A DNA stretch of 32,000 bases from an uncultured archaeon (GCA_964648855.1 CAZYLT010000001.1:360001-392000); one strand, 5' to 3'; positions 1-32,000 are shown, counted from the first letter of the stretch. Numbers and translations: made by a program. The notes: a model not told the origin generated them from the letters alone.

Positions 1-852
1 ATGAACCTCTCCGTCTTTGTACAGGTCGACCCCTAACGTTGTCTTTTCTATATCAAGTAGGTCTGCCACACTCTTTACGGTGGTTCCCGGACCGAGTACA
101 TAGGTCCCATACTCATCCATGTTTTCAACAATGTATCGTGCAATTGCCTCCTGAGCTTCTCTCTCATCCACTGTTTCGGGGCTGGCTTGCTTGGCACCTT
201 GAAAGCGTGCAGGAACTGATGGCCCTTTCATATAGCCGTAGAGCCGAATTTCCAGTTTATCATTCCGGAAGGCTTCTTCATCAATATCCATTATTTCGAA
301 TTCTGTTTCGCCCGTCTGCCCCTCCTCAATCAGACGAATGACCTCTGCAGCGTCGCGAGGATTCAGAACAAAAATAGCGCTATACATCTTGACGCCAGCT
401 GGAATACCAATAACCAAGAGGTCCTCAAGACCATACTCTTTGATTGCATCTAAGATATCTCTGGCAGTACCGTCGCCACCAACAAAAGCAATTATCTCAA
501 CGCCTGCATCAGCCAATGCCTTCACGCATCGCTTAGTATCTTCAGCAGTGGTTTCATCGGAGATGTCCACGTCTATTGTTTCGAAGGGAATATTCTCATT
601 CTTGCATTCATTGCCCCCCATATCACCAGGACAGGCAGTCAAGGTGGGGTCATGTTTATTGTCATCGAAAAGGGGAGAAAGAGCATTGAGAAAGTCCTGT
701 GCTCGGTTTGGAGACACCGGCTCTGCGCCCAATTCTCTTGCCGTATCTACGACTCCGTCTGTTCCCTTAAGACCAACACGACCGCCCATCCCAGCAATAG
801 GATTCACTATGAAACCAATGTGCAACAATGTCAATTCATCCCTATGTAACAT
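1..852 (-). CDS. ATP-NAD kinase family protein (COG3199/AcoX-like), 3' end runs off the window
   Basis: Manual minus-strand translation gives LHIGFIVNPIAGMGGRVGLKGTDG near the start and YVLGPGTTVKSVADLLDIEKTTLGVD near position 1, both typical of this family. Absent from the ORF track because there is no stop in the window. Start may be ATG 852 or a TTG at 834/828. Confidence 0.85.
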   Translation of the reverse strand, partial: MLHRDELTLLHIGFIVNPIAGMGGRVGLKGTDGVVDTARELGAEPVSPNRAQDFLNALSPLFDDNKHDPTLTACPGDMGGNECKNENIPFETIDVDISDETTAEDTKRCVKALADAGVEIIAFVGGDGTARDILDAIKEYGLEDLLVIGIPAGVKMYSAIFVLNPRDAAEVIRLIEEGQTGETEFEIMDIDEEAFRNDKLEIRLYGYMKGPSVPARFQGAKQASPETVDEREAQEAIARYIVENMDEYGTYVLGPGTTVKSVADLLDIEKTTLGVDLYKDGEVH

Positions 853-1162
853 ATATCTGTATAATCTACACTATAGGGCTTTTGATAGATTCATTTCTAA
901 GGCGTCTACTTCTGGTTGGGAAAAGATACGAGTACATAGAATCCTTCAAGTCTGTTTATCGAACAGACGCATGCCAACGTATTTTACATTTTCATGACAT
1001 AAAAAGTGCCAGGTGCGTTTCATCTTGGATATCAAAGGACTTGGCATTATTCTCGTGTTAGTTCTAGCAATTAGCTCTCCCGGGCCTATTGTCTATCCTA
1101 GATACCAATTCCCATAATTCTCATCATAATCTTGCTAAGGAGAAAGCATGCTTAACCTAGAA

Positions 1163-2287
1163 TTAGTAGTTAAAATCTATCATGAATTCAGATGAGATTC
1201 TCCATGACTTTGATTTCTCGTCAAATGTTTCAGGCCATATTCCATAGACCTCAGTGTTCTCATAGTCAACCATAGAAACCATAAGGTCGGAGCTATTGCC
1301 ATGAACGTACTCTAATACACGCGACATGTGAGAAGGTGGCAATCTCAGGTACCAGAACAAGAATTCATCCGCAATTTTCAGTGTTGACCTGAAGGGAATA
1401 GGATTGGAAAGCATCTTCGCCTGTAGCTCCAAAGCAAATCTCTGTTCCACATTAGCGGTAAGAATCACATTGCTATAGAGATCAAATGCCTCTGGGTCTA
1501 TGAAGACATGATATCCTTGTATGAAGTGATCCTGCAATAACTTTAGTCGACGAGAGAATTCCTGTGATGAGAATTCTATACCTCTTTTGGATAATTTGTC
1601 AATTATCGCCTTCTGCTTTCTTCGAGCTCCATGAACCAGGTCGCTGAGAATATACATATCGTTCTTGGAAAGCAAGTCCAGCCTTGGAACGCTTTGCCTA
1701 GGTTTCTTCACAGACGGAATCTCGATTGTGGATTCAATCCAAGAAGACCAATCAAAACCCCATGTGAAAGAATTGTTGTCCCAATGTTCTAATCGGGCTA
1801 TACTAAAGATTGGCGCCGTGTTGGTAGTTGGCAGTATCCAAAAACTATCTAGGTGATTCTCATCGACCTTTGACTCAAGCAGAGTCCTTAGCTGATTCTG
1901 AGAGCCAAGCGGAATACGGAATTGTGCGAATAGTCCCGGAAAACCTCCATAGGATCGTGCACGATATTTCGTGTAGGGATGTGCATCACAGAGCTGCTCC
2001 AAATTCCTAATGGAATCGTAATTATCCGTCTTGAGGAATACCTCAACTGTATAGAGTGCTAAAGCTGCTTCATCAAATTCTGGCACAACTCTGAAGAACT
2101 TCTTTGGAGAGTCATTTGATTTACCATCCAGCCACTTCAGGTATTTGGACACGGTCGAGCGAGAGAAATCTACTCGGTGAGACAAGTCCTTGGTTGTCTC
2201 TAATGGTCCTTCCTGTAGTGCCAGCAGCAGGCTCAAATGCTTACCTGTCAGTCTGAATGTCTCCAATAAATTACCCTCTGAAATCAA
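1163..2287 (-). CDS. Tandem winged-HTH (Lrp/AsnC-like) transcriptional regulator
   Basis: Two HTH-like segments (LLLALQEGPLETTKDLSHRVDFSRSTVSKYLKWL; ILSDLVHGARRKQKAI...SSQEFSRRLKLL), each followed by an alpha/beta domain ending in similar motifs (EHWDNNSFTW / ETFDEKSKSW). Confidence 0.75.
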   Translation of the reverse strand: MISEGNLLETFRLTGKHLSLLLALQEGPLETTKDLSHRVDFSRSTVSKYLKWLDGKSNDSPKKFFRVVPEFDEAALALYTVEVFLKTDNYDSIRNLEQLCDAHPYTKYRARSYGGFPGLFAQFRIPLGSQNQLRTLLESKVDENHLDSFWILPTTNTAPIFSIARLEHWDNNSFTWGFDWSSWIESTIEIPSVKKPRQSVPRLDLLSKNDMYILSDLVHGARRKQKAIIDKLSKRGIEFSSQEFSRRLKLLQDHFIQGYHVFIDPEAFDLYSNVILTANVEQRFALELQAKMLSNPIPFRSTLKIADEFLFWYLRLPPSHMSRVLEYVHGNSSDLMVSMVDYENTEVYGIWPETFDEKSKSWRISSEFMIDFNY

Positions 2288-2310
2288 GATTCTCAGTTTG
2301 TGATTTCACA

Positions 2311-2781
2311 TTATAGCACAGTGACCGTGATATGCGGGTCGCCTGCTCCAGAACCGGTTGGTGGGTCGAAGTCATAGCTGTCTGTTGTATACCCATAGAC
2401 CGATCCGCCAAAAGCTAACGCATCAATCAAGACATTATACCAACCAGACTCCCACGCAGAATCAAACCAAGTCAGACGAATTCTGATTGAATCGAATTTG
2501 CCCACGAGTGTAACCATAGCCAATAACTCAGCGCCAGATGGCAGAGTAAGTGTGAAATAGAAGTCGGTCTTCTGTGGGCTCTTGTAGCCTTCAGTGACTT
2601 CACAGAGATATTCTATTATTATGTCATCTTCTTGACCGTCGGCGTCAACATCGGCGTAGTATGCATTCTCTATAGTGACTTGGAATCTGGAACTGACAGC
2701 TGAAACCCCTTGAACCATTGATAGAAAAATCAATGGTAGCAATGCTAGTGCTAAGAGTCTTGCTTTGTTTCCATATTTCAT
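2311..2781 (-). CDS. Secreted hypothetical protein, beta-rich, DxDxDG motif
   Basis: Signal-peptide-like N-terminus (MKYGNKARLLALALLPLIFLSMVQGVSA); DVDADGQEDD Ca-binding-like loop. Confidence 0.75.
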   Translation of the reverse strand: MKYGNKARLLALALLPLIFLSMVQGVSAVSSRFQVTIENAYYADVDADGQEDDIIIEYLCEVTEGYKSPQKTDFYFTLTLPSGAELLAMVTLVGKFDSIRIRLTWFDSAWESGWYNVLIDALAFGGSVYGYTTDSYDFDPPTGSGAGDPHITVTVL

Positions 2782-2782
2782 A

Positions 2783-2825
2783 GTTTGGGAAAATGTAAAG
2801 CGTCTTATATATGTCTTCGGAAATT
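2783..2825 (-). promoter_or_regulatory. Promoter/operator copy A (AATTTC-N10-TATAAG-N6-TACATTTTCCCAAAC)
   Basis: 15-bp exact match and identical spacing to 4865-4907; directly upstream of ATG 2781. Confidence 0.7.
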
Positions 2826-2859
2826 AAAAAAAGAAGGGGGATGAGGGAGTTCCCTCATC
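2826..2859 (-). terminator. Hairpin plus U-tract after the S8 protease gene
   Basis: GATGAGGGA-GT-TCCCTCATC inverted repeat (2840-2859) overlapping the stop codon, followed on the minus strand by CCCCTTCTTTTTTT. Confidence 0.6.
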
Positions 2860-4861
2860 AAATTGTAAATGTTTCTGATGTTTCGACGTTGGCCGTGGCG
2901 TCGTAGGTATAACTACTATGAGCTACATTCGTGACGGTCACTGTATATGTGCCCTGGGGAGATCTCCCTAGGTCAAAAATGGCCACACCATTTGTTCCGG
3001 TGGTTGCAGTATAGGTACTGATGCTTCCGTCAGGATATTCCAAGTCTATGGTAACTTCCGCACCACTCACTGCATTTCCATTTGAGTCAACAACTGTAAT
3101 TTCAATTGTCAACCAAGCATGTGGACCTCGATAGGTCGCAGAGTACGAAATATCTGCAACATGCATGCTTCCGTCACTGCTTCCGCCATCATTACTTACC
3201 GTAACTCCTACGCTATCTGAAGCAGTCTGACTGGCTGTGTCAGTGACTCGAGCGTTAATGGTATGGTCACCATCTGCTACACCTGTTGTGTCCCAGTCAT
3301 AGTAGTAATAACCATCCGAATCGACATTGTTAGTTATGTCAATCCAGTTCCCACCATCGATGTTCACTTCAACCGTGGAAACACCATTGTCGTCGCTGGC
3401 TGATACCTTGATCCTGTACGTACCACTCACTGTCTCTCCTTCTGTTGGAGCGTGAATTGATGCAGTTGGTGGGTTGTCAGTGGGTTCAGTTCCGCCACCA
3501 GTAACATAGTCCAAGGCGTCCTTTGCTTGTGCTATGCCCCAGCCGTATGTGTTGTCTTCTCCTTCCTCACCCATATCCATGGCTGTTGTCTTAAGTACCT
3601 CTTTGACATTGAAGGAAGTTAGACCAGAGTCGGCTTGTCGAAGTAGTGCGCCAATTCCGGCGGCCATGGGCGTAGCCATAGAGGTTCCGCTGTAAGTAAC
3701 ATATCCGCTTCCACTATTGGCCTCGGCTGCAGTTATGGATGAACCGGCAGCACAAATTTCGGGTTTTATTCTTCCATCACCAGTCGGACCCTCATTGCTG
3801 AAGCTTGAGTGGGTTCCGTCATCATTGACAGATCCTACTGTAATTGCGTAGCGTGATGCCGATGGACATCCTATGGTGTTATACCCATACAGACGTTCAG
3901 GGTGACCGTGATTGCCTGCAGCAACAAAGAGAGCAATGTCGTTCTCCATTATGGAGTCTGCCATCAAACAAATCTCACCTGTACCATCGGATGAACTAGA
4001 TGGGTTGGTTGATAGACTCATTGAGGCGATATTGATGTTGTAGGTTGTCCGGTAATCAATAATCCACTGCATGCCAGCAAGAACACCTTCAAGGGTTCCA
4101 CCGCCGCCAGAGTCAAGGACCTTAACTCCGACTAGCTGAGCAGCATATGCAACTCCGCGATATCTGGAATCACCCTCTCCAGTCCCAGCAGCGATGCTTG
4201 AACAATGGGTTCCATGTCCATTATCATCGTATGCTACAACAGGAGTTGATAAGTCATCTTGACCGTTCACTACATCCTTGAAGGCGACGACTTTGTAGGT
4301 GTTGTATGGATCATCGTCATCCAGGTCAACATGGGTATTGTCGATTCCCGTGTCTAGGACAGCGATAACCATTCCTTCTCCGCGATAATCGTAGGATTGA
4401 TATGCTTCAGGAACCTGCACAATGGGCAGTCCGCTATCAAGTGTTGCCTGTACCTCAATATTTGCATCAGATATTCTGATGACATCTTGTGAAGCACTGA
4501 GGTATTTCATGTTTCGTCGTGGGATATCTATCGATAGAGCCCCGATTGCGTCGTACCTGTATCTGACTTTTGCATCCAGCATGGGGAGCATATCTTCCAA
4601 GCTTGGAGAGGCAGTCACAATTACAGATACGCGTTCGTTTTGTTTCAGCTCTGCTAATTTTGGCTCAAATTCATCAACAATCTTGTTACCGTTCTGGTCC
4701 CAGCTATGGGTTACAATAGTGGTGCCCTTAGGTTGGGCTATAACTAGACCGGCAATCGCCACTGTCAAGAATAAGAACGCAAAGGAGCAAGCTAGATACT
4801 TGTATCCGCGTTTTTTCAAATCTCTCACATCCAGAGGCCTTTCAAAATAGGCCTCAGGCAT
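2858..4861 (-). CDS. Secreted S8 (subtilisin-like) serine peptidase with propeptide and two C-terminal Ig-like domains
   Basis: Catalytic triad motifs AVLDTG, GHGTHC, SGTSMATP and oxyanion AAGN; hydrophobic signal segment; Big_7-like domain (PPTASIHAPTEGETVSG...WDTTGVADGDHTINARVTD). Start set at ATG 4861 from promoter spacing. Confidence 0.93.
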   Translation of the reverse strand: MPEAYFERPLDVRDLKKRGYKYLACSFAFLFLTVAIAGLVIAQPKGTTIVTHSWDQNGNKIVDEFEPKLAELKQNERVSVIVTASPSLEDMLPMLDAKVRYRYDAIGALSIDIPRRNMKYLSASQDVIRISDANIEVQATLDSGLPIVQVPEAYQSYDYRGEGMVIAVLDTGIDNTHVDLDDDDPYNTYKVVAFKDVVNGQDDLSTPVVAYDDNGHGTHCSSIAAGTGEGDSRYRGVAYAAQLVGVKVLDSGGGGTLEGVLAGMQWIIDYRTTYNINIASMSLSTNPSSSSDGTGEICLMADSIMENDIALFVAAGNHGHPERLYGYNTIGCPSASRYAITVGSVNDDGTHSSFSNEGPTGDGRIKPEICAAGSSITAAEANSGSGYVTYSGTSMATPMAAGIGALLRQADSGLTSFNVKEVLKTTAMDMGEEGEDNTYGWGIAQAKDALDYVTGGGTEPTDNPPTASIHAPTEGETVSGTYRIKVSASDDNGVSTVEVNIDGGNWIDITNNVDSDGYYYYDWDTTGVADGDHTINARVTDTASQTASDSVGVTVSNDGGSSDGSMHVADISYSATYRGPHAWLTIEITVVDSNGNAVSGAEVTIDLEYPDGSISTYTATTGTNGVAIFDLGRSPQGTYTVTVTNVAHSSYTYDATANVETSETFTI

Positions 4862-4864
4862 AGT

Positions 4865-4907
4865 GTTTGGGAAAATGTACACTAGCTTATAAGTATATCT
4901 AGAAATT
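4865..4907 (-). promoter_or_regulatory. Promoter/operator copy B
   Basis: GTTTGGGAAAATGTA (4865-4879), CTTATA (4886-4891) and GAAATT (4902-4907) at the same offsets as copy A. Confidence 0.7.
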
Positions 4908-5006
4908 TCCCGCTTTGACTGTCATGGACGAAAATGCTAGACGGAATAACACATCACCTTCGTACTGGTCGAACATAACATCAAAATCACAGAAACTCAC
5001 ATCTAC

Positions 5007-5597
5007 TCAGGTAGGCAGATGCAGAGCACCCACATCAGACGCGGATTGAATCCAAAAACAGACTCGAACAAGTACTTCCTCAAGAAAGCGAGGCCGGTCA
5101 CTTGGCTTGGCATCCTTCGGCCACCGATTACGTCTGTACTCGTCGAACTTCTGGAATGTTCGCCCGTATTTGGTGGTCATCGGTATCTCGACGTAGCGAT
5201 CACATACTGTCGTGAGGGCACGGATAAGAGGCGCATATTCAAACTTGATCCGTAATAACCACTTCGTGATGGCACGGAAGAATGCGCGGTCATCGGTGCC
5301 TTCCCACGGAATATCCATCATCCCTTCGCGATCTTCACCACGAACCCTCTGGCTGTTGAAGTCGCAGTCGCTGCTGTGAGTGCAACGAGCTCTCACAAAC
5401 ACCTTTTTGTCGGTAAACCACAGAACTACTCTATGGTCCCCCTTTTTCTGAAGAAGCTCTTTATGGTCGCCGGCAGGAAAGATCAACTCTATCGTTCCCG
5501 GGTCTTTGAATTTGAAATCCTTCTTGAAGTATAATTGCATGGCCCAGGTGATAGGAGGGATAGTATTTACTGGATAGAGCTCGCTTCGGTCAGTCAT
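5007..5597 (-). CDS. Hypothetical protein (soluble, 196 aa)
   Basis: Clean ATG-initiated ORF with globular composition, co-oriented downstream of the Rab-like gene; no family recognised. Confidence 0.75.
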   Translation of the reverse strand: MTDRSELYPVNTIPPITWAMQLYFKKDFKFKDPGTIELIFPAGDHKELLQKKGDHRVVLWFTDKKVFVRARCTHSSDCDFNSQRVRGEDREGMMDIPWEGTDDRAFFRAITKWLLRIKFEYAPLIRALTTVCDRYVEIPMTTKYGRTFQKFDEYRRNRWPKDAKPSDRPRFLEEVLVRVCFWIQSASDVGALHLPT

Positions 5598-5706
5598 GTC
5601 TACTCAGCTGGCTGTTTCTTAATGGATAATAGGATAGAATCCAGTGGTCTTGCTAATCTAAGTCTTGTCCTCCATGAATTGGACCATGAGATAGAACACA
5701 GCGAAA

Positions 5707-6249
5707 TTATTCGCTTGAGCGTCTAGTACTAACGAGTGTCTTTCCAAGATTCTCGAAGATGTCAACGATACCCTCGCCCGTCTTTGCAGATGACTCCACG
5801 TAGGGCATGCCGTGTGCATCAGCGAATTCCCTGCCCTCCTTTGGCTCAACCACACGGTCAGGCAAGTCCGTCTTGTTTGCAACTAGCACCAAGGGAATCT
5901 TTTTCTTAATCGCCTTTTCCAATTCATTGAGCCACTCATCAAGCAGAAGGAATGTTCGGCGTCGGGTGACATCGAATACGAGCACGCCGCCGCTTGAACC
6001 TCTATAGTACATTGGTCTCAAAATCTGAAAGCGGCTCTGCCCCGCCACGTCCCAGATTTGCAGCTTCACAGTCAGGTTTTCACGGCTCTCACGTATATCG
6101 ATATTCTTGACAGCGAACTGAGAGCCTATCGTTGTCTTGTAATCGGTACGGAAGAAGCCATGAGAGAAGCGAGTGACGATTGCAGTTTTTCCTACTGCAC
6201 CCTCTCCGAGAATGACCACTTTAAACAGGTAATCGTACGTACTGCTCAT
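5707..6249 (-). CDS. Rab-like small GTPase (Ras superfamily)
   Basis: G1 GEGAVGKT, G2 TTIG, G3 WDVAGQ, G4 NKTD, G5 SAK; Rab-type N-terminus YDYLFK plus KLQIW, YYRG and LVFDVT. ATG at 6249. Confidence 0.95.
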   Translation of the reverse strand: MSSTYDYLFKVVILGEGAVGKTAIVTRFSHGFFRTDYKTTIGSQFAVKNIDIRESRENLTVKLQIWDVAGQSRFQILRPMYYRGSSGGVLVFDVTRRRTFLLLDEWLNELEKAIKKKIPLVLVANKTDLPDRVVEPKEGREFADAHGMPYVESSAKTGEGIVDIFENLGKTLVSTRRSSE

Positions 6250-6294
6250 CAGATTCAATTCCGACTCTTGTTTTGAGTGAAACGGTTGGGCTCA

Positions 6295-6310
6295 ACCTAA
6301 CGCGTTAGGT
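6295..6310. promoter_or_regulatory. Perfect 16-bp palindrome upstream of the Rab-like gene
   Basis: ACCTAACG-CGTTAGGT, 46-61 bp upstream of ATG 6249. Confidence 0.45.
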
Positions 6311-6371
6311 GCGCAGGCATCTAATAAGGTTTCGTTAGACCTAGAACTCTGCTATTGTATTAGCGATCCCA

Positions 6372-7214
6372 CTACTTCTTTTTCTCAAGAATTACCTCTG
6401 TGTCTTTCAGTCGTTGGCGGTCGAGGTCACCCTGAGCCCACTTCATAAATTTCTTGAGTAACCGATTGAAATTTTCTGGCTGCTGAACCATGGGGGAATG
6501 GTCGGCATTTCTTATGACTGCGATATCAGCTCGGGGAAGGGATTTCTCGAGCTCCCAAGCAACATTTGGGGGGATAATGTCATCATCATCTCCAACAATG
6601 ACCAAGGCAGGCATTTTGATTTCATCAAGTCTGTCAGAGATATTGAAGTCATCACAAACGTCCAAATCGCGGAAAATGCTCTTGGCGTTGAATTTTGTCA
6701 CCGTCTCTTGAAACTTGTTGAGAGAAAAAGTCTTGAAGTCTACATCGAGCGCTTCGGTTTCATAGGGTGGACTGTGGTCTTCAAATGCTTCAATGATGAG
6801 GCCTTTCACCAGTTTTCGAAGATTTAGGTCGGAAGAGGTGCCCACTAACACAATGGCATACGGAAGAGACACATCATGGCGTAGACAATATGCCATGACA
6901 ATACCTCCACCCATTGAGTGTCCAATAAGGGCGAAGTCATCTATCTCAAGGTGGTCTATCAGGGCGGCGACCTGGTCGGTGAATCCGTTTTCTATGGAGG
7001 GAGGCTTTGCAAACCTGTCACTCAGCCCATGACCGGACATGTCCAAGGCAATCACACGGTAGTCTTCCTTGAGTTTCAGTAACTGCAAGCTCCAAATCAG
7101 ATGAGAAGAGCCAGCTCCATGTATGAAGATCAAGACGGGAGTATCCTTCTGTTCATGCCGATCATCAAAATCGACATAATGGAGTCTGCAACCTCGGAAC
7201 TCAAAATATGGCAT
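6372..7214 (-). CDS. Alpha/beta-fold hydrolase
   Basis: HGAG oxyanion loop, GHSMGG nucleophile elbow, Asp in VGDDDDIIP, His in ADHSP. Confidence 0.92.
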   Translation of the reverse strand: MPYFEFRGCRLHYVDFDDRHEQKDTPVLIFIHGAGSSHLIWSLQLLKLKEDYRVIALDMSGHGLSDRFAKPPSIENGFTDQVAALIDHLEIDDFALIGHSMGGGIVMAYCLRHDVSLPYAIVLVGTSSDLNLRKLVKGLIIEAFEDHSPPYETEALDVDFKTFSLNKFQETVTKFNAKSIFRDLDVCDDFNISDRLDEIKMPALVIVGDDDDIIPPNVAWELEKSLPRADIAVIRNADHSPMVQQPENFNRLLKKFMKWAQGDLDRQRLKDTEVILEKKK

Positions 7215-7340
7215 GTGATGACCTCGTGTCTTTTCCCATAGAATACGAGCACTGCATATATTCGTTCTCTGGATAGTTGGCTGGGCTCATCGTCAGTTAC
7301 CTTTTTCTTTCAGTGGCGAGATGAAGGGCATGTGAAAAGA

Positions 7341-8720
7341 ATGGCAGAAAAATTGTTTGGAACAACGGGTATACGGAAAATATACGGCTCCGAATTCACC
7401 CTAGATATGGCAATGAAGTTGGGGAGAGCACTAGGCACATATCTCCAAACAGGAAGAATACTCATTGCAAGGGACACCCGAACAACAGGGAAAATGGTTG
7501 TCGATGCATTCGTATCAGGGGTACTCTCAACGGGCATCGATGTGACCCGGCTGGGTATAGTTCCAACACCGACATTGGCATACCTGACCAGAAAAAGGGT
7601 ATTTGATGCGGGCGTGATGGTAACCGCGTCCCATAACCCCCCAGAATATACAGGCATAAAATTTTGGCATAAGGATAGCATGGGATACACTTCAGAGATG
7701 GAGAGAGAAATCGAGAGGCTCTACCAATCACAAGAATTTCAGGTAGCACCGTGGAACGAGCTGGGTCAAGAAGCTGTCTTGGAGGATGCAGTAGAGGAAC
7801 ATATCTCTGACATCATCGACCACTGTGATAGTGAAGCCATCAGTCGCCAAGAGTTCAAGGTCATTGTCGATCCCGGAAATGGAGCAGCATGTGTCTTGAC
7901 TCCGTATCTTATGCGGAAACTAGGTTGTAAGGTTATCACAATCAATGGGCAGCCAGATGGGCATTTTCCTGGAAGAAGGTCTGAACCAGAAGAGGAAACT
8001 CTACAAGACCTCATTCATATGGTGAAAAAGCAGGGAGCGGATCTGGGAATCGCTCATGATGGAGATTCCGATCGAGGAGTATTTGTGACTGAAACAGGAG
8101 AAGTCGTAAGAGGAGACAGAACCATTGCCCTACTTGCAAAGACACTCTTGAAGAATGCCAAAACGGGCGTAGTTGTAACCACAGTGGATAGTTCAAAGGT
8201 TCTCGACGAAACGGTTCAGAGGGCTGGCGGGGATATTGTTCGGACACCAGTTGGCGACATCCAGGTTGCAGTCAAGCTAAAGGAGCTTGAAGGTATTATG
8301 GGAGGAGAAGCCTGTGGAGTGTTCATATTTCCTTCATTTCACATTGCACCAGAGCCTTTCCTGGCTGCTTGCAAGATACTGGAGATGATGGCTCACGTCG
8401 GAAAAAGCTTTGGCGAGCTGGTTTCTGAGATTCCGGTATACCCGTTATTGAAAACAAAGCTTGAGGTGGCGAATAATAGGAAGGAACCGGTCATGAAGGA
8501 ACTCTCAAAGATGTTACCAAAAAAGATAGATGGAATTCAAGATGTGATTACGGTAGATGGCATCGGATTAGTCCTAGATGATGGGTGGATTCTTGTAAGA
8601 CCATCAGGAACGGAACCGGTCATAAGGATAACTTGCGAAGCATCAACTGACGACCGAGCTCACGAAGTACTGGACTCATGTAAGCGAGTTGTAAAGAAGA
8701 CAATCTCTTCCCAGAAATAA
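7341..8720 (+). CDS. glmM: Phosphoglucosamine mutase / phosphohexomutase (archaeal GlmM/PMM type)
   Basis: LFGTTGIR, catalytic TASHNP, metal loop DGDSDR, phosphate loop VRPSGTEP. Confidence 0.88.
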   Translation: MAEKLFGTTGIRKIYGSEFTLDMAMKLGRALGTYLQTGRILIARDTRTTGKMVVDAFVSGVLSTGIDVTRLGIVPTPTLAYLTRKRVFDAGVMVTASHNPPEYTGIKFWHKDSMGYTSEMEREIERLYQSQEFQVAPWNELGQEAVLEDAVEEHISDIIDHCDSEAISRQEFKVIVDPGNGAACVLTPYLMRKLGCKVITINGQPDGHFPGRRSEPEEETLQDLIHMVKKQGADLGIAHDGDSDRGVFVTETGEVVRGDRTIALLAKTLLKNAKTGVVVTTVDSSKVLDETVQRAGGDIVRTPVGDIQVAVKLKELEGIMGGEACGVFIFPSFHIAPEPFLAACKILEMMAHVGKSFGELVSEIPVYPLLKTKLEVANNRKEPVMKELSKMLPKKIDGIQDVITVDGIGLVLDDGWILVRPSGTEPVIRITCEASTDDRAHEVLDSCKRVVKKTISSQK

Positions 8721-8755
8721 TAAGGGCAGAATAGCTTGGTCCTGTGCAAACAAGC

Positions 8756-8761
8756 TTTATA
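8756..8761 (+). promoter_or_regulatory. TATA box for the 8804 gene
   Basis: TTTATA about 43 bp upstream of ATG 8804, preceded by A-rich AAACAAGC. Confidence 0.45.
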
Positions 8762-8803
8762 GCCCAAACGAAATAAACGGTACAAAGAACGGAGCCAAAT
8801 CCA

Positions 8804-9235
8804 ATGGCTGAAGACGATGACGATTTCATCATGGAGGAATTTGAATGGGCCCTAAAGGACCCAACAGAAGAAAAGCTACGTCAACTCGGTGAAGTAGTCA
8901 GCATCATAACAGGAAAAATTGTTGATGCCATAGGTCAACTTGAAAACCGTATTAGTTCGTTAGAAGAAAATGTCAGTAACATGAGTTCTCGCATATCATC
9001 TCTAAGCTCGAGAGCGAGCAGTGCTAGTGCAGAACCCGCTGCGGAAGCAGTAGAATCCACACCCAGTCCACCAACATCGCCAAGCGTTGGTGGTGCCCCA
9101 GAACCAGCATCAGCCAGTGCAGGAGGCGGAGGGCCACCTGGAGGCGGAGGTGGTGGAATGACAATGATGGGGGAGCTCAAAGCATTGTTGGCGGCGAGAA
9201 GAAAGAAAGTAGAAGGCGGAGAAAAACAGGCTTAG
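8804..9235 (+). CDS. Coiled-coil + Pro/Ser/Gly-rich linker + C-terminal basic amphipathic helix (candidate actin-binding protein)
   Basis: Heptad pattern in IGQLENRISSLEENVSNMSSRISSL; linker PSPPTSPSVGGAPEP...GPPGGGGGG; tail MMGELKALLAARRKKVE. Confidence 0.7.
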   Translation: MAEDDDDFIMEEFEWALKDPTEEKLRQLGEVVSIITGKIVDAIGQLENRISSLEENVSNMSSRISSLSSRASSASAEPAAEAVESTPSPPTSPSVGGAPEPASASAGGGGPPGGGGGGMTMMGELKALLAARRKKVEGGEKQA

Positions 9236-9894
9236 GTCAATAATTTACGACTGTTCTTTTTGTAGAAAGGGCCTGCGTGGCGGGGCATAGAAACAGTGAA
9301 CGCCTCTGCGCGCGAACAAGCGCCTTGGACGCCTCTCAGTTTTGTTCGAGCATCATAGAAAGTCAAGTAGAAGCCTTCAGCTTTTGAAATCTGAGATTCG
9401 TGTTTCTTCAGTGCCAATAAGCTCTCATCGTAGGACGTGGTGATATCCACTATAAAGTGAGGATGTGAATGGAGAGTGTTGATTTCCATCTGTAGCATGC
9501 GATCCACTCTATGAGGTTCTTCGAACATTGTCTTGTGCGATGCCCATTCGATAGATTCCATAACAAGCTCCGCACAGATTCTGTGGTTACGATTGTAGTC
9601 CTCGCTAGAGTGCGTGATTATGATATCGGGACGGGACTGGAGGATAACCTCAATTACTGAGTCGGAAAGACTTCTATCGATTTCAAAGTCCCCTCGATTG
9701 GAAGGGTATATCTTTCTGACACCCAATATGTCACAAGCATTTGCAAGCTCCTCATTTCGTTTGTCATTTCCGGTTAAGCAAAGGACATCTACTGGAATGT
9801 CCGCCTTGGTATGATTTCTGATTGTCCCTCCAGCACCAAGACATTCGTCATCGGGATGTGCGGTAATCACAAGAATAGAATCCAAATCTGCCAT
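9232..9894 (-). CDS. bshB: PIG-L/LmbE family deacetylase, putative BshB
   Basis: ILVITAHPDDE, RNEELANACDILG, RPDIIITH, HESQI and AEAF; divergent from bshA-bshC. ATG at 9894. Confidence 0.8.
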   Translation of the reverse strand: MADLDSILVITAHPDDECLGAGGTIRNHTKADIPVDVLCLTGNDKRNEELANACDILGVRKIYPSNRGDFEIDRSLSDSVIEVILQSRPDIIITHSSEDYNRNHRICAELVMESIEWASHKTMFEEPHRVDRMLQMEINTLHSHPHFIVDITTSYDESLLALKKHESQISKAEGFYLTFYDARTKLRGVQGACSRAEAFTVSMPRHAGPFYKKNSRKLLT

Positions 9895-10008
9895 ACAGGT
9901 TACTCGGAGATGGTCACTAATCAAGTTTTACCAATGCTTCAGGGGTATATTCCCGCACCAAGCACCTTAAAGGTAGGTAGTCTTGATACGATACAAGAGT
10001 TGACAAGG

Positions 10009-11172
10009 GTGAAAATTGGAGTCAATCTATATCCTTCAGTCGGTGGTTCAGGATATCTTGCCACTCGACTAGGCCAGCATCTAGTTGAGAGAGGACACAT
10101 AATCCATTTCATAACATATCAAAGACCTTTCTCATTAGTGTGGGAAGATACGCGAGGAGCATTTGTGGACCTAGTTGACACTATCGACTATCCATTATTC
10201 AAGGACATCTGCCCGCCCTATTCAATGGCGCTAGCTTCGAAGATTGTCCAAGTTTCTCAAAACTCCCAACTGGATTTGATTCATTCACACTATGCCATCC
10301 CACATGCACTATCTGCATACATGGCAAGAGAAATTGTGGGGATACCTTATGTCATTACGATGCATGGCTCAGATGTACACTCGTTAGGTCTGGACCCAGC
10401 ATATCAACCAGTAGTAAAACACACAGTTCAACAAGCAAGTGCGGTCACCACGGTAGCGGCCTTTCTCCGAGATAGTGCTTACGAAAAGTTAGGTATTGAT
10501 AGAGAAATTCATGTTATTCCAAATTTCATTGATGTTGAGAAGTACAAACGGAAAGAGGGTATACGACTTGTAGTTGAAAGCGGTTGTGTATCGGTGAGAA
10601 CAGAGGAGGATGCCGAGGCCATCAACCCAGATCAGAGAGTCCTACTCCATGTTTCAAACTTCAGGAAAGTCAAGCGAGTCGTTGAACTGATAGAAATAAT
10701 GAAAATGGTAGTGGATGAGAAGCCAGATACCCGGCTTGTTCTCGTAGGAGATGGACCAAAGAGAGTAGAGGTTGAGCGTAAGATAGAGGAGCTAGATCTT
10801 TGCCAAAAGGTACACCTTCTAGGAATCAGAAGCAATGTACATGAAATCATGTGTTCATCTGATATGCTCTTGATGAATTCCTTGCAGGAAGGGATGCCAC
10901 TTGTTATCCTAGAGGCCATGGCATCGCAATTACCTGTTGTTACGACACCAGCTGGTGGAATACCGGAATTAGTAAGACCCGGAAAGGATGGGTGGGTAAC
11001 TGAAGGTTATGAAAAGGAAGAATTTGCTCATGCGATTCTAACCCTTCTTGATGATGACGCAAAACTGAAGAAATTTGGACATACTGGATGGAAGAGAGTC
11101 AAGGAGAAATTCTCAGCAGACATAATTGTACCAAAATATGAACAGGTCTTCCAAGAAGCAGTTCAAAAATAG
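10009..11172 (+). CDS. bshA: N-acetyl-alpha-D-glucosaminyl L-malate synthase (GT4)
   Basis: KIGVNLYPSVGGSG, HFITYQRPF, HSHYAIPHA, TMHGSD, HVSNFRKVKR and EGMPLVILEAMA are BshA hallmark motifs. True start is GTG 10009 (or TTG 10000), not 9811. Confidence 0.9.
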   Translation: MKIGVNLYPSVGGSGYLATRLGQHLVERGHIIHFITYQRPFSLVWEDTRGAFVDLVDTIDYPLFKDICPPYSMALASKIVQVSQNSQLDLIHSHYAIPHALSAYMAREIVGIPYVITMHGSDVHSLGLDPAYQPVVKHTVQQASAVTTVAAFLRDSAYEKLGIDREIHVIPNFIDVEKYKRKEGIRLVVESGCVSVRTEEDAEAINPDQRVLLHVSNFRKVKRVVELIEIMKMVVDEKPDTRLVLVGDGPKRVEVERKIEELDLCQKVHLLGIRSNVHEIMCSSDMLLMNSLQEGMPLVILEAMASQLPVVTTPAGGIPELVRPGKDGWVTEGYEKEEFAHAILTLLDDDAKLKKFGHTGWKRVKEKFSADIIVPKYEQVFQEAVQK

Positions 11173-11183
11173 GAGAGTATTGA

Positions 11184-12902
11184 GTGACCAAGAGAAGCAT
11201 TACACAGGCATACTTGGACTATATTTGGAAGTCCAAACACGAGGAGTTGGCATCTGAACTCTACAACGACCCACCTATTTTGATGAACGACTTGAGAAAG
11301 CGCGCAGTCAATTTGAGAAAGACGTATGCTGAGCAAGACTGGCATACAGATGATAGGACTGAGAGATTGCAGAGGGCGTTGACAAGGATTAACCGTGAGC
11401 TAGGTTGTCTAAGTCCGAAAGTCAAGAAAAGCATTGAGAAACTACATGAGGGCGCTGTTGAGGCAGCTCATCAAAGCGTTGTATTAGGCGGCCCTTGCTA
11501 TATTCTGAACAAGGCCATCACAGCAGAAAGATTGGCGGTCCTGAACTCGACCGAGCAGACATCTCTTGTCCCATTTTATTGTATTGCTGATTATGATATA
11601 GTTCAGAGTGAGTTGACCCATACGAGAACGCCCTTGATGGGACCAAGTGGAAATATAGTGAGCATACCGGTTCCTGATGAATACGAGTTCTCACCTGTGA
11701 GTGTTGTGCCTTTACCCGAATATCATTGGTATGAGGAAGCGGAGGAGAGTATTAGAACGGGGTATAGCCCATTGTTCAAAGTACTTGAAGGAAATACACG
11801 AAAGCTCTTTGACGAAAGGCTTGAATATGCACTTTCCATAACCAGACAAGCATTTCTTAACTCCGAAACTCTGGGGGAATGGGCACAAAGGATTATTGCA
11901 AGGATTGTGAACATTGAAGGAAACCTAGGACTACCTCTAGTTCCAGCTTCTGACGATGAGATACGAAAACTATGGGCGCTTGGCATGGAATTTCTTCTCT
12001 CCAAAGAGATACGAGAGAATTTCGTTCAGATGTACGGTCAAGCCACGAAAAGAATTCAGAATAACGGGTTTGAGCCAGGTGCAGGAGGAAGGGATAGCGC
12101 GTATGTCCCATTCTTCTATGAATGCCAAACAGAATCATGTAATCGGGCTAGAACAGAGCTGTTCTATGAATTGGATGGGTCGAAAGCATTACTCAGAGGA
12201 GAATGTCCTCTTTGCAACGAAAAAATCCAATTAGAAGTCGATGCGGAAACTCCAGATCTATCAGACCAAGCTACGTTTCTATCACCCAGAGTTGATTCTC
12301 GACAATTTGCAGTCGATTCCTCGATCCCTATCATAGCTCATGCGGGAGGGCCGGGAGAGACTGCGTATTATGCGCAAGTCATACCGATTGCAAGAAAATT
12401 GAAGATACCATTTCCTATGTTTGTGAAATACCCTCGTGTCTTTTTCAATACCCCATGGAGCGAAGATATGGCTAACCAGCTAAAGACAAGCGAGATTCCC
12501 GTGCTTCACAGAGGTGAGATGTTTCGGGCCATGGGACAAGTTACTCGAAATAGAAACAAAGAGAACTATGACGAGATGAATGGGGCAATCCAGGATCTTG
12601 CAGGAATCATTTGGACGACACATGATGAGCTGTTAGAATCTTTGCATAAACTTGAGAAGGAGATTGAGGAAACCGAGGAGCATGTAGAGGAAGACAGACT
12701 AGAGCTGAAATTCAAAATTGAAACCTATCTGTCTTGGGCATATGGTCGGTATGCAAAGGGAAAGAATGCACAGGAGTCATCTTGGTCATGGATTGAATGG
12801 GTACTAAATGCGGGACTTGGTGATTTATTTGGACCGTACGAGCGGGCCTATATGCAACAAATGAAGAATGGAGCAACGCTTTTTGTAAATTTCATGGTAT
12901 GA
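11184..12902 (+). CDS. bshC: Bacillithiol biosynthesis cysteine-adding enzyme BshC-like
   Basis: EAAHQSVVLGGPCYILNKAITA (cf. BshC GQQ..GGPLY..YK), ADYD, LSPRV, GGPGETAYYAQ, PR, coiled coil, terminal QE; 11 bp downstream of bshA. Confidence 0.82.
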   Translation: MTKRSITQAYLDYIWKSKHEELASELYNDPPILMNDLRKRAVNLRKTYAEQDWHTDDRTERLQRALTRINRELGCLSPKVKKSIEKLHEGAVEAAHQSVVLGGPCYILNKAITAERLAVLNSTEQTSLVPFYCIADYDIVQSELTHTRTPLMGPSGNIVSIPVPDEYEFSPVSVVPLPEYHWYEEAEESIRTGYSPLFKVLEGNTRKLFDERLEYALSITRQAFLNSETLGEWAQRIIARIVNIEGNLGLPLVPASDDEIRKLWALGMEFLLSKEIRENFVQMYGQATKRIQNNGFEPGAGGRDSAYVPFFYECQTESCNRARTELFYELDGSKALLRGECPLCNEKIQLEVDAETPDLSDQATFLSPRVDSRQFAVDSSIPIIAHAGGPGETAYYAQVIPIARKLKIPFPMFVKYPRVFFNTPWSEDMANQLKTSEIPVLHRGEMFRAMGQVTRNRNKENYDEMNGAIQDLAGIIWTTHDELLESLHKLEKEIEETEEHVEEDRLELKFKIETYLSWAYGRYAKGKNAQESSWSWIEWVLNAGLGDLFGPYERAYMQQMKNGATLFVNFMV

Positions 12903-12914
12903 AAACAAGAACGG

Positions 12915-12951
12915 GGCACCAGAGCCGAGTTTCTGGTGCCTTTGCGTTTTT
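12915..12951. terminator. Hairpin between convergent bshC and aminotransferase genes
   Basis: GGCACCAGA-N8-TCTGGTGCC followed by TTTGCGTTTTT; A-rich flank on the other side. Confidence 0.65.
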
Positions 12952-14224
12952 ACTCTAGCTGTTCTGATAGAAGATTGCCAAGCTTCTCAATACCTTCGGA
13001 TATCACATCTGGTTCAGCATAGGAGTATCCTAACCTCATCGTGTTAGGCTGTGGTGAGGTTGGCTTTAACTCGTTCCCATTTTCCGTCAGGTCGTATCCG
13101 GTAATGGGGTAGAATGGGCCACCAGGAACATAGATAATATCATTTGGGAGCGCTACATCCATCATGAATTTCTTGCTATCAAAATCGGGTTTCTCGCTTT
13201 CCCACCAGATGAAGAAGCCACCTGTGGGATCAGTTCTCTTGCCAGTGGGGAATGATGAGTCTATTGCTTTTGCCATTGCTTTGTATCGCTTTTCGTACTC
13301 GGGAATTGCGACCTTCATGGCCTCGTCAATGTAGTTCATGTAGTACTCGTTCAAGATTCGCTGAACTAAGGTGGACGTACATAGGTCAAGGTAGCCTTTA
13401 TCCTTCAGAACTTGTTCTCGAACATTGGTTGGCATCACAGAATATCCGACTCTAAGAACGGCAGCCTCTTTGCTTGTAGTTGCAAGGTATGCTACTCTCG
13501 TGTTCTCTTTATCAAGTGTCTTAATCGCCTTTGGATTCTCTTTGAATTGAATTTCGGCGTAAGCGGAGTCTTCTATCAAGAGAATATCGTGGCTCTCGCA
13601 GATGTCAAATAGAGCCCTCCGACGTTTCATCGGGATTGTAGTACCCTTTGGATTATCTGAATCGGGAACAACATAGAGGATATCAGGAACTTTACCAAAC
13701 TTGATTTTTGAAACATGAACCGCTTTCTCAACATATTCAGGAATCATACCATCAAGGTCTGTCGGTACAGTTATGATACGCCCGCCAAGCTTGACAGCAG
13801 GCACTAGGAATCCAAGGTAAGCCGGGGACGGAGTGATTATTACATCACCAGGGTCAATGAGAGTATCGAGGAGCGCATAAAGCGCCTGTTGTGAGCCATT
13901 TGTAATGGATATTTGTTCCCATTCTCCATCATCACAATCAATAGGTATTCCACGAACCTCACATAGTCTCTGAGCAAGCGTGTTTATAAACCAAGGCTGA
14001 CCACCTGTTGGCCCGTAGTTAAAATCCTCTAGTGCCATCTTTGGATTTTCTTTGTACCTTTCGCTCAAATCGGCCATAATATCAGCGAAGATATCTGTGG
14101 GAATTATGCCGGGTTTGCCGCCAGCATAATAATAATCCACATGATACTCCAAGAGAGCTCGGATTTGAGATTCTTCGATAAACGAAGTCCAACTCGAAAA
14201 ACTATATCCATCTTTATCTGCCAT
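12950..14224 (-). CDS. PLP-dependent aminotransferase class I/II (Aro8/LysN-like)
   Basis: AGGKP, YGPTGG, ITNGSQQAL, NPKG, IEDSAY, SKEAAVLRVG (PLP lysine), MRLGYS. Confidence 0.92.
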   Translation of the reverse strand: MADKDGYSFSSWTSFIEESQIRALLEYHVDYYYAGGKPGIIPTDIFADIMADLSERYKENPKMALEDFNYGPTGGQPWFINTLAQRLCEVRGIPIDCDDGEWEQISITNGSQQALYALLDTLIDPGDVIITPSPAYLGFLVPAVKLGGRIITVPTDLDGMIPEYVEKAVHVSKIKFGKVPDILYVVPDSDNPKGTTIPMKRRRALFDICESHDILLIEDSAYAEIQFKENPKAIKTLDKENTRVAYLATTSKEAAVLRVGYSVMPTNVREQVLKDKGYLDLCTSTLVQRILNEYYMNYIDEAMKVAIPEYEKRYKAMAKAIDSSFPTGKRTDPTGGFFIWWESEKPDFDSKKFMMDVALPNDIIYVPGGPFYPITGYDLTENGNELKPTSPQPNTMRLGYSYAEPDVISEGIEKLGNLLSEQLE

Positions 14225-14255
14225 TAGAACTCATTCCATCAACTACGATATGGTC

Positions 14256-14368
14256 ATGTACACTTTTGTACAGCAGTTCGAGAATATGTGCCAATTCCCT
14301 TTATCTGTTTCTGATTATGAGATGGAAAAAGCGGTCTCTTCCGACCCAGTATGTACACTTCCGTACAT
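14256..14368. promoter_or_regulatory. Twin palindromic operator ATGTAC-ACTTYY-GTACA (14256-14273 and 14351-14368)
   Basis: ATGTACACTTTTGTACAG and ATGTACACTTCCGTACAT, 95 bp apart, in the 158-bp gap upstream of the aminotransferase. Confidence 0.65.
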
Positions 14369-14382
14369 CTTGTTGGTGCAAT

Positions 14383-15171
14383 CTACTGCATGGTTTGTTC
14401 GGCTATGGTTCTCGCAGCCTCAGTAGGATTATCAGCATTAATTATGGAACGTGCAACAATAACATATTCTGCTCCAGCTTGTATTGCATCACTAGCGGAC
14501 CCTCCCTGAGCTCCAACTCCAGGCGAGAGTATTGGTACCGTATCACCAAGAATGTTCTTGACTTCGGTGATCCGTTCCGGATAGGTTGCCCCCACAATCA
14601 CTCCGTCCGCCTCCCACTTCTTTGCACGCCGTGCAAATTCGATGTAGAGTGGCTCCCACTTCTTTCCCTTTTCATCCAGCGCGACCTTTAGGCCATATCC
14701 CTCTTCTGACCCAGGATGAGACATATAGCACAGACTGATGATTCCCTTAGACCGTTCAGTGGCAACTTTGAAAACTGAATCAAGACCTCCGTCCCAACCC
14801 ACAAAGGGATTAACAATGACAGCATCGAAGCCGGCATCCAAATAATACTTGGCGATTACTTCGTTTGAGTGACCGATATCGTTGATTTTGCAGTCCATGA
14901 TAGCTGTCAGGCCTAAGTCATGGATTGACTCAATCATACCAGGGATTTCGTCATAAAGACCCAAAGGCAATACGAGATGTCGGTTGAATTTGTATGCGAT
15001 TACATGATCAGAAGTCTGGCGGATGATACTGCGAGCCTTCTCTGCTAGCCTTTTTCTCTCGTCAATGCGGGCTTCACTTCTATAGAGTGTTGTATTTGCT
15101 ACAAGATCCAATCCGAGGATGAGTCTGCTTTTCCTGACAAATTTGGCGGCTGCAAGTTTTCTCTTATACAC
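14383..15171 (-). CDS. pyrF: Orotidine 5'-phosphate decarboxylase
   Basis: LILGLD, AYKFN, DCKINDIG, MSHPG, VGAT, SPGVGAQGG, IVARSI. Confidence 0.95.
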   Translation of the reverse strand: MYKRKLAAAKFVRKSRLILGLDLVANTTLYRSEARIDERKRLAEKARSIIRQTSDHVIAYKFNRHLVLPLGLYDEIPGMIESIHDLGLTAIMDCKINDIGHSNEVIAKYYLDAGFDAVIVNPFVGWDGGLDSVFKVATERSKGIISLCYMSHPGSEEGYGLKVALDEKGKKWEPLYIEFARRAKKWEADGVIVGATYPERITEVKNILGDTVPILSPGVGAQGGSASDAIQAGAEYVIVARSIINADNPTEAARTIAEQTMQ

Positions 15172-15247
15172 GGCGAAAAACTCCTAAATACCTTACATCT
15201 CCTTGGTCGAGGACACTTATATTAAATGCGGAATCCAGAACAATAGC

Positions 15248-16300
15248 GTGATTGAGTTGAGTCCGGACTGGATGGAAACACGATTGGTTGTTGTCGCCAC
15301 TGCGATTCTGGGGTCAATCTATTTCTTCCTACTCATGTTCATCTTACCATTCACGTTGAGTCCGTTTACCGACCCGTTGCACAACGAACTATTTCACCAT
15401 GTAGTGACTCCACTCGTTTTCTCTGCACCCTGGCTCGGGATAATCTACAACTCTAGATACAGATTTGCCAACACTATTCACCATATGCATGACTCAACTA
15501 GTTCCGTACCCTTAAGATGGAGAGTATTCTATGGCACAAATGCGGCATTTGTTCTTGCCTTTTTCGTACTGCCAATTGTAACTCCACCGCTTGCAATTCT
15601 TGGGGGGTTGTATGTTGCCGGAGTGGTATTCTATCGCGTCGGGGTTGGAAAACTTGGCGGAGGTAGATTGGCATCAGCCTTGGCGGTTCTGATTGCTATT
15701 GCCTTATGTATTCTTCCTACAATTATACTACTCCAGTTCATACCAGAGTATGTGTTGGTTTGGCAGGAAATACTAGCAGCATGGAGCTCTTTTTGGGTGA
15801 AAGTCGTATACGGGATCGCCCAATGTCTAGTGAATGCTCTAAGCTTCGGGGCACCGGTCTACTTCCTCTATTTCGCAGCCCAAGAATACGACAAGGGAGT
15901 CTACGGGGAGATATATACGGCAACGCCTACAAAATGGATTTGGATTGTAGAGTCCATCATTTTCTTGATTTTCATCGCCCTATATTTGCCACCGGTTCCA
16001 ACTCCATTGGGAGCAATACCATTCCTAGACCGGTCGGACCTCTTTAATCAGTACATAAACTGGATATCTCTCGGAGTAGTTGTTATTCTCACTCTGGTGA
16101 AAAAATTGCTTGGAGTTGAGAATGACACCACATTGGGAGGCCCCTCTAACATTATCATCGTTGGATTGTTTCTGGTAGTGGAGCTCTTCTTCAAAACGGA
16201 TTTACTCATTGTCACTCTGATAATCTGGCTGGCATTCATGTTATACGCTACCGTTTTCTTAGCGAACTTCCTCAGAGCATCACCACGGGAGATGTACTAG
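15248..16300 (+). CDS. Multi-pass integral membrane protein of unknown function (about 10 TM)
   Basis: Long alternating hydrophobic segments; TATA-like CTTATATTAAA near 15216 supports GTG 15248 (ATG 15272 is an alternative). Confidence 0.75.
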   Translation: MIELSPDWMETRLVVVATAILGSIYFFLLMFILPFTLSPFTDPLHNELFHHVVTPLVFSAPWLGIIYNSRYRFANTIHHMHDSTSSVPLRWRVFYGTNAAFVLAFFVLPIVTPPLAILGGLYVAGVVFYRVGVGKLGGGRLASALAVLIAIALCILPTIILLQFIPEYVLVWQEILAAWSSFWVKVVYGIAQCLVNALSFGAPVYFLYFAAQEYDKGVYGEIYTATPTKWIWIVESIIFLIFIALYLPPVPTPLGAIPFLDRSDLFNQYINWISLGVVVILTLVKKLLGVENDTTLGGPSNIIIVGLFLVVELFFKTDLLIVTLIIWLAFMLYATVFLANFLRASPREMY

Positions 16301-16349
16301 CATTGATTATGATTCCGTCGCTCTCTAGCCAAATGTGGTGATTCATTTA

Positions 16350-16631
16350 TCATTCGTCTTCAGAAGCAAAATGCATTTCTTCTTCGCTTGAATGGGTTTC
16401 TTCCAAGTGAGCGGCCCTTCTCTTCGTACGTTTTGTAGTGCACCGAACAGCACGCATTGCTAGTGTAATGATAAGCACAAAACTCAGTATGATGACAAAG
16501 ACATCCACCGTGTCGTTCACATCTATTAGTGCAATCCATATCACAATCAACGCGGCTGGAACTGCCACAACGACCATTCCGAGGATCGTTATGACGCAAG
16601 AAGACGGCGACTCATCAATGAACCCAGTCAT
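16350..16631 (-). CDS. Small 2-TM membrane protein (93 aa)
   Basis: C-terminal part of the long 16350-17273 ORF starting at ATG 16631: two hydrophobic helices, a basic cluster and an acidic tail; does not overlap NUDIX when started here. Confidence 0.6.
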   Translation of the reverse strand: MTGFIDESPSSCVITILGMVVVAVPAALIVIWIALIDVNDTVDVFVIILSFVLIITLAMRAVRCTTKRTKRRAAHLEETHSSEEEMHFASEDE

Positions 16632-16725
16632 ATGTATGGTGTGGAATGTGGGCAAGAACAGTTCTCTGTCAACATCCGAATATGTTATGACGGAGAACAT
16701 TGCTTGCCATGAAGAGGATTCCTCA

Positions 16726-17196
16726 ATGAAACAAAAGAGAACTGGGAAAAGAAGAAACTGGCATAACCCAAACCCAACGGTTGATATTGCGATTACAGAT
16801 GGCCGTCGAGTTGTACTCATCCAGCGTGCGAATGAACCGTTTAAGGGACAGTGGGTATTTCCGGGAGGGTTCGTTGAGTATAATGAGCGAGTAGAAGATG
16901 CGGCTATCAGGGAAGCAAAAGAAGAAACCTCGCTGGATGTAAAGCTGGTTGACATTCTCGGGGTATATAGTGACCCCCATAGAGACCCCCGAGCACACAA
17001 TATATCGGTTGTTTTTGTTGCGAGATGGCTAGAGGGCGAAGTAATGGGTGGAGATGATGCGGCCGCAGCAGAATGGAGAGATCTGAAAGACCTGATGCCA
17101 GATGATTTAGCATTTGACCATGGCCTTGTTTTGCAGGACCTAAAGTCCTGGTTGAAAGATTCATCAATGACTTTCTGGTCAGCTAAAGAAAGATGA
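16726..17196 (+). CDS. NUDIX hydrolase (ADP-ribose pyrophosphatase-like)
   Basis: Nudix box GGFVEYNERVEDAAIREAKEETSL; RDPR, GGDDA and LAFDH. Start ATG 16726. Confidence 0.92.
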   Translation: MKQKRTGKRRNWHNPNPTVDIAITDGRRVVLIQRANEPFKGQWVFPGGFVEYNERVEDAAIREAKEETSLDVKLVDILGVYSDPHRDPRAHNISVVFVARWLEGEVMGGDDAAAAEWRDLKDLMPDDLAFDHGLVLQDLKSWLKDSSMTFWSAKER

Positions 17197-17217
17197 AGCT
17201 TGATGAGTATCTCGTAA

Positions 17218-17574
17218 TTAAATATCCAATATCTCGAGTTTCTCTTCCAGTCTGATAATAGGCAAATGTACAATCATTGGTTCAGATTCAAAGGCATCAA
17301 CAAACTTCAGAGATTCTTTTGGACGCGCCTTGTATGCCAAAAAATTGCCTTCTGGTGGTTCGTCGGCCTCATAGTAAATCCACAGAGGCATACCATAGTA
17401 TTCGTAGTAACCGTGGTTGGAAATCATTGTACCATAAACGTGCTTCCCCTTGTGTTCGAAGTACAGCATACTTGCAGGACGGTCTCGTTGAGACCATGAT
17501 ACAAGCATTCTAGCCAAATCGGTCATGGAAGATAGTTTTAGGTTCACAGGAGGGCGAATATCTTCTTTGCTCAT
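17218..17574 (-). CDS. Conserved archaeal hypothetical protein ('cren protein'-like)
   Basis: DLARM...KHVYG...YYEYYGMPLWIYY...PIIRL pattern resembles a small TACK-conserved family (recalled, not searched). ATG at 17574. Confidence 0.65.
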   Translation of the reverse strand: MSKEDIRPPVNLKLSSMTDLARMLVSWSQRDRPASMLYFEHKGKHVYGTMISNHGYYEYYGMPLWIYYEADEPPEGNFLAYKARPKESLKFVDAFESEPMIVHLPIIRLEEKLEILDI

Positions 17575-17631
17575 TTTGACACCAGTTTCAATGCAAAATT
17601 CAGTCCTTATAAGGCCATTCATGCAGGGCAG

Positions 17632-19800
17632 CTAGGATAAGGATCGAAGTCGGTTTGCGAGATTCATGATTGCCTTCTTCTCAGGACTGACCAATGCAAT
17701 AGCTACACATGCATATGATGGAGTTGTTGCTGCAGATATTGAAGCACGAGCGTTCATTGACCCCATGAGGATATAGGAAAACGAATCGTCTTGGGGAGCC
17801 CTAATGATATCGAATCCCGCAGTTTTGAGTATAGACACTACACGCTCTAGCAAGGTCTTCGCATCAAGGTGTTTACTAACAATAGCAATGGAGTCTCTTT
17901 CACGAATATCTGAACTGAATAGAAAGTCGTGCGAAGGGGGTGCATACAGAACCTTTCTCATCATGGCCTTCCTGAGAACTGAGGGAGAGAGATTTTTGAA
18001 CGTACGAATTGACAATTTCAGCGAGCTCAAATCATAGCCAGGCAGTTCCTTTGTCAGATCGAATGGGCTATCCTCTAGTAGTGCCTTAGATTCTTCTTCA
18101 TGGACATGAGAAGGCTGTACATGAGGTGGCTCTTCATCTGTTATAGTGTACTCTTGTAGTCGCTCCTCAAAGAGCCTCTCCACATAATTCTTCATCCAAT
18201 CATCAAGAACTGCCCAATCCTCTTTGCTCAATTTCAGAGGCGGCCGAGGAATATCAGGCAACTCAGGTGCTTCAGCAGATTCTTCTTCAACAGCCATTTC
18301 ATCATCTACTTGGTCAGGGGCCAATGCCGCAGCTTGAAAGATTCCAGAGAGACGATCTGCGCCACCATGTTGTGACATTCTAGGACGCACCTGCATGATG
18401 AAGGCACGTTTATTCTCTGTGCTTTGATCAAATACCAAAGCAACACCTCTCGGTAGGCTGCTGATGAATAACTTGTCCTTGAACTGATTTGGCATAAATG
18501 CGGGAGCTCTCTGATGCAATGCTCGAATGTCATTGTCGTGGGATAGCGAATGAGAGAGCACGATATCAGCCTGAGAAATTGCTTCATCAGCTACGGCAGA
18601 GGGTTGTTGTGTACAGAGTATCAGACTACATCCGAATCGTCGACCAAGCTTGGCATATCCAACAATAGCATCCTTCGCAGGTGTATTTCCCGTCCGTGGA
18701 ACAAGGGTGTGAGCCTCGTCGATAATGAGCCAAGTGGGAGGCAGTTCTTCTCTGGCACTAGTACCTTCCTCAGTCCAAGCCATGCGATAGGTGAGAACCT
18801 GTCGAGAGAGCATGTTGGTAAGAATTGCAAGCACTGCTTCTGCATTAGCCCCGAGGGGAGCCACATCGATGATTGATATTTGCCCTCCAATAGCGAGGTC
18901 CTGAGCACTTGTCCCTCCAGTGTGAAATACACCGAGTCGATCCGCTCTACGGAGCCTTTGGATAAGTGCGGTCTTAGATGATGTTTGGTATAGCTCATCA
19001 ATTGCCGGATTGTTTTCTATGCAGTTGATCATGTCAGCTATACTGAAATCACGTTTCCGTTTCACTTGCTCGCCCGAGTCAAGAGTGTAACCTTTTCTCA
19101 TACTCTCCAAGACGTCCCCAATTAGATTAGTCATTGAGGTACTGAGCTGTCCCCCTCGTTCTAATACGTAGCCCCATTCACTCGCCGTAAGTTCCCTAGG
19201 ACTTATTGCAAGAGGCAGTAGTCGAGCTTTCTTTTTCACTTCATCAGGCAAAGACAAGTATGTCTTTCTAGGAATGTATACGGACACAGGGAAACTTCTT
19301 GCCTCTAGCCCCCACTTTTTCAGCAGCTGTTTTTGGTCAGCATTTTCTTCAACCATCTGTCGAAAGACATCGACCGTATCAACGATGACCCCCGCAACTT
19401 GTATCTCATTCCGTTCCATTGAGAGAGCCAATGCCTCTGCAAAAGTACCAAGGGTATAGCTCTTGCCAGAACCTCTTTTGCCAGCAACAAAGACCACGTG
19501 CGGGCTCATGAGGTCCATGAGCACAGGCACACCAAATAGAGAGGATGAATCATCATCTGCTACCTCTGAAACCGCCCCAATCAACCCCAAGCCCGAAGAG
19601 CCAAACTTTTCATGAAACTTCGCAGAACGTCCAAGAATGACTCCATTATCAAGGTCGAGATGGAGGTCTAAGTCATGACCGACCCTTGGTGTGAAATCTA
19701 CATCCGACGGTGAAAGAACTCGCTCTAATTCGAGCGGCTTTTTGTAATCTTCGCCGGCTTCAGCGTTGTCAGGCATATCGCTCGGATGTTCGCTATCCAT
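17632..19800 (-). CDS. HerA/FtsK-superfamily ATPase (DUF87) with C-terminal extension
   Basis: Walker A GKRGSGKS, Walker B WLIIDEAH, arginine finger GRRFG, TQQPS, VRPRMSQHGG. ATG at 19800. Confidence 0.88.
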   Translation of the reverse strand: MDSEHPSDMPDNAEAGEDYKKPLELERVLSPSDVDFTPRVGHDLDLHLDLDNGVILGRSAKFHEKFGSSGLGLIGAVSEVADDDSSSLFGVPVLMDLMSPHVVFVAGKRGSGKSYTLGTFAEALALSMERNEIQVAGVIVDTVDVFRQMVEENADQKQLLKKWGLEARSFPVSVYIPRKTYLSLPDEVKKKARLLPLAISPRELTASEWGYVLERGGQLSTSMTNLIGDVLESMRKGYTLDSGEQVKRKRDFSIADMINCIENNPAIDELYQTSSKTALIQRLRRADRLGVFHTGGTSAQDLAIGGQISIIDVAPLGANAEAVLAILTNMLSRQVLTYRMAWTEEGTSAREELPPTWLIIDEAHTLVPRTGNTPAKDAIVGYAKLGRRFGCSLILCTQQPSAVADEAISQADIVLSHSLSHDNDIRALHQRAPAFMPNQFKDKLFISSLPRGVALVFDQSTENKRAFIMQVRPRMSQHGGADRLSGIFQAAALAPDQVDDEMAVEEESAEAPELPDIPRPPLKLSKEDWAVLDDWMKNYVERLFEERLQEYTITDEEPPHVQPSHVHEEESKALLEDSPFDLTKELPGYDLSSLKLSIRTFKNLSPSVLRKAMMRKVLYAPPSHDFLFSSDIRERDSIAIVSKHLDAKTLLERVVSILKTAGFDIIRAPQDDSFSYILMGSMNARASISAATTPSYACVAIALVSPEKKAIMNLANRLRSLS

Positions 19801-19923
19801 TGTACTCCCTCTATGGCTCGTTTTTTCGTAGCCGAATAAAGGTTTGTAGTGGCAGGCTATAATCTGAATCATATCATCGTACCGTTAGCAAGACTCAAAA
19901 CATCCTTTCCCGAATCATCACGT

Positions 19924-20703
19924 ATGCCAACCACAATTGAAGACGGCGACAATGTGTTCATTTTCTTGGATGTAAAAAGAAACTGGATACGAAAGGTGAA
20001 AGCAGGCAGTAAATTTCATTCGAATAAGGGCATAATCGAATACGATGATCTCATCGGGCGTCCATATGGCATCAAGGTGGAGAGTCATTCTGGAACAATG
20101 TTTCAGATTCACAAACCAAGCCAGAATGATATTCAGATTTCCATGGGGAGAGCAACTCAAATCATCTATCCAAAGGATGCAGCAACGATTGTGAACGAGG
20201 CAGGTATTTGCGCCGGCTCTCGGGTTGTTGAAGCAGGAACAGGATCAGGCTCTCTGACCTGGGTACTCTCAAGAATTGTAGGATCAGAGGGGCAAGTGTA
20301 CACGTACGAAGTCAGGGAGGATATGTACAACCAGGCACAGAAGAACCTGAAGCGGTTTGCTGACATGGACTGCATCACGATGTACAACAAAGATGTTCTA
20401 GACGGAATTGAGGAACAAGACGTCGATGCTGTCGTGTTTGATTTAGCGACGCCTTGGTTGGCAGTGAAAGAGGCTCATGCCGCCCTCAAACCCAGTCGAT
20501 TTGTTGTGAGCTACAGCCCAACCATTGAACAAGTCATGAAAACCTGCAAGGAATTAGGAGCAGAGGGAAAGTGGGGAATGGTCAAAACACTAGAGATTCT
20601 TGAGCGCGAAATAATGGTTAGAGAGGGAAAGACACGACCTCCTACTTGGATGGTTGGACATACTGGGTATATCTCCTTTGCACGAAAGCTAGTTGCGTGT
20701 TAG
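19924..20703 (+). CDS. trmI: tRNA (adenine-N1, 57/58) methyltransferase
   Basis: TQIIYPKDA, EAGTGSGSL, YEVRED, DLATPW, YSPTIEQV, GHTGY. ATG at 19924. Confidence 0.93.
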   Translation: MPTTIEDGDNVFIFLDVKRNWIRKVKAGSKFHSNKGIIEYDDLIGRPYGIKVESHSGTMFQIHKPSQNDIQISMGRATQIIYPKDAATIVNEAGICAGSRVVEAGTGSGSLTWVLSRIVGSEGQVYTYEVREDMYNQAQKNLKRFADMDCITMYNKDVLDGIEEQDVDAVVFDLATPWLAVKEAHAALKPSRFVVSYSPTIEQVMKTCKELGAEGKWGMVKTLEILEREIMVREGKTRPPTWMVGHTGYISFARKLVAC

Positions 20704-21150
20704 GATTGTAGCATTATGCAGATCTCATTAATATCCCCAATGAGTGACACTATCAGAGAGTTCGATTTAGACCCCCATTTCTTCGTCTAGATTGACCTTT
20801 TCTGACCGATTGAGTGAACTCAACGTGTCTGAACCTCCTCTTTCATGAGGTTTGTCGCAACACGCTAAACTATCACAGAGGGGTTCGAAAAACGGAGAAG
20901 TTGGTAGAGTTCCACCTGAAGAGGAGACTCGGAGAGATGCATCACAAGGAAAACATTTTGGAAATAATAGGGAACATACTCATCCTGAAACTCGATGAGT
21001 TTTGGCAATACCCCCGCTAATGATGACCCCTTGATTGTCGTGATACCGAAGAGTATCCTAGTAGTACGACGACATGTAGATAAGCAAACCATTAAGAGGT
21101 TATTTCCTGTTGCAACAAGATTATTAGTCAGGCGGCAATGAAGCGGAGGA

Positions 21151-22941
21151 ATGGTTCCGATGATTTCAATATCACCTGAACTGGCAATCGTTTTCATGAT
21201 CCTAGCCGTGACAATCGGAATGTTCATCAAAGGTGACTGGCGGTATGACATCACCGCTCTATTTGCCTTGTTGGCTGTTGCAATCACGGGAATAGTTCCA
21301 CTCAATGAGATTTTCTTGGGTTTCGGTCACCCTGCAGTGATAACGGTTGCAGCTGTGTTAGTTATGAGCCGCGGCCTCATTAACTCAGGATTTGTCGATT
21401 TGATTGCGAAATGGACGTCCCGCGTTGGCGATGGCACAATAGTGCAAATTCTGACACTGTCCGGGCTGGTGATTGTGCTTTCGGCATTCATGAACAATGT
21501 GGGTGCCCTAGCACTTTTGATGCCCGTAGCGATTCGTATGGCTAAACGAACCGGCAAGTCCCCTTCGCTTCTTCTCATGCCCCTTGCCTTTGGATCCATG
21601 CTTGGAGGTCTGATAACATTGATTGGCACTCCTCCAAACATTATAATATCAACCTTCAGGGCTCGGAACGGCTCTGCACCATTTCTTATGTTTGACTTCG
21701 CGCCAGTCGGATTGGGAGTGGCAATAGCTGGAGCTCTGTTCCTCTCTCTGGTGGGTTGGCGGTTGGTTCCTTATCGTGAGGGAAAGGCAGATGATTCTGT
21801 TTTCAAAGTTGAAGATTACATCGCTGAAGTCTTTGTACCTGAGGGCTCCAAGATGGATGGAAAACGAATATACCACGTTGAATCCTCAGCGGAGGCTGAT
21901 GTGTCAGTAATAGCTCTTGTCCGAAAGGGTGAACGAATTAGCGCCCCTTCTAGATTGAGGGGATTGAAAGCGGATGATAGCCTGATTGTCAGAGGTGAGC
22001 CTGCGGACCTGAAGCTTCTAATTGATGCCACTGGGCTTCAAGCGGTTGAACCCAAAAAGGACGACGAGAGTCTTCTGGAGTCAGACGAACTAGATGTTGT
22101 GGAAGCCGTTGTAACAACAAATTCGTCTCTAGACGGTAGAACTGCACGAGGACTTCACTTACGCAGTCGCTTCGGGGTAATCCTCCTTGCTGTTTCACGT
22201 CAGGGTCGGCGTCTGAGAGCTCGAATCGGCGACATCCGATTGCGTACGGGCGACGTATTGCTACTGCAGGGACCCAAAGAGGAATTGCCCGAAACGCTAA
22301 CTGAGATCGGTTGCCTGCCGCTAGCTGAGCGCGACATAAGACTTGGAAAAAAGTCTAAGGTTATTCCGGCGGTTGTGATTTTTGGAATCGGACTCGCACT
22401 CTCCGCCTTGGGTGTTTTGCCGGTCCAAGTTTCTTTTGTGCTTGCTGCTGTAGCCATGGTTGCTGTTGGGCTCGTGTCGCCGGATGAGGCCTACAAGAGT
22501 ATCGATTGGTCTGTAATCGTTCTGCTGGGAGCCATGATCGGTGTTGGAAAAGCACTAGAATTTAGCGGTGGTGCTGAGCTGATAGCAAGTGCATTAGTTG
22601 GAATGGGAAGCACGTTCCCGCCCATTGCGTTTCTTGCAATGATATTGGTCGTTACGATGCTTCTATCGGCAGCAATCGACAACATATCCGCAGCAGTTCT
22701 CATAGCTCCCATAGCGATGAACATGGCAGTCGCACTGGGCACGTCATTGGATCCGTTCCTGATGGCCGTTGCTGTTGGCGCGTCAACTCCCTTTCTTACC
22801 CCTATAGGCCACCAGTCCAGTACCTTGGTAATGGGACCTGGAGGGTATAGGTTTGCAGACTATGCACGTGCCGGTCTACCATTACAGATCCTTGTAATCC
22901 TCTTGGCAATCCCCTTGATTGCATTCTTTTGGCATTTCTAG
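21151..22941 (+). CDS. SLC13/DASS family permease with two TrkA-C domains
   Basis: GFGHPAVITVAA, SAFMNNVG, TLIGTPPNII, central RCK-C repeats, FLTPIGHQ, GPGGYRFADY. Confidence 0.92.
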   Translation: MVPMISISPELAIVFMILAVTIGMFIKGDWRYDITALFALLAVAITGIVPLNEIFLGFGHPAVITVAAVLVMSRGLINSGFVDLIAKWTSRVGDGTIVQILTLSGLVIVLSAFMNNVGALALLMPVAIRMAKRTGKSPSLLLMPLAFGSMLGGLITLIGTPPNIIISTFRARNGSAPFLMFDFAPVGLGVAIAGALFLSLVGWRLVPYREGKADDSVFKVEDYIAEVFVPEGSKMDGKRIYHVESSAEADVSVIALVRKGERISAPSRLRGLKADDSLIVRGEPADLKLLIDATGLQAVEPKKDDESLLESDELDVVEAVVTTNSSLDGRTARGLHLRSRFGVILLAVSRQGRRLRARIGDIRLRTGDVLLLQGPKEELPETLTEIGCLPLAERDIRLGKKSKVIPAVVIFGIGLALSALGVLPVQVSFVLAAVAMVAVGLVSPDEAYKSIDWSVIVLLGAMIGVGKALEFSGGAELIASALVGMGSTFPPIAFLAMILVVTMLLSAAIDNISAAVLIAPIAMNMAVALGTSLDPFLMAVAVGASTPFLTPIGHQSSTLVMGPGGYRFADYARAGLPLQILVILLAIPLIAFFWHF

Positions 22942-23039
22942 GTCGATACACTTTTCCCCCTCATCACTACTAGCAGCAAGATTATCGAATCTGGAATTTT
23001 TATTGCCCAAATGAGTTCTGACGTGAAAGGAATTCACAA

Positions 23040-23300
23040 GAGGTTCAGAAGAGCTAACAGCTAGAACCAAAACGAGTATGATTCCAAGTCCTTTGAAATC
23101 TGAGATAGGGTGCACCCATGACATTTGATGGTGTAATAATCTGAAATGATCTTGGCACTACCCATTTGGAAAATTGCAGCATGAGCATTCGGTGCACAGT
23201 TTTTTGATATGAGATACGGTAAGCCAGTGCTTCTGAAGGGAATCGAGGATACAATATTCAGCATTGAAGACATATATGCGGCAAGCAATCTAATAGAGAG
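23040..23300 (-). pseudogene. Possible degraded membrane-transporter (MFS-like) remnant
   Basis: Fragments in different frames (AAIFQMGSAKIISDYY; MSWVHPISDFKGLGIILVLVLAV) read like consecutive MFS helices 4-5; weak evidence. Confidence 0.25.
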
Positions 23301-23420
23301 AGCCCGCTTGCTATTTAGACTGCCCCCATGACGCAATGGAAATCTCTTCTGATAAGGAAGTACGATAAGCTATTTCTTGGAACAGCCTTGCAAACGTTTA
23401 TAACAGTCCGCGAGTCCCCA

Positions 23421-23460
23421 ATGCTGTCGATTGTTGTCTATTATTGTCGATTGTTGTCGG
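23421..23460 (+). repeat. Four tandem imperfect 10-bp direct repeats
   Basis: ATGCTGTCGA TTGTTGTCTA TTATTGTCGA TTGTTGTCGG, between TTTATAA (23397-23403) and ATG 23471. Confidence 0.8.
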
Positions 23461-23470
23461 TGAACTCGGG

Positions 23471-23845
23471 ATGACGTATAGCCATAAGCGCAAGAAATGC
23501 GCCAAAGAAACTAAGGAAATTCTTGAAAATGTAATCAGAGGCCATAAGGCAAAGTACGCCTTTATCAATGAGGGACAAACTGTAGTTGTTTCAAATCCCA
23601 TAGAGAGGGTAGCGAAAGACGCAGGGAAAATCAACGTACTAGAAACAAAACCTGAACATGGTTTGGAGAAAGAAGTGGAGATTGAGGACAAATCAAAATC
23701 AGAACCCTCTGAAACGGAAGGCATGGAAAACTATCAGCCTAATCGAGAAGTTGGAGACCCCAGATCGGAGATTAAGAAGGTCGTACAACGGGATCGGAAA
23801 AGACGAAACTATGTCAACCTTAGGGATGAATACGAGAGTAAGTAG
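23471..23845 (+). CDS. Hypothetical charged protein
   Basis: ATG 23471; basic ends with an acidic, probably disordered middle; tightly coupled to the next gene. Confidence 0.65.
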   Translation: MTYSHKRKKCAKETKEILENVIRGHKAKYAFINEGQTVVVSNPIERVAKDAGKINVLETKPEHGLEKEVEIEDKSKSEPSETEGMENYQPNREVGDPRSEIKKVVQRDRKRRNYVNLRDEYESK

Positions 23846-23854
23846 GTGAGATTG

Positions 23855-24235
23855 ATGGCAAAACCATCAGAAGTGGACGTTCTAAAAGACGAGATAAGAG
23901 AACTGAAAGAAACCGTCAGCACTCTGACCAAGACAGTCAATGAATTGTCTTCAAAGATACGAGTTCCAGAAAAGAGAGATGCAAAGTCAGTTGCACCTGG
24001 GCACTATAGGATTTTCAACGAGGGCGAAAGCGTCATTATGGAAGATGCCAGTTGGAATCGACTGTTGACTCTATTGGAGAATGCACAGAAGGGACTAACC
24101 ACTTCTGAATTGGCCAGGAAGTGGGGTAAGTCCAGGTCTAGGACAAGTGAAGTACTGAACCAGCTTGCTGATGATGGACATCTAGTAAAGTACCGCGACG
24201 GAAGACGAATGAAATTTAGATCGCTAGATGAATGA
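23855..24235 (+). CDS. Coiled-coil + winged-HTH DNA-binding protein
   Basis: Heptads LKDEIRELKETVSTLTKTVNEL; wHTH GLTTSELARKWGKSRSRTSEVLNQLADDGHLVKYRDGRRMKF; SD-like AGGTGAG upstream. Confidence 0.82.
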   Translation: MAKPSEVDVLKDEIRELKETVSTLTKTVNELSSKIRVPEKRDAKSVAPGHYRIFNEGESVIMEDASWNRLLTLLENAQKGLTTSELARKWGKSRSRTSEVLNQLADDGHLVKYRDGRRMKFRSLDE

Positions 24236-24363
24236 TTACTGCTTTTACTGGTGTGATTATCTCACTCTTCTCTATCTTGATGTGTTTTGAGTATAGTCAG
24301 GACTATTCTTAAGTAGAATACAGACAAATGTAGCTTCAGTTAATAGGAACTGAGGTTGTCCCA

Positions 24364-26682
24364 TTGAGCAATACGATTTCAAAAGGGAAGTCAAATACGG
24401 ATTCAAAGGAAATCGAGGTCTATACCAAGCACCTCTTTGAATTGAATAAGACATCCCAAGAAGCCGTCTTTGATTTTGCACTCCACGATATTGATGACAA
24501 AGAAGGACTCGAAAAGAAACGGATTGCAATGCATGATGCATTTACTGAACTCTACAATGCCACTGCATCCCTCGGTGAAATAATAATGGGTCAGGACTTT
24601 GACATTGCGTACTTGAGAAATAGACTGCTGCAAGCCGAAGGGGAAGCTCGAGAACAGCTTGAAGAGGCCATGAAACAGCTTCAGGAACAAGTCCAAGAGA
24701 GTCTTTCCGAGATTTGGATGGCTAAAGTCATGGCTTGGTTGCATCAAGCCGCTGCTGCAAGTGGACCATTCGTAGAGAAAGAACATGCCGACAAGGTAGA
24801 GAACGCATCTGCAGTTCTTGCTTCGGTCTATACTATGCTCGAAAGACCATTTGTCGCAGTTCCTTCAAAGGTTGATGGAACCCAGAAACTGAGAAGGGTG
24901 GCGCTAGGATACAAGGCCTATAGCCTCCTGGAAGAGTCTGCAAAGAAGAACGAAGATGAGTTGGCAAGTGTCCTGGGAAAGAATAAGGCAGCAGAGGCAG
25001 AATTCTATGACGAGTTTCTCAATGAACTAATACAAGAAGAGAGCACATTCCGGCAGGCATTCAATCCATTTGATGAAATCATATGGAGAGATATCCTCAG
25101 CTCATTCATTTTCGAGCAGGCAACGGACCTCTACAATGAAGCATTGGCAGATTTGAAAAAGGCAAGAAAAGACAACGAATCCATCATCTCAAGGATAACA
25201 TCTTGGAAACATAATACAGCGGGACTTAGCGAAGTCTATCTCGCCATGACCTATGACGACATTGCTGATACTCAGCTGAGAGATGGTAACTTGGAGGATG
25301 CTGCAAAGCTCTATCAATCATCATCTGATGCTTTTGCACGAGCTGAGAGTGTTTTCAACGAAGTCATAGCTCTGAGAAGAAATGCAGAACAATCCGGAAA
25401 GGACAAAGAACACAGGAAAGCCCAATCCCTCTTTTGTAAAGCCGAAACCTCTCTCAAAGTATTATCTGACCTTCTTGAAGTTGAGAACGTGGATGGAGCA
25501 CAAGAAGTGCTGGGAGATATCGATAAGAATCTGAAAAAGGCAGAGAAGCTGGCTGGAACCAGAGAACTCATCTCAGCGATTAAGGAAGACCTCAGAATTG
25601 TCTCGTATGTTGGGGGTCTCATGAAGAAGGAGGAGAGAAGGGCAAGAAGTATTGCTGAACAGATAGACTTCGCAAAGGACCTTAGAAAGACTGGGCTAAT
25701 ACAAGACGTCAATAAATCCCTTGATGATGCAAGTAACCAGCTGGGGAAAGAACCATCTGATGCTCTCGACTCAATTCGTGAAGCACTGAACAGTCTCGGT
25801 ATTCTCCTAAATCTTGACTCAGAAGATGAAGAGGTTACATTACTCAGAAATCGAACTCTGGCGTTACTCAACAATGCGAAATATGTAATCCAGTTCCAAT
25901 TGAGCTCACAACTCCAACATGGTGTGAAATTCATTATGTCTCGGATTTTGGAGAACCTTCATGCAGCTGATGCAGCAAAGTACTACAAGATACTAGGAAA
26001 TGACGAGACCGCCAAAGAACTAACTGATTTGGGTAAGCTCGCTGTTGCAACAGCTTATGCCTCGGAGGCGCAAGTATTTGCACGGCAATCCGAGCAATGG
26101 GCATTTCGGTCACAGATTGAGAGAGGAAATATGATTCAGAATATCGATGACGCTCTACTGGAATTGGATGATAGCAATGTAATTGAGAAGGGAGTCGATG
26201 TTCATAATGAGGCAATTCTAAGAATAAGGCATGCCATTGCTTCATTCGATGCAGCCTCAGAAGCACTAGACAGCGTACAAGGAAAAGTAATCCGCAAGAA
26301 GAATAGCGTGGATGCCCAAGTGAAGCAATTGAAAGCAGTTGTGATGAAGTTTCAAGGCGATCTATCTCGACTACAAGGTGCTAGGAGCGATTTCATTGCT
26401 GAGTTTATGTCCAGGCAGGGTGAGAATACCAAGGCGCAAAGACATTATGATGATGCTAAGGACATGCTCAGAGAAGCGGTTGGCAATTATACCGTAGCAG
26501 CACAAGTGTTTCAAGAAGTAGGAGATGCACAGTCGGCGCAGAGTGTTGATAGACGGGCAAAAACAGCAGATTTGCTAGCACGAGGTATGTGGGACAATAG
26601 ACAACGTCTGAGTCGCGACCAAGACCCCCAGTACAAGAGCGATCAAGAGCTTGCAGCGCTCTACCTTGGTGGAACTGGCTAA
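24364..26682 (+). CDS. Large all-alpha-helical (TPR/solenoid-like) hypothetical protein
   Basis: 772 aa, A/E/L/K-rich, few prolines, recurring helical-hairpin patterns (AAKLYQSSSDAF; AVGNYTVAAQVF); SD-like GAGGT before TTG. Confidence 0.8.
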   Translation: MSNTISKGKSNTDSKEIEVYTKHLFELNKTSQEAVFDFALHDIDDKEGLEKKRIAMHDAFTELYNATASLGEIIMGQDFDIAYLRNRLLQAEGEAREQLEEAMKQLQEQVQESLSEIWMAKVMAWLHQAAAASGPFVEKEHADKVENASAVLASVYTMLERPFVAVPSKVDGTQKLRRVALGYKAYSLLEESAKKNEDELASVLGKNKAAEAEFYDEFLNELIQEESTFRQAFNPFDEIIWRDILSSFIFEQATDLYNEALADLKKARKDNESIISRITSWKHNTAGLSEVYLAMTYDDIADTQLRDGNLEDAAKLYQSSSDAFARAESVFNEVIALRRNAEQSGKDKEHRKAQSLFCKAETSLKVLSDLLEVENVDGAQEVLGDIDKNLKKAEKLAGTRELISAIKEDLRIVSYVGGLMKKEERRARSIAEQIDFAKDLRKTGLIQDVNKSLDDASNQLGKEPSDALDSIREALNSLGILLNLDSEDEEVTLLRNRTLALLNNAKYVIQFQLSSQLQHGVKFIMSRILENLHAADAAKYYKILGNDETAKELTDLGKLAVATAYASEAQVFARQSEQWAFRSQIERGNMIQNIDDALLELDDSNVIEKGVDVHNEAILRIRHAIASFDAASEALDSVQGKVIRKKNSVDAQVKQLKAVVMKFQGDLSRLQGARSDFIAEFMSRQGENTKAQRHYDDAKDMLREAVGNYTVAAQVFQEVGDAQSAQSVDRRAKTADLLARGMWDNRQRLSRDQDPQYKSDQELAALYLGGTG

Positions 26683-26765
26683 CCAACAAATTAGATGTCA
26701 GGTCAATTCGTTGGATTCGATGGTAGACTCACATCCAGTTTGGGGGAAGCATATAGACAAAATCA

Positions 26766-27080
26766 CTAACTTTTCCTGGTAGGCCCTTTGACAAATACAT
26801 AATTGTTTCTGCAAGAATGTTGAGAGAGAAGAATTGCAAGGATTTCTGGTGTGGGAGCCCTCTGACCAGATATTTCGATCACAGTACCATAGTACGTTTG
26901 CTTGAGTGTCTTCATGGAATCATCATATGAATTGGATTGCATGATAGATTCATAGTCTTTGACGATTAGGACACGGGATAGACTGCCCCAGATTCGGGTA
27001 TTGATGTTCCCATACTCTGCCGCACCGTCGTAGATGTTCAATCGGTTCCAGCCTCTGACTATGATGACCTGCGGCTGCAT
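26766..27080 (-). CDS. Hypothetical protein (104 aa)
   Basis: ATG ORF that fills the gap between genes without overlap; no motif recognised. Confidence 0.5.
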   Translation of the reverse strand: MQPQVIIVRGWNRLNIYDGAAEYGNINTRIWGSLSRVLIVKDYESIMQSNSYDDSMKTLKQTYYGTVIEISGQRAPTPEILAILLSQHSCRNNYVFVKGPTRKS

Positions 27081-27191
27081 TAGTTGTCAGTTGATATACT
27101 CTTCATGACTTGACGGTCTAATAGATAGAGGATAAGAGAATTATCAACATTCAAATAGTAGGGGATAACATTGTTTTCTAGGTTTGGTGAG

Positions 27192-27773
27192 ATGAACGAG
27201 AAAGAAATCCAGTCCAATGAAGAACGTTTGTTTGATATCGGAGCACTGTTTCGGAGTTCGGCAATAATCACTCTTGTCGTCCAGATAGTGTCTGTCATTG
27301 TCATGCTAGGTTCGATTTCCGCATTTTATCTAGACGAGTTCATTCCCGGGCTGAGCGAAGATATCCGAGTTCTTCTGCTTTTGGTTGGCAGTATCATCAC
27401 ACTGATGATTTTCCTTATTGCTTTCAGTTTCTTCTGGCGCTTTTCTAGAAGAATCAGTAACGCTGTGATTGGGCCGGGAGTAGAAGTAGTTGATGTTGAT
27501 AAGCCACGAGTCAAAAGTGTAGTGTACACATATGGTCTAATGGTTGGTTTGGTCGGAATTACAGGCATATACCTGTGGTACCTAATCCATAAGTACTACT
27601 TGGCACCCTGGGCCGCATCTTATGACTCTATATCGCTATTGGTATTTAGTCTGGCTTTGGGAGCATTCTTCATTGCACTTCTCATTCAGATTATTATAGC
27701 AATAGTAGGTCGCACTGCCTCAAGAATAATCTTCGAGGTCCTCGATTCGGATGACTCTGAGTTCCTAGAGTAG
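27192..27773 (+). CDS. 4-TM membrane protein of unknown function
   Basis: Four hydrophobic segments; SD-like GGTGAG immediately before ATG 27192. Confidence 0.75.
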   Translation: MNEKEIQSNEERLFDIGALFRSSAIITLVVQIVSVIVMLGSISAFYLDEFIPGLSEDIRVLLLLVGSIITLMIFLIAFSFFWRFSRRISNAVIGPGVEVVDVDKPRVKSVVYTYGLMVGLVGITGIYLWYLIHKYYLAPWAASYDSISLLVFSLALGAFFIALLIQIIIAIVGRTASRIIFEVLDSDDSEFLE

Positions 27774-27796
27774 TAGCTCTAGGACTCGTCATCTTC

Positions 27797-28081
27797 TTAG
27801 GAAGGAGATTGTATGTCTTCAAAGATTACTTCTTCAGATGGCATTCTATGTTAGCCTGCTTCAAGCATTTTCTTCTCTTTTACTCATAGAGCCTTGTGTG
27901 TTGTGTAGATGCCTATAACAAGAACAAATTCTACCAATGCTCCAATTTGACCTGCAATAACTTGACCCGCAAAGAGAAGGGCTATCAATAGACGGGGCAG
28001 CTATAATCTCACTGCTATCAGTCGTCCTACTACAGCAAGGTTTCTTCCGCTCGCTTCTTCATCGCTCACAGTGTATTTCAT
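27797..28081 (-). pseudogene. Possible small membrane-protein pseudogene with three in-frame stops
   Basis: A single frame reads MKYTVSDEEASGRNLAVVGRLIAVRL*LPRLLIALLFAGQVIAGQIGALVEFVLVIGIYTTHKAL*VKEKKMLEAG*HRMPSEEVIFEDIQSPS*. Confidence 0.35.
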
Positions 28082-28176
28082 ATTATCAAGAACAATAACG
28101 GTTTTGTCCAGTTACGAAAATGCATCTTAGTGAATATTTTTCTGTTACTAAAACACATGTACCGTGTGGTTACTTG

Positions 28177-29463
28177 ATGAAAGTCAGTCTTGCATATGGA
28201 AGAGAAAAGGTAGAACTTGAGATTCCTAAGAAGAATCTTGCAGATGTTATTGAACCAAGGAATCCCGAAACCATAGCTGATGTGGAGGAGGAACTGAATC
28301 GTGTTCTTGACAATCCACATGGCCCGATGCTTGAGGATCTCAGTCGTGGGAAGAGTGTCTGCGTCCTCGTAGAAGACCATACACGTGATGAGCCACATTG
28401 GGAACTTCTGAATACGACCGTTCCACGCCTAAAGGATGCAAGTATGGTCCAATTCATTATCACTACTGGATCGCACGAGGTCAAGCATACAGGAAATCTC
28501 GAAATAGTGGAGATGATTCATCGAGCAGCACGCTCAGCCAAGTTAGAAAACTATGATGTGGTCATCAACGATTGCCAAAGTGAAGATGTGACAGACCTAG
28601 GAACGACATCAAGAGGAACTCCCGTCATAATAAATGATGCAGCAGTAGGTCACGGACTCTTCGTGCCTCTTGCAGACATGAAGGCACACTATTTCGCTGG
28701 TTACTCTAATGCTCTGAAGGACTTCTTACCAGGTATCTGCGCGTTTGACAGCATAGAAGCGAATCACTCCATGGCACTTGATGTCAATTCCACTTTTGGC
28801 CGTCATCCCTATCACCCCAATGAAGATAGAAGAAATAACCCACTGGCTGATGATATGAGAGAAGCGTTTGAGATGATTACGAAGGATGCACGGGTCTTTA
28901 CGTTGTCAGTCATTTCAGCAGGTGAGGAGATAGCATGGGCCGATGCCGGTGAAGTAAAACCGGTGATTGCTAGCGGAATTGAGGTGTTGGACGAAACTAC
29001 AAGTTTCACCATCAAGCCAACCCCTAGGATAGTCGTATCTCCAGGCGGTTATCCGCAGGACAAGAGCTTGTATCATGCACAGAGGGGATTAGAGCTTACC
29101 AAGAATGCTGTATCCGATGGAGGAGAGATTCTGTTCCTAGCAGAGTGTAGAGATGGTATTGGTCCCGGCTCTGCAATTGAGAATTTCTACAACAAACTGA
29201 CGATGCCACTTGATCGAGTGATAGATAGCATAAGTGACGAGTACAAACTCTATCAGCATAAGGCGTACAAATTTGCCCAATTGCTCAAACGCGTAAGCTC
29301 CATAGACATGTACACAGACTTGGAAAAGGATGATGTGGAAGCTGCTCATCTCAATAAGGTTTTCAATCCACAGGAAACTATTGATAGGTGGCTTGAAGAA
29401 GATCCTGATGTGAAGGTCACAGTTTTGGATAAAGCTAACAAAATAGCAGTCTACGCGTCTTAG
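28177..29463 (+). CDS. larA: Nickel-pincer-dependent lactate racemase family protein (LarA homolog)
   Basis: MKVSLAYG, EDHTR, TGSH, LGTTSRGTPV, HYFAGYS..LK.FLPG, ANH, SPGGYPQD, AECRDGIG. ATG at 28177. Confidence 0.88.
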   Translation: MKVSLAYGREKVELEIPKKNLADVIEPRNPETIADVEEELNRVLDNPHGPMLEDLSRGKSVCVLVEDHTRDEPHWELLNTTVPRLKDASMVQFIITTGSHEVKHTGNLEIVEMIHRAARSAKLENYDVVINDCQSEDVTDLGTTSRGTPVIINDAAVGHGLFVPLADMKAHYFAGYSNALKDFLPGICAFDSIEANHSMALDVNSTFGRHPYHPNEDRRNNPLADDMREAFEMITKDARVFTLSVISAGEEIAWADAGEVKPVIASGIEVLDETTSFTIKPTPRIVVSPGGYPQDKSLYHAQRGLELTKNAVSDGGEILFLAECRDGIGPGSAIENFYNKLTMPLDRVIDSISDEYKLYQHKAYKFAQLLKRVSSIDMYTDLEKDDVEAAHLNKVFNPQETIDRWLEEDPDVKVTVLDKANKIAVYAS

Positions 29464-30980
29464 ATGTTGTCCAGTCTTATTTCAGATATCGCACGGTATA
29501 GTCGCCTATATTTTTCATAGGCTCTATCATAGACCGCCCTATTTTCGGTGGTTGGCTTCAGTTGGTCTTTTGGTCGAACCATCTCTCGCGCCGCATCTGG
29601 AATCGATTTGAAGATGCCAACACCATAGCAAGCAAGAATTGCGGCGCCTAAGGCGGTTGCCTCCTCCAATTCAGTCCTGATTACGGGAACACCAAGCACA
29701 TCAGCCTGTATTTGCATCCATGTTTCACTGCGTGCTGCACCACCAGTCACTCTGACTTCATCGGATGGTATTCCAAGGGACCTCATCACCTTTAGATTGG
29801 CACGAATCTCATAGCAAACGCCTTCCAAAACGGAGCGAATCATGTGGCTGCGAGTATGCCCTAGAGCGAGTCCAGCAAAGACACCACGGGCATGTGGATT
29901 CCAGTAGGGCGCGCCCGCTCCAACAAGGTGAGGTATGTGGATTACTCCCTCTGAGCCCGGGGCTATTTGCTCAGCTTCAGCGGTCATAATGTCATATGGG
30001 TCCATGTTCCTCTTTTCTGCAATATTGCACTCTTCTGTAGCAATATTATCCCGCACCCAACGAAGAGCTGAACCAGTCGTGAACATGCTTGCCTCCACGA
30101 CATATGACCCTGGAACCACGTGGCGACTACAGAGAACCCTTCTCTCGTTGTCCAACCGAATCCTATCAGAATGGGCAAGAATGAAGGTTCCTGTCCCTGT
30201 TGTAGCCTTTATCATTCCCTCTTCAACAACTCCAACACCCAAAGCAGCACACTGCTGATCGCCGCCTCCTGCGATAATGGGCGTCCCTGCCTCGATACCC
30301 ATTGAGCCAGCAGCGTCAGTGGTAAGCTCCCCCGCTTTTGTACCAGGAGACATTGGTATGGGCAGCTTTTTGCTGGGTATCTCCAGCTCATCTAACATTA
30401 GATCAGACCATTGAGATGTATCTATATTAAAGAGAAGTGTACGACTTGCATTCGAGTAATCAGTGACAAAGTTTCCTGTCAACTTGTGAATGAGGTAATC
30501 ATGAACAAGGAGAAATTTATGCGTCTTGTGGAAAACCTCTGGTTCGTTGTCTTTGATCCACAGGATTTTCGGTGCAGAAAAATAGGGATCTACTGTCAAC
30601 CCAGTTGTTTCATAGATTTTCTCAGCGGGAATCGTTGCGCGGATTGCATCACATTGTACAGTGGTTCTTCGATCCTGCCAAACTATAGCGTTTCTGAGAG
30701 GAACACCACTTTCATCAACGGGAACGATTGTTTCTCTCTGATTCGTGATACTGATTCCAACGATGTCCTCACCTGAGAGTTTGCTTTCCTTGAGTGCGAG
30801 CTGGGTTGTACCTGTTGCTGTTGACCACCAAGCATTGGCGTCTTGCTCCACCCATGAGGGACGTGGATACATGCTCGTGAATTCATCATAAGCGCTCGCC
30901 TTCACTTCACCATTTGTATCAAAAATGATGGAACGTACGCCGGATGTACCAGCATCAATGGCTAGGACATATTCGACCAT
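29460..30980 (-). CDS. FGGY-family carbohydrate kinase (xylulokinase/glycerol kinase-like)
   Basis: IDAGTSGVR, WVEQD, TNQRET, WQDRR, TDYSNASRT, GGGDQQ, GAPYW, TGG and EATALGAA. Confidence 0.93.
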   Translation of the reverse strand: MVEYVLAIDAGTSGVRSIIFDTNGEVKASAYDEFTSMYPRPSWVEQDANAWWSTATGTTQLALKESKLSGEDIVGISITNQRETIVPVDESGVPLRNAIVWQDRRTTVQCDAIRATIPAEKIYETTGLTVDPYFSAPKILWIKDNEPEVFHKTHKFLLVHDYLIHKLTGNFVTDYSNASRTLLFNIDTSQWSDLMLDELEIPSKKLPIPMSPGTKAGELTTDAAGSMGIEAGTPIIAGGGDQQCAALGVGVVEEGMIKATTGTGTFILAHSDRIRLDNERRVLCSRHVVPGSYVVEASMFTTGSALRWVRDNIATEECNIAEKRNMDPYDIMTAEAEQIAPGSEGVIHIPHLVGAGAPYWNPHARGVFAGLALGHTRSHMIRSVLEGVCYEIRANLKVMRSLGIPSDEVRVTGGAARSETWMQIQADVLGVPVIRTELEEATALGAAILACYGVGIFKSIPDAAREMVRPKDQLKPTTENRAVYDRAYEKYRRLYRAISEIRLDNI

Positions 30981-31323
30981 CTAAACCACTGACTTGTCTA
31001 AGCGTTCACCCTTGATAAGAAGTATTCGAATTCTCTCAAGAAATGAGACACTCATTTGATGGATTAAGGTTACTTGTTATGTTTCAATGAATGAGAGCTC
31101 GTATGATTTGACTGTGAATAGTTGATTCTTTTGTGCTTTATCAGTGATGGTCTTCTCTGAAAGCAATCTGATGGTCGGTACAGCTTAGTAGACTGGTTAA
31201 TGGGTCAGTGGACTGCTCTCCTGAACCAGCATTTGAACACCATATTGTTTCATTCAAGGTTGAGGAGGACCACCGATGAATGATGCAGTGTATGGCAGGT
31301 CATGTGGCAATATCAAGCCTGGA

Positions 31324-32000
31324 TTACATAGTTCTTTTTTTCATTTGTTCCTGCACAAATTTTCTAATCTCATCTGCAAAGAAAATCGAACTGGATACTG
31401 AGATGATTACCATCCAATCCCACATAGATAGCGCGGTGGTCCCTAGTACCGCCTGGAAGAAGGGTAGAATAGTGGTTAAAACCAGCAACAATACAGAAGT
31501 CATTATTGCAATATAGAGGTATTTGTTAGTCAGAAGCCCAAGGCTAAAGAACGATTTGGTCCGTGACCTGCAGTTAAGGGAGTTAAATACTTGGAACATA
31601 GCTAGGGTCGTGAACCCGAGGGTCTGTGCTCTGATAAGCCCTCCAGTGGCGTAACCTTCAGCAAAGACCCATAATGTTCCAATAACCATGAAGACGCTTG
31701 CGTAGAGGATGTTTAGGAGAATCTCTCCATTCACTATATTGGTAGTAGGATCCCTCGGAGGTTCTTTCATGACATCGTCTTCTTTGGGTTCCATAGCTAG
31801 AGTAACATCAAGAATTCCGTCTGTAACTAGGTTTACCCAGAGTATCTGTATGGGAGCAAGAATCAAGGGGGTAGCAGGCAGGAGAATCAGGGCCACTAGT
31901 ATTATCAAATCCTCTCCAATATTCGTGCTGAGAAGATATTTCACAACTTTCTGTATGTTTTTGAATACCACACGCCCTTCTTCGACTGCACTGACTATGC
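31324..32000 (-). CDS. Cation-transporting P-type ATPase (P2 type), C-terminal part; 5' end outside the window
   Basis: IVSAVEEGR, YLLSTNIGE (M5), QILWVNLVTDG (M6), MKEPPR, FQVFNSLNCRS (M8). Confidence 0.93.
   Translation of the reverse strand, partial: IVSAVEEGRVVFKNIQKVVKYLLSTNIGEDLIILVALILLPATPLILAPIQILWVNLVTDGILDVTLAMEPKEDDVMKEPPRDPTTNIVNGEILLNILYASVFMVIGTLWVFAEGYATGGLIRAQTLGFTTLAMFQVFNSLNCRSRTKSFFSLGLLTNKYLYIAIMTSVLLLVLTTILPFFQAVLGTTALSMWDWMVIISVSSSIFFADEIRKFVQEQMKKRTM

Follow-up and report, generated by a model that had tools for sequence, protein, structure and literature searches.

The DNA analysed here is a stretch of 32,000 nucleotides from an uncultured archaeon (GCA_964648855.1, CAZYLT010000001.1:360001-392000), referred to below as the window, with positions counted from its first letter. 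At its centre of interest is a group of three genes related to those of bacillithiol biosynthesis, which is laid out together with its neighbours and internal motifs as follows.

7332-8720, plus strand: glmM, archaeal phosphoglucosamine mutase (TIGR03990 Arch_GlmM, 540.8 bits against a cut-off of 439)
8804-9235: unassigned ORF of 143 aa between glmM and the deacetylase gene
9232-9894, minus strand: PIG-L/LmbE deacetylase, candidate BshB (PF02585 and best NCBIfam match TIGR04001)
9847-9858, minus strand: HxDD motif H13-P-D15-D16 of the deacetylase, metal-binding and general-base (alignment to 2ixd)
9583-9600, minus strand: altered second active-site motif of the deacetylase, D99-Y100-N101-R102-N103-H104
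9895-10008, no strand: divergent intergenic region of 114 bp between the deacetylase gene and bshA
10009-11172, plus strand: bshA, predicted GT4 N-acetylglucosaminyl-malate synthase, step 1 (TIGR03999)
10888-10899, plus strand: E294-G295-M296-P297 of BshA, replacing the canonical ESFG (alignment of 20 Asgard BshA)
11184-12902, plus strand: Asgard-type BshC-like ligase, candidate for step 3, cysteine addition (PF10079 and fold)
12123-12215, plus strand: Cys4 zinc-ribbon-like element within BshC, C314/C319/C341/C344

A preliminary description of this DNA had given the coordinates of the three open reading frames, and all three were found there. Its account of the layout is borne out as well: the 114-bp gap lies between the deacetylase start (ATG, 9894) and the bshA start (GTG, 10009), the BshC-like frame opens at 11184, 11 bp after the bshA stop at 11172, and a single 143-aa ORF separates glmM from the deacetylase gene. 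Both divergent start codons are kept when the region is aligned with that of three further genomes from this family, the bshA start being ATG in one of the three, and the gap, a putative promoter region, has partly conserved short blocks similar to TAATCAA and CCTTAAAGG. The glmM gene is context (UDP-GlcNAc supply) and does not count among the core genes of the cluster. It keeps its place beside the cluster in L045, L076 and L077, the genomes of the own family that were examined, but the adjacency is not conserved in the other Asgard families examined.

The BshA protein scores 380.3 bits against TIGR03999 (E = 9e-114), above the equivalog cut-off of 273.7, and is the only copy in the genome to do so. 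Among 14 control genomes only those of B. subtilis and D. radiodurans pass this cut-off, and none of the four archaeal controls does. The architecture is that of a two-domain GT4 enzyme (PF13439 and PF00534), with 254 bits to the BshA of B. anthracis (2jjm/3mbo) and 247 bits to that of B. subtilis (5d00). The catalytic and donor residues, for which S. aureus BshA served as reference (H118, N171, VSN202-204, K209, E280 and E288), are kept as H119, N172, V215-S216-N217, K222, E294 and E302, while T120 of the reference is replaced by Ser121 in all 20 Asgard copies aligned. From its sequence we predict the protein to be a GlcNAc transferase to L-malate. The canonical ESFG motif, in which E and F contact GlcNAc (PMC10361700), was not found in the BshA of the window or in any copy of its own family (f1 in our numbering of Asgard families), all of which read EGMP instead. 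In the alignment of 20 BshA the motif is EGAP in f14, ESFG in f7-f10 and f13, and ESFN in f32. The choice between Gly and Pro at this motif switches the Glc/Gal donor preference of a related GT4 capsule polymerase (PMC10361700).

The deacetylase matches PF02585 with 77.6 bits (cut-off 28.2; E = 1.6e-21) and is encoded by the sole PIG-L gene of the genome. It stays below the equivalog cut-offs for both BshB1 (TIGR04001, 83.9 against 182.5 bits) and BshB2 (TIGR04000, 63.8 against 195.25 bits), and these two models are its two best NCBIfam matches; its best solved relatives are the BshB structures 2ixd and 6p2t. BshB carries an HxDD + H metal and general-base motif whose residue roles have been described (PMC4101496). 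H13, D15 and D16 align with His12, Asp14 and Asp15 of B. cereus BshB (2ixd), H104 corresponds to the zinc ligand His113, and all 120 Thorarchaeota-type homologues share the HxDD residues and H104. Arg53 (B. cereus numbering) is retained as R46. Equivalents of Arg109, His110 and Asp112 are missing from the deacetylase, their places being taken by Tyr100, Asn101 and Asn103, the first two found in all 120 homologues and the third in 115; docking has tied Arg109 to the malate part of the BshB substrate (PMC4101496). The second active-site motif thus reads D-Y-N-x-N-H in Thorarchaeota against the canonical D-R-H-P-D-H, which is found in f13 and f26, and other Asgard families have D-Y-H-x-[DE]-H. 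The Thorarchaeota enzyme has replaced the His/Asp pair beside the third zinc ligand.

The BshC-like protein likewise lies above its family cut-off (PF10079, 70.4 bits against 27; E = 2.4e-19) and below that of the equivalog (TIGR03998, 65.5 against 265.8 bits). Its AlphaFold2 model (pLDDT 96.8) finds BshC 4wbd as best structural match (Foldseek E = 3.2e-20, TM 0.68/0.72; Z 33.6 by VIA, rmsd 3.3 over 473 residues), and the model has the full length of the BshC fold, a Rossmann core with insertions and a helical C-terminal part. In a 95-sequence alignment the protein has 4 of 4 invariant and 11 of 12 nearly invariant family positions (among those kept are Q97, K110, D138, G389, G103, E143, F310, R323, E392, Y395, Q530 and E531), the one deviation being Tyr at position 132, where Phe is usual. 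Nearly all family-conserved positions are fixed among 117 Thorarchaeota-type proteins. The window PIG-L protein and the BshC-like protein are the best and only candidates for steps 2 and 3.

The BshC-like protein falls in a deep-branching clade, mainly of Asgard sequences, whose hallmark is the Cys4 element. All 117 full-length Thorarchaeota-type proteins have C314, C319, C341 and C344, the remaining cysteines being variable; of 28 other Asgard-type representatives 19 carry the element, which was not found in canonical BshC. In the model it occupies a beta-rich stretch (residues 310-353) and is a putative structural zinc ribbon. The sister group of the clade, in both trees, consists of five zinc-ribbon proteins lacking names, one of which sits amid PIG-L, WbqC, GT2, DegT, GNAT, FemAB-like and flippase genes, that is, in a glycan cluster. 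Because the nearest non-Asgard relatives lie in a glycan-biosynthesis cluster, the amino-acid specificity of the protein cannot be assumed from family membership.

Among 400 Asgard genomes BshA was found in 146 and BshC in 156, in shared families: 76 and 75 of 85 genomes in f1, 30 and 30 of 31 in f8, 12 and 11 of 12 in f10, and 16 and 17 of 19 in f14. No BshA was detected in f11, f21 or f22 in this survey, and BshC matches there are scattered and mostly weak. The bshA gene adjoins the BshC-like gene, in differing orientations, in f1, f8, f9, f10, f14 and f32, and a PIG-L gene is adjacent to or within a few kb of the pair in all of these except f8. BshC was originally discovered through phyletic co-occurrence and occasional co-localisation with bshA (PMC5790435); the same association is seen here, as adjacency in six families and matching distribution. 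This three-gene cluster is real and conserved, with archaeal variants for two of its enzymes. Its occurrence is wide (about 37% of the 400 Asgard genomes) yet patchy, and the largest of the families sampled does not have it.

The host is confirmed as a Thorarchaeota (Asgard) archaeon, in agreement with the preliminary assignment. The nearest public locus, from the metagenome-assembled genome of Candidatus Thorarchaeota archaeon TEKIR_14, has an identical gene layout and a BshC of 86% identity. Bacillithiol genes are typical of bacteria, and in two Asgard families, f13 and f26, a bshC-bshB-bshA cluster of bacterial type nests near Firmicutes sequences, so that one could ask whether the window cluster came into the bin as contaminating bacterial DNA or was very recently transferred from a bacterium. 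We consider this hardly worth entertaining. The flanks encode a Rab-like GTPase and the archaeal GlmM, and the synteny block is shared between genera of the family and occurs in a single-contig genome of 3.2 Mb whose BshC is assigned by NCBI to Thorarchaeota; its identical layout excludes contamination. GC content is even over the whole window, and BshC falls within an archaeal clade with 98-99% support. The conserved archaeal flanks, the even GC content and the BshC tree reject a bacterial source for practical purposes: the contig is archaeal, and the cluster is ancient in Asgard archaea rather than a recent bacterial import.

Bacillithiol, or a very close analogue, is the most likely product of the cluster. 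BshA would transfer GlcNAc from UDP-GlcNAc to L-malate, as its equivalog-level homology suggests; the divergently transcribed PIG-L zinc hydrolase would then remove the N-acetyl group, converting GlcNAc-malate to GlcN-malate; and the BshC-like enzyme, with its Rossmann fold resembling class I aminoacyl-tRNA synthetases, would join cysteine to the free amine. The last two enzymes represent archaeal BshB and BshC subtypes within an old Asgard cluster. The proposal that this archaeon may use bacillithiol or a variant is supported, by an equivalog-level BshA on an archaeal contig. The stronger wording of a complete pathway depends on the deacetylase and the ligase, which both fall below their equivalog cut-offs and have lineage-specific changes.

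Three other products can be weighed against bacillithiol. In mycothiol and GPI-anchor synthesis, too, the first steps are taken by GT4 and PIG-L pairs (PMC4101496), and the pair in the window might make a GlcN-inositol compound (mycothiol-like, or a precursor of GPI or glucosaminyl-archaetidylinositol) in place of a malate glycoside. This is very improbable, given that the scores for MshA (TIGR03449, 67.6 against 462.5 bits) and MshB (TIGR03445, 25.4 against 224.35 bits) are far from their cut-offs and BshA passes its own, and that the third gene is BshC-like (Z 33.6) and not MshC/CysRS-like (Z about 12 for CysRS structures). It is also unlikely that the amino acid added by the BshC-like enzyme is one other than cysteine, or that the enzyme modifies a glycan amino sugar, with a product that is not a redox thiol. 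The five zinc-ribbon sister proteins, one of them inside a glycan cluster, and the lack of all the bacterial bacillithiol-dependent redox proteins searched for would fit such a role, but what the enzyme is linked to and co-occurs with, over six Asgard families, is an equivalog-level BshA rather than glycan-assembly genes, and no flippase, polymerase or lipid-carrier glycosyltransferase was found nearby in the window.

The product might, finally, be a modified bacillithiol-like thiol specific to Thorarchaeota, perhaps shared with f14, with an altered sugar (GalNAc, for instance, or another C4 epimer) or a different aglycone. The change from ESFG to EGMP in all own-family BshA (EGAP in f14), the Gly/Pro donor switch of the capsule polymerase (PMC10361700), and the fixed D-Y-N-x-N-H motif with loss of the Arg109 that docking links to malate all point in this direction. 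We nevertheless find it quite unlikely: BshA is still 100 bits over the equivalog cut-off, the Gly/Pro rule derives from a distant GT4 enzyme, and the cluster is without an epimerase. Co-variation of the two changes is seen only in part, as f14 shares the change in BshA but its deacetylase retains His and Asp (D-Y-H-x-D-H). A bolder synthesis, which we hold to be similarly doubtful, is that Asgard archaea possess their own ancient bacillithiol-type pathway, that the zinc-ribbon BshC represents the earlier form of a broader family of amino-sugar N-aminoacyl ligases, and that EGMP and D-Y-N-x-N-H in Thorarchaeota point to a thiol chemically distinct from bacillithiol. If true, it would be the first glycoside thiol from an archaeon, and the archaeal BshC could be a tractable form for solving the cysteine-donor chemistry.

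The rest of the genome, which is 94.6% complete, has no match to Brx (PF06491) or YtxJ (TIGR04019) and none above the cut-off to YpdA (best TIGR04018, 74.8 against 339.9 bits); thiol recycling, if it occurs, therefore uses other proteins. Gamma-glutamylcysteine ligase was not found (PF04262 without a match, PF04107 with only a marginal match of 43 residues), nor was EgtD, so that none of the other dedicated thiol routes tested for is present. The genome also encodes several DinB/DinB_2 proteins, members of the superfamily that includes bacillithiol S-transferases.

To our knowledge, the reaction catalysed by BshC has remained unresolved since 2010. Its chemistry has not been reconstituted in vitro, the Bacillus enzyme included (PMC5790435), and the deeply divergent zinc-ribbon BshC offers an independent protein for attempting reconstitution. 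As the preliminary description had suspected, presence at the gene level in Asgard archaea was already on record: Rawat and Maupin-Furlow reported in 2020 39 archaeal matches each for BshA and BshC, mostly Asgard (PMC7278568), and the Thorarchaeota proteins carry the NCBI name "bacillithiol biosynthesis BshC". The description knew of no biochemical test, and indeed bacillithiol has never been detected, nor the thiol product measured, in any archaeon (PMC7278568). Since the gene-level observation is not new, the finding is of value for its variant features and for a clear experimental route, with the cluster type of the window as the best candidate for archaeal bacillithiol.

Among known systems, class I aminoacyl-tRNA synthetases with zinc-binding insertions resemble the BshC-like protein in their Rossmann catalytic core and connective-peptide insertions. 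The second-best structural match is the class I LysRS 1irx (Z 20.6 over 303 residues), with GluRS, CysRS and MetRS at Z 10-13; these matches cover the catalytic core only, about 300 of 572 residues, with no sign of tRNA binding or aminoacylation. The MshA-MshB-MshC route to mycothiol in Actinobacteria follows the same logic, from a GT4 enzyme through a PIG-L deacetylase to a class-I-aaRS-like ligase that adds cysteine to the free amine, but the ligase in the window is BshC-like and not a CysRS paralogue, and the expected acceptor is malate, not inositol phosphate. Another close parallel is the BshA-BshB-BshC system of Bacillus, Staphylococcus and Deinococcus, with the same three enzyme families, here in one cluster. 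Compared with the bacterial enzymes, the window keeps the catalytic residues of BshA, the HxDD + H zinc site and Arg53 of the deacetylase, and the full-length fold of BshC. It differs in the archaeal host, in EGMP for ESFG, in the lack of Brx, YtxJ and YpdA, in an 8-residue deletion before Arg53 and Tyr/Asn/Asn for Arg109/His110/Asp112 in the deacetylase, and in a BshC only 16-17% identical to that of B. subtilis, in a separate archaeal clade and with a Cys4 zinc ribbon. Within the same phylum, the bshC-bshB-bshA clusters of f13 and f26 bring together the same three functions, but their BshC scores about 270 bits against PF10079, is without the zinc ribbon and nests beside Firmicutes BshC, and unlike the window they have D-R-H-P-D-H in BshB and ESFG in BshA; these clusters look like a separate bacterial acquisition.

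The candidate pathway is encoded by three of the genes below, which are given with their two neighbours on the glmM side:

7332-8720, upstream of the cluster: archaeal glmM (TIGR03990, 540.8 bits against a cut-off of 439)
8804-9235, between glmM and the deacetylase gene: open reading frame of 143 aa, its end overlapping the deacetylase stop by 4 bp
9232-9894, minus strand: PIG-L protein, 220 aa, ATG start (candidate BshB)
10009-11172, plus strand: GT4 glycosyltransferase (bshA), 387 aa, GTG start
11184-12902, plus strand: BshC-like protein, 572 aa, GTG start, 11 bp after bshA

When three further genomes from this family are aligned with the window, the CAT that marks the deacetylase start is invariant and the GTG at 10009 is replaced by ATG in one genome. 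These conserved starts leave a divergent gap of 114 bp, as the preliminary description had claimed, and its observation of the locus as a whole proved exact; longer open reading frames, which would make the deacetylase gene and bshA overlap, are not supported by the same alignment. Short blocks resembling TAATCAA and CCTTAAAGG are partly conserved within the gap (9895-10008) in the four same-family genomes, while the rest of the gap is divergent among them, and the blocks are possible archaeal promoter elements for both genes. The 143-aa reading frame matches no Pfam or NCBIfam family, and tblastn at E 1e-6 found no match to it in two loci from other genera. A scan of the window for tRNA and Rfam RNA genes found none.

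The Asgard affiliation of the host, proposed from the sequence at the outset, is borne out. The nearest public locus, from Candidatus Thorarchaeota archaeon TEKIR_14, has the identical gene order and a BshC with 86% identity. A block at 5707-15171 (Rab-like GTPase, alpha/beta hydrolase, glmM, deacetylase, bshA, bshC, class I/II aminotransferase, OMP decarboxylase) is shared by other genera of the window's family (loci L045, L076 and L077), and one genome bearing it is a single contig of ~3.2 Mb whose BshC is assigned by NCBI to Thorarchaeota. The window's gene products include a Ras/Rab-type GTPase (165 bits) and a HerA-like ATPase; there is also a weak match of the Vps36/EAP30-like kind, and GC content is even throughout. 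The TEKIR_14 locus, the recurrence of the block, the GTPase and the even GC content together rule out a bacterial contig.

On TIGR03999, whose cut-off is 273.7 bits, the bshA product reaches 380.3 bits, and the next family gives 146 bits; of 14 control genomes, B. subtilis and D. radiodurans are the only two with a protein that passes this model. The protein scores 254 bits against B. anthracis BshA and 247 against B. subtilis BshA, and it retains H119, N172, V215-S216-N217, K222, E294 and E302, the counterparts of functionally important residues listed for S. aureus BshA (PMC10361700). In the ESFG motif of BshA, Glu and Phe contact GlcNAc (PMC10361700). This position reads E-G-M-P in the window and in every copy from its own family (f1 in our numbering of Asgard families), E-G-A-P in f14 and ESFN in f32, and ESFG is kept in f7, f8, f9, f10 and f13. 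Gly versus Pro at the same position switches the Glc/Gal donor preference of a related GT4 polymerase (PMC10361700), and the EGMP change may be a first clue to donor specificity.

The deacetylase is the sole PIG-L gene of the window's genome. Its two best NCBIfam matches are BshB1 and BshB2, both far under their cut-offs, and its best solved relatives are the BshB structures 2ixd and 6p2t. Comparison with the residue roles described for BshB (PMC4101496) shows an intact metal and general-base motif (H13, D15, D16, H104) and retention of Arg53 as R46; where BshB has D-R-H-P-D-H, the window has D-Y-N-R-N-H, with Arg109, His110 and Asp112 replaced. Decay of the motif is ruled out by the conservation of Y100 and N101 in 120/120 and of N103 in 115/120 Thorarchaeota-type homologues, among which His95 is invariant. 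In f14, f10 and f9, the cluster-linked deacetylases likewise have the Tyr, His95 and a deletion of 8 residues, yet they read D-Y-H-x-[DE]-H. This combination of shared features with a retained His and Asp/Glu defines an Asgard-type BshB, of which the Thorarchaeota version is a further derived form. A correlated remodelling of the BshA motif and of the deacetylase (His to Asn) is only half borne out, as f14 has the BshA change and its deacetylase still has His and Asp.

The BshC-like protein matches B. subtilis BshC only marginally in a direct comparison (E 0.003); it scores 70.4 bits on PF10079 (cut-off 27), a solid match, and 65.5 bits on the equivalog TIGR03998, under the cut-off of 265.8. 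Of the three proteins, BshA passes its equivalog model TIGR03999 and the BshC-like protein passes PF10079, with BshB and BshC both under the NCBIfam equivalog cut-offs. A structure model built on 95 homologues (pLDDT 96.8) finds BshC 4wbd as its best match over the whole chain (Foldseek E 3.2e-20; VIA Z 33.6, rmsd 3.3 over 473 residues). The second-best match is the class I LysRS 1irx (Z 20.6 over 303 residues), well above other class I synthetases (Z 10-13), a margin that may reflect some specific link of BshC to LysRS-I. All four invariant positions of the 95-homologue family alignment are present, as are 11 of the 12 that are nearly invariant (the exception, position 132, has Tyr in place of Phe), and nearly all of these are fixed in 117 Thorarchaeota-type proteins.

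An exhaustive search of 1.84 billion representatives with this protein returned 47 proteins at E <1e-30, followed by a gap before ordinary BshC starts at ~1e-11. The named proteins in this near group belong to Thorarchaeota, Heimdallarchaeota, Kariarchaeum, Hodarchaeales, Ranarchaeia and Promethearchaeota, and one record is labelled Bathyarchaeota. FastTree and an IQ-TREE LG+G4 quick search both recovered the Asgard-type clade with support of 98-99, and in both trees a long branch with support 100 sets this clade and five unnamed proteins apart from canonical BshC. The clade structure is well supported; the trees, both unrooted and both with long-branch warnings, give no root or direction of transfer. 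A Cx2-4C...CxxC element occurs in 19/28 other Asgard-type representatives and in 5/5 sister proteins and is absent from canonical BshC. Its four Cys are invariant in 117/117 Thorarchaeota-type proteins, the remaining Cys being variable, and alignment and model place it within a beta-rich insertion that is flanked by F310 and R323, both conserved family-wide. Because four protein ligands leave no coordination site free, the predicted Cys4 zinc ribbon is probably structural, unlike the cysteine-binding zinc of the CysRS/MshC kind.

Among 400 Asgard genomes, BshA exceeds the TIGR03999 cut-off in 146 and BshC that of PF10079 in 156, in the same families. The respective counts are 76 and 75 of 85 genomes in f1, 30 and 30 of 31 in f8, 3 and 3 of 3 in f9, 12 and 11 of 12 in f10, 11 and 11 of 12 in f13, and 16 and 17 of 19 in f14. 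BshA is absent from f11, f21 and f22 (largest, 135 genomes), where BshC-like matches are scattered and mostly weak. The two genes are neighbours, in differing orientations, in f1, f8, f9, f10, f14 and f32. PIG-L genes are nearly ubiquitous (341/400 genomes), which made a phylum-wide count uninformative, so their linkage was read from individual loci: one lies right beside the pair or no more than a few kb away in all of those families except f8. Linkage to glmM is seen in the window's own family and in none of the other Asgard families examined. The first assignment of BshC in bacteria rested on the same kind of linkage and distribution evidence (PMC5790435).

Families f13 and f26 differ from this pattern in carrying a bacterial-type bshC-bshB-bshA cluster (loci L014-L024), with PF10079 scores of ~270 bits, the canonical deacetylase motif D-R-H-P-D-H and ESFG in BshA. 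In the trees their BshC falls next to that of Firmicutes, unlike the Asgard-type clade, which argues that the phylum holds two cluster forms of different origin; the f13/f26 cluster appears to have been acquired separately, as a second event within the phylum. In one f14 genome a nitroreductase-family gene lies between the BshC-like gene and bshA (L068:8636-9166).

In the proposed pathway, BshA would catalyze step 1, the PIG-L protein would perform the deacetylation of step 2, and the BshC-like protein would act in step 3 as the partner of BshA, a partnership that suggests its specificity for cysteine. We consider bacillithiol or a near-identical thiol the probable product, and the hedged interpretation of the preliminary description, bacillithiol or a variant in this archaeon, is supported. 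The DinB superfamily includes bacillithiol S-transferases and is not bacillithiol-specific. Five DinB_2 and three DinB matches, some of them sharing loci, occur in the window's genome, and four archaeal control genomes have none; this counts in favour of bacillithiol, though not specifically. The best DinB-family match (G000:C2:1602-2054, 75.5 bits) contains one in-frame TGA, which could be a sequencing error, a pseudogene mutation or a recoded codon. Nothing convincing was found in this genome for the alternative thiol enzymes glutamate-cysteine ligase (GshA, GCS2) and EgtD.

Caution comes from the bacterial redox partners, since the same genome, 94.6% complete, has no bacilliredoxin (Brx), no YtxJ and no YpdA-level match. 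A chemically distinct thiol appears quite improbable to us. A 297-aa thioredoxin-reductase-like flavoprotein, divergently encoded next to the BshC-like gene of an f10 locus (L072:5617-6510; TIGR01292 153.7 bits, under cut-off; YpdA 30.6 bits), is a candidate disulfide reductase for the pathway product in that lineage. A product that is not a thiol is unlikely; what speaks for it are the sister zinc-ribbon proteins P0138 and P0317, the closest non-Asgard relatives of Asgard-type BshC (L087:7938-12431 and L088:3559-8052). They sit in a glycan-type cluster (GNAT, PIG-L, BshC-like, WbqC, PIG-L, GT2) near DegT, a hexapeptide acetyltransferase, a FemAB-like protein, a flippase and an exosortase-family gene, a neighbourhood suggesting that the BshC family may include amino-sugar N-aminoacyl ligases outside thiol synthesis.

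The basic gene-level claim is already on record, as the preliminary description had suspected. Rawat and Maupin-Furlow (2020) counted 39 InterPro hits in archaea for each of BshA and BshC, most of them Asgard (PMC7278568). In NCBI the Thorarchaeota proteins carry the name "bacillithiol biosynthesis BshC", and the deacetylase is named just as a PIG-L family protein. Among the papers searched, none joins bacillithiol with Thorarchaeota or the other Asgard lineage names searched. What the present work adds is that the pathway of Thorarchaeota is an archaeal variant and no copy of the bacterial one: it lacks the known bacterial redox partners Brx, YtxJ and YpdA, its ligase has a sister lineage in a glycan cluster, and it differs from the bacterial bacillithiol pathway in the fixed active-site changes of BshA and the deacetylase and in a BshC of the zinc-ribbon clade.
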